Assembly: GCA_963812475.1 (NCBI GenBank)
Contig: CAWEVI010000007.1
Coordinates: forward strand, 2,693-66,692
Length of the DNA stretch: 64,000 nucleotides
Source: an uncultured Alphaproteobacteria bacterium
GTDB lineage: Bacteria; Pseudomonadota; Alphaproteobacteria; Acetobacterales; Acetobacteraceae
Reading direction: 5' to 3'
In this document: piece after piece, positions 1 to 64,000 of the stretch
How the letters are laid out: every line of letters begins with the position of its first letter
How positions within the stretch are numbered: position 1 is the stretch's first letter
Made by a program: the position numbers and the translations under genes
The notes under the pieces: generated by a model
Seen by the model: only the letters and a program-made list of their open reading frames with translations
Told to the model about the DNA's origin: nothing
The model's database searches: none

Positions 1-201
1 ATGCGCCGGATGCCCCGCGCCGCCGCCGAAGCGCTGTACCGCCGCGCGCGCCCCGTCGTCCTGGCGCAGGGCTGCATCATGGCGCTGGCGGGCTATGTGC
101 CCATCCTCAATCTGCTGATCCCCGTGATTGGCACCGCCGCCATGGTCCACGTGCTCGACCTCGCGCTGGCGGCGACGCCGGAAAATCGGCCCGCGTCATG
201 A
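1..201 (+). CDS. 3-prime end of a membrane protein gene that begins upstream of the window (EI24/CysZ-like, tentative)
   Basis: Frame is open from base 1 to the stop at 199-201. The hydrophobic tail ILNLLIPVIGTAAMVHVL resembles C-termini of EI24/CysZ-type proteins. Family call is from memory only. Confidence 0.35.
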   Translation: MRRMPRAAAEALYRRARPVVLAQGCIMALAGYVPILNLLIPVIGTAAMVHVLDLALAATPENRPAS

Positions 202-316
202 CCCATGCGGATCGTTGTGGATAACCGCCGGCACCCGGTTGTTTCATCGCCGCCGCCCGTGTTAGGCCGACCGTACCGTCACGACTCCCGACATCAGCCA
301 GCCGAGCGAGGAGCCC

Positions 317-982
317 GTGTTCAAACGCCGCAAGCCTGACGAACCGCAGGTCGACGAAGCGGGCGCCCCGTTGCCCGCCGGCCTGTCATATCCCGACCAG
401 GGGGACCACTCCGATCAACCGAGTGCCCCGAACAGACCGATCGACAACGGTCTGGGCGTGCCTCCCTTCCGTCCCGCCCCGCCGCAGGAGGTGCAAACGA
501 TGTCCCGGCCACCCTTCACCACCGCTCCAGCGCCGCAAGCCGCCCCACAGCCGGGACCGCGCCCCGGACTGCCACCGGTCCGCGCCCCGTCGCGCGATCC
601 GGCCGAGCGCCGCACGCTGGTCGTCGGCCGCGGCATCAGCGTACAGGGCACCGTGCAGGATGCCGAACGCCTGGTGGTCGAAGGAACTGTCGAAGCCACC
701 ATGATCCACGCCACCGAACTGGCCATCTCGCCGGGCGGCGTCTTCAAGGGTGAGATCGAGGTCGAGGACGTGGAGATCGCCGGCACGATCGACGGCACCC
801 TCACCGCGCGCGGCAGCCTGATCGTGCGCGCAACCGGCAAGGTGCTGGGCACCGCCCGCTGCCGGCGCCTTCAGGTCGAGGACGGCGGCCAGATCACCGG
901 TCGCATGGAGATGCTGACCGACCAGACCCAAGCCCAGGCGCGGACCGAACCGACCCGACCGGCGACCGAACCGGCGGCCTGA
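317..982 (+). CDS. Bactofilin family cytoskeletal protein with a Pro-rich N-terminal extension
   Basis: 221-aa ORF with a GTG start. The C-terminal ~120 aa show the bactofilin (DUF583) beta-helix pattern: GISVQGTVQDAERLVVEGTVEATMIHATELAISPGGVFKGEIEVEDVEIAGTIDGTLTARGSLIVRATGKVLG. The first ~95 aa are proline-rich low complexity. Confidence 0.8.
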   Translation: MFKRRKPDEPQVDEAGAPLPAGLSYPDQGDHSDQPSAPNRPIDNGLGVPPFRPAPPQEVQTMSRPPFTTAPAPQAAPQPGPRPGLPPVRAPSRDPAERRTLVVGRGISVQGTVQDAERLVVEGTVEATMIHATELAISPGGVFKGEIEVEDVEIAGTIDGTLTARGSLIVRATGKVLGTARCRRLQVEDGGQITGRMEMLTDQTQAQARTEPTRPATEPAA

Positions 983-1074
983 CGCCACCGCCCGAGTGCG
1001 GGCGGTCTTGGCGCAGATCAATGCGCGCCGTCACCGAGGGCTTAGCCTGAGGCATGACCGGTGGTGGGTGATGC

Positions 1075-1236
1075 ATGCGCATCTACAAGGCGATCAATCG
1101 AGTTCCGGGCGGCCTGATGGTCGTGCCACTGTTCATCGGCATGGAGCTCAGCACCTTCTTCCCGACCCTGCTGAAGATCGGCGGCTTCACCGAAGCGCTG
1201 ACCAGCGTCGGCTACCCCACGATCCTCAGCACGTAG
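1075..1236 (+). pseudogene. kdgT: N-terminal stub (53 codons) of a 2-keto-3-deoxygluconate permease gene
   Basis: ATG at 1075, TAG at 1234-1236. The translation MRIYKAINRVPGGLMVVPLFIGMELSTFFPTLLKIGGFTEALTSVGYPTILST parallels the KdgT N-terminus (M-IK--IE-IPGGMMLVPLFLGA--TF-PG----G-FT). Full KdgT is ~320 aa, and nothing further is recognisable downstream. Confidence 0.5.
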
Positions 1237-1309
1237 CTGTACTTGACCACGGCTCCCGGGTCGCCGGTAATCGAGTGGGACCGCGCGGTCCAGGAGCAGG
1301 AGACACACC

Positions 1310-2443
1310 ATGCCGACCGTCCATCCGCAGCTAAAGAAGGCTCGCGATCTTATGCCACTGATCGCCGCGGCCGCGGATGAAAACGACGATATCCGAAAAC
1401 TCACCAGGCCAGTCGTTGAAGCCCTGATCGATGGCGGGTTCTTCACCATGTTGAAGACCAAATCCGTCGGCGGAATGGAGCTGAAGCCCTCGCTCTTCGC
1501 CCAGGTGACCGAGGCGATCGCCACCGTGGATGGATCGACCGGGTGGGTGGTGTGCCAAAGCAACGGCTGCTCGACCACCAGCGCGTATCTCGATCCGCAC
1601 ATCGCCCAGGAGATTTTCGGCAGACCGGACGGGATCGTCGCCTGGGGACCGCCCGGTTCGCCCTACGAGGCGACACCGGTCGAAGGCGGCTACCGCATCA
1701 CCGGCAAATGGCGCTTCATGAGCGGCAGTCAGAATGCGACCTGGCTTGGTGCCCATCTGCGGGTTGCGGGCACCAAGGAGACCAAGACGTTCCTCTATCC
1801 GAAATCGAGCGCCACGTTCCACGATATCTGGCACACGCTGGGCCTGCGCGGCACGGCCAGCAATGAATATTCCGTCGACAATCTGTTCATTCCGCACGAG
1901 CGCGCCATCTTTCGCGACGATCCGCGCGACCGGCGTTCCGACAGCCCGCTGTATCGTTTCACCAGCAACCAGCTTTATTCGATCGGGTTCGGCGGCGTCG
2001 CGCTGGGTATCGCCCGGGGAACGATGGACGCGTTTATGGACCTGCCGCGGGAAAAGACCCGCCGCGGCGCGGGCAAACCGATGGTGGAGAACAACGTCGT
2101 CCAATCGCACGTTGCGCAGTCCGAGGCGCGGTGGCGCTCCGCACGCTATTTCCTTCACGCTGCGGCGGACGAGGCGTTGGAAACCATCGAGGAATGTGGC
2201 GCGATGGAACTGGATCAGCGCACCCGCCTGCGCCTCGCTTCCACCTGGGCCATTCAGTCGTCACGCGAGATCGTCAACACGCTGTTTCACGACTGCGGCT
2301 CGATGTCGGTGTTCGAGGAGAATCCGTTCGAACGCCGCCTGCGCGACATCGACACGGTCGCACAACAGGGCCAGGGGCGGATACTGCACTACGAGACGGT
2401 CGGTCAGGTGATGCTTGGTCTGGCGCCGGAGAACATCTTCTGA
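1310..2443 (+). CDS. Acyl-CoA dehydrogenase-fold flavoprotein (type-2 ACAD / flavin-dependent monooxygenase family)
   Basis: 377-aa ORF. It has the N-terminal helical domain, a middle beta-domain (GYRITGKWRFMSGSQNATW) and a C-terminal helical domain, as in DszC/HpaH-like ACAD-fold enzymes. Confidence 0.75.
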   Translation: MPTVHPQLKKARDLMPLIAAAADENDDIRKLTRPVVEALIDGGFFTMLKTKSVGGMELKPSLFAQVTEAIATVDGSTGWVVCQSNGCSTTSAYLDPHIAQEIFGRPDGIVAWGPPGSPYEATPVEGGYRITGKWRFMSGSQNATWLGAHLRVAGTKETKTFLYPKSSATFHDIWHTLGLRGTASNEYSVDNLFIPHERAIFRDDPRDRRSDSPLYRFTSNQLYSIGFGGVALGIARGTMDAFMDLPREKTRRGAGKPMVENNVVQSHVAQSEARWRSARYFLHAAADEALETIEECGAMELDQRTRLRLASTWAIQSSREIVNTLFHDCGSMSVFEENPFERRLRDIDTVAQQGQGRILHYETVGQVMLGLAPENIF

Positions 2444-2483
2444 AGCTGGCTAGCAGCTGACGAAAGGTTGTGCCAGTAAACAA

Positions 2484-2802
2484 GGAAAATGAAACCGCAA
2501 AACACGCAGAACACGCAAATGGATACTGGCGAAGAGAGCGTAACCTCCTTTCCAGACGAATCATCGGCTGCGCCCTAACCGTTATCCACGCACTGGGAAC
2601 TGCTTCCTCGATACCGGCTTCCAGTCGGCGCACCCGACCACGTCTTTCTATGCCGCGAGCCATTACGACGTGGATGCCGGGCCCACGGCCTTCGCCGGGG
2701 CATGCTTCGCCCGGCATTACGACATGAGTCGAACTCAGCAGAAATTGGTATAAGGCACCGCTACCCTTTGCGTGTTCTGCGTGTTTTGCGGTTCCATCTT
2801 CC
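2484..2802. repeat. 319-bp element bounded by ~40-bp imperfect terminal inverted repeats (MITE-like, or a long-stem structured RNA)
   Basis: Left arm at 2484-2524 is GGAAAATGAAACCGCAAAACACGCAGAACACGCAAATGGATAC. The reverse complement of 2761-2802 is GGAAGATGGAACCGCAAAACACGCAGAACACGCAAAGGGTAG, with a 25-nt perfect core. No convincing coding frame lies inside. Confidence 0.6.
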
Positions 2803-2865
2803 TCCCGATCGCACAGACCAGCTGCGCGGAATCAGGGCAGTCGCGCACAGTCCCAATTTTATCGG

Positions 2866-3058
2866 CTACCGTCCCGCGGTCTGATAGGCCGCCAGGCACT
2901 CTGCACGGCTTCTCCATGCCCATCAGCAGCGGCCCGATAGTGCTTCCGCCACCGCCCAGGCTCGACGTGATATGCGCCGAGTGCAGCCCGGGCATCACCA
3001 GCACGTTGGCATCCGCGGTCAGCCGGCAGAACGGATACAGCGCGCGGATCGACGGCTC
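2866..3058 (-). pseudogene. maeB: Decayed duplicate of the 3-prime end of the NADP-malic enzyme gene
   Basis: The minus strand reads [51 protein letters not shown]. This parallels maeB residues encoded at 6707-6955 and is roughly 90 percent identical by hand alignment. There are net gaps of 9 nt, 1 nt (frame-breaking) and ~43 nt. The tail resumes as ..AYQTAGR-stop at 2866-2868. Confidence 0.8.
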
Positions 3059-3066
3059 GCCTGGAG

Positions 3067-4170
3067 CTAATCGGCCGCCGCCAAATCTTCCTCGACGAAA
3101 CGCATGAGTGCCTCGAGAAGAGCTTCGCGCGGATAAGCGTTCCGGGTCACGAACATCGAGGCGATGACGCTGTGCGTGCGATTGATCGGGACCGCGACGG
3201 CCCAGTGGTCGGCATTGAGATAGCCCACCAGAACGCTGCCTGGCACGACCTGGTCATAGAAGATCATCTGACTGTCGTTGCGCGCGTCGATGCGAGCCAG
3301 CTTGTCATAGCTCCCGGTAAGAACCGAAGAGATGACCTCCGGCCGCGGAAATGTGACGAGCGAATAATAGTGCAACTCGGGGGGAAGCGGGTTCCGCGCA
3401 AGCCACGCCTGGCGCGTCGCGGGCCGTAGGCTTGCCACGCCGCCGCCGTCGCCCGGGCCGCAGTTTGCGCCTGGAAAGTGCCGCAGCAGGTCGGCCTGGT
3501 ACTGCTCGGCGTCATTCGCGAGCGGCGACCCGCCAATCGCGCCGGCGGCGCTGACCACCGCAGCGACGCGGCTTCGTACCTCCGGATACGCGACCACAGC
3601 CTCGAGGATATCAGGGGCACCCTTCGAATAGCCGATGAGCACCAAACGCGGCGCACCCGCGTCGAACGGCATGGCCATGATCGCGTCGCGGATCTGGCGC
3701 GCGTTATTCTCCGAACTCGACAGCGCATCGACCTTCAGCACAAACGCGTCGTATCCGAACTGGCGCAAATGCTGCCCGGCAGTGCCGGGTGGATCCAGCC
3801 ACGGTTCGAAGCATTCGTAGCCAATACCTGGCACCACCGCCGCGACGAGGTGTCGCTTCGATGGACCGAGATCGACTTGTCTGTCAGTGCCGGCGGGCTC
3901 CGTGCCGACGCGGGTCAGTGCTTCCTCGCAGGGGCGGTAATCCGGCAGCGCGCGTCCGTGCGCTTCCAGCACGGCGCAATAGATTTCACGGAAGCGGCCA
4001 CGGTGGTCCTGCACGCCCATCCGGGCTGCAGGCACGAGAGCGAGCGGCGGCGTGTCGGTCGAATACGGCACCAGTGGCCGCGTCGCACATGCGCCGAGCG
4101 TGAGGCACGTCCCCGCGACCAGCGATATGATGGCTACATAAAATCTAGTGCCCGGCATCGCTGCCCGCAT
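3067..4170 (-). CDS. Lipoprotein alpha/beta hydrolase (lipase/esterase-like)
   Basis: Signal peptide with lipobox (ISLVAGTCLTLGAC). Nucleophile elbow G-Y-S-K-G sits in LVLIGYSKGAPD, and there is a downstream ADHWAVAVP His motif. I chose the start at ATG 4170 (AAGGTG lies 8 nt upstream). ATG 4158 is an alternative. The track ORF extends to 4350 without support. Confidence 0.65.
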   Translation of the reverse strand: MRAAMPGTRFYVAIISLVAGTCLTLGACATRPLVPYSTDTPPLALVPAARMGVQDHRGRFREIYCAVLEAHGRALPDYRPCEEALTRVGTEPAGTDRQVDLGPSKRHLVAAVVPGIGYECFEPWLDPPGTAGQHLRQFGYDAFVLKVDALSSSENNARQIRDAIMAMPFDAGAPRLVLIGYSKGAPDILEAVVAYPEVRSRVAAVVSAAGAIGGSPLANDAEQYQADLLRHFPGANCGPGDGGGVASLRPATRQAWLARNPLPPELHYYSLVTFPRPEVISSVLTGSYDKLARIDARNDSQMIFYDQVVPGSVLVGYLNADHWAVAVPINRTHSVIASMFVTRNAYPREALLEALMRFVEEDLAAAD

Positions 4171-5380
4171 TCCCGACACCTTGTCCACGCCGATCGAGGT
4201 ACGGCTCCCAGCGGAGAAATTCCACGTTTTCGAGGCTCTGGGGCCGCGTCGCGAAGAACAGGACGGCGCGCAGACCGTCGGTATAATAGTGCGCGCCGTG
4301 CAGGGTATCCCGAGGCTGTGTATCGGAGGCCTCGCCGACGCCGGTGACAAAACCGATGCGGGTCAGACCACCTGAATACATCATGTCCTGGACCAACAGA
4401 TTTCTTGCTTCATCCACATCTTCGTCCAGGACGATATCGCTGTTGCCCGGGGACGCGAAGCGCCCGCCGACCGGCCGGCCAGCCTGCACAAGATAAACCG
4501 GTTGGTCCTGGAAGCTGACCGGTGCGAGCCACGCGCGTATCCAGTTGGACGGCGCGCCCGCCTGTGCCTGCTTGTGCAGCACGAAATCAGGCGGGCGGCC
4601 GAAAACCTGTTGAACCATGTCCTCCGCTTGCGCGGAGCGCCGATAGTCACGGCGCACCATCGCGCTCCCGATCGCGGCAATGTCACCGACGAACACGGCA
4701 TTCAGCGGATCAGCGTGCATCGTTCCGCCTGCTTCTGCCGCACAGCACGGCAGCTGCTCGATTGCAACGCGGAGTGCGGCGAGGTCCGTGTAGTTCACGG
4801 CATGCGCACCGGAATATTTGAAGAGCGCCGGGTCGTCGCCGGGGGCATCATCGGGTACAGGTAGGAACAGCGTGAAGGGAATCAGCATCTGCCGGCCGAG
4901 CAGATCGACGTTCAGAAGTCTTGTCCGGCGTTCGGGATTGATGAAGAGGATTCCCGCACGTGTTTCCCCCGCGGCGATCGGATTCTTGAACCCGAGCCTG
5001 TCGAAGTGGTCGTCGATCCGTGCATTCGTGTCGCCGCCAAGCAGCGTGTGCAGCGACCACGCGACTTCGAGCGGCGAGTAGTAGTCAGGGTCGGTGCCGG
5101 AGCGCAGCAGCCACAACCGTCGCGCGGTCCGGTTCTCGACCTCTATCCAGACGGGCTGTACTGCGGTCCTGTCGAGTTCGCCGCCGAGCATGCGCCGCGC
5201 GTCCATGGCGCTGAGCACTGCCGCGTTTATGCGTACGTCGCTCCGCATGTCGGTCACGGCGCGGCGGCGCAGCGCGGCGTCGCTGACGTCCTCGGGAGCC
5301 CGCCAGGTCGCGCAACTGACTATGGCCAGTAGCAAGCAGATCCTGAACGCGTCGAGCAGACGAGGCGGCAACGAATTCAT
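4145..5380 (-). CDS. LssY C-terminal-domain lipoprotein (divergent paralog)
   Basis: Lipobox LLLAIVSC. The N-terminal domain shares VQPVWIEVENR with the upstream paralog. Also shared are the LPCC motif, ADPLNAVFVG and the C-terminal YYTDG motif. Its ATG overlaps the upstream stop (ATGA at 5377-5380). Confidence 0.65.
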   Translation of the reverse strand: MNSLPPRLLDAFRICLLLAIVSCATWRAPEDVSDAALRRRAVTDMRSDVRINAAVLSAMDARRMLGGELDRTAVQPVWIEVENRTARRLWLLRSGTDPDYYSPLEVAWSLHTLLGGDTNARIDDHFDRLGFKNPIAAGETRAGILFINPERRTRLLNVDLLGRQMLIPFTLFLPVPDDAPGDDPALFKYSGAHAVNYTDLAALRVAIEQLPCCAAEAGGTMHADPLNAVFVGDIAAIGSAMVRRDYRRSAQAEDMVQQVFGRPPDFVLHKQAQAGAPSNWIRAWLAPVSFQDQPVYLVQAGRPVGGRFASPGNSDIVLDEDVDEARNLLVQDMMYSGGLTRIGFVTGVGEASDTQPRDTLHGAHYYTDGLRAVLFFATRPQSLENVEFLRWEPYLDRRGQGVGNAGSDAGH

Positions 5381-6678
5381 CGCGCTATTCCCGGAGTCGC
5401 CTCCTTGCGCGTCTCGATCGTCCCCCAGTCGAACAGCTCGATCTCGGTGATCGGCGTTGGTCTGCGGTCAAATACCAGCACGACGCGAAATCCGTCGGTA
5501 TAGTACGGATCGGTGGTGAGGTTCTCGCGTGCAGCGTTCGGCGGTGCTGCGCCGACCCCGTTCACGAGCCCCGACTTCGTGAGGTTTTGCGAATAGACCA
5601 TGTCCTCGCTCAGCGCCGCGCGCGCCGTGTCCAAATCGGGATCGATCTTGTGCGTCGTGAACGTCGGTGAGTGGATGGTGAGACGAGAGCCGATATCCCG
5701 GCTGACCTGGCCCACCCAAACCCGCTTGTCATGGTAGCGGATCGGGCTCAGCCAGAGCCGCAGGTGATTGCGCTGGTGGATGTTGTCACGGGCCTTCTGC
5801 AGCGCGAGGTCCTGGGGACGGCCGAACAGGTAGAGATCACTCACCGGCGCATAGGGATAGCGGTCGCGCGACAGCGCAGCGGTCATCATCCGCCAGATCG
5901 AGCCCGTCCACTTCTCCTCGGTTGGATGCCAACCCCGCCGGACCAAAGCAGGGAAGGCATCCTCGAGGCCGCCAACGATCACCAGATTGATCGGATCGGC
6001 GTTCTTCGTGCCATTTTTGTTGGTCGCACAGCATGGCAGGGCCTCCAGCGCCGCGCGAAAGGCATCGTCATCCGTGTAGTTCACGATCTTCTCGGGCGGA
6101 TAGATCTCGCGCTGGAACGCTTCGCTCACCTTATAGTCACCCCGAAAGCCAGGCACGACCGCGAGGATCGAGAATGTCCGCGCGCGCTCGCTTGCGACAA
6201 AGTCGAGTTGCACGAGCTTCACGCCCTCGTCCAGGTTTGTCAGTACGAACCCCAACGTCGTCGATTCCGGCGGGACGGGGTTGTGGAACGCAAGCTGCCG
6301 GAAGCGCCGGTCGATCGCAGCCCGCTGCTGGCTCGAGCTCTCCGGTGACAGGGCTTCGGCTGCTTCCGATGCGGGAAAGAAATTCGGATCCAGACCCGGC
6401 GACAACAGGAAATAGCCCTGCCGGTCACGGTTCTCGACCTCGATCCACACGGGCTGGATTCCCTGCTTCGCGAGCGCCATGCCGTACACCGCCACGCTCT
6501 CGTCGGCGGACAGCACCGCCGTCGACACCCGCAGCGTGCCGTCGGTTCGCGTCACGGCCCTGCTTTTGTAGTCGGGCTCCGTTGTGGGCTGTGCCGACAT
6601 CACAGGCGCACAGCCACCAAAAGTGCCAGCGACGAGAGCGATTGCGAGCGCCCGCATCGCCATGCGGGTCCATTTCAT
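5377..6678 (-). CDS. LssY C-terminal-domain lipoprotein
   Basis: Signal peptide plus lipobox (LVAGTFGGC). As I recall the LssY_C (PF14067) signature, these match it: ADPINLVIVG, RRGW, PVSDLYLFGRPQDLALQK, RNHLRLW and THKIDPDLDTAR. It starts 28 nt after the maeB stop. Confidence 0.7.
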   Translation of the reverse strand: MKWTRMAMRALAIALVAGTFGGCAPVMSAQPTTEPDYKSRAVTRTDGTLRVSTAVLSADESVAVYGMALAKQGIQPVWIEVENRDRQGYFLLSPGLDPNFFPASEAAEALSPESSSQQRAAIDRRFRQLAFHNPVPPESTTLGFVLTNLDEGVKLVQLDFVASERARTFSILAVVPGFRGDYKVSEAFQREIYPPEKIVNYTDDDAFRAALEALPCCATNKNGTKNADPINLVIVGGLEDAFPALVRRGWHPTEEKWTGSIWRMMTAALSRDRYPYAPVSDLYLFGRPQDLALQKARDNIHQRNHLRLWLSPIRYHDKRVWVGQVSRDIGSRLTIHSPTFTTHKIDPDLDTARAALSEDMVYSQNLTKSGLVNGVGAAPPNAARENLTTDPYYTDGFRVVLVFDRRPTPITEIELFDWGTIETRKEATPGIAR

Positions 6679-6706
6679 TCGCTCATCCCCGCGAACTGAC
6701 GCCGGA

Positions 6707-8992
6707 TCAGCGCGCCGCCGCGGTCTGGTACGCCGCCAGGCACGCCAGATCGACGATCTGGCTGACCGAAGCGTCCATCGGCATGATCTGCACGGGCTTC
6801 TCCATGCCCATCAGCAGCGGCCCGATGATGCCACCGCCACCCAACCTGCGCGCCAGGCTCGACGTGATATGGGCCGAGTGCAGCCCCGGCATCACCAGTA
6901 CATTCGCATCCGCGGTCAGCCGGCAGAACGGATACAGCGCGCGAATGGACGGCTCCAACGCGACATCCGGGCTCATCTCGCCGTCATATTCGAAATCGAC
7001 ATTGCGCCGATCGAGGATCGCCACCGCATCGCGCATCGGCGCATTGGCCGCATGCAGCGGGTCGCCGAACGTGGCATGCGACAGCAGCGCGACGCGCGGC
7101 TCGTGGCCGAGATGCCGCGCAGCCCTAGCCGCACCGATCGCGATCTCCGCCGCCTGCTCCGCATTGGGTCGGAAATGCATCAGTGTGTCGGCGATGAAGA
7201 TGGTCCGACCGCGCATGCCCAGCACCAGCGTAAGCCCGAACGCGATGCCCCCCGCGGCCGGCTCGATCGCATGGCTGATGTCGTCCAGACACACCGCGGC
7301 CGAACGGGTGAGCCCGGTCACCATCGCATCGGCATCACCGGTCGCCACCATGCAGGCGGCAAAGACGTTGCGGTCCTGGTTCACCATCCGCTGGCAGTCG
7401 CGATGCAGGAACCCCCGGCGCTGCATACGGCCATACAGGAAGTCGACGTATTTTGCATTGGCGCCGGACAGGCGCGCGTTGTGGATCTCGATGCCCTCCA
7501 CGATGCCGAGACCGAGGCTCGCCATCGTCGCCTGCACCCGATCCTCGCGCCCGATCAGCACCGGTCTGCCATAGCCGGCATTGCGGTAGGCGACGGCGGC
7601 CCGCACCACCTTCTCCTCCTCGCCCTCGGCGAACACCACGCGGCGCGGATCGGTCCGCACGCTCTCCATGATCGCGTCGAGCGCGCCGGCGGTGGAATCG
7701 AGCCGCCCCGACAGGTCTCGCGCATAGCGGCGCAGATCGACCAGCGGCCTGCGCGCGACGCCGCTGTCCATCGCCGCGCGTGCCACCGCCGGCGGCACCC
7801 AGGAGATCAGTCGCGGATCGAACGCGTTCGGGATGATGTACTCCGGCCCGAACGTCAGCCGCCGCCCGGTCGAGGCGGTGTGCACCTCGTCCGGCACATC
7901 CTCGCGCGCAAGCTTGGCCAGCGCCTCGGCCGCGGCGATCTTCATTGCCTCGTTGATCGTGCTGGCGCGCACATCCAGCGCGCCGCGGAAGATGTAGGGA
8001 AAGCCCAGAACGTTGTTGACCTGATTGGGATAGTCGCTGCGGCCAGTCGCTATGATCGCATGTGGGCTGGCTTCCCGCGCCTCTTCCGGCGTGATCTCCG
8101 GGTCGGGGTTCGCCATCGCGAAGATGATCGGCTTGTCCGCCATGCGGCGGACCATCTCCTTGGTCACCGCGCCTTTGACCGACAGGCCGAACACCACATC
8201 GGCGCCGTCCAGCGCATCGGTCAGCGTGCGCGCCCTGGTCGCAGTGGCGTGGGCTGACTTCCACTGGTTCATGCCGTCGGTGCGGCCCTGGTAGATCACA
8301 CCCCGCGTGTCGCACAGCACCACGTGTTCCGGCCGCATGCCCATCGCCTTCAGCAGTTCGGCGCAGGCGATGCCGGCTGAACCGGCGCCGTTCACCACCA
8401 GCTTCGTGTCGCGCAACTCGCGCCCGGTCAGGTGACACGCGTTGATGAGTCCCGCCGCCGCGACGATCGCGGTGCCGTGCTGGTCGTCGTGGAATACCGG
8501 GATGTCCATCAGTTCGCGCAGCCGCTGCTCGATCACGAAGCATTCCGGCGCCTTGATGTCCTCCAGATTAATGCCGCCGAAGCCGGCCAGGAAGCGCACG
8601 GCGTTGACCACGTCATCGACGTTCTCCGAGTCGATCTCCAGGTCGATGCCGTCGATGTCGGCGAACCGCTTGAACAGCGCGATCTTGCCTTCCATCACCG
8701 GCTTCGACGCGATTGCGCCGAGATTGCCGAGGCCCAGCACGGCGGTCCCGTTGGACACCACCGCGACCATGTTGCCCTTGGCCGTGTAGTCGTAGGCGAG
8801 CGAGGCATCGCGCTGGATGTGCAGGCAGGGTTCGGCGACGCCAGGCGAATACGCGAGCGACAGGTCGCGCGCGGTGGTGATCGGCTTGCTGATGCGCGTC
8901 TCGAGCTTGCCCGGACGACCCGACGCGTGCAGCGCCAGGGCTTCTTCGGCCGAGATGCGTGCGGTGCGCGTATCGATGATACCGTCGGCCAT
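6707..8992 (-). CDS. maeB: NADP-dependent malic enzyme (malic enzyme domain fused to a PTA-like domain)
   Basis: Start chosen at [22 protein letters not shown] (ATG 8992), giving 761 aa. Motifs include [29 protein letters not shown] and GAGSAGIA, followed by a phosphate-acetyltransferase-like C-terminal half. The track ORF extension to 9205 is unsupported. Confidence 0.92.
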
Positions 8993-9101
8993 CGTGGTTC
9001 CCCTGGTCGTTTCCCGTCGCGGCTGTATGCCATCATGGAGGGGGACCGCGAAGGAGGAAAGCGGACCGCGCTTCGCAGTGTTGGCGGCCTGAGGTACACC
9101 A

Positions 9102-12100
9102 ATGCCGATGGCCTCAGTCCCCCGATCAGCCGGCGCAACGCCTGCCATGGCGCAATGGTTCGCCGCCAAGGAAGCACACCCGGATGCGCTGGTGTTCTTC
9201 CGCATGGGCGATTTTTACGAGCTGTTCTTCTCGGACGCCGAGGCTGCCGCAGCCGCCCTCGACATCGCGCTGACCCAGAGGGGCGAACATAACGGCAGTC
9301 CGGTGCCGATGTGCGGCGTGCCACAGCATGCGGCCGAGGCCTATCTCGCGCGCCTGATCCGCCGCGGCTTCCGCGTGGCGGTGGCTGAACAGATGGAGGA
9401 CCCCAAGGCGCGCACCAGCAAGGCGCCGATCCGGCGCGAGGTGGTGCGCCTTATCACGCCTGGCACGATCACCGAGGAAGCCCTGCTGGAAGCCGGCCGA
9501 GCCAATTTGTTGCTGGCGCTGGCGCTGGATGGGCGGGTGGGCGTCGGCGCGGCGTGGCTCGATGTTTCCACCGGCCTGTTCGAGACGATGGCGCTTGCCC
9601 AGGCCGATCTTCCCAGCCTGCTCGGCCGGCTTGAACCGGCGGAGATTCTCGCTGCGGCAACCTTGCCTCTTGGCGACTGGGCGGGCAGGCGCGCGCCCGA
9701 TGTCGTGCCATCGCCGCCGTTGGTGGCCCGTCGGCGGCTGGCCGAGGCATTCGGCGTCGCCAGCGTTGACGCGTTCGGCAGCTTCGCCGATGCCGAGGCC
9801 ATCGCTGCGGTTATGGCGGTGGACTATGTCCGTGCCACCCAGGCGGGCACACTGCCGCGCCTGGCGCACCCCGCGCCGCAGGGTGCCGCCGGGCTGCTGT
9901 CGATGGATGCGGCAACGCGCTCCAGTTTGGAAATCCACCGTGCGCGGGACGGCGGAACGTTGCACACGCTGCTCGGCACCGTGCAGCGAACGCTCAGCCC
10001 TGCGGGCGCGCGTATGCTGGCGGGCTGGCTGTCCGCGCCGCTCACCGACACCCCGGCGATTGCGGCACGCCAGGATGCATGGTCCTGGCTGTTGGCCGAG
10101 CACGCCGCCGCCGAGCGGCTGCGGGCTGCTATGCGGTCCGCGCCTGACATCGCTCGCGCTCTGGCACGGCTGTCGGTCAATCGCGGCGGACCGCGCGACC
10201 TCGCTGCGCTGCGCCACGGGCTGGCGGCCGCGCAGGCTGCGGCGATGGCGCTCAGTGCGTCCGGCGCCCACCTGCACCCACACGCACAGCCACCCGCCGC
10301 CACCGCACAGTCATGCGCGCCCAACGCACACACACAGTCACACGCCCCGCACGCACACGCCCCGTACGCACAGTCCCGCGCGCCCAGCGCGGACGCACAG
10401 TCACACGCCCCGCACGCACACGCGCAGTCACACGTCCCGCACTCGAACGTCATGGCCGGGCCTGACCCGGCCATCCCCACGACCGCGAATGCCGCAACAG
10501 ATGGCCGGGTCAAGCCCGGCCATGACGAAGCATGTGGGCCCGGCGATGACGGAGCACGTGGGCCCGGCCACGACGGAGCGGTTGCGCCAGGCCATGACGG
10601 AGCACTTGGGCCAAGGCCCGATGGAGTGCTTGCGGGAGAATTGTCCGTCGCGCTGCCTCCAGCGCTGCGGACCGCGTCCACCGCCCTCCACGTCGATCCG
10701 TCACTGGAGCACCGCCTGGCCGACGCGCTGGCCGACCCGGCGCCGCATCGCCTGGACGACGGCAACGCCATCCGGGCCGGTTTCGACGCCGAACTCGACG
10801 CCGAACGCGCCCTGCGCGACGATAGCCGACGAGTGCTGGCAACGCTGCAACTCGACTACGCGCAGCGCTACGGCGTGGCCAGCCTGAAGATCCGCCACCA
10901 CGCCCAACTCGGCTACGTCATCGAAGCGCCTGCCGCCGTGGTGGAAAAGCTGCGCGAATTTCCCGAACTCACATTGCGCCAGGGCATGGCCAACGGCGCG
11001 CGCTTCACCACACCGGAACTCTCGGACCTCGACCGCCGCATCGCTGAGGCCGGTGAACGTGCCGCGGCACGCGAGCGCGCGGTGTTCGCCCAACTGGTGC
11101 AGGAGGCCCTGGCCCATGCCGATGCGCTCGCCGCCTGCGCCGATGCGCTGGCCTTCCTCGACGCCGTGCAGTCCGCCGCGAAGCTGGCCGAGTCCGGCAC
11201 GTGGTGCCGCCCCCAGGTAACCGATAACGACGAGTTCCTGGTGAAATCCGGCCGCCACCCGGTCGTGGAAGCGGCGCTGGCAGGACACGCGGCCTTCGTG
11301 CCCAATGACTGCGACCTGTCCGCGGAGCAGCGCGTCCTGTTGCTCACCGGCCCCAACATGGCGGGCAAATCGACCTTCCTCCGGCAGAACGCGCTGATCG
11401 TCGTGCTCGCCCAGGCCGGGCTGCCGGTTCCCGCGGAAGCCGCGTCCATCGGCGTGGTGGACCGGCTGTTCTCCCGCGTTGGCGCGGCGGACGATCTGGC
11501 GCGCGGCCGTTCCACCTTCATGGTGGAGATGACCGAGACCGCCGCGATCCTGCATCAGGCCGGCCCGCGCTCGCTGGTCGTGGTGGACGAGATCGGCCGC
11601 GGCACCGCGACGCTGGACGGCCTGGCGATCGCCTGGGCGGTGCTCGAGGCGCTGCACTCGGCAATCCGCTGCCGCACCATCTTCGCCACACACTTCCATG
11701 AGCTTGCCGAACTCGCGGACCGGTTGCCGCGTCTCAAGCCGCACACGATGCGGGTGAAGGAATGGAAGGGTACAGTGGTGTTCCTGCACGAAGTGGCCAC
11801 CGGTGCGGCGGGGCGCTCCTGGGGCGTGCACGTCGCGGAACTGGCCGGGGTGCCGGCGCCGGTGGTGCGACGGGCCGCGTCCTTGCTCGCGTCCTTGGAA
11901 AAGCACGGGGGCCCGCTGGGAGCGGCAGGCTCGCCGCTCACGGCATTGCCGCTCTTCGCCGCCGCGCCTTCCGCGGGGCAGGCAGAAGCCCCGTCTTCAC
12001 CGGATCCCGATCCACTCACCGAGGCGATCGCCGCCCTGGAACCGGATCGGCTCACCCCGCGCGACGCGCTGGACGCATTGTATCGCCTGAAAGCAATGTT

Positions 12101-12128
12101 GGCAGTTCCCGACGCGGCGGCGAACTAG
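9102..12128 (+). CDS. mutS: DNA mismatch repair protein MutS carrying a ~123-aa in-frame repeat insertion
   Basis: N-terminal TPAMAQWFAAKEAHPDALVFFRMGDFYELFFSDA, Walker A GPNMAGKST, and DEIGRGT. It is 1008 aa, against ~880-915 aa as I recall for relatives. It is divergent from maeB. Confidence 0.92.
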   Translation: MPMASVPRSAGATPAMAQWFAAKEAHPDALVFFRMGDFYELFFSDAEAAAAALDIALTQRGEHNGSPVPMCGVPQHAAEAYLARLIRRGFRVAVAEQMEDPKARTSKAPIRREVVRLITPGTITEEALLEAGRANLLLALALDGRVGVGAAWLDVSTGLFETMALAQADLPSLLGRLEPAEILAAATLPLGDWAGRRAPDVVPSPPLVARRRLAEAFGVASVDAFGSFADAEAIAAVMAVDYVRATQAGTLPRLAHPAPQGAAGLLSMDAATRSSLEIHRARDGGTLHTLLGTVQRTLSPAGARMLAGWLSAPLTDTPAIAARQDAWSWLLAEHAAAERLRAAMRSAPDIARALARLSVNRGGPRDLAALRHGLAAAQAAAMALSASGAHLHPHAQPPAATAQSCAPNAHTQSHAPHAHAPYAQSRAPSADAQSHAPHAHAQSHVPHSNVMAGPDPAIPTTANAATDGRVKPGHDEACGPGDDGARGPGHDGAVAPGHDGALGPRPDGVLAGELSVALPPALRTASTALHVDPSLEHRLADALADPAPHRLDDGNAIRAGFDAELDAERALRDDSRRVLATLQLDYAQRYGVASLKIRHHAQLGYVIEAPAAVVEKLREFPELTLRQGMANGARFTTPELSDLDRRIAEAGERAAARERAVFAQLVQEALAHADALAACADALAFLDAVQSAAKLAESGTWCRPQVTDNDEFLVKSGRHPVVEAALAGHAAFVPNDCDLSAEQRVLLLTGPNMAGKSTFLRQNALIVVLAQAGLPVPAEAASIGVVDRLFSRVGAADDLARGRSTFMVEMTETAAILHQAGPRSLVVVDEIGRGTATLDGLAIAWAVLEALHSAIRCRTIFATHFHELAELADRLPRLKPHTMRVKEWKGTVVFLHEVATGAAGRSWGVHVAELAGVPAPVVRRAASLLASLEKHGGPLGAAGSPLTALPLFAAAPSAGQAEAPSSPDPDPLTEAIAALEPDRLTPRDALDALYRLKAMLAVPDAAAN
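10263..10632 (+). repeat. Composite repeat block inside mutS (His/Ala/Pro-coding direct repeats, two REP palindromes, 24-nt tandem repeats)
   Basis: An exact 28-nt direct repeat CACAGTCACACGCCCCGCACGCACACGC occurs at 10333-10360 and 10396-10423, a 63-nt period. Palindromes ATGGCCGGG-N5-CCCGGCCAT lie at 10452-10474 and 10501-10523. Five progressively degenerate 24-nt units span 10513-10632. All are in frame. Confidence 0.85.
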
Positions 12129-12142
12129 TACCGATTGCGCGG

Positions 12143-14950
12143 ATGCTGACCCCATTGCCCCTGCCGAAGGCTCCCGAGGCCGCCGCCTCCGTCCTCACCG
12201 ACGCGCTTGCCGACCTCGCCGAAGACGGCCCGGTCTCCCGCGAAGCAGCTTTGGGGGTGTTCCGACGCCATCAGGCGCGAATGCAGCAGCATGTGCAGCA
12301 CGCTTTCGAACAGGACCAGATCAGCGGGCTGCAGGCCGCGCGTCTGCTCGGCAAGCTGACCGACGGGCTGATCTCCTCGCTGTACGACCATGCCATCGCC
12401 GACACCGGGCTCGGTCGGCCCGAGCATCTGTCGGTTGCGGCCACCGGCGGTTACGGCCGCGGCGTGCTGGCGCCGTTCAGCGACATCGACCTGCTGTTCC
12501 TGACCGCGCACGAGCCCACGCCGCAGACGCTTCAGGTCGTCGAATACATGCTGTATTTCCTCTGGGATCTCGGCGTGAAGGTGGGCCACGCCACGCGCTC
12601 GATCGAGGATTGCCTCGTCGAAGGCGCCAAGGACACCACGATCCGCACCGCACTGCTCGATGCGCGACACATCGCCGGCGACGCTCCACTGTTCGCGGAA
12701 TTCCACACGCGTTTCCGCGCCGCCTGCAAGGTAGCCGGCGCCGCCGACTATATCGCCGCCAAGCAGGCTGAACGCGACATACGTCACCGCCGCTATGGCG
12801 ACAGCCCGTTCGTGGTCGAGCCGAATGTAAAGGAAGGCCGCGGTGGGCTGCGCGACCTCCAGACGCTGTACTGGATCGCACGCTACGTCTATGACACGCA
12901 GACCATGGGCGAACTCGCCGATGTCGGCGACGTGCTCACCGAAACCGAGGCGAAGCATGGCCGCCGCGCCTGGGAGTTCCTTTGGACCGTGCGGTTCCAT
13001 CTGCACTACGTCGCGGGCCGCGCCGAGGAGCGACTGACCTTCGACCTGCAGCCTGTCGTCGGCGCTCGCATGGGCTACACCCGCCACGGCCGCCAGGACG
13101 GCGTCGAACGTTTCATGCGTCACTATTTCCTGACCGCGCGCGAGATCTCCCGTCTGACCCGCATCCTCGAGCCGGCCATCCTGCGCGAGGCGCTCGGCCC
13201 GCCCGCGATCGCCGCCGAGACCGACAAGGCGCTGGTGCAGGCGGGGTTTGTGCTGGCGGAAGGCGCGCTGCTGCCGTTGCCGGGCCGCGACTTCGACAAA
13301 GAGCCGACCCAGATGCTGCGCATCCTGCAGGTGGCGCGCGACCGTAATCTGGAACTGCATCCGCTCGCCGTGCGGTCCTTGATCCAGAACGAGCGCCGTG
13401 CCGTGGAATTGCGCGGAAATCCAAAAGCGGCCGCGCTGTTCATGGACCTTATGTGCGGGCGCGAGCCGGACCATCACCGGGCCAGCCCGCATCCCGATGG
13501 CGCGCGATGGCTCTCGATAATGAATGAGACCGGCTTCCTGGGCCGCTTCATTCCCGACTGGGCGCGCATTGTCGGGCAGATGCAGTTCGACACGTATCAC
13601 GTGTTCACCGTGGACGAGCACACGATCGAGGCGGTGCGCGTGCTGAACATGATGGAGCGCGGCGAACTGGCGGAAATCGCGCCGGTCGCCAGCAGCCTGG
13701 TCGATCATCTGCAATCGCGCCGCGCGCTGTATCTGGCAATGCTGCTGCACGACATCGCCAAGGGCCGCGGCGGCGACCATTCGGAGCTAGGCGCGGAGGT
13801 TGCGCTGAAGGTCGGGCCGGCGCTGGGTCTCTCAGCCGAGGAAACCGAGACGGTATCGTGGCTGGTGCTGCACCACCTGCTGCTCTCGACGATTGCATTC
13901 AAGCGCGACATCGAGGATCCAAAGACCATTTTGGATGTCGCGGACACGATCCAGTCACCCGAGCGGCTGCGCCTGTTGCTGGTGCTGACGGTTGCCGACA
14001 TGCGCGCCGTATCGCCGAAGGTCTGGAACGGCTGGAAGGCGACGCTGCTGCGCGAACTGTATGCGCGGGTTGCCGAGGTGCTTGCTGGCGGCTTGTCCAC
14101 CACCGAGCGCGACGTGCGCGTGCAGCGCGCGAAGCAGGCCGCCGCCGCGCTGCTGTCGGACTGGTCGAGGCTGGACATCGAGCAGTTCACGTCACTTGGC
14201 TACCCCGGCTACTGGCTGTCGTTCGATCCGGAGACGCACGCGCGCCACGCCCGTCTGGTGCGCGACGCCGAGGCGCGCAAAGCGCCGCTGACGGTGGATA
14301 CCCAGCCGCTGCCGGCGCGCGCGGTGACCGAGGTCACCGTCTATTGCGCGGACCATGCCGGGCTGTTCAGCAAGATTTCCGGTGCGCTCGCGGTGGCGGG
14401 CGCTTCCATCGTCGATGCCCGCATCCACACGATGACCAATGGCATGGCGCTGGACACGTTCTGGGTGCAGGACGCCGCCGGCGGCGCATTCGACGCGCCG
14501 CACCGGCTGGCGCGACTTGCCGTGCTGATCGAGCAGGCACTGTCGGGAAGGCTGCGCATCGCAACGGAGATCCGCAAGATGTCCAAGGTGCTGCTGGGAC
14601 AGCGCATGCGCGCGATCCATGTCCCGCCACGCGTGGTGATCGACAACCATGCATCCAACACGCACACGGTTCTGGAAGTAAACGGTCGCGACCGGCCCGG
14701 CCTGCTGCACGACGTGACCGCAGCGATCAGCGAGCAGGGGCTGCAGATCGCATCGGCACATGTCACCACCTACGGCGTGCGCGCGGTGGACGTGTTCTAT
14801 GTAAAGGACGTATTCGGCCTGAAGGTAGAGAACGAGCGCAAGCTTGCTCTGCTGCGCGAGGCACTATTGAGCGCTTTGACAAATCCTGACGAGGTCGCGC
14901 CGCCTCAGGCGGTCCCGGCAAGGAAGGGTCGTCGCGCCGTTGCGGGTTAG
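12143..14950 (+). CDS. glnD: Bifunctional [protein-PII] uridylyltransferase / uridylyl-removing enzyme
   Basis: Start chosen at MLTPLPLPKAPE (ATG 12143), giving 935 aa. It has a nucleotidyltransferase motif (GGYGRGVLAPFSDIDLLFL), an HD domain (LLHDIAKG) and two C-terminal ACT domains. The track extension back to 11762 overlaps mutS and is rejected. Confidence 0.92.
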   Translation: MLTPLPLPKAPEAAASVLTDALADLAEDGPVSREAALGVFRRHQARMQQHVQHAFEQDQISGLQAARLLGKLTDGLISSLYDHAIADTGLGRPEHLSVAATGGYGRGVLAPFSDIDLLFLTAHEPTPQTLQVVEYMLYFLWDLGVKVGHATRSIEDCLVEGAKDTTIRTALLDARHIAGDAPLFAEFHTRFRAACKVAGAADYIAAKQAERDIRHRRYGDSPFVVEPNVKEGRGGLRDLQTLYWIARYVYDTQTMGELADVGDVLTETEAKHGRRAWEFLWTVRFHLHYVAGRAEERLTFDLQPVVGARMGYTRHGRQDGVERFMRHYFLTAREISRLTRILEPAILREALGPPAIAAETDKALVQAGFVLAEGALLPLPGRDFDKEPTQMLRILQVARDRNLELHPLAVRSLIQNERRAVELRGNPKAAALFMDLMCGREPDHHRASPHPDGARWLSIMNETGFLGRFIPDWARIVGQMQFDTYHVFTVDEHTIEAVRVLNMMERGELAEIAPVASSLVDHLQSRRALYLAMLLHDIAKGRGGDHSELGAEVALKVGPALGLSAEETETVSWLVLHHLLLSTIAFKRDIEDPKTILDVADTIQSPERLRLLLVLTVADMRAVSPKVWNGWKATLLRELYARVAEVLAGGLSTTERDVRVQRAKQAAAALLSDWSRLDIEQFTSLGYPGYWLSFDPETHARHARLVRDAEARKAPLTVDTQPLPARAVTEVTVYCADHAGLFSKISGALAVAGASIVDARIHTMTNGMALDTFWVQDAAGGAFDAPHRLARLAVLIEQALSGRLRIATEIRKMSKVLLGQRMRAIHVPPRVVIDNHASNTHTVLEVNGRDRPGLLHDVTAAISEQGLQIASAHVTTYGVRAVDVFYVKDVFGLKVENERKLALLREALLSALTNPDEVAPPQAVPARKGRRAVAG

Positions 14951-15093
14951 CAGCGATGAAACGTCACCTGTCGCCGGTGGACACGACTCGGCGCAGCATG
15001 TTCCGATCGATGGCGCGAATATCCGTATCAATTGCGCGGGTCGGAACAGTACCCGTAAGGTCTCCAGGAAATGGTCGTAATGGCTTGATCCTG

Positions 15094-16335
15094 ATGAGAT
15101 GGGCTAAAGACAAGAGCATCTCGCCCTTGCGGAGTGCGTGGCGGCTGTTGCCGCCGCGCACGCGTAGGTATCTGTTCACGCGCGGTTGCGCCATGGTCGC
15201 GCCGGCCATCGCGCGTGAACCACCCCCCGCACGTGCAGGCCTCGCGATCGCCGGCGAACTCTCGGCCACAACCGGCCTCGGTGAAGGTGCCCGTGTCATG
15301 CTGCGGGCGCTGGCGATCCTTGGTGTGCGGAACTGGGAATTTGACGTTGGACCTGCGTGGCGGCCCACCGCTAAACCGGTATTGGCGGGTTTCCGTAGAT
15401 CGCCGAGCAGTGTTCCACTGGTTGTCCACGCCAACGCGCCAATGATGCCGGCTTCACTCATGAGGCTGCCGCGCTCCATGGTGCACGGACGCCGTATCAT
15501 AGGGTACTGGGCCTGGGAGCTATCCAGACTGCCGCCGGAGTGGGCGATAGGCGCATCCTTTGTTCATGAGGTATGGGTGCCGTCGCAGTTTACCGCCGAG
15601 GCGGTGGAACCGTTGCTGCCTGGCCGGGTCCGAGTGGTTCCCCACCCCGTCGCCGTTGCGCCACCGTCGCCATCGGCTCTCGATCGCAGTGCATTTGGAC
15701 TTCCCGATGATGCCGTGGTGGTGCTGGCTGTCCTCAACCTCGCTTCGTCGCTTGAACGCAAAAACCCCTACGCGGCGATCGCTGCATTCCGCGCTGCATT
15801 CGGCGATCGGCGCGACCGGCTGCTGGTGCTCAAGGTGGGTCACCCGACGCACTTTCCGTCAGAGTTCGCGCGTTTGGCGGAAGCGGCCGATGCGCCGAAC
15901 ATCCGTCTGGAGGCGCGCGACCTGCCCACTGCCGACAATCATGCCCTCTTCGCTGCGGCAGACATTGTTCTGTCGCTACATCGGGGCGAGGCATTCGGGC
16001 TCGTCCTGGCAGAGGCGATGTTGCTCGGCAAGCCAGTGATCGCGACGGGATGGTCCGGCAATCTGGAATACATGGACCAGGACAGCGCGGCATTGGTCGG
16101 CTATCGGCTGGTTGCGGCGCGCGATCGTCGCGGTACGTACGATGTTGCGCACGCAGTATGGGCCGATCCTGATCTGGCGGATGCCGTGGCGCATTTGCGC
16201 CGCCTGGCGGACGACGAAGTGGAGCGCAGAGCGCTAGGAGCCCGGGCCCTTGAGGCGGCGTGTCTGCGGCTCGGGCCGCGCCGATTGCTGGCTGCAATCG
16301 ATGCGCTTGGTTTGGCGCCTTGTCGTTGCGAGTAA
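15094..16335 (+). CDS. Glycosyltransferase family 4 (GT-B, group 1)
   Basis: The C-terminal E-x7-E region reads SLHRGEAFGLVLAEAMLLGKPVIATGWSGNLEYM. Start is at ATG 15094 (MRWAKD), and an earlier start at 14956 is possible. Confidence 0.7.
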   Translation: MRWAKDKSISPLRSAWRLLPPRTRRYLFTRGCAMVAPAIAREPPPARAGLAIAGELSATTGLGEGARVMLRALAILGVRNWEFDVGPAWRPTAKPVLAGFRRSPSSVPLVVHANAPMMPASLMRLPRSMVHGRRIIGYWAWELSRLPPEWAIGASFVHEVWVPSQFTAEAVEPLLPGRVRVVPHPVAVAPPSPSALDRSAFGLPDDAVVVLAVLNLASSLERKNPYAAIAAFRAAFGDRRDRLLVLKVGHPTHFPSEFARLAEAADAPNIRLEARDLPTADNHALFAAADIVLSLHRGEAFGLVLAEAMLLGKPVIATGWSGNLEYMDQDSAALVGYRLVAARDRRGTYDVAHAVWADPDLADAVAHLRRLADDEVERRALGARALEAACLRLGPRRLLAAIDALGLAPCRCE

Positions 16336-16511
16336 TAACCGACTGTGCGATGCGTCCGTTGGCTCATTGCTCCATTCGCTTCGATCGCGCGGAATCAGTT
16401 TGAGCACAGGCAACGCGGATTCCACTTCACAATTGGCGTAGATCAATGCTCGGTGCGTCGGATCGCTCGTCTGAGCCGCATCTGGACGCCCCGCGAGAGC
16501 GCCGGCCAACG

Positions 16512-17087
16512 TCATCGTCCCGAGGCACTCTCCGACCGGCGAGACGGGTTCTGTAACGTCAAGGTAGCCATGCTTCCCCACACGCCATCTCGCCGGATCA
16601 GTCCATGGAACAGCGCCGCTGCCACATGGGCAAGGAATGTGGCGAACAACAGATAAGCCAACACCGTGTGCAACTGACGTAGTCCGGCGTACAGGATGGC
16701 GCTTTGTGGCAGAATCGGCGGCAACTCCACCGGTCCATATAGCACGATCGGGTAGCCGCCGGCGGAGAGCATGCCCCAGCCGACGAGGGGCAAGGCAAAC
16801 ATCAGTGCATACAGCGCGAAGTGCGAGGCCTTGGCTGCCAGTCGCTGTAGCGGAGGCAGCGTGGCCGGCAACGGCGGCGGCCTGTTGATCAGCCGGTTGA
16901 TGAAGCGGATCGCGACGAGGACCAGGATCGCGATTCCTAACGGCCTGTGGACCGATAGCAGCAAGCTGTAGCGCCCCGAGGCTGAAGCGGCCATCCCCAC
17001 GCCAATGAACAGCATGGCCAGAACCAGCAACGCCATCAGCCAGTGCAGCAGCCGGGACGGCGCGGAGAAGCGCTCGTCCGCGATCAT
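16512..17087 (-). CDS. Cytochrome b561 family protein
   Basis: 191 aa with four predicted TM helices and conserved His positions (LLHWLMALLVL, SVHRPLG, LHTVLAYLL.. HVAAALFH). Its ATG overlaps the stop of the upstream catalase-like gene (ATGA). Confidence 0.8.
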   Translation of the reverse strand: MIADERFSAPSRLLHWLMALLVLAMLFIGVGMAASASGRYSLLLSVHRPLGIAILVLVAIRFINRLINRPPPLPATLPPLQRLAAKASHFALYALMFALPLVGWGMLSAGGYPIVLYGPVELPPILPQSAILYAGLRQLHTVLAYLLFATFLAHVAAALFHGLIRRDGVWGSMATLTLQNPSRRSESASGR

Positions 17088-18187
17088 CGCCTGCCTCCTG
17101 CGGCGACCTCTTGCGGCGTCACCGCACTGGGCGGTTTCTGACCGCGTTCGCCCTCGCGCAGCGTGAACGAGCGGGAATAGGCAGCGGATCGGGCGCTCAG
17201 GATCGGGTCGTCGGACAGTTCGATTCCAAAGGGCAGCACCGTCGGGTCATAGTTCACGTCCGTGCATGGGCCGCCATCCTCGCTCGACACTTGATCAACG
17301 GTCACCATGCCGGCGTCGATTTGTTGACGGTCCTCCGGCCAGGGCAGTGTTGGGTTGATCGGATCATTGGGCTCTCCGACCGTGACGATAAGCCGCCACT
17401 GCACGGGGTGTGCCGCCACCTGGGCGATAAGTGCGTCGAACATGGCGTTCTTGTCGTCGGCGGTCGACCCATCTTGGGCCGGTGCGAACGGCTGGACCGG
17501 CACGGCGGACCACCTCACCGGCGTCACGACGCCCGCTGCGTTGATGAAGTGGAACGTGTGCAGGGCGTTGTAGGTCGCATCGGCAAAGCCGGAGGATACG
17601 GCACGGTTCCTGATGATTCCGACCGCGGCGACAAATTCAGGATGGGCAGCGGCGAATGCCTGTATTTTCGCGGGATCGGGCTTGCCGGTGACCGGGTCGG
17701 GCCTGCCGGTGAGGAGCTGGTCATAGAAGTCCTGTGCCGTTGACACCGGGAACACCGGGAGGTTGATCATACCGGTGCGCCATTCCTCACCGTTCGTCGG
17801 CAGAAACCGCAGCGCCAGGCTGCGCACCGTGGCGGGAGCGTCCGGGACGAACGGCAACCCTCCGGCGAACGCAATTCGACCCACGACGGGGACGCGACCC
17901 GGCGCGAACACCGCGGCTTTGGAGAGTGAAACTGCCTTCCCATTGCTCTCAAACCAACCGGTGGCGCAAATACCCTTCGCGTGGTTGCGGCGGAAGCCCG
18001 GGTGGAGTCCGTTGACCTCCTCGAAGCCCGCAATGATCCGATCCTGCGTCAGCCGAGCCGGCGAAAACCAGCCACCGGTAAAGGCGAACGCGGCCGCCAG
18101 ACACAGCACGACGGCGCCGATCACGCCAAGCCTCAGCAGCACAGCGGCCGGACTCAGATCCGGCTGGCTGCCGGTCGGGTCACGCAT
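17084..18187 (-). CDS. Catalase-related peroxidase (small catalase-family haem protein) with an N-terminal membrane anchor
   Basis: Motifs include HPGFRRNHAKGICATGWFESNG, VPVVGRIAFAGG, RSLALRF and PVFPVSTAQDFYDQL. Start chosen at MRDPTG (ATG 18187), followed by a TM helix (GVIGAVVLCLAAAFAF). Confidence 0.75.
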   Translation of the reverse strand: MRDPTGSQPDLSPAAVLLRLGVIGAVVLCLAAAFAFTGGWFSPARLTQDRIIAGFEEVNGLHPGFRRNHAKGICATGWFESNGKAVSLSKAAVFAPGRVPVVGRIAFAGGLPFVPDAPATVRSLALRFLPTNGEEWRTGMINLPVFPVSTAQDFYDQLLTGRPDPVTGKPDPAKIQAFAAAHPEFVAAVGIIRNRAVSSGFADATYNALHTFHFINAAGVVTPVRWSAVPVQPFAPAQDGSTADDKNAMFDALIAQVAAHPVQWRLIVTVGEPNDPINPTLPWPEDRQQIDAGMVTVDQVSSEDGGPCTDVNYDPTVLPFGIELSDDPILSARSAAYSRSFTLREGERGQKPPSAVTPQEVAAGGRR

Positions 18188-18376
18188 ACCGTCAAGCACT
18201 TTCCTGCTCCGTCCAGATGCACCCGCGCGATCGCTCGACACTGCACCATAGCAGTTGATCATCGCACGTATGGAATCGACTCATGTGCAGGCATAATACC
18301 GACACCCAGTTCAAATTCCCTCACCACCCTGGCATGCTCCAACCGGGCCCCGGAACAACGCCCGAGTTGTCGAACC

Positions 18377-18799
18377 ATGCTGCATCTCACCAAGCTCGCC
18401 GTGGGCGTGCGCGACATCGACCAGCTGCGTGAATGGCAGGCGGAGCGAGCCGAACGCAATCCGCCGCTGCGCCACCGTACGCGCAACTTCCCGCGCCGGC
18501 ACCACGAGGTGATCGACGGCGGCTCGATGTACTGGGTGATCAACGGGTGCATGCTGGTCCGTCAGCGCATCGTGGACATCATCGAGGATCGCCGCGAAGA
18601 CGGCCGCGCCTGCGCCGGGCTGGTCCTGGACGGCGCGCTGGTGCAGGTCGCCGGGCGGCCAACCAAGCCGTTCCAGGGCTGGCGCTACCTGCAACCGGAC
18701 GCCGCGCCACCCGATCTCGCCGCCGCCCCGAGCGCGCGGGGCGAGGAAGCCCTGCCCCCGGCGCTGCGGCGAGAATTAAGGATGCTCTGCCTGCTCTGA
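18377..18799 (+). CDS. DUF1489 family protein
   Basis: The sequence MLHLTKLAVGVRDIDQLREWQ...HRTRNFPRR...GGSMYWVI matches what I recall of DUF1489 (~140 aa). The start is at ATG 18377, within the longer track ORF. Confidence 0.65.
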   Translation: MLHLTKLAVGVRDIDQLREWQAERAERNPPLRHRTRNFPRRHHEVIDGGSMYWVINGCMLVRQRIVDIIEDRREDGRACAGLVLDGALVQVAGRPTKPFQGWRYLQPDAAPPDLAAAPSARGEEALPPALRRELRMLCLL

Positions 18800-18823
18800 A
18801 TACCGGTTGCGCAAGAAAAACGC

Positions 18824-18853
18824 TTGCACGACTCTGGCGGGCAGAACGATAAT
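18824..18853 (+). promoter_or_regulatory. Sigma-70-like promoter candidate for the small His/Ser-rich protein gene
   Basis: TTGCAC (18824-18829), an 18-nt spacer, then GATAAT (18848-18853). It lies ~80 nt upstream of the proposed GTG start. Confidence 0.4.
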
Positions 18854-18932
18854 CCTCTCAGTCGATTAAGCTTGCTTGTTCGACTCGCCTGCGAGCCTGT
18901 TCCCGCAACCCTGCCATCCCCGGAGCCATCCC

Positions 18933-19163
18933 GTGACCCCCTCGCGCAGACACCTGTTCGCCCTGCTCGGCCTCGTTCTGCCGGTCGCCGCCTTCACCGC
19001 CTCCCCGGTGTCGGCCGCAACCTCGAATTCGCTGCAACCCAAGGCGCAGACGCATCACGCCTCGAGCGCCTCGCACAAGTCGAAATCGCACCACTCGTCG
19101 TCCGTGCACAATGCCTCGCATCACGCGGCGCACCAGCCGTCCCACAAGTCGGCCGCCAGCTGA
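18933..19163 (+). CDS. Small secreted His/Ser-rich protein (76 aa precursor)
   Basis: GGAG lies 7 nt upstream of GTG 18933. The signal peptide is TPSRRHLFALLGLVLPVAAFTASPVSA. The mature ~48 aa contain about 10 His and 13 Ser (HHASSASHKSKSHHSSSVHNASHHAAHQPSH). Confidence 0.45.
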   Translation: MTPSRRHLFALLGLVLPVAAFTASPVSAATSNSLQPKAQTHHASSASHKSKSHHSSSVHNASHHAAHQPSHKSAAS

Positions 19164-19170
19164 CTTTCGC

Positions 19171-19710
19171 TTAGCTGCGCGCGTTCGCCTCCAGCAGCGC
19201 GCGCAGTCCTGCCAGTATTCGCTCTGGGGTCGGCGGGCAGCCACTGATCAGCAGATCGACGGGGAGCGTCGTGCCGATGCCTCCGCCGACTGCGTAGCTG
19301 CCCTTGAAGACGCCACCGTCCACCGCGCAATCCCCAACCGCCACGACGAATTTAGGATCCGGCGTTGCCGTCCAGGCCTGCTCCAGCGCCTCAACAAGGT
19401 TGCGGGTCAGCGGCCCGGTCACCAGAAGCACATCGGCGTGACGCGGACTGGTGACGAAAACCAGGCCGAACTGCGTCAGGTTGTAAATCACGTTCGTCAG
19501 GGCGCGGATTTCGATCTCGCAGCCGCCACAGCTTCCGGCATCGATGTGCCGGATGGCAAGGCTACGCCCCAGCCGTGCCCGCGATGTGGCTTCCAGCCTG
19601 CTCGCCAGCGACGCCGCGGTTTCGCCATCGACGGGAACAGGCAGTTCCGTGGCGGGACGCCCGCGCAGGGTACGGACGATCTGGCCAAGGACGTTACCGG
19701 GGACGTTCAT
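19171..19710 (-). CDS. NuoB/HycG-like small subunit of a group-4-hydrogenase-related (Ehr-type) complex
   Basis: 179 aa with exactly four Cys, at the positions of the proximal [4Fe-4S] ligands: GSCGGCEIEI, VGDCAVDGG and ISGCPP. Confidence 0.85.
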   Translation of the reverse strand: MNVPGNVLGQIVRTLRGRPATELPVPVDGETAASLASRLEATSRARLGRSLAIRHIDAGSCGGCEIEIRALTNVIYNLTQFGLVFVTSPRHADVLLVTGPLTRNLVEALEQAWTATPDPKFVVAVGDCAVDGGVFKGSYAVGGGIGTTLPVDLLISGCPPTPERILAGLRALLEANARS

Positions 19711-21209
19711 AGATCCACTCCCGAACTGGCAAGGTCGAACGAGGCCTGGATGAGCGGGAGATCAGCCACCTGGCCACTCGGCGCAGTCGCCTCGAAGAGC
19801 GGCCAGTGCCCCCAGCCCGGGTCGCGCATGAACACGCTGGCGATCTGACCATGATCCAGCCGCAACCAGTGCCAGACATCGCCTCGGGCGCTTTCGGCGA
19901 ACCCGACGCCCTCCCCGCTGTCGGCCGAAAGCGGGATGGATACCGCACCCGGCGGCAACGTATCGAGCAGATTGCGCAGCAGGCGGATGCTGTCACCGAT
20001 TTCCGCCAGGCGCAGCCGGGTCCGAGCATCGGCATCTCCAACGGCGAGCAGGGGCACCGGCCGCGCGAACGAGGCGTAGGCGCCGTAACCCGGAGAGCGC
20101 CGCACATCGAAGGCGCGTCCCGCCGCACGACCGATCACGCCGCCTGCTGCCAGGCTGCTCACCTGTGCAGCGCTGACGACGCCGAGACCGGAAAGCCGTG
20201 GGGCAAGCGGGGCTCGTTCGTACCGACGCTCCAGTTCCGGCAACCGTTCCGCAAGTTCGGCGACCACGCGCAGCACCGCTCCCGCGCCGCCAGGCGCCAG
20301 GTCCGCCGCAACGCCGCCGGGAACAACGCAGTCCATCATCAGCCTGTGGCCGAACGTAAGACCGGCAACGCGGTGCACGGCTTCCCGCTGGCGGCCGCAG
20401 AGCATCGGCAGTGCGGCAATGCCTGCCGCTTCCCCGATCGCAGCCAGCGCGCCGAGGTGACCCGCAATCCGCTCCAACTCCGCCATCACGGCGCGCAGTG
20501 CGACGGCCCTGAGCGGCGGCTCGGCTTCCAGCGCGGCCTCGGTCGCCTGCGCAAAGGCGATCGCGTGGGCGACGGTCGCCTCACCTGACAGGCGCGCCGC
20601 AAAGCGCGCGGCGGCGCGTGGTGACTTCCCGCGCATCAGGGCCAGCGTGCCCTTGTGGGTGTAGCCAAGCCGGGTCTCCAGCCGGACGATCGTTTCCCCT
20701 ACACCGGTCAGGCGCATGTGCGAGGCCGGCTCGATGTCGCCATGGACCGGGCCGAGCGGGATCTGGTCCAGGTCTTCGCCTGCAACCGACAGGAACTCAG
20801 CCGGTTCGCTCCGCGCGCGGAGATCATCGGAACGCAGTGCCATTGGGTGGGTCTGGGGCCAATGGCCATGGTCGAGCCAGGGGCGTTGATCGATCCCGTC
20901 TGCCGCCGTGTGCCCCCACAGGTCCTGCACCATGCACTCGAACCATGCGGACAAGGGGCGGCCGGGAGACAGCGCGGTATAGCGGCCCGCCTCAACCCGG
21001 GTGGAGGCCAGCAATGGTTCGTCGGCCGCTTCGTCGTACAGAATGGCATGGACGTGGGCCGTGTCGGCCCACAATGCCAGCAGTGCCAGTGTCGGTTCGC
21101 CGGCAAGTGCCGCGGCCATCTCCGTCCAGTCGGAGGGGGCCAGCATATGGCGCGGCCAGGGCCGGCAGGGTTCGGTTGCGGCGGACCGGATCAACGCCGA
21201 GGCGCTCAT
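19707..21209 (-). CDS. Fused NuoC-NuoD / HycE-like large subunit lacking all [NiFe] cysteine ligands
   Basis: 500 aa from ATG 21209. Core motifs include PLGPVHGDIEPASHMRL and LETRLGYTHKG. The RxCGxCxxxH position reads RLSGEATVAH. The C-terminal DPCxxCxxR position reads SFDLASSGVDL followed by the stop. The start overlaps the upstream stop by 1 nt. Confidence 0.85.
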   Translation of the reverse strand: MSASALIRSAATEPCRPWPRHMLAPSDWTEMAAALAGEPTLALLALWADTAHVHAILYDEAADEPLLASTRVEAGRYTALSPGRPLSAWFECMVQDLWGHTAADGIDQRPWLDHGHWPQTHPMALRSDDLRARSEPAEFLSVAGEDLDQIPLGPVHGDIEPASHMRLTGVGETIVRLETRLGYTHKGTLALMRGKSPRAAARFAARLSGEATVAHAIAFAQATEAALEAEPPLRAVALRAVMAELERIAGHLGALAAIGEAAGIAALPMLCGRQREAVHRVAGLTFGHRLMMDCVVPGGVAADLAPGGAGAVLRVVAELAERLPELERRYERAPLAPRLSGLGVVSAAQVSSLAAGGVIGRAAGRAFDVRRSPGYGAYASFARPVPLLAVGDADARTRLRLAEIGDSIRLLRNLLDTLPPGAVSIPLSADSGEGVGFAESARGDVWHWLRLDHGQIASVFMRDPGWGHWPLFEATAPSGQVADLPLIQASFDLASSGVDL

Positions 21210-22501
21210 CACCGGAACTCCGCCATGGTGCGGAACCAGCCGACCACCGGGCCCGGCATCGCCACCGCAAGGAACACGACCAGAGCGAGCTGCAGCCAGA
21301 TAGGCGCCAACCCCAGCAGACCGTCCGGGCTGCCGTCGCAGCGAGCGACGCCGCGTGCGGGTAGCACAACGAGCAACGATCCGGTGGCCAGCAGCACGCC
21401 CACACCCAGGGGCAGCAACAGCCACGGCGCCGTATTGGCGGTCGTGCCGGCGACAAGAAACAGCCCGAAGATCAGCAAACCCGCCAGGCAGAGCACGGAG
21501 GCTGTGCGGGTCCAGGCCGCGACCCCGGTTGCCGGGCCTTCGAGGCACTGCAGCGCCGAAGCCCTGGCGAATGTGAGCATCGTCATGAGCAGAAGTCCGC
21601 CCATCATCGCTGCCGTGCCGCCCAGTCCGAACGCAAAGACAATGACGCCCACCAGCGCAGTGCCGGCGAACGTCAGTCCGCGGCGCAGGGCCGGCCGTGC
21701 CGCCAGACAAAACGCGGCAAGCAGCAACGTCGCAAGGCCCACGACCACGAGCAGCACGATCGGACTGTCCTGGCCATCGGTCATTGCGGAGCGCAGCCGC
21801 AGAATCACGAGCAACGGCAGGTTCGCCAGCAGCGCGCCGATCAGTGTGGCAGCCTGTGGCGTGACTGCGTCGACGGCGTCGGCAAGCCACGCATGCAGCG
21901 GCACCAGCCCGGCGATTCCCCCATAGCCCAGGACCAGACAGATCAACGCGAGCCGGGATCCGCCCCACCTCGGCAGTGCGGCATCGGGTCGCGCAGCCAG
22001 ATCCAGCAAGAGCGTCCCGAACAACGCCAGCATGAGGCCCACTCCGCACAGCAGGAGAAGCTGGCCAGCGGCGTCCCGCGCCTCCGGACTGTGCACCACG
22101 CCGGTAAGCCCCGCGGCGGCGGCGATCGCGATGGTCGTGCCGAGCCATGTCATGGCAGGGCTGTCGGACAGTACCGCAAGGAGGACCCCGCCAAGCAGGG
22201 CCTGAAATGCGACATGGTGGTGGCGGGTGCCGCGCCGATCGAGCCGCCGCGCCGCGAGTGCAGCGCGAACATCGCGCCAGCCAAACCAGCTCGTGGTCAT
22301 CGCGACGAAAGCGCTGAGCAGGGCCAGATGCGCCGGAAGAACGGTGCGAAGTTGCCAGGGCAACAGGCACGTCAGAATGAACGCCAGAGTGGTCGCGGCA
22401 GCGTTGATCCAGACGCCGGCTCGCCAAGAATCGATGCATGCCAACAAGACAGCGGAGCCGAACGGCAACCCTACGACAACGTCCGGAAACATCAGGCGCA
22501 T
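21209..22501 (-). CDS. Antiporter-like membrane subunit (HyfF / NuoN-M family)
   Basis: 430 aa and polytopic, with the motif GLVPLHAWLADA typical of Mrp/NuoLMN-type subunits. Confidence 0.75.
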   Translation of the reverse strand: MRLMFPDVVVGLPFGSAVLLACIDSWRAGVWINAAATTLAFILTCLLPWQLRTVLPAHLALLSAFVAMTTSWFGWRDVRAALAARRLDRRGTRHHHVAFQALLGGVLLAVLSDSPAMTWLGTTIAIAAAAGLTGVVHSPEARDAAGQLLLLCGVGLMLALFGTLLLDLAARPDAALPRWGGSRLALICLVLGYGGIAGLVPLHAWLADAVDAVTPQAATLIGALLANLPLLVILRLRSAMTDGQDSPIVLLVVVGLATLLLAAFCLAARPALRRGLTFAGTALVGVIVFAFGLGGTAAMMGGLLLMTMLTFARASALQCLEGPATGVAAWTRTASVLCLAGLLIFGLFLVAGTTANTAPWLLLPLGVGVLLATGSLLVVLPARGVARCDGSPDGLLGLAPIWLQLALVVFLAVAMPGPVVGWFRTMAEFR

Positions 22502-23103
22502 GGCGATGCGAGGTCCGGCCGACTTCGGTCATGCAGGCACACGCTTGCAACGATAATGGCCGGAACCAGTGGAATCGCGGCAAGAAGCAGTGCAGACGCC
22601 GGCAGCCGGGGAATGAAGCAAGCCGCCAGCGATATGCCATTCTGCGATACGAGCAGGCCGAGAGCCGGCAGCAGAGGATGCGACCGCAGTGCCAGAAGCA
22701 GGAAGCTCAGCAGCAGAATGGACAAACCCGCGGTCAGCACCTCGAACTGCTCGCCCTGCGTCAGTCGCATCACGGCCGCCGCGGATGCCGCCACCATCAC
22801 AAACGCCGCAGCAGCCGAGGCGACGAACCCGACCCGCCATGCAATGGACCGCGGCACATTCGTTCGTCCGATGACCCGCCGCAGAGCGAGCGGCAATGCG
22901 ATCCCGTTCAATGCGAAAATCAGCAGGGCGGCGATGCAGAGCGAGGCGGAATGGAGCGCCCAACCCTGTGCTGCTGCGGCCAAGGCGATGGCCAGAGCCT
23001 GCGCAACGCAGACACGCAGGGCGGCGGCGAACTGTCCCACGAACAACGTCGCGAATGACAGGGACAGAGCCAATGCGCCGGCCAATGCTGCGACTCCGGT
23101 CAC
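22492..23103 (-). CDS. HyfE-like small membrane subunit
   Basis: ~203 aa, entirely hydrophobic helices. GTG 23103 forms a GTGA overlap with the upstream stop. The 642-aa track ORF is an alternate-frame artefact upstream of this point. Confidence 0.6.
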   Translation of the reverse strand: MTGVAALAGALALSLSFATLFVGQFAAALRVCVAQALAIALAAAAQGWALHSASLCIAALLIFALNGIALPLALRRVIGRTNVPRSIAWRVGFVASAAAAFVMVAASAAAVMRLTQGEQFEVLTAGLSILLLSFLLLALRSHPLLPALGLLVSQNGISLAACFIPRLPASALLLAAIPLVPAIIVASVCLHDRSRPDLASPCA

Positions 23104-24047
23104 ACGGTACCCGCACTGGCGAACAGGAACACCACTGCCAACAAACCGAGCAGGATGGCGACGCCTAGCACGTGCGTCACATGCTCCAGCCGCGCGCGGC
23201 CCATCGTGGTGTGCAGCAGCGCGAGCACGCCGGCCAGCACCAGCAGTTTCGCCACCCAGCAGACGAAACCCAGGAGCAATGCCGCGACTCCCGCACCCGC
23301 GGCAGCGATGCCGAACGGCACGAACATGGCGATGACCAGGTCGAACCAGACCAGCCGACGTAGCGCTTCGGTCGCGTCGATCACAGCCAGGTCGCGGCCG
23401 CTGAATTCCAGTGTCGTCGCCTCGCGCCGCATGGCCAGTTCCAGCCGCGCGGCCGGTCCGTTCAGGCCGTCGACGATCGCCACCAACACCGTGGCGATCA
23501 GGGCAAGTCCGGCACCCGTCTGCCAACCGGCGCCACTTTCCTGCTGCATTGCCGCGATGACGTCCAGATTGCTGCTGCCCGCGAGCAAGCCAAGCGCGAA
23601 GATCGCCAGCACCAGAGCCGGCTCCGACAGAACACCAAACGCCATTATCCGGCTGGCTCCCATGCCGCCGAGTGCGGTGCCGGCATCCATGCCTGCGAGG
23701 GCGATCGAACAGCGTGCCAGGGACAGCAGTCCGGCAATCACCAGCAGATCGGCGAACGGGGCCAGGGTCATGCCCAAGGTGAACGAGGGCACCATCACTG
23801 CTACGATCGCGACCGCGGCGAGCGAAAGCAGCGGCGCAATGGCCGAGACCTCCGAGGCGCTCTCGGCCATCACCGGCTGCTTGCGGAGCAGGCGAGCCAG
23901 GTCCTGCCACGGCTGCAGGACAGGTGGACCAACCTGACCTGCCAGGCGCGCCTCCATCCAACGAATGATGCCGATCAGCGTCGGCGCGGCAGCCGCCATC
24001 AGCGCGACGTGTGCGACCTGCTCGACGAAGGCGACTGCGAGGTTCAC
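23100..24047 (-). CDS. NuoH / HyfC-HycD-like membrane subunit
   Basis: The N-terminus parallels HycD (APTLIGIIRWMEARLAGQVGPPVLQPWQDLARLLRK). I prefer GTG 24047, which gives a GTGA overlap with the upstream stop. ATG 24083 is the alternative. Confidence 0.75.
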   Translation of the reverse strand: MNLAVAFVEQVAHVALMAAAAPTLIGIIRWMEARLAGQVGPPVLQPWQDLARLLRKQPVMAESASEVSAIAPLLSLAAVAIVAVMVPSFTLGMTLAPFADLLVIAGLLSLARCSIALAGMDAGTALGGMGASRIMAFGVLSEPALVLAIFALGLLAGSSNLDVIAAMQQESGAGWQTGAGLALIATVLVAIVDGLNGPAARLELAMRREATTLEFSGRDLAVIDATEALRRLVWFDLVIAMFVPFGIAAAGAGVAALLLGFVCWVAKLLVLAGVLALLHTTMGRARLEHVTHVLGVAILLGLLAVVFLFASAGTV

Positions 24048-25960
24048 GACGCCACCAGCCAGACGGCGACCGCCACCACCCATGCCGCAAGAGTGATTGC
24101 GACCGATCCGGAAATGCCAGGTCGGGCGGCGATTCCACCGCCACGACCCAGCCAGGCAACCAGCCGGACGAACGACGTCCGGAGGCGATCCACTGCGCCG
24201 GGCAACGCACGCCAGGGAGCGAGGACGCGGCGCAATGGTTCCGCGAAAGACGCCGCGCCGATCTGCGTCGTCGGATCCCCGAATGGCAGCCAGGGCGGCG
24301 GTGGCGAAAACCCACCGGACCAGGCTGCCTCACGCCGATGTCCGGACCCGCGCCGGCGCGACAGCCACAGCATGGTGTAGCAGACCAGCGCCAGCAGGCC
24401 GGCAATCGCAGCCGGGGCATAACCCGGCGCCTCGGCGCCCGGTTTCAGGATTAGCGCCATGCGAAGCCCCGACCCGTTGGCCAGTCGGGCAAGGCCGCGC
24501 GCCGCCGGAAGCAAAGCAAGCACGGGAAAGACACCGAGCAGTCCGGTCAGCGCCGCAAGACCGATCAGGCAAAAACGGAGCGCCCCCCTCACCTCCTCGG
24601 CAACGGCTGCGCGCGGCGTCCGTGGTCTGCCAAGAAAAACGACCCCGGCTACTCGGATCGCCGCCATTGCGGCAAGACCCACCGATAGCGCCGCAGCCAG
24701 GATGGCGAATGCGATCAGGAGTTGCAGACCGAACCCACCAATGCGGAAGCCCGCCAGCAGCGATTGCACCAGCAGCCAAAAACCGGCGAAGCCCAGCCCG
24801 GGTGGCAGCATCGCAGCGCCTAACAGCCCGGCGAACGCGCAACGGGTGGTGATTGGCATGCGGTGGATCACGCCGCCCAACCGGTCGAGCCGCCGCGTAC
24901 CCGAACCACTTTGCGCCGCACCGGCGCAGAGCAGCAGCAGGGTTCCGCATAGCGCACGGGTCACCAGCAGCAACCAGGACGCGTCGAGCGCGAGCGAGGC
25001 GACCTGCGGCAGGTCCGCGGCGTGCGCAAACAGCGCCACGCCAAGGCCCATCACTGCCAGTCCCGTCTGATGCAGCGATGCGATGGCAAACACGGGTTCC
25101 AGACGTGTTTCGAATGTCGCCAGCAGCGGCCCGAGCACCGCGGAGAATGCGCCTATCAGGAGCAGCGGCACGCCCCACCAGAGCGGTTGCGCAGTTCCGC
25201 ACAGGTCCAGCAGGAAACGGAACATCAGGTAGGCGCCGATGTTGGCGCCGACACCGACGAGCAGCGCGGCAGCGTTGCCGAGCCGCGGTATCCACGCGTG
25301 CAGTGGGCACAGGCCGGCCAGACCCGTCGCACCCAGCAGGACCAGCAACAGCACGGCGCACGCCCGCCATCCGTCCGGCGGCATGGCTCGTATCGCCGCA
25401 TAGTCGCAATCGAGCCACGGAACCGAAGGCGGGGCCATCAGAGCAAGTGCCGCGATCAGGCAGACGATGCCGAAACCGGCGAGAGCGGGATACAGCCCCG
25501 GGGCGAGCCCCGTTTCACCTTCGTCCGGACGAGGCGACAGCAACAGCCAGCCGGCAAAGCCCAGTCCCGCCAGACCCAGCGCCAAGGTGAAGGCATCGTC
25601 GGCCAGCACGGTCATGGCTACCGCCGCGAGCGCGGCTGGGAGTCCCGCAATCGGGGCAGACGCCGCGGCCGGTTCGGCGTCAGCGAACACGACACACGAG
25701 ATTGCAGCGACGAACAGCAGCAGAAGGAATGCCGCGCCGAGCGGATCAATCCCAAGGTGCATCACACCGCCCAGCGGACCAATCGGCAGTGCGACGACTG
25801 CCATCTCGCCGTCAACCAGCAGCGAGGCGAGAACAGCCAGGGCGATCAGGCCAGACGCGGCGGCAGTTCCCAGCGTCACCACACTGCGCGGGACAACGAT
25901 CGAGACAATCGCCAATCCGACCAGCGCCGCGATGAGAATCGCGAGCAGTATCAGGACCAC
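24044..25960 (-). CDS. NuoL / HyfB-like antiporter-type membrane subunit
   Basis: 638 aa, GTG start, polytopic. It has CPLHAWIPRLG in place of the usual PxHxWLPxA motif. It is the first gene of the operon. Confidence 0.75.
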   Translation of the reverse strand: MVLILLAILIAALVGLAIVSIVVPRSVVTLGTAAASGLIALAVLASLLVDGEMAVVALPIGPLGGVMHLGIDPLGAAFLLLLFVAAISCVVFADAEPAAASAPIAGLPAALAAVAMTVLADDAFTLALGLAGLGFAGWLLLSPRPDEGETGLAPGLYPALAGFGIVCLIAALALMAPPSVPWLDCDYAAIRAMPPDGWRACAVLLLVLLGATGLAGLCPLHAWIPRLGNAAALLVGVGANIGAYLMFRFLLDLCGTAQPLWWGVPLLLIGAFSAVLGPLLATFETRLEPVFAIASLHQTGLAVMGLGVALFAHAADLPQVASLALDASWLLLVTRALCGTLLLLCAGAAQSGSGTRRLDRLGGVIHRMPITTRCAFAGLLGAAMLPPGLGFAGFWLLVQSLLAGFRIGGFGLQLLIAFAILAAALSVGLAAMAAIRVAGVVFLGRPRTPRAAVAEEVRGALRFCLIGLAALTGLLGVFPVLALLPAARGLARLANGSGLRMALILKPGAEAPGYAPAAIAGLLALVCYTMLWLSRRRGSGHRREAAWSGGFSPPPPWLPFGDPTTQIGAASFAEPLRRVLAPWRALPGAVDRLRTSFVRLVAWLGRGGGIAARPGISGSVAITLAAWVVAVAVWLVAS

Positions 25961-26021
25961 GGCGTCACCGGCGCGGGGTGCGACTCGCTCACGTCGTCAA
26001 GGATAACGCGTAGGGCGGAAA

Positions 26022-26067
26022 AGCGCAGCGCATTCCGCCGCCAGGACGTGGCGAAATGCGCTGCGCT
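26022..26067 (-). terminator. Hairpin directly downstream of the aldo/keto reductase gene and upstream of the Ehr operon
   Basis: AGCGCAGCGCATTCCGCC (26022-26039) pairs with GGCGAAATGCGCTGCGCT (26050-26067), with 1 mismatch in 18 bp. On the minus strand it is followed only by TTT, so this is a weak intrinsic terminator or an operator. Confidence 0.45.
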
Positions 26068-26071
26068 ATCT

Positions 26072-26911
26072 CTACGAGACGTCGAGCGACTGCTTGCGCC
26101 CCGGTGGCGGGTGCGCGGCGTCGATCACCGCGAGGTCTTCGTCGCTGAGCACGATCTCGCCGGCGACGGCATTCTCGCGCACATGGGACTGATCCGTCGC
26201 CTTCGGAATCGCGATCACGTTGTCATGCCGCATGGTCCAGGCGATGGCGATCTGTGCCGGCGTTGCATCGTGTCGCTTCGCGACAGCGATCAGCGCTTTC
26301 GATTGCAGCAGTCGGCCCCCCTGCCCCACCGGCGAATACGCCATCAGTGGGATTTTGTGTTCGGTCGACCATGGCAGCAGATCGTATTCGATGCCACGGC
26401 TCCCGACATGATACAAAACCTGGTTCGTGGCGCAGTGCGTGCCGTGCGGTAGCCGGACCAGCTCCTGCATGTCGCCGGTGTCGAAATTGGATACACCCCA
26501 GTAGCGGATTTTTCCGGCTTCCCGCAGCTGTTCGAACGCCGCCACCGTATCGGCCAACGGATGGCTGCCGCGCCAGTGCAGCAGATACAGATCGATCCGG
26601 TCGGTCCGCAGCCGCTTCAGGCTGCGCTCGCACGCCGCCAGCACACCCGTGCGCGAGGCATTGTGCGGCAGCACCTTGCTGACGATGAAAAGACCATCGC
26701 GCCGGCCAGCGGTCGCTTCGGCGACGATCTCTTCAGCCGCACCATTGCCGTACATCTCGGCTGTGTCGATCAACATCACGCCAAGCTCGATGCCGAGCTT
26801 GAGTGCCGCCACCTCATCCTTGGCGGCGCGGGTCCGCTCGCCCATGTGCCAGGTACCCTGGCCGAGTGCCGGGATCTCGGTCCCGTCCGGCAGCTTTACA
26901 GTGCGCATCAA
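26072..26911 (-). CDS. Aldo/keto reductase (2,5-diketo-D-gluconate reductase-like)
   Basis: 279 aa with LGQGTWHMG, IDTAEMYGN and IDLYLLHWRG. Confidence 0.85.
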   Translation of the reverse strand: MMRTVKLPDGTEIPALGQGTWHMGERTRAAKDEVAALKLGIELGVMLIDTAEMYGNGAAEEIVAEATAGRRDGLFIVSKVLPHNASRTGVLAACERSLKRLRTDRIDLYLLHWRGSHPLADTVAAFEQLREAGKIRYWGVSNFDTGDMQELVRLPHGTHCATNQVLYHVGSRGIEYDLLPWSTEHKIPLMAYSPVGQGGRLLQSKALIAVAKRHDATPAQIAIAWTMRHDNVIAIPKATDQSHVRENAVAGEIVLSDEDLAVIDAAHPPPGRKQSLDVS

Positions 26912-27936
26912 TCCGCCACCTCCTCCGCGATCCGCAGCACGCGCAGGAAATTGCCACCCCAGAGCGCCGCAATCCCCTGCCTGTCATAACCGCGCCGGAT
27001 CAACTCCGCCGTGATGTTTGCGCTCTCTCCGGCATCGTGCCAGCCGGTGAAGCCACCACCGCCGTCAAAGTCCGACGAGATGCCGACATGTTCGATGCCG
27101 ATCCGTCGCACCGCGTGGTCGATGTGGTCGGCGAAGTCGGCCACTGTCACAGCCTCGGGCTTTGCGTTGGGGCGCAGGAACGCTGCCACCGCGGTCACCT
27201 GCACCACACCACCCACGTCGCGCAGCGCATCCAGTTGCTGGTCGTCCATGTTGCGCGGATGGTCGCACAGCGCGCGGATGCAGGAATGCGTGGAAACCAC
27301 CGGCGTGCGCGAATGCTCCGCTGCCTGCAACATCGCGTCGCGCGAGACGTGCGCCACATCGATCAGCATGCCCAGCCGGTTGAGCTCCGCGATCGCCGCG
27401 CGCCCGAACGCGCTCAACCCGCCATGCTCGGTCGCGGCGTCGCCGAGATCCTTGCGCGGATTGCACGAATCGGCGAGTGCGTTGTGACCATTGTGCGTCA
27501 GCGTGAGATAGCGCGCGCCAAGTTCCCGAAAGTGTGCCAGTCGCGAGAGATCGGTGCCGATGGAAAAGCCGTTTTCCACCACCGGCACAATGGCCAAAGC
27601 GCCATCGCGCTTCGCCGCCTCGATCTCCGCCGCGGTGACCGCGACGCGGGCAGTGAGGCCATTTTCGGTGCGCCCCATGGAGCGGATCGCCTGTAACATC
27701 GCCACCGCCCGCTGATAGGCCGCTAATTCGCCTTCCGGGGTGCGGGCGGCCTGCGGGACGTAGGCGGCGAAGCAGCCGCCGGCCAGCCCGCCCCGCTGCA
27801 TCTTTGGCAGATCGACGCGCCGCGTGCCGTCCTGGAACGGGTCGGGACCGGTCGGCCAGGGGATGTCGATATGCGTGTCGAGGGTCAGCAGCCCGCGATG
27901 CAAGGCGAGCATGTCGGATTGAGGTGCGTCATTCAT
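26908..27936 (-). CDS. Membrane (renal-type) dipeptidase, peptidase family M19
   Basis: 342 aa with LDTHIDIPW, LTLTHNGHNALADS, IDVAHVS and SDFDGGGG. It has an ATGA overlap with the downstream AKR. Confidence 0.85.
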   Translation of the reverse strand: MNDAPQSDMLALHRGLLTLDTHIDIPWPTGPDPFQDGTRRVDLPKMQRGGLAGGCFAAYVPQAARTPEGELAAYQRAVAMLQAIRSMGRTENGLTARVAVTAAEIEAAKRDGALAIVPVVENGFSIGTDLSRLAHFRELGARYLTLTHNGHNALADSCNPRKDLGDAATEHGGLSAFGRAAIAELNRLGMLIDVAHVSRDAMLQAAEHSRTPVVSTHSCIRALCDHPRNMDDQQLDALRDVGGVVQVTAVAAFLRPNAKPEAVTVADFADHIDHAVRRIGIEHVGISSDFDGGGGFTGWHDAGESANITAELIRRGYDRQGIAALWGGNFLRVLRIAEEVAD

Positions 27937-28151
27937 GATCCCTCACGCTTGCAGAAATTCACACGACACGGAAGGGGCGGCAAACCAGACCACGCACGCA
28001 GCCGGGCCTGACAACCCATCGGCCGAACGAGACGACCGGCACCGTGTTGGCGATCGCCGCGACCGAAGGCCGCCCGTCAGAGCGAACTGAAGCCAGGAGC
28101 GTTGGAGCGGTTGGGCGGCTAGGATAGCCTACCGAGGGAGAGGGGGCGCGG

Positions 28152-28697
28152 ATGAGCGACGAGCCGGCGGCGTGGATGGGCGTCATCGAGGAGAGCGTGC
28201 GGCGCAACGCCGGGCGGTTCATGTTCACCGCACGGTGGATCATGGCGCCGATCTATCTCGGCTTGCTCGTGGCACTCGCCCTGATCGTCGTGAAGTTCGT
28301 GCAGAAGTTGGTGCAGGCCGTGCCGACCCTGCTGGCGGAGTCGAGCAACGATGTCATTTTCGAAGTTCTGACATTGGTCGATCTATCACTGGTTGCGAAC
28401 CTGATCGTGATCGTGATTTTCGCCGGATGGGAGAACTTCGTCGGCCGCCTGCTGACGGTGCAGTCCGGCGAGCGGCCGCAATGGCTGGGCGCGCTCGACT
28501 TCAGCGCGATGAAGCTGCGGCTTGTCGCCTCGATCGCGGTGATCGCCGCGGTGCTGATCCTCGAGACCTTCGTGCATGTCAGCGAGATCCGGCCCGTGCA
28601 GGCGGCCCTGCAGCTTGCCATCCTGCTCGGCATCGGTCTGCTTGGGGTTCTGCTCGCGTTGATGGACCGTCTGAGCGAGAACCACGGAGGCAAATGA
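28152..28697 (+). CDS. YqhA / UPF0114 family membrane protein
   Basis: 181 aa with FTARWIMAPIYLGLLVAL and a helix pattern typical of UPF0114. Confidence 0.7.
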   Translation: MSDEPAAWMGVIEESVRRNAGRFMFTARWIMAPIYLGLLVALALIVVKFVQKLVQAVPTLLAESSNDVIFEVLTLVDLSLVANLIVIVIFAGWENFVGRLLTVQSGERPQWLGALDFSAMKLRLVASIAVIAAVLILETFVHVSEIRPVQAALQLAILLGIGLLGVLLALMDRLSENHGGK

Positions 28698-28701
28698 GCC
28701 T

Positions 28702-29760
28702 ATGCAGGTCGGCATCCAGTTCTTCCCCGACATCGGCCCTGACGTAAAGTCGGCCCGCGACTACTGGCAGGAGGCACTTTGCCTGGTCGGGCTGTGCGAC
28801 CGCTACGGCTACACGCATGTCCGCACGGTCGAGCACTACTTCCATCCGTATGGCGGCTACAGCCCGAACCCCGTGGTGTTCCTTGCCGCCGCGGCGCAAG
28901 TGACCAGGCATGCGCGGCTGGTCACAGGCGCGGTGCTGCCTGCGTTCAACAATCCCCTCAAGCTGGCCGGCGAACTCGCGATGCTGGACGCGCTGTGCGA
29001 CGGCCGCCTCGACATCGGCTTCGCGCGGGCGTTCCTGCCGCACGAATTCTCTCGATTTGGCGTGAAGCTCGACGAGAGCCGGGCGCGGTTCGAGGAAGGC
29101 GTGGAGCAGGTGCGGCTTCTGCTCGAGCAGGAGAACGTCACCGCCGAGGGGCGCTTTCATAGCTTCCGAAATGTCACATCGCTGCCACGGCCCACGCAGA
29201 TACCGCGGCCGCCATTCTATGTCGCGGCGCTCTCGACAAGGGAGTCGTTCGAACGCGCGGGTGCGGCGGGTCATGGCATCATGGCAATCCCGATGGCGGG
29301 AGGTGCGATGGCCGAGCTGATCGGGATCTACCGAGATGCCTGGCAGGGCGCCGGTCACCCGGGGCGCGGGACCGTGATGCTGGCATTTCACATGCTGTGT
29401 CATGAGGACCAGATGGCGGCCGAGCGCATCGCGCGCGATCCGCTGAACCGCTATCTGCGTTCGCTGGTCGGTGCGGCATCGGATTGGATGGACGGCGAGA
29501 GCTCGGCCGACTATCCCGGCTACGACAAGGTCATTGCCGCACTGGCGCAGGAGAATTTCGAAACTCAGGTTGCCAAATGCGCCGCCTGGGTCGGGACGCC
29601 GCAGCGGATCCTCGACACCGTGGCAAGTTACCGGCGACAGATCGGCGATTTCGAGATCGCCTCGTTGCAGGTTAACTTCAACGACATGGCCTTGGCGGAC
29701 GCGGAGTCGTCGATGCGGCTGTTCGGGGAGAAGGTGCTACCGCGGCTGCCGCGGCTCTAA
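28702..29760 (+). CDS. LLM-class (luciferase-like) flavin-dependent oxidoreductase
   Basis: 352 aa with TVEHYFHPYGGYSPNP, AGELAMLDALCDGRLDIGFARAF. Confidence 0.8.
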   Translation: MQVGIQFFPDIGPDVKSARDYWQEALCLVGLCDRYGYTHVRTVEHYFHPYGGYSPNPVVFLAAAAQVTRHARLVTGAVLPAFNNPLKLAGELAMLDALCDGRLDIGFARAFLPHEFSRFGVKLDESRARFEEGVEQVRLLLEQENVTAEGRFHSFRNVTSLPRPTQIPRPPFYVAALSTRESFERAGAAGHGIMAIPMAGGAMAELIGIYRDAWQGAGHPGRGTVMLAFHMLCHEDQMAAERIARDPLNRYLRSLVGAASDWMDGESSADYPGYDKVIAALAQENFETQVAKCAAWVGTPQRILDTVASYRRQIGDFEIASLQVNFNDMALADAESSMRLFGEKVLPRLPRL

Positions 29761-29783
29761 ATACTGGCCCACCACCTCCCTTT

Positions 29784-29811
29784 GGGGGGAGGGCGTGTCG
29801 GCCCTCCCTCC
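29784..29811. terminator. GC-rich hairpin between convergent genes (REP-like or bidirectional terminator candidate)
   Basis: GGGAGGGC (29787-29794), loop GTGTCG, GCCCTCCC (29801-29808), with extendable G:C/G:U pairs. There is no U-tract. Confidence 0.35.
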
Positions 29812-29834
29812 CCCTTGTATCTTGCCTGCGAACA

Positions 29835-30902
29835 TCACGCCGGATAGGACACGAAGCACTTCTCGGACATGAAGACGTGGGTTTCCACATAGTCGTGCAC
29901 GACCGGCTTTCGGTTGAGCGTCTCCATCGCGCCCATCAGCGCCATCCAGTTCAGCATCTCGTGCTGGCCGGCCTGTTCCATGTCCTTGAGCGGACGCTTG
30001 CGCCAGAAGTCGTAGTCGGCGTGCGAAAGCGCATCGAACATTGAACGGTCGGCCGCATGGTCGGGCCAAAGATAACCGTTGGTCGGCGACAGGAAGCAAT
30101 GCGACCAACTGGACGACGCGATCAGTGCCACGCGCCACGGCGATGCGGCGAGGATCTCGGCAACGGCGCGGCCGACCTCCATGCAGCGCCAGGGTTGCGG
30201 CGCCGGCGGATCGGGCAGTTCGCTGTCGTCTCGTGGCGGCAGGAACAGCGCGGCCATACCTCCCTTCGCGTGGATCAGGTTGCGGCCGTAGCAATTGATG
30301 GCGAATGGAATGACCGGCCAGGGAAAGCCGCGCCGATCCCAATCGAGATACAGCAGCGTGTTGGTGAAGGCGTGTGCCAGACCGTCCATGTGCAGCGTCT
30401 TGTAGGCATAGGCCATGTCGATGCCGCGCTCGATCAAACCGCTGGCCAGATGCTTTGCCGCGTTGCGCGCGCCATGCAGCTTCATCGCCCACTCCACGGG
30501 TTCGTTCCAGCGGTTGGTCTTGGCGCCGTTGCCGGTGTGCCATGGCTTCAGCTCGAAGTCATCGTCGAGGCCCATGACGCAGAACGCCGGGATGATGTCC
30601 TCGCGGAAATTCTCATACTGGTCGTCGCCCCAGATCAGCACGAGATCGGGGTTGAAATCGTCCAGCTGTCTGCGGATGGTCCGGAAGTCGTCACCCAAGC
30701 GTGCGCCATAGCGCCGCGCGGAGGAAACGCCGGCGTCGTTGCCGAGTTCGGCCAGCAACTCCGTGGGCCAGTTCGCGCGGTCCTTGTAGTGCGCGGGGAC
30801 GTTGGGCGCGGTGAGCAGGTGGTGAAAGCCGGCGGGCAGCCGTTCATCCGGCAGCGTCAGGCCGGGATAGTGCGTGCAGCCCAATCCGATGATCTCGCCC
30901 AT
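29835..30902 (-). CDS. LigB-family (class III extradiol dioxygenase subunit B-like) protein
   Basis: 355 aa. The N-terminus MGEIIGLGCTHYPGL resembles LigB/gallate dioxygenase starts. The family call is tentative. Confidence 0.5.
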   Translation of the reverse strand: MGEIIGLGCTHYPGLTLPDERLPAGFHHLLTAPNVPAHYKDRANWPTELLAELGNDAGVSSARRYGARLGDDFRTIRRQLDDFNPDLVLIWGDDQYENFREDIIPAFCVMGLDDDFELKPWHTGNGAKTNRWNEPVEWAMKLHGARNAAKHLASGLIERGIDMAYAYKTLHMDGLAHAFTNTLLYLDWDRRGFPWPVIPFAINCYGRNLIHAKGGMAALFLPPRDDSELPDPPAPQPWRCMEVGRAVAEILAASPWRVALIASSSWSHCFLSPTNGYLWPDHAADRSMFDALSHADYDFWRKRPLKDMEQAGQHEMLNWMALMGAMETLNRKPVVHDYVETHVFMSEKCFVSYPA

Positions 30903-30985
30903 GTCCTGGCTCCTTCCTGCCTGGTGGTGCGTCCCTCCGTCATGGCAACGTTAGGAGACGGCGCGCGTCGAAGCAACGGCATTGC

Positions 30986-31513
30986 CTACCAGGTTGCGGC
31001 ATAGCAGGCGCAGTCACGTGGAACATCCGCAATGTTTGGATGGATGGCCCATCGGCGCAGCACACCCTCGAACACCAAGCCGGACTTCTCCATCACGCGA
31101 GCCGATGCGCGGTTGTCGACGTCGCAGACCGCCCACAGTCGATGCAGACGCTGCGTGGTACGTGCCCACGCCACCGCGGCGGAGAGCGCCTCGGTCATCA
31201 GCCCGCGTCCCCAGTACGCGCGACCCAGGACGTACCCGACCTCCATGCGATGCTGATCGAAGCGGGCATCGAACACGCCGATCGGCTTGTCCGGAGCCCC
31301 CGCTTCCGCAAGCGCGAGCACCCGGCGATTGTCGCACGCCATCAGCGCCTGCATGGCGGCGAGATAGTGTTCTGTCTCCGCGACAACGCAATGCGCACGC
31401 CACGTCAGGTAAGTCGCCACCAGGCGGTCTGAGGCATAGGCCGAGAACAAGGCCGCGGCGTCCGCCGTGCACACCGGCCGGCTCGTCAGCCTGGCCGTTT
31501 GTAACGCGATCAT
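30986..31513 (-). CDS. GNAT family N-acetyltransferase (RimJ/RimL-like)
   Basis: 175 aa with EVGYVLGRAYWGRGLMTEAL and NRASARVMEKSGLVFEG. Confidence 0.8.
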   Translation of the reverse strand: MIALQTARLTSRPVCTADAAALFSAYASDRLVATYLTWRAHCVVAETEHYLAAMQALMACDNRRVLALAEAGAPDKPIGVFDARFDQHRMEVGYVLGRAYWGRGLMTEALSAAVAWARTTQRLHRLWAVCDVDNRASARVMEKSGLVFEGVLRRWAIHPNIADVPRDCACYAATW

Positions 31514-32463
31514 CCCAGAACCCAGCTTCGGAACAATGCAAGGTCAATGTTGCCGCCGCTGATCACGACACCGACCCGCTTGCCTGCCATACGCGCCCGC
31601 TCCTGCAACAACGCGGCGAGCGGCGCGGCGCCGGCGCCTTCGACAAGGTTGTGCGTGTCGGTCCAATAGGCGCGAATCGCATCGACGATCTCGTCATCCG
31701 TCACCGTCACGATGCGCGCGGCGCCAGCGCGGATGATGGCGAACGCCTCGGGATCCGGCTGCCGCACCGCAATGCCATCGGCATGCGTCTGCGCGCGGTT
31801 GAGCGCGACCACACGATTTTCGACGAACGAGCGTGCGTAGGCAGGAGCGCCGGTGCTCTGCACGCCGATGATCTCGGTCGCGAGGCCCAGAAGATCGCGG
31901 GTCCGGATCGCGCCGCAGATGCCGGAGCCGAGGCCGATCGGGACATACAGCGCATCGAGCGGCGGTGCAGCGCGGAACAGTTCGAGCGAATAGGTTGCAA
32001 CGCCCTTTACCAGATCGGGCGCGAAGGACGGCGCAAATTCCAGCCCCTCGGATACCGCGAGCCGTGCCGCTTCCTCGCGCGCCATCTCGAAGTCGTCGCC
32101 ATGCTCGACCAGACGCGCCCCGAACGCCTGCATGGCCGCGTTCTTTTCCACGCTGTTGCCGTGCGGCACCACGACAACGACCGGCACGCCATAGCGCCGC
32201 CCAGCCCAGGCGAGCGACTGACCGTGGTTGCCGCGCGTCGCCGACACGATGCCGCGCACCTGCGGACGTTCGCGGTGCAGACGCTCGGCATAGACCAGCC
32301 CGCCGCGCAGCTTGAAGGCGCCGGTCGGCGTATGGTTCTCATGCTTCACCCAGACTTCGGCACCGCTGCGCTCGGCCAGCAGCGGCCATGTGTATTGTGG
32401 CGTGCCGGGAAAGCTCTGGTGCACGAGCGACAATGCGGCGTCGAGTTCCGTCAGCGAGAACAT
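31510..32463 (-). CDS. PLP-dependent threonine/serine dehydratase family enzyme
   Basis: Start at MFSLTEL (ATG 32463). The PLP lysine motif is TGAFKLRGG, with SATRGNHGQSLA also present. It has an ATGA overlap with the GNAT gene. Confidence 0.75.
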   Translation of the reverse strand: MFSLTELDAALSLVHQSFPGTPQYTWPLLAERSGAEVWVKHENHTPTGAFKLRGGLVYAERLHRERPQVRGIVSATRGNHGQSLAWAGRRYGVPVVVVVPHGNSVEKNAAMQAFGARLVEHGDDFEMAREEAARLAVSEGLEFAPSFAPDLVKGVATYSLELFRAAPPLDALYVPIGLGSGICGAIRTRDLLGLATEIIGVQSTGAPAYARSFVENRVVALNRAQTHADGIAVRQPDPEAFAIIRAGAARIVTVTDDEIVDAIRAYWTDTHNLVEGAGAAPLAALLQERARMAGKRVGVVISGGNIDLALFRSWVLG

Positions 32464-32508
32464 GGCGCACCCGTCCGGACTGGATGAGAAGCTTCGGCTG
32501 GTGATGAC

Positions 32509-32556
32509 AAAAGCGGGCTGTCGCCGGAGGGTTCCCACCGGCGACAGCCCGCTTTT
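32509..32556 (-). terminator. Intrinsic terminator downstream of the csp pair
   Basis: AAAAGCGGGCTGTCGCC (32509-32525) and GGCGACAGCCCGCTTTT (32540-32556) form a perfect 17-bp stem with T/A runs on both sides. Confidence 0.7.
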
Positions 32557-32580
32557 ATTATCAGAACTTTGGACTTGCCG

Positions 32581-32784
32581 TCAGGCGAGCTTGAGGTTGG
32601 TGGCCGCGGCTTTGCCGCGTTCCATTGCCACCTCGTAGTTCACCTGCTGGCCGTCATTCAAGCCCTTGAGCCCGGCGGCCTGGACGGCGGTGATATGGAC
32701 GAACACGTCCTTGCCGCCGTCCTGCGGCATGATGAAGCCATAGCCCTTCGTTGCATTGAACCATTTGACGGTTCCAACAGCCAT
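32581..32784 (-). CDS. cspA: Cold-shock protein (CspA family), copy 1
   Basis: 67 aa: [34 protein letters not shown], containing the RNP1 and RNP2 motifs. Confidence 0.9.
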   Translation of the reverse strand: MAVGTVKWFNATKGYGFIMPQDGGKDVFVHITAVQAAGLKGLNDGQQVNYEVAMERGKAAATNLKLA

Positions 32785-32863
32785 CGTCGTCACTCCTTCC
32801 GGTGCGCGTCCCCTGTCGCGCTGGGGGGGAATGGGTGGACCAGGCAGTGGGCGAGCGGCTGCC

Positions 32864-33067
32864 TCAGGCGAGTTTGAGGTTTGTGGCAGCGGCCTTGCCA
32901 CGCTCCATCGCCACTTCGTAGCTGACCTTCTGACCTTCATTGAGGCCGCGAAGCCCAGCCGCCTGCACTGCCGTGATGTGGACAAACACGTCCTTGCCAC
33001 CGTCTTGCGGCATGATGAAGCCGAAGCCCTTGGTCGTGTTGAACCACTTGACTGTACCGATAGCCAT
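32864..33067 (-). CDS. cspA: Cold-shock protein (CspA family), copy 2
   Basis: 67 aa: [34 protein letters not shown]. It lies 79 nt upstream of copy 1. Confidence 0.9.
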
Positions 33068-33368
33068 CGTCTGCGTCTTCTCCGTCTATGCACCACGCAA
33101 CAGCGCGCGATGTCTGAAAGACAACCGGCCCTTTGGACGTTTTGAGGGCACCCGATTGGACGGAGGCGCAGCAAGCCAAGCCAAAATGCGATTGCGTTGC
33201 TTAGTTGGCACAGAAAGCCAGGAGCCTGTCAATCACGGTCGTGCGACATTGACAAATCCGCGCCTGCTTCGCACAGAATACCGAGACCAGTCGAAAAAAT
33301 GCGGATGATTGTCCAGGTCGATCCTCAAGCTGGTCCAAGGATCGACGAGAGCAACAGGAATCGGCGCA

Positions 33369-34274
33369 TCAAAACCCGCTTCGCGCGCCCCGCGATGTCA
33401 TCGCACGTGCGAACTCACCGCCCGCCGCGATGGCGCGCCGGCCCGCGGCGAGTTCGGGATAATAGAGATGCCAAACGTGTATCATCTCCGGCCATATCTG
33501 TAGATCCACCGCAACGTCCGCCGCTCCGGCAATCTGCGCGAGACGGATCGCATCATCCAGCAACGTCTCCGCCGCACCGACCTGAATGAGCAGTGGCGCG
33601 AGCCCGCGCAAGTCGCCATGAATCGGCGCGGCCAGCGGCGAGCGCGGATCGGCGCCATGCAGATAGAGCTTCGCCATGTCGAGGATGCCAGCCTTCTGCA
33701 CCGTCGGATCGGTCGCAGCCTTGCTGATCATGCTGTCGCCGATCGCTTCCATGTCCACCCATGGCGAGATCGCCCAGCCGCACGCGGGTTGCGACAGATG
33801 CAAATCGCGAATCGCAAGCATCGCCGCCACGACCAGACCGCCGCCAGCCGAGTCGCCGGCGATGATGATGCCGCCGGGCGACACGCCACCCGCAAGCAGA
33901 AAGCGGTAGCCGGCAACTGCATCGTCCACGGCCGCGGGAAATGGGTGTTCCGGGGCCAGCCGGTAATCCAGTGCCAACGTCCTGGCGCGCGCTGCCCTTC
34001 CGGCTTCGGCGGCAACATGACGGTGGCTGTCAAGCGAGCCGATCACATAGCCGCCGCCGTGCAGATAAAGGATTGCCTTAGATCGGTCGGCGTCCGGCGT
34101 TGCCGTCCATTCCGCCTTGACCCCGTTGGCGGTCACAGGCTCGACGATGACATCAGCCGGAAGCCCGTATTGTTTGCCGCGCGCGTCGATGTCGCGCCGT
34201 CGTTGGCCGATGTCGTCTGAACGCACACGCTTCGCGATGACTTCTCGCAGAGCAGTGATTTCCGGATCGCTCAT
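33369..34274 (-). CDS. Alpha/beta hydrolase, hormone-sensitive-lipase-type esterase
   Basis: Start at MSDPEIT (ATG 34274), 301 aa. It has the oxyanion motif HGGGY and the nucleophile motif GDSAGG. Confidence 0.8.
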   Translation of the reverse strand: MSDPEITALREVIAKRVRSDDIGQRRRDIDARGKQYGLPADVIVEPVTANGVKAEWTATPDADRSKAILYLHGGGYVIGSLDSHRHVAAEAGRAARARTLALDYRLAPEHPFPAAVDDAVAGYRFLLAGGVSPGGIIIAGDSAGGGLVVAAMLAIRDLHLSQPACGWAISPWVDMEAIGDSMISKAATDPTVQKAGILDMAKLYLHGADPRSPLAAPIHGDLRGLAPLLIQVGAAETLLDDAIRLAQIAGAADVAVDLQIWPEMIHVWHLYYPELAAGRRAIAAGGEFARAMTSRGARSGF

Positions 34275-34308
34275 CGCCTGTCCTCCTGTTCGAATTTCCC
34301 TTCCTCTG

Positions 34309-34683
34309 CTACTTCGCCTTGGCTTGCTCGTCCATGTCCTGCTTGCGCAGCTTGGACACGGGCATCTGAAAGAAACGGGCGAAGTCGAAGACCGTGGTGT
34401 CTTCCTGATTCCAGCAGACATAGCCTCGGCAGTCGCGTGGTCGTCCGTCATAGACAGTGCAACGCCTGTCGTTGCCGAGGAACTGGCAGGTTCCGGTGCC
34501 GGTCTTGATGCGCTTCTCGCCTTTGCGGGTACGCTCGACAATGTGGCGTTCCTCGAATTGGCGTACCGTCAGCTCGAGGAATTTTGCCAGTCGCCGGATG
34601 TCGGCTCGGCTGACGCGAACATAGCCGGCCATCCTGCAACACAGGCTGGGGCATTTCAGACAGTCAAGCGACTCGTCACTCAT
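34309..34683 (-). CDS. YkgJ family cysteine-cluster protein
   Basis: 124 aa with CLKCPSLCC ... CQFL..RRCTVY..RPRDCRGY, the CxxCxxCC pattern of UPF0153. Confidence 0.7.
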   Translation of the reverse strand: MSDESLDCLKCPSLCCRMAGYVRVSRADIRRLAKFLELTVRQFEERHIVERTRKGEKRIKTGTGTCQFLGNDRRCTVYDGRPRDCRGYVCWNQEDTTVFDFARFFQMPVSKLRKQDMDEQAKAK

Positions 34684-34725
34684 GGTTTCAGTCTGAGCAT
34701 CCCTCTCGATCGGTTCAAGTGCCCG

Positions 34726-35517
34726 TCACCCGATACCGCATGCGAACAGCCGCCCCGCGTGCGGCACGGTGTCGTTCACGCCCGCAAGCCGCAGGCAATG
34801 CCAGGCCAGCGCGTGATCGCTGGAGGTGATCGGAATGCCGGCGTCGGCCTCGATCGCCTCGATCCGCTCGGCAAGGCGCAGACTGGTGCAGGAGACGAAC
34901 ACCGCATCCAGCCGCGCGGTGCGCGCAAGCGCCGCGATGGCGGCGGCAATCGAATCCGCCGAGATCCGCGCTGCCTCCCGATCATCGCGCTTGTCGAAGG
35001 TTGCGAACGCGGCGACTTCGGCCCCATGGCGGTCCAGGTAGTCGCGCACAACTGCGTTCACCGCCGGTGAGTAGGGCGTCAGCACGCCGATCCGTCGTGC
35101 GCCGAGCGCCTGGAAGGCAGCGAAGGCGGCGGTGACAGGCGTGGTGCAGGCGATTTCCGGACGCGCGCGGCGGATCTGGCGAAAGATCTCCTCCTCGCCG
35201 AGCGCCATGCTGGCCGACGTGCATCCGAACGCCATTACGTCGAGGCGAATGTCCGGCAGGATCAGTTCGGCGGCGGGCGTGATGCGATCGCGCATTGCGC
35301 GCAGCGTTTCGGGCGTGATGTCGGCGTCGTTGAACAGGCGCGCGCCGTACACAGCGACGCCGGGCTGGCGGATCAGATGGCGGAATTCGTGCTCCATCGT
35401 CTGGTCGGTCGCCAGCACCAGAAGACCGATCGCGGCCCGCACGGCGATGCCGTCATCCAGCGTGCACGGCAACACGCCAAGGTCGGTGAATGTAAGGTTT
35501 GCGTACACCGGTTCCAC
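34726..35517 (-). CDS. Asp/Glu/hydantoin racemase superfamily protein (maleate isomerase / EutA-like)
   Basis: It has the two catalytic-Cys contexts MAFGCTSAS and FVSCTSLR. The start is uncertain (GTG 35517 or 35508), and the track extension to 35703 overlaps the upstream gene. Confidence 0.6.
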   Translation of the reverse strand: MEPVYANLTFTDLGVLPCTLDDGIAVRAAIGLLVLATDQTMEHEFRHLIRQPGVAVYGARLFNDADITPETLRAMRDRITPAAELILPDIRLDVMAFGCTSASMALGEEEIFRQIRRARPEIACTTPVTAAFAAFQALGARRIGVLTPYSPAVNAVVRDYLDRHGAEVAAFATFDKRDDREAARISADSIAAAIAALARTARLDAVFVSCTSLRLAERIEAIEADAGIPITSSDHALAWHCLRLAGVNDTVPHAGRLFACGIG

Positions 35518-35522
35518 CTCCG

Positions 35523-36755
35523 TCAGTTGCCCAGCGGAATCGCCGGTGCGCGTCCGGCGATCAGGTCCGCGACGATGCGCGCGCTGCCATGCGACATGGT
35601 CCAGCCGATATGGCCGTGTCCGGTGTTGTACCAAAGGTTGCGATGCCGCTTGCGGCCGAGGATCGGCAGGTTGTCGGGCGTCATCGGTCGCAGACCCGCC
35701 CACATCTCGGCGCGATGATAGTCTGCGCCATCGGGATACAGTTCCTGCGCGACCGATTTCATGAAGGTGAAGTCAGCCGGCTTGTGGGTCGTATCGTAGC
35801 CGGCGAATTCCGCAGTGGCAGTGATGCGCACGCGGTCGCCGAAGCGCGAGATGGCGACCAGGTTCGTCTCATCGACCGACCCGATGGTCGGCGGCGCCTG
35901 ATGGTTGCCGACCGGGATGGTGAGCGAATAGCCCTTGATCGGATATACCGGGAGAGCGACGCCGATCCTGCGCGACAGCAGCGGGCTGTGGCTGCCGAGC
36001 GCCATCACATAGGCATCCGCCTGGAACGCCTGGCCGTTGGCACGCACCGCCGTCACCGTGTCCCCCGACGCATCGATCCCGGTGATCGTCGTGCCGGTGT
36101 GGAACTCGGCGCCGAGATCGATGCAGCGCGCGCCGAGGGCGCGGGTGAATTTGTGCGAATCGCCGGTCTCGTCGGTCGGACAATAGATGCCGCCGGCAAT
36201 CTTCTGCACGGCCCCATGCAGCGCGGGCTCCAGCGCAAGGACCTGTCCCCGGTCGAGCACACGGATCTTTTGCCCGTCCTCCGCCAGCAACTGCATGTGG
36301 GCGATGCCAGCGTCCAGCGCGGCCTGGTCGCGATGGAAGTAAAGAATGCCGCGCGCATTGCGGTCGTAGTCGAGTGTTTCAGCCGCGACCACGTCATGCA
36401 GCACACGCTGCGAATATGTGGCGATGCGATGCTTGCGCAGCGTGTTGGCGCGCGCCTTCGCTTCGGTGCACTCGGCGAGGAATTTCAGCGACCAGCTGTA
36501 GAGCCGCGGATCAGCGGAGAATCGGAATCGCAGTGCCTGTTCCTTGCGAAACAGCGACTTCAGCAGAATCCAGGGCGCGCGGGGCGAGGACCAGACGAAG
36601 GAGTGGCCGGGCGCGATCATGCCGGCGTTGCCCCAGCTGGTTTCCTGCGCCACCCCAGCGCTGCGTTCCAGCAGGACGACCTCATGCCCGTCCTTGAGCA
36701 ACTGATAGGCCGTGGTCACGCCGACCACACCGCCACCCATGACCAGAACGCGCAT
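35523..36755 (-). CDS. FAD-dependent D-amino-acid dehydrogenase-like oxidoreductase
   Basis: MRVLVMGGGVVGVTTAYQLLKDGHEVVLLE contains the GxGxxG fold motif. It is ~410 aa and DadA-like throughout. Confidence 0.75.
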   Translation of the reverse strand: MRVLVMGGGVVGVTTAYQLLKDGHEVVLLERSAGVAQETSWGNAGMIAPGHSFVWSSPRAPWILLKSLFRKEQALRFRFSADPRLYSWSLKFLAECTEAKARANTLRKHRIATYSQRVLHDVVAAETLDYDRNARGILYFHRDQAALDAGIAHMQLLAEDGQKIRVLDRGQVLALEPALHGAVQKIAGGIYCPTDETGDSHKFTRALGARCIDLGAEFHTGTTITGIDASGDTVTAVRANGQAFQADAYVMALGSHSPLLSRRIGVALPVYPIKGYSLTIPVGNHQAPPTIGSVDETNLVAISRFGDRVRITATAEFAGYDTTHKPADFTFMKSVAQELYPDGADYHRAEMWAGLRPMTPDNLPILGRKRHRNLWYNTGHGHIGWTMSHGSARIVADLIAGRAPAIPLGN

Positions 36756-36914
36756 CGCACTCCCCACCGCGGCCGGTCGCGCAGGCCGTAAAGTGTGGGC
36801 CCGGCGATCGGCATCTGCGCGCCATTGTAGCAGCGTGGAGCGAAAAATTCAGCGCTGAGCCCTATGGAGGATTCTTCCCGCTGGCCGCGACAACGAGAGG
36901 CAATTCTCAGTCCA

Positions 36915-37490
36915 TCAAATTCGTTCCACGCTGATGGCTGCCGCGTCGAGCGCGGCGGCCACGGCGTTGATCTGTTCCTCATGGAGGGGACCGCGGGAAA
37001 GCCGCAGGCGCAGCGCGAGCTTCAGGTTCTCCATCGCACGCACTACCTGCGGGGCGGTTCCGCCGCCGCGCGCGTGGCTCGCTTCAGCCATATGGGCGAG
37101 GAGGGAATCCACCGCAGGGCGGTTGGCATCGAGAAATGTCCGGCCAGCCGCAGTGATCTCATGCAGCTTTTTGGCGTTCTCGCCGGTGCTGACCGTCACA
37201 TAGCCGAGTTCCTCGAGATGGGTCAGCGTCGGATAGATCACGCCCGGACTGGGACTGTAGGCTCCGGCGACCTGTTCTTCGATCGCCTTGATGATCTCAT
37301 AGCCATGACGCGGCTTCTCTTCGATGAGACGCAGAATGACCAGGCGAAGGTCGCCATGGGCAAAGAAGCGGTTGAGACCGGAACGGCCGCCTCCCCGCCC
37401 GCGGCGGCCGCGGCCGAGATGATTGTCGTCCCGGCTGTGCTCATCGCGGGCGAAGCGCCTGCCGTGGTGGTTGTGGGAGTGCTTGTGCAA
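36915..37490 (-). CDS. PadR family transcriptional regulator with a His/Arg-rich N-terminal tail
   Basis: The winged-helix core is LRLVILRLIEEKPRHGYEIIKAIEE...GVIYPTLTHLEELGYV. The N-terminus is MHKHSHNHHGRRFARDEHSRDDNH. Confidence 0.8.
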   Translation of the reverse strand: MHKHSHNHHGRRFARDEHSRDDNHLGRGRRGRGGGRSGLNRFFAHGDLRLVILRLIEEKPRHGYEIIKAIEEQVAGAYSPSPGVIYPTLTHLEELGYVTVSTGENAKKLHEITAAGRTFLDANRPAVDSLLAHMAEASHARGGGTAPQVVRAMENLKLALRLRLSRGPLHEEQINAVAAALDAAAISVERI

Positions 37491-37504
37491 AATGGTTCTC
37501 CGAG

Positions 37505-37545
37505 TGTGTTTCGATCTAACGATATATCAGATATATCTAAACACA
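37505..37545. promoter_or_regulatory. AT-rich palindromic operator/promoter candidate upstream of the PadR gene
   Basis: TGTGTTT (37505-37511) and AAACACA (37539-37545) flank two self-complementary GATATATC octamers (37521-37528 and 37530-37537). It lies 15-55 nt upstream of the PadR start and is markedly AT-rich against the local background. Confidence 0.4.
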
Positions 37546-37658
37546 GTCGAATGCAAGGGCTCATGCGGGGCATCCCCCGATTTTTTTCGCAATCAGGCGC
37601 CTGAGGTTCAGCTATGGGTAGATCATGCGGCGGGCTCGATTTGCCGCGGGTTCGGCCG

Positions 37659-38525
37659 TCAGCCCACGCCCCGCGCGGCCCTGATCCACTGCACCGTGCG
37701 GCGCACGCCACCGAAGGTGAAGACGTGCAGACCCGCAACGGGCATGGCCGCATCCTCGTCCGCCACCAGTTCGGCAATCAGTGCATCAGGGCCGGCCTCC
37801 ACCAGAATCCGCGCGAATGCCGTGTGCCCGCGGGCCAGCGCCCGCAACGACGCACCGATCCCACAGCGAATGGCGAATTTTGCCAGTGTCGCGACACGCG
37901 CGGGACCGGCAACGCCGATCCGGACGGGACACATGATGCCCTGCGCGCGCAGCGACGCCACCCAGCGCACAATCGGCCCTGCCTCGAAGCCAAACTGGGT
38001 CACCAGCGACACGTCGAGGCCACGCTGGCGCGCCAGGGCCACCTTGGCCTGCAACGCGGCATCCAGCGTCCGCGCGTCGATTGCGGGATGACCTTCGGGA
38101 TAGCCGGCAAAGGCGACGCCCTTGATGCCGTGGCGTTCGACCACGCCGGTCGCCATCAGGTCGAGGCTCGCACGGAACGGGCCGGCCGGGCTGTCGTCGC
38201 CGCCGATGATCAAGACGGACTCGACACCAGCCTCGCCCACCGCGCGATGTAGAAAATCGCTGGCCTGCGTGTAGCTCGCCAGCCGACGCGCGGCGACATG
38301 GGGCACGGGAATAAACCCGGCGCGATGCAGCCTGACGCAGGCGGCAACGATATCATGATGCGTGACGCTGGGTGGATGATTGACGAACACCGTCCTGCCC
38401 GGCTCGAGCAGCGTCCGCAATGCGTCGCCGGCAAGCTCGTCGCGCGGCGACAGCTCGATGGAGCTTTCGCCGATCAACACCGCCGCACGCCGGCGCCGCG
38501 CCGCCTGGATCGTCGCCGCGTCCAT
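37659..38525 (-). CDS. Divergent methylenetetrahydrofolate reductase (MetF) family protein
   Basis: Start at MDAATIQ (ATG 38525, overlapping the upstream stop by 1 nt). It has IELSPRD in place of the classic FEFFPP, and AGYPEGHP. Confidence 0.65.
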   Translation of the reverse strand: MDAATIQAARRRRAAVLIGESSIELSPRDELAGDALRTLLEPGRTVFVNHPPSVTHHDIVAACVRLHRAGFIPVPHVAARRLASYTQASDFLHRAVGEAGVESVLIIGGDDSPAGPFRASLDLMATGVVERHGIKGVAFAGYPEGHPAIDARTLDAALQAKVALARQRGLDVSLVTQFGFEAGPIVRWVASLRAQGIMCPVRIGVAGPARVATLAKFAIRCGIGASLRALARGHTAFARILVEAGPDALIAELVADEDAAMPVAGLHVFTFGGVRRTVQWIRAARGVG

Positions 38526-39889
38526 CAGCCGGAATTCCGCTTGCGCGAAATCACGAACAACTCGTCCCAGAACCACAAACCACCGTGCTCCTGCAGGACC
38601 GCCTTGGTCGCTTCCAGATAGACGCCGCTGCTGATTGCCTCGGATAGCCGCTGGTCCTCGATCTGCGCGACGTAGATCGCCGCATTCCAGGCAGCGAACA
38701 GCGTGGAGGTGCCGATCGTCTCGCTGATCTCGCTCGGCAGCGTGTGCATGTCGTAGCGGAACAGCGAACGCGCATCGGCGTAGGCGCCGAAGTTGAGATC
38801 GCGTCCGGCGGCGCCGAGTTCCGCCTTGGTTGCGCGCAACAGGGCATGGCGGTCGGTGGTGAACGGGTTCTCGCCTGGCCAGATGCGCTGGATGATCTCC
38901 AGTCCCGGATCGTTGCCATGCGAGTGTATCGCGATCAGCCGCCCGCCGGGGGCGAGCGCGCGCGCCAGCGGGGCGACCACGCGGCGCGCCTTGAACTCGA
39001 TCGCGGCGCGGGCGCGATACGGTTGCGAGGCGATGATCAGGTCATACTCGGCCTCGGTGAAGCCGCGGCGCGGGCGCACCTGATCGAGCAGGAACCGATG
39101 ATCCTCGCGATAGATCACCAGCACGACAGGTTTTTCGTACACCGGATTGCCGGTGGTACGGCCCATCCGGGCGCGCCAGTGTTCCGTCAGAAATGGGCCG
39201 AGGTCGGTGATCTGCAACTCGAAGTCGTGCGCGGTGTTTCCGGTCAGAGCGAGTTCGTGCCAGACGAGGCTGGTCGCGGATGTGACCGAGTTCGGCTTCA
39301 GCCACGGCGCCTCGGCGTAATACATGTTGGTCATGACCAGAATGGTGGCCGGATGCTCGAACAGCCGGTCGGGCATCTTCTCCAGCACCAGCCTCACGTC
39401 CTCGAGGCTGATCTCCTTGCCCACGATGTAGAACGGCATCGTCGGGAAGCGGTGATGCATGGCGCGCATCGTGCGCGTGAGTACCGTGCCGTCGCCCATC
39501 CCCGCATCGAACAGGCGCAGTGCCGGCGGCCGTGGGTGGATGTTGGCGAGTTCCATGCCGACCCGCTGGGCGACGACCCACTTCTCGCTGCACGTCGTGA
39601 CGAACAGCAGGTATTTCTGGCGATTGTCGTAGAAGCGGAAGTTGTGCGTGGTGCCGGCCATCGGTGCTGGCGCAGGAGCCACCGGTGTGGGCATGCCATT
39701 CACCGCGCCGGCGTGTTCGCCTGAAATGAAGGCGCGCACGCGGTTCACCGTGTCGATGGTGACGCGCCCACCGAGCCGCAGGCGGCTCACCAGTTTGCCG
39801 TCGTTCACCGCCAGCCGCCCGAAGGTGGATTCCGCCATGCGGGCGCGGCGGCAGAATTCGGCGATGTCGCGCAGGAGCGTTTCGCTCAA
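38525..39889 (-). CDS. Uncharacterised protein with an N-terminal helical/HTH-like domain and a class-I methyltransferase-fold core
   Basis: I prefer TTG 39889, which has GGAGG 7 nt upstream. The track start is TTG 39955. The N-terminal motif is IAEFCRRARMAESTFGRLAVNDGKLVSRLR. The Rossmann motif-I-like stretch is RLFDAGMGDGTVL, and LAPGGRLIAI lies downstream. Confidence 0.55.
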   Translation of the reverse strand: MSETLLRDIAEFCRRARMAESTFGRLAVNDGKLVSRLRLGGRVTIDTVNRVRAFISGEHAGAVNGMPTPVAPAPAPMAGTTHNFRFYDNRQKYLLFVTTCSEKWVVAQRVGMELANIHPRPPALRLFDAGMGDGTVLTRTMRAMHHRFPTMPFYIVGKEISLEDVRLVLEKMPDRLFEHPATILVMTNMYYAEAPWLKPNSVTSATSLVWHELALTGNTAHDFELQITDLGPFLTEHWRARMGRTTGNPVYEKPVVLVIYREDHRFLLDQVRPRRGFTEAEYDLIIASQPYRARAAIEFKARRVVAPLARALAPGGRLIAIHSHGNDPGLEIIQRIWPGENPFTTDRHALLRATKAELGAAGRDLNFGAYADARSLFRYDMHTLPSEISETIGTSTLFAAWNAAIYVAQIEDQRLSEAISSGVYLEATKAVLQEHGGLWFWDELFVISRKRNSG

Positions 39890-40017
39890 TCGACGACCTC
39901 CCGGATGTCGCTCGCCGCCGAGTGAGGGGCGAGCCGGGCAGGCCGTCAACCACAATCGTGCCCACTGAGAAAGTGGGCAGCAGGGTGGGCATCAGCCCAC
40001 CCCTAGTCAGTGCCCGT

Positions 40018-41106
40018 TCAGCCTGCCGAGAAATCGATCAGCTGCCGCACCATCGTGCCCGACTTCATCTGCGCGAAGCCCTCATTGATCTCGGCGAGCT
40101 TGATGTGTCCGGAGATCATATGGTCCAGCTTCAGCTTGCCCTGCAGATAGAGTTCCAACAGCCGCGGCATATCCACGCGGAAGCGGTTGCCGCCCATCGA
40201 GGTGCCCTGAATCCGGCGATCGCGCAGGAAGTCCGCGCCGTGCAGCTCGATCTTGGTGCCCAGCGGGATCATGCCGATGATCGTCGCGGTGCCGCCCGGA
40301 CGCAGCATCTGAAACGACTGCTCCGCTGTAGTCTTGGTGCCGATCGCCTCGAAGGAATACGGCACGCCGCCGCCGGTCATCTCCTTCACCATCTCCACCG
40401 GATCGGCGTTCGACGCATTGATCGTATCGGTTGCGCCCATGGCCCTGGCGACCTCGAGTTTGGACGCCACGGTGTCGATCGCGATGATGCGCGACGCACC
40501 CGCCATCGCCGCGCCGTTCACGGCGGACAGCCCGATGCCGCCGCAGCCGATCACCGCGACGGTTGCGCCCGGTTCCACCTTGGCGGCGTGGAACACCGCG
40601 CCGACGCCGGTCATCACGCCGCAGCCGACCAGGGCGCAGCGGTCCAGCGGCACGTCATCGCGGACCTTCACCACCGCGTGCTCGTGCACCAGCATGTTCT
40701 CGGCAAATGCCGAAAGGTTGGCGAATTGGTTCAGCACCTCGCCGTTCCAGGTGAGCCGTCGCGCCGCGCCTGGCAGCAGCTTCACCTCGGTGTTGTCGCA
40801 GAGATTGGGATGGCCGGTCATGCATTGCGCACATTCGCCGCAGAACACCGACAGGCAGGTAATCACGTGATCGCCGGGCTTCACGTAGGTCACGTCCTCG
40901 CCGACCGCCTCGACCACGCCGGCGGCCTCATGGCCGAGCACGCAGGGCGCCGGGAATGGATACAGGCCTTCCATGAAATGCAGGTCCGAGTGGCAGAGCC
41001 CCGCGAAGGAGGTTCGCACCAGCACCTCCCGACGTTTCACCGGCGCGTGCTGCACGTCTTCGATGGTAAGCGGCTGATGCGGCGCGTGGAAAACGGCTGC
41101 TTTCAT
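40018..41106 (-). CDS. Zinc-dependent alcohol dehydrogenase (MDR superfamily)
   Basis: 362 aa with GLCHSDLH, GHEAAGVVEAVG, structural-zinc cysteines CGECAQCMTGHPNLC, and GCGGIGLS. Confidence 0.85.
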   Translation of the reverse strand: MKAAVFHAPHQPLTIEDVQHAPVKRREVLVRTSFAGLCHSDLHFMEGLYPFPAPCVLGHEAAGVVEAVGEDVTYVKPGDHVITCLSVFCGECAQCMTGHPNLCDNTEVKLLPGAARRLTWNGEVLNQFANLSAFAENMLVHEHAVVKVRDDVPLDRCALVGCGVMTGVGAVFHAAKVEPGATVAVIGCGGIGLSAVNGAAMAGASRIIAIDTVASKLEVARAMGATDTINASNADPVEMVKEMTGGGVPYSFEAIGTKTTAEQSFQMLRPGGTATIIGMIPLGTKIELHGADFLRDRRIQGTSMGGNRFRVDMPRLLELYLQGKLKLDHMISGHIKLAEINEGFAQMKSGTMVRQLIDFSAG

Positions 41107-41206
41107 GGCTGGTTCCCCCGGGTCTGGCAGGTGAGGATGCTAGGCCGGTGGGAAGCGGCGAGTCCACCGCGTTGACTTGGTGCGACGGGTCGGTGAGAAG
41201 GTGGGC

Positions 41207-41563
41207 ATGATGCAGGAGTTGGCTGGCTCGCTGGTCGACGATGCGCTGCTACGGTCTTGCATGCTCCCGCTGTCGTACGGCACCGGCACATCGCCGAGGA
41301 CGATCGAGGCGATGACCGGAGGAAAGGCGATGCTCGACACGGCTGTAGCGTTCCAGGGGCTGGAGGTGACGTCGGCGATAGGGGTTGTTGTCGAGGACGA
41401 TTTGGAGCGCATGGCTGAGCTGCCTGGCGATGACGCAGGCAGGAGGCGTATCACCGCGGTGCCACGGTGGTTTGCTGCGCGGTCGGACAATCACGCTGCG
41501 TATCACGCGTATTTGAGGCAACTGGAGTTTTCGTTGTGGCGGCGAATCCGGATAGGAGGTTGA
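41207..41563 (+). CDS. Hypothetical protein (weak call)
   Basis: The ORF ends 3 nt before the FkbM gene. No family was recognised. The start at ATG 41207 is a guess. Confidence 0.25.
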   Translation: MMQELAGSLVDDALLRSCMLPLSYGTGTSPRTIEAMTGGKAMLDTAVAFQGLEVTSAIGVVVEDDLERMAELPGDDAGRRRITAVPRWFAARSDNHAAYHAYLRQLEFSLWRRIRIGG

Positions 41564-41566
41564 ACT

Positions 41567-42541
41567 ATGGCCGGCTTGCCGAGCACAGTTCATCAGATCT
41601 TCCGCCAGGCGGCGCAGACAATTCCGCAGGTGCGAAGTCTCATTGACGCTCGCGATGTTGCGCTGGCCAGTCGCGACCTGGCGGTAGCGGGGCGACAGTC
41701 CGCGGAGGCTGCGCTGGCTTCGGCAGTATCCAGCCAATCGGAACTGTTTCGCCGATTTCTGAATGCGTGCGCCCCTGACTGCTGGCTGCGACTTGAACTC
41801 AACGGAGCAAAGCTATGGCTCCCACGCGATACGCTACTGACAATGTTTCATTGTCTCCATACCGGAGGTGCAAAGCTCTATCTTGCTGTGGAGGAGCGCC
41901 ACCTGAACTGGATGATGCAGCATCTGGAAGACGGCGGTACGTTTCTTGATGTGGGTGCCGCCACAGGCGCCACGACTTTGCCAATCGTTCTTCGCTTTGG
42001 TGACGCCGTTCGAATCATATCCTACGAGCCCGCGGAGGCTGCCAGGACTCTGCTGCTTGCAACGCTCGAGCGAAATCACATCGCGGGTGTCGAAGTTCGT
42101 TCCTCTGCTGTCGCGGATGCTTCCGGAACCGCCGAGTTTCGCGAGTTCCTGCCCGATGACGATGGTACGACACCCTGGCTTCCCGAGACATCCACGCTGA
42201 TCGGAAATATCATTTCCGATAGACCCCACCACACTGTCACCGTGCCGGTTGTGACGCTCGACGAGGACGCATATCACATGTGTGAACGCAAACCGGTTGT
42301 GATCAAGATCGATGTTGAAGGCTTTGAGACGCAGGTTCTGCGTGGCGCAGAGCGGCTGATCTCCGAGTTCCGTCCATGGCTGTCGATCGACATCCACGCC
42401 GAGCCCTTTGGTGATGGATCAGAAACTACAGAGCAGTCGGTTCGAGATCTCCTCAGTCGGTATGACTATGGCTTCAGCAAGGTCGATCATGTGCTTTTGT
42501 GCACGCCTCGGCCTGATCTGTCCGGTTTGGATCGCCACTGA
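41567..42541 (+). CDS. FkbM family methyltransferase
   Basis: AGGAGG lies 8 nt upstream of the ATG. Motifs are FLDVGAATGATTLP and VIKIDVEGFETQVLRGA. Confidence 0.8.
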   Translation: MAGLPSTVHQIFRQAAQTIPQVRSLIDARDVALASRDLAVAGRQSAEAALASAVSSQSELFRRFLNACAPDCWLRLELNGAKLWLPRDTLLTMFHCLHTGGAKLYLAVEERHLNWMMQHLEDGGTFLDVGAATGATTLPIVLRFGDAVRIISYEPAEAARTLLLATLERNHIAGVEVRSSAVADASGTAEFREFLPDDDGTTPWLPETSTLIGNIISDRPHHTVTVPVVTLDEDAYHMCERKPVVIKIDVEGFETQVLRGAERLISEFRPWLSIDIHAEPFGDGSETTEQSVRDLLSRYDYGFSKVDHVLLCTPRPDLSGLDRH

Positions 42542-42561
42542 CCATCGGGTAGGTAGCCTGG

Positions 42562-43746
42562 ATGAAGCGCATGTCGAACCGGTCGCCAAAGATCAATGAT
42601 ATACAGCAACTGCGCGGGCTGGCCGTGCTCCTGTCAGTGTTCGCGCATATGCCGCTCGCCACCGGTGTATTCATCGCCTTGGGTCTGCCGAGCCCGCTTT
42701 GGATTGGCGTGCCACTATTTTTCGTGATCAGCGGCTATGTCATTACGGTTTCGACCAACCGGTACGTTTTTTCGCCGCTGAGATTTTACATCCGACGAGT
42801 GTATCGCATCTTCCCCGTCCTGATAGTGACGCTGCTGCTTGCCTTCTTCCTCGCATTGCTGACGCGTGATCAGCAATTCTATGGTCCGCTCAAGGACCTG
42901 TACGATAATATCATAGCAATTGTTCTTATGTACCACAATTACTATGGGATAATCGGTATTTGGTTCGGTCACGGCGCGGTACCGTTGTCGCTGAAGGGTC
43001 TATGGTCGATTTCTACGGAAGAGCAGTTTTACCTGTTGTTTCCATTGCTCATGGTTGTGGGAGGACAGCGATGGCGAATTCTGACCCTCGCATTGCTATT
43101 TTTCACGTGGAGTGTCGCTGGGCGCCTGTTCGCGCTCTTCATTCAGCCACACGAGTTTCCGGAATTCGCGACGCTGTCTCGAGTGCTGTTGTCCTACAGT
43201 TTTGGCTACGACCTCATTCTGGCTGGGCTCCTGATCTACTACGCATTGGCCGATTGGCGACCGTCGCGCTGGCTCGGAAGATTCGGACTCATGGCTGCCT
43301 TGACGTATGGCTTGTGTCGCCCTGGGCCGCTGCGTGACACGATAGGATATTGGACCTTCGTTGCCGGGTTGGTTGCAGCTGTTTCGGCAGCCAAGGAGGA
43401 CATCGGCGTTCTATTCCCTCACACCAGCATTCTGGGGCGGGCATTCTTCTGGCTGGGCGAGCGTAGCTATGTGATCTACGTCATGCATTTCCAGGTTCTG
43501 TCTCTGCTCGGGTATGTATTGCAGCGGTTCGCGATCAACTTCACCCATCCCCAGCTTTACAGTGTCGGGCTCACGGTATTATCGATACCGTTCCTCCTGG
43601 TCATTGAAGTACTGCATCAGCGCGTCGAAAGGCCAGGCATTCGAATGGGCTACCGGCTCTGCGACCGGATAGCCGCTAGAACGAACAGTGCGGACCCCCG
43701 ACAAGATGATAGATTGCCCCTGATCCGGCTTAGGGAGCGTGGGTAA
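42562..43746 (+). CDS. Acyltransferase family 3 (OafA/YrhL-like O-acyltransferase)
   Basis: 394 aa and polytopic, with the N-terminal motif IQQLRGLAVLLSVFAHM and FFVISGYVI. GC content is visibly low. Confidence 0.8.
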   Translation: MKRMSNRSPKINDIQQLRGLAVLLSVFAHMPLATGVFIALGLPSPLWIGVPLFFVISGYVITVSTNRYVFSPLRFYIRRVYRIFPVLIVTLLLAFFLALLTRDQQFYGPLKDLYDNIIAIVLMYHNYYGIIGIWFGHGAVPLSLKGLWSISTEEQFYLLFPLLMVVGGQRWRILTLALLFFTWSVAGRLFALFIQPHEFPEFATLSRVLLSYSFGYDLILAGLLIYYALADWRPSRWLGRFGLMAALTYGLCRPGPLRDTIGYWTFVAGLVAAVSAAKEDIGVLFPHTSILGRAFFWLGERSYVIYVMHFQVLSLLGYVLQRFAINFTHPQLYSVGLTVLSIPFLLVIEVLHQRVERPGIRMGYRLCDRIAARTNSADPRQDDRLPLIRLRERG

Positions 43747-44806
43747 ACCACATCGAACCACCCCCGCGCCAGCTATCGCTCGCGCCCCCCAGATCAACGA
43801 TCGGCCGCTCAAACCAGCGACCAAATTGCGGAGCGCGGCAGACCCAGGCAGTTGGAAAGATCGGAATGACCCGATCCCGTGCACCGATCAGGTAGGCTGC
43901 CAAGATATAGGCTTCGCTCCAGTACCAGTTGATGAACATGTCCGGATAGTCCCATGGCAGCGTGATGTCATGCACGTGAATCAACACGCCTGGTTTGAGG
44001 CGCGGCAACACATCGATCATGAAAACTGTAACATCGCTGTTCATAAAGGCTCGGTGCGATCCGTCCATGAACAGAATGTCGCCTGGCTCCAGCGCGTCGA
44101 AGAGAGAGACGTTGCAAGTCTCCAGCCCTTGGCGTATCACCTCGTCGCAGATCGCATCGATCGCCGCCCGTGGCTCGGGATCAATCGAGATGATCCGGGT
44201 TGACAGCCCGTGGTCCTGAATTGATCTTTTCGCAAATGCGGTAGTGACACCGGACCCGATCTCCAGATAGAGCCGGGGCTTCGTCTCACCAACCAGGGTA
44301 TAAAGTGCGGCCGAATCAAACGGAGCAAACGGCACGCCAAACCATGCCGGCTCGAGTGTGCGATGGTCGAATTGCAGCGGGATTTTTGCCAACAGATTTG
44401 CCCGGTCAGCCATGGCACGGAGGATCTGTCGATAGTCCTCATCGTGCTCGGCCACCCAGGCGGCAATGGGCGCAATTGGCGGAAGCGTTGTCCCCCACCG
44501 CGGTCGCAGATCACGAGAGGGAAGGTAATCAAGCGGGATTGCATATCGCGCATATTCGGTACCGGGTTGCATCGCGTACTGCTTGACACCCAGGGCAGCC
44601 AACGACGGTACGCTTTCGTTTGCACCGGCGTGATTCAGACACAATTGCAACTCGGCCACCCGACCGAGTGCCGCGTCACGCTGCTCGACGATACGTCGAA
44701 TGGAAGGTGCCAGCATGGCCGCTCTTTTGGCAATTTGCCGGATCACTTTGTTCCTCCCTTCGCGGTCCCTGCCCGCGAAATCGCTGTCATCATGACAGCA
44801 GAGCAC
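43730..44806 (-). CDS. Class I SAM-dependent methyltransferase-like protein (glycan-modification type)
   Basis: Motifs are YLEIGSGVTTAF, IISIDPEP and ILFMDGSHR. The start is uncertain (44806 or ATG 44716). Confidence 0.55.
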   Translation of the reverse strand: MLCCHDDSDFAGRDREGRNKVIRQIAKRAAMLAPSIRRIVEQRDAALGRVAELQLCLNHAGANESVPSLAALGVKQYAMQPGTEYARYAIPLDYLPSRDLRPRWGTTLPPIAPIAAWVAEHDEDYRQILRAMADRANLLAKIPLQFDHRTLEPAWFGVPFAPFDSAALYTLVGETKPRLYLEIGSGVTTAFAKRSIQDHGLSTRIISIDPEPRAAIDAICDEVIRQGLETCNVSLFDALEPGDILFMDGSHRAFMNSDVTVFMIDVLPRLKPGVLIHVHDITLPWDYPDMFINWYWSEAYILAAYLIGARDRVIPIFPTAWVCRAPQFGRWFERPIVDLGGASDSWRGGGSMWFTHAP

Positions 44807-44939
44807 GGTGATTTCGCGTGGTCATATCGATGATCCCGTTTCCCGGAGGTTCGCGGTGGCCTGATGGAAACCGCAGCGCCGCCGACCGTGTGTCGCACGG
44901 GATCGAGACCAGTCGATCAGGCCTCACCCGATCCTGGGC

Positions 44940-47900
44940 TCAGCGGTCGCTCCACGAATACCAATGCTGCTCGTAACGGTTGTCGTTGAATACTTCATAA
45001 TGGGGCACCTGCGTCATGGCAAACAGCGAACGATGCTTCACGGCGAGGCGCCGCATCGCCGTCAGCTGGCGGTGCACCCACAACGCGGCGAGCAGACCGC
45101 GCGGCCCGCGCGGCATGTCGTTCGGAACAAGATCGATGCCGCGGACCAACGACAGAATGGCACGCGACTCGCTTGCTGCGGCCGAGGCCCACGCGGGCGC
45201 ATCGGGACGACCAACGAGATGCTCCGCAACCGAGGCAGCAAGGTCGAAGTCCGTGCTCACATGACCACAGAATGACTTCCGATAGCTCAATGCATCGACA
45301 AAAAGCCGCGCCGCGTGTTCCGCCGGTCGGTTGGCAAAAGCGTAGTGCATGCCAGCCGTCGTCCGCCACAGATACCAGGAGCGCAGATCCTCGATTTCCG
45401 CGCGCGGATTCTGTGTGGTGCGCTCCTCCGGGTAGTTGTTGAACACACCAAGCATCCCCGGGACATAGACGGAACGGATGTGCGGCATAATCCGGTTCTT
45501 GAACTCGGTGTCGCCCGCCGCGCGAAAGCTCTCGTCGTACCAGCCAAAGCGATCGTGGATCGACCGCCGATACAGGCCGCCAACCCATGACAGGTAACAG
45601 GTGTCCAAATATACCAAATCCTGCCGATAGCCTTGCCGATCGTACGGCATGATATCGGCATCGAACACCCCGTTGCGGTCCACACTGGTCACCAGGCTGT
45701 CGGCCATGGCCCAGTCGGCGCCAGAATCTGCATCCAAAGCCCCCGCCAATCGGCACAATGCGTCAGGATGCAGTCCTTCGTCGGCGCCAAGAAATGCGAG
45801 ATAGGGCGCGCGCGATAACTGGATGCCGCGATTCCACGCAGCCTGGATCGTCTCCCGATCACGCGATCGCGCATAGACGATTGGCAGGCTGTTTTCCGCA
45901 GCAAATGCCGAGAAGGCACCACGTTCGTCGGCCGGTGAGTTGCTGTCGACCAGGACCACCTCCAACTCACCTCGCCGTGCCACACTCTGCTGGTTCAGTA
46001 CGGTCAAGAGCGTGCGCAGCTTGGTCGCCGCGTCGTAGAGAGAAACGATAACGGATACACGAGGCGAGGCGCCGTTGCGCCGATCATCAACGACCGCAAG
46101 CGGCCGGTCCGGGTTCTGTCTATTGCGCTCCCTGGCGTCGTGCATCAGATCGAGGCATCTGTCGAATGCATCCGGTCCGCTGCCGAACATGGCAAGCGCA
46201 ACCCTGAACTCATGAGCAAACCCCTCTCTTTCCAGTGTAGCGGCAACGAAGGGCAGATCGCCGTACTCATCCCGTCCCAACCAGCGCATCAGTCGCAAGG
46301 CATAGGTCGCTGCGACCATATCGCTGCCTGCCCGGCGTTCCAGGCGGACAAGCTCACGGAATAGTCGAACTCGGTCCACCAGCCGATCCGGCAACTGCCT
46401 GGAAAGATTGGCAATCTTCGCCAAAACCTCTTTACCGCGGCGTTCGGGACTGTTGAGCATGAGCTCACGCAACGCGGTCAAATGGCGCGAACGATTGACC
46501 TGAATGAAAGCACGGGGCGAATGCCCGGCAAAATCACGGACCGCCGTCTTGAGCCGCGCCCTTCCCACTGACCGGCGAACCGTGGTCAGCACGTCACCAC
46601 CGGCGGTCTTCACATTGCGGGCAGCAATGCGTATTGCGCGGCGCAATTCGTGAGGTAGCAACCGGTCGGCGGACTGTCGTACGGCGCCGCCGCTGCGGGG
46701 AACCCTGCCTGATTCCAACGTCCTGTCCAACCGCAACAGGAGGGCGAGGCGCGCGGCAAGGTCAACGGTGGTCTGCCGTGCCCCCAGATCCAAGTGGGGA
46801 CTCGGCAGATACACCGTATCAACGGTCGCTCCGTCCGGGCGAAGCCTGAGACGCCGCAGGGCAGCGACCAGCTTTTCGCGATAGACGTCGTAGTCACTCA
46901 GGATCAATGCCGCATGGCTGGCCGCGGTCCGGCTGCAGTCGATGTCTGTGATCAGCCAGTCGAGCTCAGGTAAATTGGTGCGCAGCCAGTCGGCAACGCC
47001 GGCGCGATTGGATACCAGGACAGGACAACCGTGCCGGATCGCCTCCAGTGCGGTAAGGTTGAAGGTATCCTGGCGAGACGGAAGCATTAGCAGCGTCCGC
47101 CCGCTGAACAGGGCATTCAGTTCGCCGCGCGGCCAAGCGCCGACCAGGTCCAGTTGCAGGCCACGTTGTCGCGCCATGTCCATCAAAGTCACGTCGGAAC
47201 CCGTTCCCAGGTAGTTCGGGCCGTCGGGGCCGATCAGCAACAGTCGTCGATACAGCGCCGGATCGATCCACCAGGCGATATCGAGGAACAGGTCGGGTCC
47301 CTTCCACTTTTCACGCCGCCCGATAAAGGCAAGGTCCGCCGGCTCCGAACCGTGCTCAGGCAAAATTGGCTCCAAGCGATCAACGATACAGAGCGGATCG
47401 AGCATGTTCACGTCGAGCGGCGCGTACCTGGTCCAATACGCCGCATAATCCCTGCTGATCGCGTACCGCGCGTCCGCAGCGCGAAACTGCAAATGCTCCC
47501 GGACCCGCAACTCCGCCAGCATCGGGGCATCTGCCCGCCCAGTCGGCCATCCTGCCTTAAAGGCGGATGACAGCGTTCCATGCATTGCCACGGCCACAGT
47601 GGACACGTGCAGCCCCTCAGCCTGAAGCGCTGGACGTATGAAGATACCCAGCTGATTGTAATCCGGTGCATCAGCGACATGGAACTCAAAATCGATGCCG
47701 AGAGCATTGCGCGCCGACGCAGCCAGATTCCTACATTCGACATATGGTCCGACGAGATGGGCCAGCTGTCGCGGCATGTGCACAGCGCGGGGCCGGTAGG
47801 TTATCTGATAGGGAATAGTCCTGGCATTGGCCGGCCTCGGCGCGTCCGCAGTCTCGAGCCGGCAGAAATAATAGAATGTGTCATCCGGTCGAAGGGCGAT

Positions 47901-48032
47901 CAGCCGCTGATAGACCGACTGTCCTCCGCCCACGAAGCGATACAGATCGAAGTCGAGTATAAGAATATGATGGCCGTGGCTGTGGCCATCGTCCACCGGA
48001 TTGGGGCGAAAAGTTTGCGGGACTACGTCCAT
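44940..48032 (-). CDS. Large bifunctional glycosyltransferase (N-terminal GT4-like and C-terminal GT2-like domains)
   Basis: 1030 aa. The GT-B region is LLMLPSRQDTFNLTALEAIRHGCPVLVS. The GT-A region is VSVIVSLYDAATKL...VVLVDSNSPADE...FLGADEGL, containing a DxD-like motif. Confidence 0.75.
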   Translation of the reverse strand: MDVVPQTFRPNPVDDGHSHGHHILILDFDLYRFVGGGQSVYQRLIALRPDDTFYYFCRLETADAPRPANARTIPYQITYRPRAVHMPRQLAHLVGPYVECRNLAASARNALGIDFEFHVADAPDYNQLGIFIRPALQAEGLHVSTVAVAMHGTLSSAFKAGWPTGRADAPMLAELRVREHLQFRAADARYAISRDYAAYWTRYAPLDVNMLDPLCIVDRLEPILPEHGSEPADLAFIGRREKWKGPDLFLDIAWWIDPALYRRLLLIGPDGPNYLGTGSDVTLMDMARQRGLQLDLVGAWPRGELNALFSGRTLLMLPSRQDTFNLTALEAIRHGCPVLVSNRAGVADWLRTNLPELDWLITDIDCSRTAASHAALILSDYDVYREKLVAALRRLRLRPDGATVDTVYLPSPHLDLGARQTTVDLAARLALLLRLDRTLESGRVPRSGGAVRQSADRLLPHELRRAIRIAARNVKTAGGDVLTTVRRSVGRARLKTAVRDFAGHSPRAFIQVNRSRHLTALRELMLNSPERRGKEVLAKIANLSRQLPDRLVDRVRLFRELVRLERRAGSDMVAATYALRLMRWLGRDEYGDLPFVAATLEREGFAHEFRVALAMFGSGPDAFDRCLDLMHDARERNRQNPDRPLAVVDDRRNGASPRVSVIVSLYDAATKLRTLLTVLNQQSVARRGELEVVLVDSNSPADERGAFSAFAAENSLPIVYARSRDRETIQAAWNRGIQLSRAPYLAFLGADEGLHPDALCRLAGALDADSGADWAMADSLVTSVDRNGVFDADIMPYDRQGYRQDLVYLDTCYLSWVGGLYRRSIHDRFGWYDESFRAAGDTEFKNRIMPHIRSVYVPGMLGVFNNYPEERTTQNPRAEIEDLRSWYLWRTTAGMHYAFANRPAEHAARLFVDALSYRKSFCGHVSTDFDLAASVAEHLVGRPDAPAWASAAASESRAILSLVRGIDLVPNDMPRGPRGLLAALWVHRQLTAMRRLAVKHRSLFAMTQVPHYEVFNDNRYEQHWYSWSDR

Positions 48033-48241
48033 CCGTCGCTTCGTCAGTTCACAATGCCCAGGCGTATATCAGACGGCGGCGACGCTGTCGCGTTGAAGGC
48101 CCATCGTTTTTCACCCGTTTTCACGCGAACGTGCGCCACACCTGCCGTGACTCTTTCTGGTGGTCGGGTTGCCTGCGTTGGCGTGATCCAGCCTAGACGG
48201 GTCCCGCCAACTTCCGGGCCGTCTCGGTCGGCGCCGCTTCG

Positions 48242-48637
48242 TTACAAGACCATCTGCGTCTGCGTCACCTTTGCCACCAGACGGCCGTCCTGGTTGGTCA
48301 ACCGCGTCTCCCATACCTGCGTGCGCCTGCCGCGATGCAGCGGCGTGGCCTCTGCAATCAGGTGCGTTCCGACGGGGCCCGGAAAAAAGAAGTTCGTCTT
48401 GCTCTCCAGTGTCGTGGTGCCCTGCCCCTCGCGCAGGTTCATGACGGTGCCCAGCGCACCGATCGTATCGGCAAACGCCATGATCGCGCCGCCGTGGATG
48501 ATCTCCCCGGCGGTGCACAACTCCTCTCGCACCGTGAGTTCGGCCACCACCCGATCCTGCGCCGCCGATGTCACCGTGATGCCGAGCCAACGCGGGAACG
48601 GCGGCAGTTCCCTCTGGAATCGTGCGGTCGGATCCAT
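48242..48637 (-). CDS. PaaI-family hotdog-fold thioesterase
   Basis: 131 aa from ATG 48637, with IIHGGAIMAFADT and TTLESKTNFF. The rest of the 594-aa track ORF is antisense to the M20 gene. Confidence 0.75.
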   Translation of the reverse strand: MDPTARFQRELPPFPRWLGITVTSAAQDRVVAELTVREELCTAGEIIHGGAIMAFADTIGALGTVMNLREGQGTTTLESKTNFFFPGPVGTHLIAEATPLHRGRRTQVWETRLTNQDGRLVAKVTQTQMVL

Positions 48638-48724
48638 GCTGTCTTCTCCTTCGCGACGGCATATCTTGCCCAGGCCGCCGACCTCGTCCAATACCGTCGC
48701 CCGCCAGCAAGGACCGAGCTTTTC

Positions 48725-49942
48725 ATGCCCAGTCATCCCCAATCGATCATCAGCGCGGTCATGGCCAGCGATGCCTATCGCACCGCGGTCGCCACGCTCG
48801 CGGCCGAGCACGACCGGACGGTGGAGGATATCGTCGCGCTGACCCAGGTGCCTGCGCCGTCTTTCCAGGAAGCTGCCCGCGCCGCTGCGTTCCTGGCCAT
48901 GGCGAAAGCGCATGGCCTCAGCAACCCGGAGATCGATGCCGAGGGCAACGTCACCGGCCTGCGGCCCGGGTCGGGTAATGGCCCCTTGGTCTGCGTCGCG
49001 GCGCATCTCGATACGGTGTTTCCGGCCGGCACCGATCTGACAGTCCGTCGCGAGGGCTCGCGGCTTTTCGCGCCCGGCGTCGGTGACGATACGCGTTCGC
49101 TCGCCGTGCTGCTCGCCTGGCTGCGTGCCATGGACGCCGCCGGTGTGCGCACGCACGCCGATCTGCTGTTCGTTGCGGATGTGGGCGAGGAAGGACCCGG
49201 CGATCTGCGCGGCATGCGGCATCTGTTCCAGAGTGGCCCGTTCAAGGACCGCATCAGCGCCTTCATCACCGTCGACAGTCCGGACATGGATCGCATCGCC
49301 GTGGGCGGTGTCGGCTCGAAGCGTTACCGCGTGACATTCAAGGGTCCCGGCGGGCACAGCTACGGCGCCTTCGGGCTGGTGAACCCTATGTTCGCCATGG
49401 CCGATGCCGTCGCCCGACTCGGACGCATCGAGGTGCCGGCAACTCCCAAGACCACCTACAGCGCGAGCGTCGCCGGCGGCGGCACGTCGATCAACTCCAT
49501 CCCCAACAGCGTCTGGACCGAGTTCGACCTTCGATCCGAATCGCCTGACGAACTGGCCCGGCTCGAGGCGACGTTCCTGCAACACGTCGAGCAGTCGGTG
49601 GCGGCGGAGAACGCGGCGCGCTCGACGCGGAACGGACCGGTCTCGGCGGAGATCAGGAAAATCGGCGACCGACCCGCCGGACGCACCGATGTAGCGAGTG
49701 ATCTGGTCCAACTTGCGCACGCGGCGATCAGCGCGCACGGCTTCAATCCGGGGTTCGAGTTCTCCTCCACCGACGCAAATATCCCGATGAGCCTCGGCAT
49801 CCCCGCGATCAAGATCGGTTCCGGGGGCACTGGCGGGCGTGCTCATTCGCTGGAGGAATGGATCGACGTGGCGCCTGACGCCTCGATTCGCGGCATGGCT
49901 GCGGGCCTGACCACCGTGCTGGCCGTTGCCGGGATTGCCTGA
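48725..49942 (+). CDS. M20/M25/M40 family metallopeptidase (peptidase T-like)
   Basis: Start at MPSHPQS (ATG 48725). Motifs are AAHLDTVF, GVGDDTRS, DVGEEG and GGTSINSIP. Confidence 0.8.
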   Translation: MPSHPQSIISAVMASDAYRTAVATLAAEHDRTVEDIVALTQVPAPSFQEAARAAAFLAMAKAHGLSNPEIDAEGNVTGLRPGSGNGPLVCVAAHLDTVFPAGTDLTVRREGSRLFAPGVGDDTRSLAVLLAWLRAMDAAGVRTHADLLFVADVGEEGPGDLRGMRHLFQSGPFKDRISAFITVDSPDMDRIAVGGVGSKRYRVTFKGPGGHSYGAFGLVNPMFAMADAVARLGRIEVPATPKTTYSASVAGGGTSINSIPNSVWTEFDLRSESPDELARLEATFLQHVEQSVAAENAARSTRNGPVSAEIRKIGDRPAGRTDVASDLVQLAHAAISAHGFNPGFEFSSTDANIPMSLGIPAIKIGSGGTGGRAHSLEEWIDVAPDASIRGMAAGLTTVLAVAGIA

Positions 49943-49948
49943 CCGACC

Positions 49949-50737
49949 ATGCGCCCCATCCTGCGCCTCTGCCTGGCCGCAGTCCTGCTGTTGCTCGGCG
50001 GCGCCAACCCGGCGCCGCATCCCCACCCCGTCCTGGCTGTCACGCCGCTATCGCGAACGGACCTGCCCTGGTGGCGGGCCCGCCACGAGGCCAAGCTGGA
50101 AGAACTGCGCAAGGGACCTGTCGATCTGATCTTCCTGGGCGATTCCATCACCCAGGACTGGGAAAAGCACGGGCCGCCCGAATGGCAGGACTTCGCCCCG
50201 ATCTGGCAGCGCTTCTACGGCGACCGCAACGCGATCAACCTCGGCTTCACTGGTGACACAACGGCGCACCTGCTCTGGCGCATCGAGAATGGCGAGGTCG
50301 CCGGCATTAAGCCGAAGGTCGCGGTGATCCTGATCGGCGCCAACAATCTCGGCCGCCTGCACTGGTCGGCGGAGGACACCATCGCCGGCATCGATGCGAT
50401 CATCGCGCAGTTACGCGTCCGCCTGCCGGATACCAAACTGATGCTGCTTGGCATCCTGCCGAGCGATCGCTCCGCCTGGGCCACCGCGACCACGTTCACG
50501 GTGAACCGGGCGCTGGCCGTGCGATACGGCCACGGCGGCGACGTGACTTTTCTCGACGTTGGCCACGTGTTCATGAAAGATGGCCGTCTGGATCGTGATC
50601 TTTTCCTCGATCCGAAACTAACCCCACCAGATCCGCCGCTGCATCCAAGCGCGCAGGGGCAGGCGCTGATAGCTGAGGCGATGGAGCCGACGCTCGCTGC
50701 ATTGATGGGTGACCATCGCCACGTCGCGGCGCGCTGA
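49949..50737 (+). CDS. SGNH/GDSL hydrolase family protein, secreted
   Basis: Signal peptide, then FLGDSIT (block I), GFTGDTT, and LIGANNLG. Confidence 0.8.
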   Translation: MRPILRLCLAAVLLLLGGANPAPHPHPVLAVTPLSRTDLPWWRARHEAKLEELRKGPVDLIFLGDSITQDWEKHGPPEWQDFAPIWQRFYGDRNAINLGFTGDTTAHLLWRIENGEVAGIKPKVAVILIGANNLGRLHWSAEDTIAGIDAIIAQLRVRLPDTKLMLLGILPSDRSAWATATTFTVNRALAVRYGHGGDVTFLDVGHVFMKDGRLDRDLFLDPKLTPPDPPLHPSAQGQALIAEAMEPTLAALMGDHRHVAAR

Positions 50738-50748
50738 CGCGCCGGTCT

Positions 50749-51891
50749 TCATCCCGCAGCGGGTGCGCGCACCGCAGTACGCAGGACTGCGTAGCCCACG
50801 ATGGCTGAGGCGAGGGAGCCAAGCAGCACGGCGATTCGAACATCGGCGTCGTAACCCTCCGCCGGAAAGGCAAGCGTGCTGACGAACAGGCTCATGGTGA
50901 ATCCAACGCCGGTCAGCAGTGCCATGCCATACACCTGACGCCAATTGGCGCCCTCCGGAAGTGTGCTTAGGCCGAGACGCACGACCACCCAGATGGATCC
51001 GATCACACCAATCTGCTTGCCGAGAAACAATCCCAGTCCGATGCCCAACTGGATCGGGTCCAGCAGATCGGTGAGTGCGATGTCGGTCAGTCGTACGCCC
51101 GCGTTGGTGAAGGCAAAAATCGGCATGATGCCGAAGGCGACCCAGGGATGCAGGTCATGTTCCAGACTTTGCGAAGGCGACTCGCCACCGGTCGCGCGCA
51201 GCGGAACGGCGAGTCCGACGATGACGCCCGCAAGAGTTGCGTGAATGCCGGATTTCAGCACACACACCCAGACAAAAACGCCGACCAGGATGTAAGCGCC
51301 TCGGCACGTCACACCCGCCAGATTGAGCACTGCGAGCGCAAGCACCCCTGTGCCGGCCAGCGCGAGAGCCACGACGGAAAGGTCCGCGGTGTAGAACGCC
51401 GCGATGATGATGATGGCGCCCAGGTCATCGATGATCGCAAGCGCCAGCAGGAAGATCTTGAGCGACGGCGGCGCGCGCGAGCCGAGCAGTGCCAGCACGC
51501 CGAGAGCAAAGGCGATATCGGTCGCGGCGGGAATCGCCCAGCCTCGCAAGGCCCCCACATTGCCCCATACACACGCGACATAGAGCAGCACCGGACCCAC
51601 CATGCCACCGACCGCCGCGATCGCAGGCAGCGCGGCACGCGACAGGGTGGACAACGCTCCCTCGAGGACCTCGCGCTTGACCTCGAGCCCGACGACCATG
51701 AAGAAGACCGCCATCAGTCCGTCGTTCACCCAGAGCAGCAGCGGCTTGGCAATGGCGAGGTCGCCGACCTGGATTGCGAGCGGAATTTCCAGCAAATGCG
51801 TGTAGAGTGTGCCGAGCGGGCTGTTCGCCATGACGATCGCGATGCCGGCGGCAGCGCACAGTACGATGCCACCGGCCAATTCGAGCCTCAC
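50749..51891 (-). CDS. nhaA: Na+/H+ antiporter NhaA
   Basis: Motifs are WVNDGLMAVFFMVVGLEVKRE, IPAATDIAFALGVLALLG and AIIDDLGAI. The only canonical start is GTG 51891. The conserved N-terminal segment (LQQFV) continues upstream with only CTG codons, so the true start is uncertain. Confidence 0.88.
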   Translation of the reverse strand: MRLELAGGIVLCAAAGIAIVMANSPLGTLYTHLLEIPLAIQVGDLAIAKPLLLWVNDGLMAVFFMVVGLEVKREVLEGALSTLSRAALPAIAAVGGMVGPVLLYVACVWGNVGALRGWAIPAATDIAFALGVLALLGSRAPPSLKIFLLALAIIDDLGAIIIIAAFYTADLSVVALALAGTGVLALAVLNLAGVTCRGAYILVGVFVWVCVLKSGIHATLAGVIVGLAVPLRATGGESPSQSLEHDLHPWVAFGIMPIFAFTNAGVRLTDIALTDLLDPIQLGIGLGLFLGKQIGVIGSIWVVVRLGLSTLPEGANWRQVYGMALLTGVGFTMSLFVSTLAFPAEGYDADVRIAVLLGSLASAIVGYAVLRTAVRAPAAG

Positions 51892-51955
51892 GAACTGCTG
51901 GAGCCTGGTCAGAGCCAGATCGCCTCTCCGTCGGTTCGCGTTCAGTCGTCAGCGA

Positions 51956-52438
51956 TCAGCCGAGCGCTTCCGCCAGCAGATCGAGTGCGCGCTTTGCAAA
52001 CGCACGCATGTTGGCCACGCGGTCCGCGCTGCCGGTCTCCAGTGTGATCGCGCGCGAGAATTGCGGGCCTTCGAGGCCGATGCAGGTGTGGCCTGCCGCG
52101 TCGCCATAGCGGTTGCCGGTCGGTCCCGTGGCGCCCGTTTCGCTTAGCCCCCAGGTCGAACCGAGACGACCGCGCACGGTCGTTGCAAGCAACGCCGCGT
52201 AGGGCTCGGACGATGCGCGCATGCCGTTCGGCAACGGATTAGGAATGTCCAGGAATCCGGAACGCGCGTACTGCGTGTAGATCACACTGCCGCCGCGGAA
52301 ATACACCGACGCGCCGGCCACCGACAGCAGCGCTGCCGAGATCAGCCCACCGGTCGACGACTCCGCGATCGCAATCGTATCGCCGCGCGCCTTCAACCGT
52401 GCACCCAACTTTTCCGCCAATGGCAACAGGTCCTGCAT
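51956..52438 (-). CDS. CinA-family protein (nicotinamide-nucleotide amidohydrolase PncC-like domain)
   Basis: 160 aa from ATG 52438, with IAIAESSTGGLISAAL and GLSETGATGP. Confidence 0.75.
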   Translation of the reverse strand: MQDLLPLAEKLGARLKARGDTIAIAESSTGGLISAALLSVAGASVYFRGGSVIYTQYARSGFLDIPNPLPNGMRASSEPYAALLATTVRGRLGSTWGLSETGATGPTGNRYGDAAGHTCIGLEGPQFSRAITLETGSADRVANMRAFAKRALDLLAEALG

Positions 52439-52513
52439 GTCGTGTTTCTCCCTATGCTGTGTACCGTCACGGCCGCCTTGTGCCGGCCATCCTTCCCGGC
52501 ACCGACACGGCAG

Positions 52514-52697
52514 AGATGGCCGGGTCAAGCCCGGCCATGACCACGGGGACGTGGCAGCGCGACGGCCAATGTCATTCTGTCCATGACATGAAGCTGATCG
52601 CCCCGCGCCAGGAGGGCGTCGCGTTGCAGCTCTCGTCATGGCCGGGCGTGACCCGGCCATTCCTTCCGACGGCGGGGAGTACGGCAGCGCGACGGCC
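52514..52697. repeat. Two copies of a REP-like composite element
   Basis: Copy 1 is ATGGCCGGG-TCAAG-CCCGGCCAT (52516-52538) plus GGCAGCGCGACGGCC (52553-52567). Copy 2 is ATGGCCGGG-CGTGA-CCCGGCCAT (52638-52660) plus the same 15-mer (52683-52697). Positions 52514-52541 are identical over 28 nt to 10499-10526 inside mutS. Confidence 0.8.
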
Positions 52698-52731
52698 GAC
52701 GCCTTTCATTCCACTATTCCACACCATGAAC

Positions 52732-53727
52732 CTACGCCGCCCCGCGCTCGAGGATAGCCTCGATCACACGCTGCGTCGCCAGCGCCTCCTCGCCGGGAAC
52801 CGCCGGGTCGCGTTCTTGTTCGATCGCATCGAGAAAGTCGCGAAGCACCGCCTTGTGGGCCTCATGCGAAAAGCTCATCACGTTCGCGCCGCCGCCCGAA
52901 CCCGACGCGTCCGCAAGCACCTCCTCGCGCCCATCCAGGAAGGCGAGTTGCAGGCTCCCACCCTCCAGCCGCGCGGTTCCTTTCGAGCCGACGATGTGGA
53001 TCCATTCGGGGTTGCCGGGATACGCGGCGACGGTCGCGATGATCGTACCTGGCGCGCCGTTGCCCAGCCGTACCAGAGCAGCGGCATAGTCCTCGGATTC
53101 CATGCGATGCAGTGCCGTGGTGCGCACCTGCGCCGCTTCGATGCTTTCAATCCCCACCAGCCAGCGGAACAGATCCAGCGCATGGATCGCCTGCGTGATC
53201 AGCACGCCGCCGCCGTCGCGCGCCCGAACGCCGCGGCCCGGATCGTCGTAGTAGGCCTGCGGCCGCCACCATGGTACCATCATCGTTGCGGTCTGGATCG
53301 TGCCGAGCGCACCCTCCGCCAGTACCTTGTACAGGCGACGGCTGCCGGGTCGGAAGCGGATTTGCAGGCAGATGCCGAGGCGGCGGTTCGCACGGCGCCC
53401 GGCGGCGATCAGTTGTTCGCCCCGTTCAATCGACACCTCCAGCGGCTTCTCGCACAGCACATGCTTCCCGGCGGCGAACGCGGCTTCCGCGATCGGCAGG
53501 TGTGCGTTCGCGGGTGTGAGCACCAGGACAGCATCGACCGCCGGGTCTTCGATGGCGCGCGCGATGTCCGTCGTGGTGGGAAAGCTGTAGCGGTCCGCCA
53601 CGTCCTGCAGCCTTGCGGTACTGGTCGCCGCTGCCCAGACGACACGCACGCGATCGGCGAGATCAACCAGGCTCCGCGCATGTGGCTGCAGTGCATTGCC
53701 AAGGCCGATGACCGAAACGCCTATCAC
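52732..53727 (-). CDS. Gfo/Idh/MocA family oxidoreductase
   Basis: GTG 53727 forms a GTGA overlap with the upstream stop. Motifs are VSVIGLGNA and KHVLCEKPL. Confidence 0.75.
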   Translation of the reverse strand: MIGVSVIGLGNALQPHARSLVDLADRVRVVWAAATSTARLQDVADRYSFPTTTDIARAIEDPAVDAVLVLTPANAHLPIAEAAFAAGKHVLCEKPLEVSIERGEQLIAAGRRANRRLGICLQIRFRPGSRRLYKVLAEGALGTIQTATMMVPWWRPQAYYDDPGRGVRARDGGGVLITQAIHALDLFRWLVGIESIEAAQVRTTALHRMESEDYAAALVRLGNGAPGTIIATVAAYPGNPEWIHIVGSKGTARLEGGSLQLAFLDGREEVLADASGSGGGANVMSFSHEAHKAVLRDFLDAIEQERDPAVPGEEALATQRVIEAILERGAA

Positions 53728-54734
53728 GGACGCTTCGCCGTGTAGCGGATCGCCTGCGCCTGTGCGCGCAACGCGAGCCGGCAGACCGCGAAAGTCTGGC
53801 GCTGCGGCATTGCCGTTTCCGTCCGTTCGGCGACGTCGCGCAAGAAGTCGCGGTAGTACGTCACCGGCCGCTTGCTGCAATCGAGGTAACGCGTGGCGGT
53901 GCGGTTGGCGACGAACATGTGGTCGGTGCCTGCGCGGCCCTCGATGTCGAGGTTCTTACGCAATTCCAGCGTGCCTTCGGTGCCGACGACGAAGAATCGG
54001 CCATCACCCCAGGTGGGCAGGCCGTCCGGCGTGAACCAATCGAGCCGCACATAGCCGCGGACCGACGGTGTGGCCAGGACGATTTCGGCAAAATCCTCGA
54101 AGCCCTCGGGCTCGGTGCCGAACGCACCGATGCTGCTCAGTACGATCTCGGCGTCGGACGCATTGGCGAAGGCAAGAAACTGATCGATCGCGTGCACGCC
54201 GATGTCGTTGATGATCCCGCCATAGGCCGGCCGATCGAAGAACCACGACGGCCGCAGCGCGCGATTCAGCCGATGCGGCAACAGCGCTGAGGTATGCACC
54301 AGCCGGCCGATCTCGCCGGAACGTACGATCCGCAGCGCCTCCTGCACCGCGGGCGACGCGAGACGACCCAGGCAGATCGACCAAATTCGTCGGGTCTCGG
54401 CGACCGCGCGTTCTACGGACGTGAGTTGCTCCAGTGTGGTGATGCCGGGTTTGTCGACCATTACATCCTTGCCGCGCCGCATCGCGGCGATCGCAAGCTC
54501 GGCGCGATCGCATGGACGTGCGGCGATCACCACGAAATCGATCGACTGATCGTCCAGTAGCCGCTCGGTTTCCGCCTCGGGCACATGCGGCAAGCGCTTG
54601 CGGAACCCGGCGAGCACCCGCGGATCGGTGGTGTCGGGATTGTAGCCGACGCATTCGGCGCCTTCGTCGAGCAGATCCTGCGTGAGGTCGTAGATGTGGC
54701 GATGATCCAGCCCGATCGCGGCAAACCGCGCCAT
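53724..54734 (-). CDS. Gfo/Idh/MocA family oxidoreductase (variant N-terminus)
   Basis: Start at MARFAAIGLDHRHIY (ATG 54734). Motifs are KDVMVDKPG and INDIGVHAID. Confidence 0.65.
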   Translation of the reverse strand: MARFAAIGLDHRHIYDLTQDLLDEGAECVGYNPDTTDPRVLAGFRKRLPHVPEAETERLLDDQSIDFVVIAARPCDRAELAIAAMRRGKDVMVDKPGITTLEQLTSVERAVAETRRIWSICLGRLASPAVQEALRIVRSGEIGRLVHTSALLPHRLNRALRPSWFFDRPAYGGIINDIGVHAIDQFLAFANASDAEIVLSSIGAFGTEPEGFEDFAEIVLATPSVRGYVRLDWFTPDGLPTWGDGRFFVVGTEGTLELRKNLDIEGRAGTDHMFVANRTATRYLDCSKRPVTYYRDFLRDVAERTETAMPQRQTFAVCRLALRAQAQAIRYTAKRP

Positions 54735-54840
54735 GCCCTTGCTCCTGAAGCGTCGTGGCCGAGGCTTGCACCATCTTCCCCGCTCCGCAACCAAGGTCCA
54801 CAATGCGGCAAGCCAACAGGAACCGAAGGGGAGAAGCACC

Positions 54841-55587
54841 ATGGCAGACCGTTTCGCCGTCATCACCGGCTCGGGCAGTGGGATCGGCCGCGCAACGGCG
54901 CTTGCGCTGATGAAGGACGGCTGGTCCGTGGCGCTGGCCGGGCGGCGCAAGGAGATGCTGGAGGAGACCGCCGGTATGAAGACGGGTGGTCGAGCGTTCG
55001 TGGTGCAGACCGACGTGACCGATCCCGCGCAGGTGGACAACCTCTTTGCCCAGGTCAAATCGAACTTCGGCCGCATCGACATGCTGTTCAACAACGCCGG
55101 CGGCGGCACGCCGACCACCAATTTCGGCGACTTCACCTACGAGATGTGGCGACGGGTGGTATCGGTGAACCTCGATGCGATGTTCCTGTGCGCCAATGCG
55201 GCATTCCGCATGATGCGCGACCAGTCGCCGCAGGGTGGGAGAATCATCAATAACGGCTCGATTTCGGCGCATGTGCCACGGGTGGGGTCGGTTGCCTACA
55301 CCGCCTCCAAGCATGGGGTGACCGGGTTGACCAGGTCGATCTCGCTCGATGGCCGCCAGTTTGACATTTGCGCGGGCCAGATCGACATCGGCAACGCGGC
55401 GACGCCGCTGACGGCACGCTCGACCGCGGGGCAGATGCAGCCGCATGGGCAGATGATGCAGGAGGCACGCATGGACGTGAACCATGTCGCCCAGCAGGTG
55501 CTTTTCATGTCCAACCTGCCGCTGGAGTCGAACGTTCAGTTCGTCACCATCATGGCGACAAAGATGCCGTTCATCGGACGGGGCTGA
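54841..55587 (+). CDS. Short-chain dehydrogenase/reductase (SDR)
   Basis: MADRFAVITGSGSGIGRA carries the TGxxxGxG motif. Also present are NNAG and YTASKHG (YxxxK). Confidence 0.85.
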   Translation: MADRFAVITGSGSGIGRATALALMKDGWSVALAGRRKEMLEETAGMKTGGRAFVVQTDVTDPAQVDNLFAQVKSNFGRIDMLFNNAGGGTPTTNFGDFTYEMWRRVVSVNLDAMFLCANAAFRMMRDQSPQGGRIINNGSISAHVPRVGSVAYTASKHGVTGLTRSISLDGRQFDICAGQIDIGNAATPLTARSTAGQMQPHGQMMQEARMDVNHVAQQVLFMSNLPLESNVQFVTIMATKMPFIGRG

Positions 55588-55597
55588 GATCGCTCGC

Positions 55598-55951
55598 TTG
55601 CGCCCGCTTGCACTGCCTCTTTTGTTGCTTCCGGCGGCGGTGGCGGCGGCGAGCCAGTTTGACGGCAGATACGTCGGACAAAGCACTCTGACCCGTGGAG
55701 CACCGCCAACGTGCGGCCCACCGGGAAACACGACCTGGACCGTGAGGGACGGCCACGTGAGCCATAAATACGGCGTCGCGTCGATCACGGCGGATGTTGG
55801 TGCTGACGGTTCGTTCTCGGCGAGCGCGAAGTATATGCACGGCAGGAGGGCAGACTTCGCAACGATGAAAGGCCAAATATCGGGAACCACACTGGAGGCC
55901 GATGTTGCGGGCTACGCCTGCACGTATCATTACTCGGCCGTGAGGAAATGA
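55598..55951 (+). CDS. Small secreted hypothetical protein
   Basis: Proposed TTG start 55598 gives the signal peptide RPLALPLLLLPAAVAAA, then a ~95-aa mature part with two Cys. No ATG is available in this frame. Confidence 0.4.
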   Translation: MRPLALPLLLLPAAVAAASQFDGRYVGQSTLTRGAPPTCGPPGNTTWTVRDGHVSHKYGVASITADVGADGSFSASAKYMHGRRADFATMKGQISGTTLEADVAGYACTYHYSAVRK

Positions 55952-55996
55952 TGGCAGATACCAAGCGAGGAATGCCGGGCCGGTTCCGCGGATCAA

Positions 55997-56935
55997 TTAC
56001 CTTTTGATTTCATGCCGGAGGCAGGAGCGGTTGTGCGGTCTCTCGGAATCGTGAGCCTTCGGACGGCACGGTAGACGCATGAGCGGCTGACCGACCCGGA
56101 TCCTGGCACCCTCGCGCACACCTTCGGACAAGGCGAATCCGTCCGGCGTAAAAACGATAATCGTCGATCCGTGTTGGAACCAGCCCATCTCGTCGCCTTT
56201 GCGCAAAGGCACGTCCAAGGGCACGGTTCGTGTGCCGCCGCGGCGGATGTCGAAACCCGCAGCCAAAAAGCTGAGACGGATGCCTGCGACCAATATGGCC
56301 GCGACGGGTACCAGTGTGATGGTATGGCCGGCTTGGGAAAGCCTTAAGCGGATTGGGGCCCGCTCGTTCCTGCAGAACAGCCGTTCGACTCGCTTGAGAG
56401 CGATGGGATTGACGTTCCAGGTATCGCCCGAGATATAGGCGACCGATTCCACACGGCAGTCATGCGGTGCATGGAAGTGGTGATACATTGCCGATGTAAG
56501 CCGAAGTGTCACATAGCGCCCGTTCCGGTACAGGGCGGCGTGGTCGTCGTCACCGAGCAGGTCCTGGATTTGATAGGGAAAGCCCTTGATCTGCAGAACC
56601 TGATCGCCCTGCACCGCTCCCGATGCCCCGACAATCGCATCGCACGGACTGATCAGAAGCTCCGGATCCCCATCGATCGGGCGCGCTCCCTCCTCAAGCC
56701 GACGGACGAAGCAGTCATGCAGGCTGCGAAAGCGAGTTTCGCGCGCGTCGCTCAAATCCAAGTCGGAGAAAAGGCGCCAGACACCGATCGACAGATCGCG
56801 GATAAGCGGATGCTCGAGTTGGCTGAACCAGCCGAAGAAGCGGGTTGCCAATCGCCTTGGAATGCGATTGGTCAGCAGGAAATTGATGTCGTCCTGCCGG
56901 GCGAATTTAGCAATCGCCGACCGTAGCTTTTTCAT
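55997..56935 (-). CDS. Phosphatidylserine decarboxylase family protein (long, pyruvoyl-type)
   Basis: Start at MKKLRSAI (ATG 56935), 312 aa. Motifs are YHHFHAP and the self-cleavage site context WFQHGSTIIVF (G-S-T). Confidence 0.75.
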   Translation of the reverse strand: MKKLRSAIAKFARQDDINFLLTNRIPRRLATRFFGWFSQLEHPLIRDLSIGVWRLFSDLDLSDARETRFRSLHDCFVRRLEEGARPIDGDPELLISPCDAIVGASGAVQGDQVLQIKGFPYQIQDLLGDDDHAALYRNGRYVTLRLTSAMYHHFHAPHDCRVESVAYISGDTWNVNPIALKRVERLFCRNERAPIRLRLSQAGHTITLVPVAAILVAGIRLSFLAAGFDIRRGGTRTVPLDVPLRKGDEMGWFQHGSTIIVFTPDGFALSEGVREGARIRVGQPLMRLPCRPKAHDSERPHNRSCLRHEIKR

Positions 56936-56973
56936 GCTATCGACCTGTTGCCAAAGCAGGGTATGCAACAGCC

Positions 56974-58659
56974 ATGGAACTGACCGGGCTTGCAGCCTAT
57001 GTCGCCGGCGCGGCGGCATCCACCTTGCTGTTCGTCCGTGTGAAGCGACGGATTGACTTGTCGCGGGCAAAGCATCGGTCGCTGACCGGACATTCCCGGC
57101 TGGCGCGGCGGATTGCGTCGCTGATTCCATTTTACGAATACGACAACGGTCGGTTCTTCCGGTCCGACGATCCTCCGGAGGAGGTCGCTGCGCAACGGCG
57201 CGATGGCTTTCTGCGCCTCGCGGCCCTTTACAAGGCCAGATTCGCACGGTCCAGCACGCTGACAGCCACGGTCCAAACGGGACTTTCCGACCTCCAGTTC
57301 ATCACGGCCTATCGCGTTCCCTTTCAGTACAGCCGCATCGTTCGTCAACATCTCGCCGCCGGCTCCATTCTTAAAGCCTCATCCGGCGTCACTGTCACCG
57401 ATCTCGACGGCAATGTCCTGTATGATCTGGCCGGTTCGTATGGTGTAAATCTTCTTGGATATGACTTCTACAAGGAGTGCATCGCCCGCGGCACGGAACG
57501 CGTCCACGACCTCGGGCCCGTCATTGGTTCGTACCATCCCGTCGTCGCCTACAATGTCGAGCGTCTGCGACAGATTTCCGGACTCGACGAAGTTTCCTTC
57601 CATATGTCCGGCACCGAGGCGGTAATGCAGGCTGTCCGACTCGCGCGCTACCACACACGCCGCTCGCATCTGGTGCGTTTCTGCGGCGCCTATCACGGTT
57701 GGTGGAGCGACGTTCAGCCCGGCATCGGCAACCCTTCCTCCGTACCCGAGACCTACACGCTGGCAGAGATGTCCGAGCAAACGCTTCATGTGCTTCGCAC
57801 CCGTCGGAATATCGCGTGCGTCCTGGTCAATCCGTATCAGGCGCTCCATCCGAATGCAGGTCCTCCGGCCGATTCGTCGCTGGTCGACAGCAGCAGGACG
57901 GCACAGTTCGACCGGCAGGCCTACACGCTTTGGCTGCAACAGCTTCGCACCGTGTGTACCGAGCGCCGAATTGCCTTGATCTTTGACGAGATCTTTGTCG
58001 GGTTCCGCCTGGCCCCCGGCGGCGCGCAGGAGTATTTCGGCGTCAATCCGGACCTCGTCACCTACGGAAAGACGCTCGGAGGGGGGCTTCCTGTCGGCGT
58101 GCTGTGCGGACGCCACGACTGGATGAAGCGCTACCGCGATGACCGTCCGGTCGATGTCTGCCTGGCGCGTGGCACGTTCAATGCACATCCCTATGTCATG
58201 GGCGCGATGAACGAGTTCCTCCATCGCCTCGAGACTCCACAGATGATGCGGCTCTATGAGGGCCTGGACGATCTTTGGAACAAGCGGGCCGAACGGCTCA
58301 ACCGACTGCTGGGTGAACAGGATCTTCCAATTCGGGTAGCCAATCTCTCCTCCATCTGGACGGTGTGTTATACGCGTCCGTCCCGCTACAATTGGATGCT
58401 GCAGTATTACCTGCGTGCCGAGGGCCTCGCGCTCAGCTGGGTGGGCACCGGACGCCTCATTTTCAGCCTGAATTACAGCGATGCGGATTTCGACGCGGTG
58501 ACGGACCGCTTTCTGGCAGCGGCCAGGGCCATGGAGCAGGACGGCTGGTGGTGGACAAATGTCACCACCACGAACAAGTCGATCAGGCGCCAGATCCTGC
58601 GCGAGGTGTTGGCCGACTACAGGTCGCGCATTGGCGGTCGGTTACGCGCGACGGGATGA
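56974..58659 (+). CDS. Membrane-anchored class-III aminotransferase fold protein (glutamate-1-semialdehyde aminomutase-like)
   Basis: 561 aa with an N-terminal TM helix (LAAYVAGAAASTLLFV). Motifs are FHMSGTEAVMQAVRLAR and FDEIFVGFR, with the PLP-lysine context TYGKTLGGGLPVG. Confidence 0.7.
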   Translation: MELTGLAAYVAGAAASTLLFVRVKRRIDLSRAKHRSLTGHSRLARRIASLIPFYEYDNGRFFRSDDPPEEVAAQRRDGFLRLAALYKARFARSSTLTATVQTGLSDLQFITAYRVPFQYSRIVRQHLAAGSILKASSGVTVTDLDGNVLYDLAGSYGVNLLGYDFYKECIARGTERVHDLGPVIGSYHPVVAYNVERLRQISGLDEVSFHMSGTEAVMQAVRLARYHTRRSHLVRFCGAYHGWWSDVQPGIGNPSSVPETYTLAEMSEQTLHVLRTRRNIACVLVNPYQALHPNAGPPADSSLVDSSRTAQFDRQAYTLWLQQLRTVCTERRIALIFDEIFVGFRLAPGGAQEYFGVNPDLVTYGKTLGGGLPVGVLCGRHDWMKRYRDDRPVDVCLARGTFNAHPYVMGAMNEFLHRLETPQMMRLYEGLDDLWNKRAERLNRLLGEQDLPIRVANLSSIWTVCYTRPSRYNWMLQYYLRAEGLALSWVGTGRLIFSLNYSDADFDAVTDRFLAAARAMEQDGWWWTNVTTTNKSIRRQILREVLADYRSRIGGRLRATG

Positions 58660-58684
58660 CCGCCAAGCCTGCCGATTGGCCCGA

Positions 58685-59290
58685 TCACGCCTCCTCGGTC
58701 GCAAAATCGAACAGCTCGCCGCGCAGGAGGTAGCCAGGCGCGCGATAGTATAGCTTCATGTCGTGGAACGGATCGGTGAGGATCTTGGCCGCCCAGACCA
58801 GCCCGGTCTGCACATCCTTGATCCTGAAGAGATGAACTGTCCGAAACAGCAATCCGAAGACGCCGATTGCGAGCCACAGATAGCCGACATGTCGCACGAA
58901 TTCGCTCCATGATTTGTGCGGCTGAACCGTGTGCAGCAGCGTGGGGTCCACGAACAGGACCAGCGGTGACAACGCCCAGATCGTCATGAGAACGATCTTG
59001 CGCCGCAGATTGTAGCCGACCTTGACGGCCTCCTTGTACTCGTGGGTCGCCTGATTGACGGTGTCATAGCACCGGGGCTCAAAAAAGAAGTGCCCGGCCT
59101 GCCTGCTCGTCATCGACACCAGCCATCCTGTCAGGGCCGCCACGGCCGGATCCTTGAACACCAGCACATAGGAAAGAACGAAACTCATTGCGCTGAGCAG
59201 GTGGAGTGACTGGTTTATGCGGCTGTGATGATAATAGCGATGATCATCCCACCGCTGAACTCTCAGTACTTCGCGAAAGCTGCTCATCAC
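58685..59290 (-). CDS. Mpo1-like / DUF962 family membrane protein
   Basis: 201 aa. HHSRINQSLHLLS (H-x3-N-x2-LH) and QAGHFFFE (GH-x3-E) match the DUF962 metal-site motifs as I recall them. Confidence 0.55.
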   Translation of the reverse strand: MMSSFREVLRVQRWDDHRYYHHSRINQSLHLLSAMSFVLSYVLVFKDPAVAALTGWLVSMTSRQAGHFFFEPRCYDTVNQATHEYKEAVKVGYNLRRKIVLMTIWALSPLVLFVDPTLLHTVQPHKSWSEFVRHVGYLWLAIGVFGLLFRTVHLFRIKDVQTGLVWAAKILTDPFHDMKLYYRAPGYLLRGELFDFATEEA

Positions 59291-59402
59291 AATCCTCTCT
59301 TAGCTGGCAGGGTGAAACCGTCGGGCACGATTGGTGCGGCATGGAGTGGAGCGCTTCTGGCACTGGATGCGGGCTCATGCAGCGGCGGTCCTGCTGCGCT
59401 GC

Positions 59403-60125
59403 TTATCCTGCCGCCAACGCGCCCACGGATCCGACGTTGCGATCGGGAGCATTTACCGTCCATGCATTGCTCACCCTCCTGTCATCCGGCAACTTGGTAA
59501 ACCGGATCAACGAAAAATGACCGAACGGCGGTATGGGACTTCGCTCGACGAGGTGAACTGCCGGCAGACCTGCCGCCCAGCGAAGATAGCGTCCCCACGG
59601 AAACTCGGTTCGCCAACCCAGTCGCCTGGTCAACGGCATCAGGGACCTCTCCAGTGCGCCGCGCAGTCCTGCTTCGGCGCTTATGCGACTGGTGATCACA
59701 ATCTCGCCGCCCGGACGCACCACGCGAGCGAACTCATCGAGCGCCTTTTCCGGCTGCGGCACCGCGGTTACCACGTATTGCGCCACGACAACGTCAAAGG
59801 ACTCATCCGGGAAAGTCAGGTTCTCCGCATCCATGACAGCAAGGCCCTCGACGTGGTCGAGGCGCAGTCTTGCTACGCGATCCCGCGCCTTGCGCAGCAT
59901 CGGGGCCGAGATATCGACGCCGTATATGGAGTTGCCTCGCGTGTACCCGGGAAGCGACAGGCCGGTGCCGACGCCAACTTCAAGGATGCGACCCCCGATG
60001 CTTTCCGCTGCATCGATCGCCGCGCGGCGGCCGGCGCAGAATACTCGTCCGAATATTAGATCATAAACCGGCGCCCACCGGCCATACGCCTGGACAACCA
60101 TGTCTGTTTCGATTTCTGACGTCAT
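59403..60125 (-). CDS. Class I SAM-dependent methyltransferase resembling Rhodobacter-type phospholipid N-methyltransferase (PmtA)
   Basis: Start at MTSEIETD (ATG 60125). Motifs are YGRWAPVYDLIFG, ILEVGVGTGLSL and VRPGGEIVI. Confidence 0.6.
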   Translation of the reverse strand: MTSEIETDMVVQAYGRWAPVYDLIFGRVFCAGRRAAIDAAESIGGRILEVGVGTGLSLPGYTRGNSIYGVDISAPMLRKARDRVARLRLDHVEGLAVMDAENLTFPDESFDVVVAQYVVTAVPQPEKALDEFARVVRPGGEIVITSRISAEAGLRGALERSLMPLTRRLGWRTEFPWGRYLRWAAGLPAVHLVERSPIPPFGHFSLIRFTKLPDDRRVSNAWTVNAPDRNVGSVGALAAG

Positions 60126-60319
60126 CGCCTGTCCGGATGCCGTGCGCACGCACGCGCCAAATCGGCACGCTGTCATTATGTCGCACCGATCAGGGTTGCA
60201 CGACACGTGATGGTTTGATGAATTTGCGCATGCGCGTTGATCGTTCCGGCCCCGGTCGACGAGGACCGCGAGTTGCCTAACGCCGCCAACAGGCTAGTTT
60301 GACCACCTCCACATAGCAG

Positions 60320-61303
60320 GTGTTCGCATGGATTATACCACGCTCGGCAGGACCGGGCTTCCTCGTCAGCGTTGCCGGCCTCGGCTGCGGCGGGTTCAGC
60401 CGGCTGGGGTTGAACACCGGCGGCACCGAGGCCAGCGCCATCGCGATCATTCACGCGGCGCTCGATCTCGGGGTGAACCTGCTCGACACGGCGGCGCCGT
60501 ATGCGACCGAGGGCGTGGTCGGCAAGGCGCTGAAGGGCGTGCCGCGCGACAAGGTGGTGATCGCCACAAAGTCATCGGTGTTGCGCGGTGGCGAGCGCTA
60601 CACGCCGGAGCGTGTGGTGGCCAGCCTGGACAACTCGCTGCGCGAGCTTGGCGTCGATTGCATCGACGTGTTCCAGCTGCATGCGGTGCCGCCGTCTGGC
60701 TACGACTACGTGCGCGAGACGATCGCCCCCGCCCTGCTGCGCGAGAAGGAGCGCGGCAAATTCCGCTTTCTCGGCATCACCGAGACATCACCGAACGACC
60801 TTGAGCACGAAATGCTGCAGCGTGCGGTGGCCGACGGCGTGTGGGACGTGGTGATGGTCGCGTTCCATCTCATGAGCCAGAACACACGGGAGAAAGTGTT
60901 CCCGGCGACACTGAAACACCGTGTCGGCACGTTGCTGATGTTCGCGGTGCGCAGCATCTTCGCCAGCACCGAGCGCGTCGCGGCGGCGATGAAGGAGCTG
61001 GCAGCCGCCGGTCAGGTGCCGCAGTGGCTCGCCGACACGCCCGACCCGCTCGGCTTCCTGATCCATCCCGGCGGCGCAAGCAGCCTGACCGACGCGGCCT
61101 ACCGCTACGTGCGCCATGAGCCGGGCGTCGATGTGGTGCTGTTCGGCACCGGCGATCAGGCGCATCTTCGCTCAAACATAGCATCGATCCTGAAGCCGCC
61201 GCTGCCGGAAGCAGACCGTAGCAGGCTCAAGGAGCTGTTCAGTCATCTCAGGGGCGTCGGCCTCGTCTTGCCACCGCGTGCCCGCGCTGCCGCCGCAAAC
61301 TAA
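60320..61303 (+). CDS. Aldo/keto reductase with a frame problem at the N-terminus
   Basis: The main frame has LVSVAGLGCGGFSRLG, LLDTAAPY and IDVFQLH. The canonical N-terminus MDYTTLGRTGL is encoded from ATG 60328 in a different frame. The only in-frame start is GTG 60320. Confidence 0.7.
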   Translation: MFAWIIPRSAGPGFLVSVAGLGCGGFSRLGLNTGGTEASAIAIIHAALDLGVNLLDTAAPYATEGVVGKALKGVPRDKVVIATKSSVLRGGERYTPERVVASLDNSLRELGVDCIDVFQLHAVPPSGYDYVRETIAPALLREKERGKFRFLGITETSPNDLEHEMLQRAVADGVWDVVMVAFHLMSQNTREKVFPATLKHRVGTLLMFAVRSIFASTERVAAAMKELAAAGQVPQWLADTPDPLGFLIHPGGASSLTDAAYRYVRHEPGVDVVLFGTGDQAHLRSNIASILKPPLPEADRSRLKELFSHLRGVGLVLPPRARAAAAN

Positions 61304-61315
61304 CGGAGCCGCATC

Positions 61316-62494
61316 ATGAAACTCGCGAAGATCGAAGACCTGCACTGCGACGCAGGCTGGCGCACCTTTTCGTTCCTCAAACTCACCACCGATGACGGGC
61401 TGGTCGGCTGGTCGGAATACACCGAGGCCGACGGCAGTCGCGGCCTGACCGGCGTGATCTACGGCCTGGCCGACCCGCTGATCGGGCAGGATCCGCGTCC
61501 GGTGCAGCAGATCGCCTCCACGCTCTGGGTGCGGCAGGTGCAGGCGCCGGGCGGCATCAATTCACGCGCCATCGCGGCAATCGAGAACGCGCTGCTGGAC
61601 ATCAAGGGCAAAGCCCTCGGCGTGCCGGTGTACGAACTGTTCGGCGGCCCGGTGCGCGAGCGCATCCCGGTCTATTGGTCGCATTGCGGCTCCTACCGCG
61701 TGCGCAACCACGAGCTTGTCGGCGTGCCGCCGCTGCGCAACTACGACGATATCGCCGCACTCGGCGCCGAGGTGAAGCGGCGCGGCTTCAAGGCGCTGAA
61801 GACCAATATTCTTCCCTTTGACGGCGAGAAACTGACCAATTTCGGCCCCGGTTTCGGCCGCTCGCCGGGCTATCCGGAGCTGAACGTCGATCGCAAGACG
61901 CTGCAATCGGTGCGCGATCTGCTCGGTGCATTCCGCGCCGGCACCGGTCCCGACATGGGGCTGCATCTCGACGTGAACTACCATTTCAAGACCGAGGGCT
62001 ACCTGCAGATCGCCAAGGCGGTCGCGCCGTTCGACATGACCTGGCTGGAGATCGACACGTGGGATCCGCAATCGCTCGCGCTGATCCGCCGCGCCGCGCC
62101 ATGTCCGATCGCATCGCTGGAGTCGGTGTGCGGGCGGCGTGCGTTCCGACCGTTCTTCGACGCCTACGCCACCGACGTCGCGATCATCGACGTGATCTGG
62201 AACGGTTTCCTGGAGTCGATCAAGATAGCCTCGATGGCCGAGGCGTACGAAGTAAACTGCGCTCCGCACAACTACTACGGCCATCTGTGCTCGGCGATCA
62301 GCGCGCATTTCTGTGCGGTGGTGCCGAATTTCCGGGTCATGGAAATCGACATCGACAGCGTCGCCTGGCGCGACGAGTTATTCATCAATGCGCCGGCGAT
62401 CGAGAACGGCGAGCTGATCATCCCAAAGGGTCCCGGCTGGGGCGTCGAAGTGAACGAAACCGCCGTGCGCGCGCATCCCCCTCGGATGCGGTAG
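61316..62494 (+). CDS. Enolase-superfamily enzyme (mandelate racemase / sugar-acid dehydratase-like)
   Basis: 392 aa with AIAAIENALLDIKGKALGVPVYELFGG, LHLDVNY, WLEID and CAPHN. Confidence 0.8.
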   Translation: MKLAKIEDLHCDAGWRTFSFLKLTTDDGLVGWSEYTEADGSRGLTGVIYGLADPLIGQDPRPVQQIASTLWVRQVQAPGGINSRAIAAIENALLDIKGKALGVPVYELFGGPVRERIPVYWSHCGSYRVRNHELVGVPPLRNYDDIAALGAEVKRRGFKALKTNILPFDGEKLTNFGPGFGRSPGYPELNVDRKTLQSVRDLLGAFRAGTGPDMGLHLDVNYHFKTEGYLQIAKAVAPFDMTWLEIDTWDPQSLALIRRAAPCPIASLESVCGRRAFRPFFDAYATDVAIIDVIWNGFLESIKIASMAEAYEVNCAPHNYYGHLCSAISAHFCAVVPNFRVMEIDIDSVAWRDELFINAPAIENGELIIPKGPGWGVEVNETAVRAHPPRMR

Positions 62495-62539
62495 TGCTCG
62501 GGTGGTTTGCGGGAGAAGCGCGGGACGCAGCGCCTTTTT

Positions 62540-62566
62540 CCCTCTCCGCCCTTGGGGCGGAGAGGG
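62540..62566. repeat. REP-like GC-rich hairpin
   Basis: CCCTCTCCGCC, loop CTTGG, GGCGGAGAGGG form a perfect 11-bp stem, followed by TCAGGGTGAGGTGGGGG. Confidence 0.6.
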
Positions 62567-62662
62567 TCAGGGTGAGGTGGGGGACCATCGCGGCTTCCCC
62601 CACCTCCCCAGCCCCTCCGCCCCCAAGGGCGCAGGGGACAGCGACCCAAGGAAGGCACACTG

Positions 62663-63649
62663 ATGAGCACACGGTTCGATATCCTGGGCATCGGCAACGC
62701 AATCGTCGATGTGGTGGCGCGCGCCGACGATGCGTTCCTGTCGCGCCACGACATGCGCAAGGGGCTGATGACGCTGATCGACGCGGAGCGAGCAGAGGCG
62801 ATCTACGCCGCGATGCCGCCAGGCCAGGAGAGCAGCGGCGGTTCTGCCGCCAACACCTGCGCGGTGGCGGCGGCGCTGGGCGCGCGCGTGGCGTATCTCG
62901 GCAAGGTGGCGGACGACCAACTGGGCACCGTCTTCCGTCACGACATCGGCGCGATCGGCGTTCATTTCCCATCGGCGCCGCTGTCGGGCGGAGCGCCGAC
63001 CGCGCGCTGTCTGATCCTGGTCACGCCCGAAGGCCAGCGCACGATGAACACGTTCCTCGGCGCCGCCGTGACATTCGGCGAGGCGGACGTGGACGAGGCG
63101 CTGGTGGCCGATGCGGCTGTGACCTACCTGGAGGGCTACCTGTTCGACCCGCCGGAAGCGCAGCGGGCATTCCGCCGAGCCGCCGCCGCCGCGCATGCCG
63201 CCGGTCGGCAGGTGGCGCTGTCGCTGTCCGACCCGTTCTGCGTGGATCGGCATCGCGCGGCGTTCCTCAAACTGGTGAAGGAGGATGTGGACATCCTGTT
63301 CGCCAACGAGGCCGAGGTGACCAGCCTGTACGAGGAGAACACCTACGAGGCGGCGGCGGAGGCATGCCGGCGCGACGTGGCTCTGGCTGCACTGACCCGT
63401 AGCGAAGCGGGCAGCGTGATCCTGCGCGGCGCGGAGACGGTGGAAATCGCCGCGGAACCGACGAACGTGGTGGACTCGACCGGGGCCGGGGACGCCTACG
63501 CCGCGGGGTTTCTGGCGGGGCTGACGGGCGGGAAATCGCTGCCGGTGTGCGGCAAGATCGCAAGCATCGCGGCGGCGGAGGTGATCAGTCACTACGGTGC
63601 GCGGCCACAGTCGGATTTGCGGAAGCTGGCGGCAGCTGCAGGTCGCTAG
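62663..63649 (+). CDS. PfkB-family adenosine kinase
   Basis: 328 aa with ILGIGNAIVDV, GGSAANT and DSTGAGDAYAAGFL. Confidence 0.8.
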   Translation: MSTRFDILGIGNAIVDVVARADDAFLSRHDMRKGLMTLIDAERAEAIYAAMPPGQESSGGSAANTCAVAAALGARVAYLGKVADDQLGTVFRHDIGAIGVHFPSAPLSGGAPTARCLILVTPEGQRTMNTFLGAAVTFGEADVDEALVADAAVTYLEGYLFDPPEAQRAFRRAAAAAHAAGRQVALSLSDPFCVDRHRAAFLKLVKEDVDILFANEAEVTSLYEENTYEAAAEACRRDVALAALTRSEAGSVILRGAETVEIAAEPTNVVDSTGAGDAYAAGFLAGLTGGKSLPVCGKIASIAAAEVISHYGARPQSDLRKLAAAAGR

Positions 63650-63758
63650 CAAAGGCCGGGCCAGTCCGGTGCTGCAGCCAACGAAATACTGACAAGGATG
63701 CATGGCTTCCCTACATTGGACGCAACTCTCCGGCGAGAGAGGTTCCAGGGAGGCGACC

Positions 63759-64000
63759 ATGAACTCAACCCCGTGGCGCAGCGAGCAGACAGTCCCCGAC
63801 AGCAGCAGTTCACCGTTGACGCGACGGTCGTTGCTTGCACTCGCGGCCCTTGGCGTCGCGGCCGGCGCAGGGTCGGCGGCGGTCGCCGCGCCGCAAGGGC
63901 AGCTGACCTACGGGGTGCACATTTCCCTGGCACCGGCGTGGTTCGACCCGGCAGAGACCACCGGCCTCATCACGCCGTTCTTGATACTGTATGCTCTGCA
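63759..64000 (+). CDS. 5-prime part of a family-5 ABC transporter substrate-binding protein gene (runs off the window)
   Basis: ATG 63759. It has a Tat-like signal (TRRSLLALAALGVAAGAGS), then QLTYGVHISLAPAWFDPAETTG. There is no stop before base 64000. Confidence 0.6.
   Translation, partial: MNSTPWRSEQTVPDSSSSPLTRRSLLALAALGVAAGAGSAAVAAPQGQLTYGVHISLAPAWFDPAETTGLITPFLILYAL

Follow-up and report, generated by a model that had tools for sequence, protein, structure and literature searches.

A methyltransferase-bearing version of a widely conserved bacterial gene module, probably modifying membrane-lipid head groups, in an uncultured member of the Acetobacteraceae

The window analysed here, a stretch of 64,000 nucleotides from an uncultured member of the Acetobacteraceae, contains adjacent genes for a phosphatidylserine decarboxylase (Psd) paralogue, a class-III aminotransferase, an Mpo1/DUF962-like protein and a PmtA-like methyltransferase (55997–60125), and the question is whether these are housekeeping genes lying side by side or an accessory pathway for a modified or methylated amino-lipid head group, as an earlier note on this DNA had supposed. 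All four open reading frames described there were verified at the same positions. The Psd gene (minus strand) and the aminotransferase gene (plus strand) are divergent, with a 38 nt intergenic region (56936–56973) between their starts, and the DUF962-like and methyltransferase genes, again on the minus strand, run towards the aminotransferase gene in convergent orientation; these orientations rule out a single operon for the four genes. The GC content is 60.3% over the cluster versus 65.1% in the rest of the window, and the GC3 of the cluster genes is 68–76% versus 84–85% in the flanking genes. The lower GC content reported earlier thus holds, but the figure of about 53–58% does not, as the individual genes range from 57 to 61.5%.

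The four predicted proteins

The first gene (55997–56935, minus strand) encodes a 312 aa long-form enzyme of the pyruvoyl phosphatidylserine decarboxylase family, which matches PF02666 (E 7.5e-54, 182.9 bits versus a cut-off of 22) and TIGR00163 (164 bits versus 111.75), shows about 35% similarity to E. coli PSD (PDB 6L06/7CNW), and aligns with the latter along its membrane-binding N-terminus. In E. coli PSD, D90, H144 and S254 form the Asp/His/Ser triad and Tyr137 contacts the phosphate, the latter position being Tyr in 85% and Arg in 15% of PSDs (PMC7952604). D99, H152 and G256-S257-T258 of the paralogue align with E. coli D90, H144 and G253-S254, while R145 occupies the Tyr137 position, and all are invariant among 27 family members, confirming the intact G-S-T cleavage site noticed earlier. 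With E. coli Psd the paralogue has in common its long-form fold, the cleavage site, the D-H-S triad of maturation and, where E. coli has Tyr137, an anion-binding residue. It differs in that this residue is an invariant Arg, in that every carrier genome checked has a housekeeping psd as well, and in its strict linkage to the aminotransferase and the Mpo1-like protein. R145 would suit a phosphate or some other anionic group.

The 561 aa aminotransferase (56974–58659, plus strand) is a PF00202 member (E 1.2e-31, 110.3 bits versus a cut-off of 30.5), in which the PLP lysine K366 (in TYGKTLGGG) and D338, the Asp contacting the pyridine nitrogen, are invariant in 33 sequences. The AlphaFold2 model (pLDDT 84) has an N-terminal helix (residues 2–32), then additional helices that reach to about residue 126, and then the catalytic core. 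The best solved relative both by sequence (E 1e-43) and by fold (E 4e-30, TM 0.82) is the aminotransferase (AMT) domain of the mycosubtilin synthase MycA (6KFM), followed by the glutamate-1-semialdehyde (GSA) aminomutase HemL and the beta-transaminases, and C-6' sugar aminotransferases are also class-III relatives; MycA AMT and the beta-transaminases aminate lipid-tethered or beta-keto substrates. While the class-III PLP fold with its Lys and Asp is shared with MycA AMT, the cluster enzyme stands alone, with no carrier protein or synthase nearby, and unlike MycA AMT, HemL and the beta-transaminases it adds a TM helix at its N-terminus and about 100 aa of further helices, an extension absent from the solved relatives. 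Identity with HemL was rejected, the score against TIGR00713 being 151.9 bits versus a cut-off of 527.3, so that the enzyme is not a HemL equivalog. Of the earlier description as a GSA-aminomutase-like enzyme, the fold, the PLP lysine, the TM helix and the extra domain stand, but not GSA aminomutase as the closest relative. Homologues of the aminotransferase are automatically annotated as glutamate-1-semialdehyde 2,1-aminomutase.

The third gene (58685–59290, minus strand) encodes a His-rich polytopic membrane protein of 201 aa. Yeast Mpo1 is an Fe(II)-dependent 2-hydroxy fatty acid dioxygenase, and its reaction is an oxidative decarboxylation rather than a conversion of 2-hydroxy to 2-oxo. 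The cluster protein (P0003) resembles this small polytopic membrane protein weakly but systematically over its His-rich N-terminal half, while differing in its gene context, in forming a compact bacterial clade (730 representatives at 50% identity), and in its PF06127 score of 17.8 bits, below the gathering score of 24. PF06127 was matched by 33/35 family members at E ≤ 0.01 (best 4.8e-05), and is found on 12–16% of the members in the Atlas clusters of this protein. The match behind the DUF962 membership claimed earlier is weak, but the His/Asn/His and GH-x3-E motifs are real: H17/H21, N26, H30 and G66-H67-x3-E71 are invariant in 35 sequences, within the blocks QRWDDHRxYH, N26, H30, RQxGHxxFE and H83. 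Such an invariant His/Glu/Asp pattern is as expected of an enzyme rather than a scaffold, and these residues would fit a putative metal site. The AlphaFold2 model is all-helical (pLDDT 87), and a fold comparison found no solved structure resembling it (best Z 4.2).

The fourth gene (59403–60125, minus strand; furthest upstream possible start at 60206) encodes a 240 aa class-I SAM-dependent methyltransferase, a member of the generic Methyltransf_11 family (E 1.2e-23). Its best NCBIfam match is NF045882 (PmtA, Legionella type), aligned over positions 6–202 of 207 at 132.7 bits. This full-length match is a likeness to PmtA and bears out the Pmt-like label given earlier, but the best profile is the Legionella type, and the score falls far below the equivalog cut-off of 390, so that PmtA equivalog status is not reached; the genome also holds a second paralogue. 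The cluster-type methyltransferase further differs from PmtA (Rhodobacter/Legionella type), the Bradyrhizobium PmtX paralogues and OlsG in that some lineages have it fused to the Mpo1-like protein: such natural fusions occur in clusters of 53, 45 and 21 sequences from metagenomic lineages, one of which was verified, and the cluster enzyme shares 58% identity with the methyltransferase half of such a fusion. Judged by their sequences, all cluster enzymes retain intact catalytic residues.

Conservation and genomic setting

The Psd, aminotransferase and Mpo1-like genes were adjacent in 20/20 loci from different families and classes, and a census of 101 loci, including Polyangia, Chthoniobacterales, Holophagales and Dormiibacterota, contained the aminotransferase in 99, the Mpo1-like gene in 93 and the Psd in at least 82. 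Seen in about 100 loci whose flanking genes differ, the arrangement lies far beyond chance, and the pairing of Psd with the TM-anchored aminotransferase pointed out earlier is kept across classes and phyla. In the loci examined the Psd was always found with the aminotransferase and Mpo1-like genes and never apart from them, and the Psd and aminotransferase starts share a divergent control region of 30–40 nt; these three genes are a strictly co-inherited core. The methyltransferase, present in 51/101 census loci and, on the aminotransferase tree, in almost every alphaproteobacterial clade, is a lineage-specific addition to this core, and in three gammaproteobacterial loci its place is filled by a lipid N-methyltransferase of the OlsG/Agrobacterium-PmtA type. 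No published description of the module was found in the literature, and the cluster is a methyltransferase-bearing version of a widely conserved, uncharacterised bacterial module.

Within its own genome the cluster is accessory and its aminotransferase is not hemL, since the housekeeping psd-pssA pair, a second Pmt, an ALA synthase and a plcP-GT4 pair all lie elsewhere. Another contig carries a second, short psd immediately 5' of a pssA-like gene, so the cluster Psd is not the sole psd, and a second psd was found in 5/5 complete carrier genomes. The second Pmt is a paralogue 44% identical to the cluster methyltransferase. A profile search of the genome found no gene reaching the hemL cut-off of 527.3, and the ALA synthase scored 564.8 bits. 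The accessory pathway supposed in the earlier note is thus supported by the second psd beside pssA, by the conserved neighbours and by the rejection of hemL, neither of the refuting outcomes named in that note having been observed. The module was found in 10/150 sampled genera of the same family and was absent from the genome sampled from its genus; this patchiness and the lower GC3 both speak for accessory status, and it was probably acquired horizontally.

In relatives the module keeps the company of lipid-remodelling genes, with GT4 nearby in 61 census loci, MprF-TM-like genes in 19, PlcP-like Metallophos in 13, UDP-glucose dehydrogenase (Ugd) in four, GT21 in three and an alkaline phosphatase gene in locus L160. 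Using the Pho-box consensus CTGTCAT-N4-CTGTCAT, a motif with up to three mismatches was present in 23.5% of aminotransferase-start windows versus 3.8% of other gene starts, with a single mismatch in Bradyrhizobium loci, and in relatives it is placed in the divergent region between Psd and aminotransferase. This setting resembles the PlcP-Agt (and Pgt/BtaAB) remodelling of Sinorhizobium, Agrobacterium, SAR11 and others, as does the plcP-GT4 pair in the genome analysed here, although the described pathways contain none of the three core enzymes. In the window, however, the module is detached from plcP-GT4, which is on another contig, and no Pho box was recognisable near the cluster, the best match (5–6/14 mismatches) being background with a consensus that may not be that of the host's family. 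With neither Pho box nor adjacent GT4 or PlcP, phosphate control is unsupported here.

Candidate functions of the module

[quoted passage not shown] The fusions of methyltransferase and Mpo1-like protein, together with the recruitment of an OlsG-like enzyme in another clade, support the methylated amino-lipid head group hypothesised earlier. It need not be the only possible route to such a lipid in this genome, as an OlsB-like gene is also present.

Several other explanations were weighed against this reading. That ordinary housekeeping genes (a sole psd, hemL and pmtA) lie together by chance would agree with the automatic annotation of the aminotransferase homologues, but this was rejected as having next to no probability, given the second psd adjoining pssA, the hemL score of 152 versus 527 bits with an ALA synthase present, the Pmt paralogue and the patchy distribution of the module. 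It is also very improbable that the substrate is not a lipid, being either a soluble or secreted amine, as for the PSD-family enzyme PsiD acting on free tryptophan, or a beta-amino fatty acid secondary metabolite undergoing tailoring: PSD-family tryptophan decarboxylases do exist (PDB 8ZIA/8X4Q are weak matches of the Psd paralogue) and the solved protein most like the aminotransferase is a domain of a lipopeptide synthase, but the aminotransferase is TM-anchored, the Mpo1-like protein spans the membrane several times, the Psd alignment extends over the membrane-binding N-terminus, and the neighbourhoods examined contained lipid-remodelling genes and no NRPS or PKS genes.

Two further explanations keep the membrane lipid but change the task. 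Omega-amine deamination is common in class-III enzymes, and in a head-group editing or salvage pathway PS would be converted to PE, which the aminotransferase would deaminate to a phosphatidyl-aldehyde, with the Mpo1-like oxygenase degrading the two-carbon unit to strip nitrogen and ultimately phosphorus. While the PS-type active site of the Psd and the association of the relatives' module with PlcP, phosphatases and Pho boxes are in line with this, whole head groups are already removed by PlcP, and both the fusion and the convergent gain of lipid N-methyltransferases fit the building of an amine head group and not its destruction, which makes salvage improbable. Alternatively, the genes could do two jobs under one regulon, with the Psd and PmtA-like enzymes converting PS via PE to MMPE, DMPE or PC, and the aminotransferase and Mpo1-like protein oxidising and aminating another lipid, for instance the sugar of a glycosyl- or glucuronosyl-diacylglycerol. 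In favour of this, neither the phosphate-binding position nor any catalytic residue has been lost from the Psd, GT4 and UDP-glucose dehydrogenase genes often flank the module in relatives, the C-6' sugar aminotransferases are relatives of the cluster enzyme, and Bradyrhizobium Pmt paralogues methylate PE when expressed in E. coli (PMC8590670). Against this stand the unbroken linkage of the Psd to the aminotransferase and Mpo1-like genes with its short shared control region, the redundancy of a plain PE/PC role in carriers that, where checked, all have a housekeeping psd (and here a second Pmt), and the choice of the Mpo1-like protein and not the Psd as fusion partner of the methyltransferase; we therefore regard such a division of labour as unlikely.

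For the making of an amine-bearing lipid, an order of oxidation, transamination, decarboxylation and N-methylation can be proposed tentatively from the enzyme families. The Mpo1-like protein, a candidate Fe/O2-dependent oxidase, would convert a hydroxylated, carboxyl-bearing lipid head group (hypothetically of the 2-hydroxy-acid type, e.g. glycerate-like) into its oxo form, which the aminotransferase would aminate to a serine-like lipid; the Psd paralogue would then strip the carboxyl group to leave a primary amine (an ethanolamine-like head), which the methyltransferase would N-methylate. The outcome would be a head group like that of PE, MMPE or PC, obtained without the CDP-diacylglycerol/serine route, and its backbone may be phosphorus-free or phosphorus-sparing, as the module of relatives belongs to phosphate-starvation lipid remodelling. 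Against this route, the Mpo1-like assignment is below the Pfam threshold, the chemistry of yeast Mpo1 is oxidative decarboxylation, and the nearest relatives of the aminotransferase give beta-amino and not alpha-amino products, a poor fit to a pyruvoyl decarboxylase as the following enzyme.

The farthest-reaching version of this proposal, an undescribed de novo route in which an ethanolamine- or choline-type head group is built directly on a membrane lipid, is one that we consider doubtful. If true, it would mean that many soil and freshwater bacteria make phosphorus-free or phosphorus-sparing analogues of PE and PC, and that the Mpo1-like protein represents a new class of oxidase, bound to the membrane and acting on lipid head groups.

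Cluster layout and accessory status in the genome

The region at 55997–60125 holds four ORFs, which do not form a single operon. The gene for the phosphatidylserine decarboxylase (Psd) paralogue P0001 (55997–56935, minus strand, 312 aa, long-form; PF02666 E-value 7.5e-54, TIGR00163 164 bits, cut-off 112) is divergent from that for the class-III PLP enzyme P0002, the aminotransferase (56974–58659, plus strand, 561 aa; PF00202 E-value 1.2e-31), with 38 nt between the two. The genes for the Mpo1-like/DUF962 protein P0003 (58685–59290, minus strand, 201 aa; a weak match of 17.8 bits against a gathering score of 24) and the class-I SAM methyltransferase P0004 (59403–60125, minus strand, 240 aa) are co-directional and convergent with the aminotransferase gene. 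The most specific match of the methyltransferase is to the Legionella-type PmtA model, over the whole profile and with 132.7 bits (cut-off 390). All four genes are present with their catalytic residues intact. The cluster has a GC content of 60.3% vs 65.1% in the remaining window, and a GC3 of 68–76% vs 84–85% in the flanking genes. The flanks consist of unrelated sugar-acid genes: on one side two Gfo/Idh/MocA genes and an SDR gene, on the other genes for an AKR, an enolase-superfamily protein and PfkB. Scans for promoters and terminators found no signal exceeding the level expected from shuffled sequence. The SDR adjoining Psd was considered as an orthologue of the SDR found with the module in some gammaproteobacteria and was rejected (31% identity, partial alignment only). 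The AKR and enolase-superfamily genes (60320–62494) form two ORFs with 12 nt between them; an 81%-identical relative (L011, 11450–13612) has one gene call of 720 aa in their place.

An earlier note had read the cluster as an accessory pathway, and this reading holds in the own assembly (6.8 Mb in 72 contigs, with a completeness of 96% and a contamination of 7.9%): a second, short psd lies on contig 43, immediately followed by a pssA-like gene for a CDP-alcohol phosphatidyltransferase, and the aminotransferase scores 152 bits against the hemL equivalog cut-off of 527. No hemL was found at that cut-off in the own genome, which contains an ALA synthase (565 bits). A methyltransferase paralogue, 44% identical, is located on contig 44 and scores 146 bits with the PmtA model, slightly above P0004, and a second psd was present elsewhere in all five complete carrier genomes, from four families. 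With a second psd and a Pmt paralogue elsewhere in the genome, the cluster consists of second copies of two PE/PC-pathway enzymes plus two enzymes without a housekeeping role. The module is thus accessory, and its Psd and methyltransferase are paralogues of housekeeping genes.

With regard to other lipid genes of the own genome, contig 21 carries a PlcP-like phosphoesterase gene followed by a GT4 glycosyltransferase gene and an MFS gene, and an OlsB-like gene is present on contig 13. A search for BtaA gave no match in the own genome, a negative that carries no weight since the control genomes gave none either. The plcP-like/GT4 pair is found twice in the assembly (C21:10138–11995 and C60:85410–86829) with near-identical scores and with one copy reaching a contig end. 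The pair may be truly duplicated, or the assembly, at this level of contamination, may be redundant here.

The three-gene core is strictly co-inherited

The core genes are 55–80% identical across several phyla. Acetobacteraceae metagenome bins contain many aminotransferase homologues of 74–93% identity, automatically annotated as GSA aminomutase; on two of the contigs concerned the four genes keep their order within wholly different flanks. The gene was detected in 10 of 150 sampled genera of the own family, the sampled genome of the own genus being without the module, and phylum-wide in 27 of 400 further genomes at 54–69% identity and full length. In all 20 regions fetched from carrier genomes Psd lies beside the aminotransferase, and the Mpo1-like gene is adjacent in 19, the exception stopping at a contig edge. 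A further 80 loci were obtained by scanning species-representative genomes and belong to Acetobacteraceae, Bradyrhizobium and Xanthobacteraceae, Sphingosinicella, Burkholderiales, Methyloversatilis, Zoogloea and Steroidobacteraceae, as well as Polyangia, Chthoniobacterales, Holophagales and Dormiibacterota. The Polyangia copies are 71–72% similar to the query, equal to the Bradyrhizobium copies, which together with the patchy distribution and the low GC3 points to horizontal spread.

A census with GC3-aware ORF calling covered 101 loci and found the aminotransferase in 99, the Mpo1-like gene in 93 and Psd in at least 82 (the remainder being truncations or mis-calls). The three-gene core is strictly co-inherited. 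The GT4 glycosyltransferase is present in 61 loci and the methyltransferase in at least 51, the Psd and methyltransferase counts being lower bounds since some of these genes were mis-called (clusters c12, c13 and c17). With methyltransferase calls again as a lower bound, GT4 and methyltransferase occur together in 32 of the 101 loci and are both absent from 21. Other recurrent neighbours are MprF-TM-like (19 loci), PlcP-like Metallophos (13), SDR (7), UDP-glucose dehydrogenase (4) and GT21 (3) genes.

Several loci show local peculiarities. A 284-aa protein without Pfam family adjoins the Mpo1-like gene in L137 (9131–9985) and eight other betaproteobacterial or Polyangia loci, often with an alpha/beta hydrolase, and may belong to the module as an additional, lineage-specific component. 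In three loci from small genomes (L052, L057 and L059, family f37) aminotransferase and Psd are separated by the gene for a 938-aa protein ending in a GT4 domain, and all genes are co-directional, as opposed to the divergent layout elsewhere. In L011 the methyltransferase is split into two ORFs of 84 and 125 aa (10442–11101), through disruption of the gene or an error in the sequence, and an IS66-family transposase gene (4939–6399) lies about 1 kb from the module.

Conserved residues, folds and the link of the methyltransferase to the core

Alignment of P0001 to E. coli PSD, read with the structure paper (PMC7952604), places E. coli D90, H144 and G253-S254 at D99, H152 and G256-S257, and the phosphate-binding Tyr137 at R145; all of these P0001 positions are invariant in 27 family members. 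Among PSDs, 85% have Tyr and 15% have Arg at the phosphate-binding position (PMC7952604). The conserved PSD-type residues, including the invariant Arg, suggest that the substrate is probably a serine-type head group beside an anionic group.

In the aminotransferase family K366 and D338 are invariant. The best solved relative of P0002 is the AMT domain of mycosubtilin synthase MycA, both by sequence (E-value 1e-43, vs 3e-32 for the best GSA aminomutase) and by fold (AlphaFold2 model with pLDDT 84; E-value 4e-30, TM 0.82), followed by GSA aminomutases, beta-transaminases and D-phenylglycine aminotransferase. The MycA domain aminates a lipid-tethered beta-keto thioester. The first ~126 residues of P0002 are predicted to form a TM helix and further helices absent from the solved relatives.

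The Mpo1-like family has long invariant blocks (QRWDDHRxYH, N26-Q27, H30, RQxGHxxFE, D76, N79, H83, K86-E87 and TDPxxD), a pattern that would be expected of an enzyme and not of a passive anchor. PF06127 gave weak matches in 33 of 35 family members, and the family comprises 730 representatives at 50% identity among 1.84 billion proteins. Yeast Mpo1 is a 2-hydroxy fatty acid dioxygenase of alpha-oxidation (PMC10398889). The AlphaFold2 model of P0003 is all-helical (pLDDT 87); a fold search found no solved relative above noise (best Z 4.2, ferritin-type bundles), and an Atlas fold search recovered the own family only. One Atlas cluster, with 72 members labelled 'putative Mpo1-like', shares the fold of P0003 (TM 0.92) and is 55% viral (Uroviricota); phages thus appear to encode this small membrane protein as well.

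Loci with the methyltransferase occupy the alphaproteobacterial clades of the aminotransferase tree, typically without GT4 in the Acetobacteraceae clade (the window included) and with both genes present in Bradyrhizobium and Xanthobacteraceae. A search for longer Mpo1-like relatives identified many methyltransferase::Mpo1-like fusions of ~450 aa, with the methyltransferase as the N-terminal part (clusters of 53, 45 and 21 sequences). One such fusion, P0136, was checked and lies in one frame, with residues 17–226 being 58% identical to P0004 and residues 254–455 being 64% identical to P0003; its contig carries genes for an alkaline phosphatase, a PlcP-like protein, a response regulator, GT21, GT4, the fusion, the aminotransferase and Psd. 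The methyltransferase is therefore linked to the core by fusion, and since it is cytoplasmic, the fusion would orient the Mpo1-like protein with its His-rich N-terminus towards the cytoplasm; positive residues after the TM helix of the aminotransferase suggest that its catalytic domain lies there too. An apparent Psd::Mpo1-like fusion (P0155) was rejected as an artefact of a frameshifted contig, and P0151 is a candidate GT4::Mpo1-like fusion. Three gammaproteobacterial loci are without a PmtA-like gene and have a different methyltransferase adjoining Psd, which scores 122 bits with OlsG (ornithine-lipid N-methyltransferase) and 57 bits with Agrobacterium-type PmtA, both below cut-off. The use of two unrelated types of lipid-amine N-methyltransferase at one module argues that the product bears a methylatable lipid amine.

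Proposed pathway, alternatives and phosphate control

We somewhat favour the view that the module produces an amine-bearing membrane lipid and methylates it, a chemistry derived from the enzyme families. In a scheme using each enzyme as typical of its family, the Mpo1-like protein would oxidise a lipid head group of the hydroxy-acid type, the aminotransferase would transaminate the oxidised product to a serine-like lipid, the Psd paralogue would decarboxylate this to a primary amine, and the methyltransferase would N-methylate that amine. This specific order of steps is held with low confidence, and the weak points of the scheme are the sub-threshold Mpo1 membership, the hypothetical starting lipid and the formation of beta-amino products by relatives of the aminotransferase.

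Other explanations were considered alongside amine-lipid synthesis. That these are plain housekeeping genes is refuted by the paralogues elsewhere in the genome. A catabolic route for head-group editing is rather improbable, and a product other than a lipid is very improbable. Finally, it is unlikely that the genes perform two independent jobs within one regulon.

The Psd-aminotransferase intergenic region of the relatives is usually 30–45 nt, often with a Pho-box-like motif, which in Bradyrhizobium is CTGTCATGAATCTGTCAG, with the Psd start codon inside the motif. A Pho box with at most 3 mismatches was found in 23.5% of windows at aminotransferase starts vs 3.8% of windows centred on other gene starts of the same loci, some of which are likely Pho genes themselves. 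The window has no Pho box with at most 3 mismatches, the best near the cluster having 5–6, and its Acetobacteraceae clade likewise has no recognisable box, the alignment of the intergenic regions showing no conserved second half-site; the best match upstream of the own plcP has 4 mismatches. Phosphate control of the window's cluster is thus neither supported nor excluded. In two Acetobacteraceae loci (L067 and L097) a repeat-like insertion of ~150–200 nt interrupts the otherwise 35-nt intergenic region.

Full-text literature searches identified no paper on this gene combination and no described function for the core genes. The Acetobacteraceae version, with core and methyltransferase and without glycosyltransferase, is a compact four-gene unit which suits heterologous expression. 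Membrane-lipid remodelling determines in what way soil, freshwater and plant-associated bacteria deal with a shortage of phosphorus. If the module does make a new amine-bearing or betaine-like lipid, this would introduce a lipid class and a biosynthetic logic that are new to bacterial membranes, would provide a first function for bacterial Mpo1/DUF962 proteins, and, going by general knowledge, might explain some of the "unidentified aminolipids" of taxonomic descriptions.
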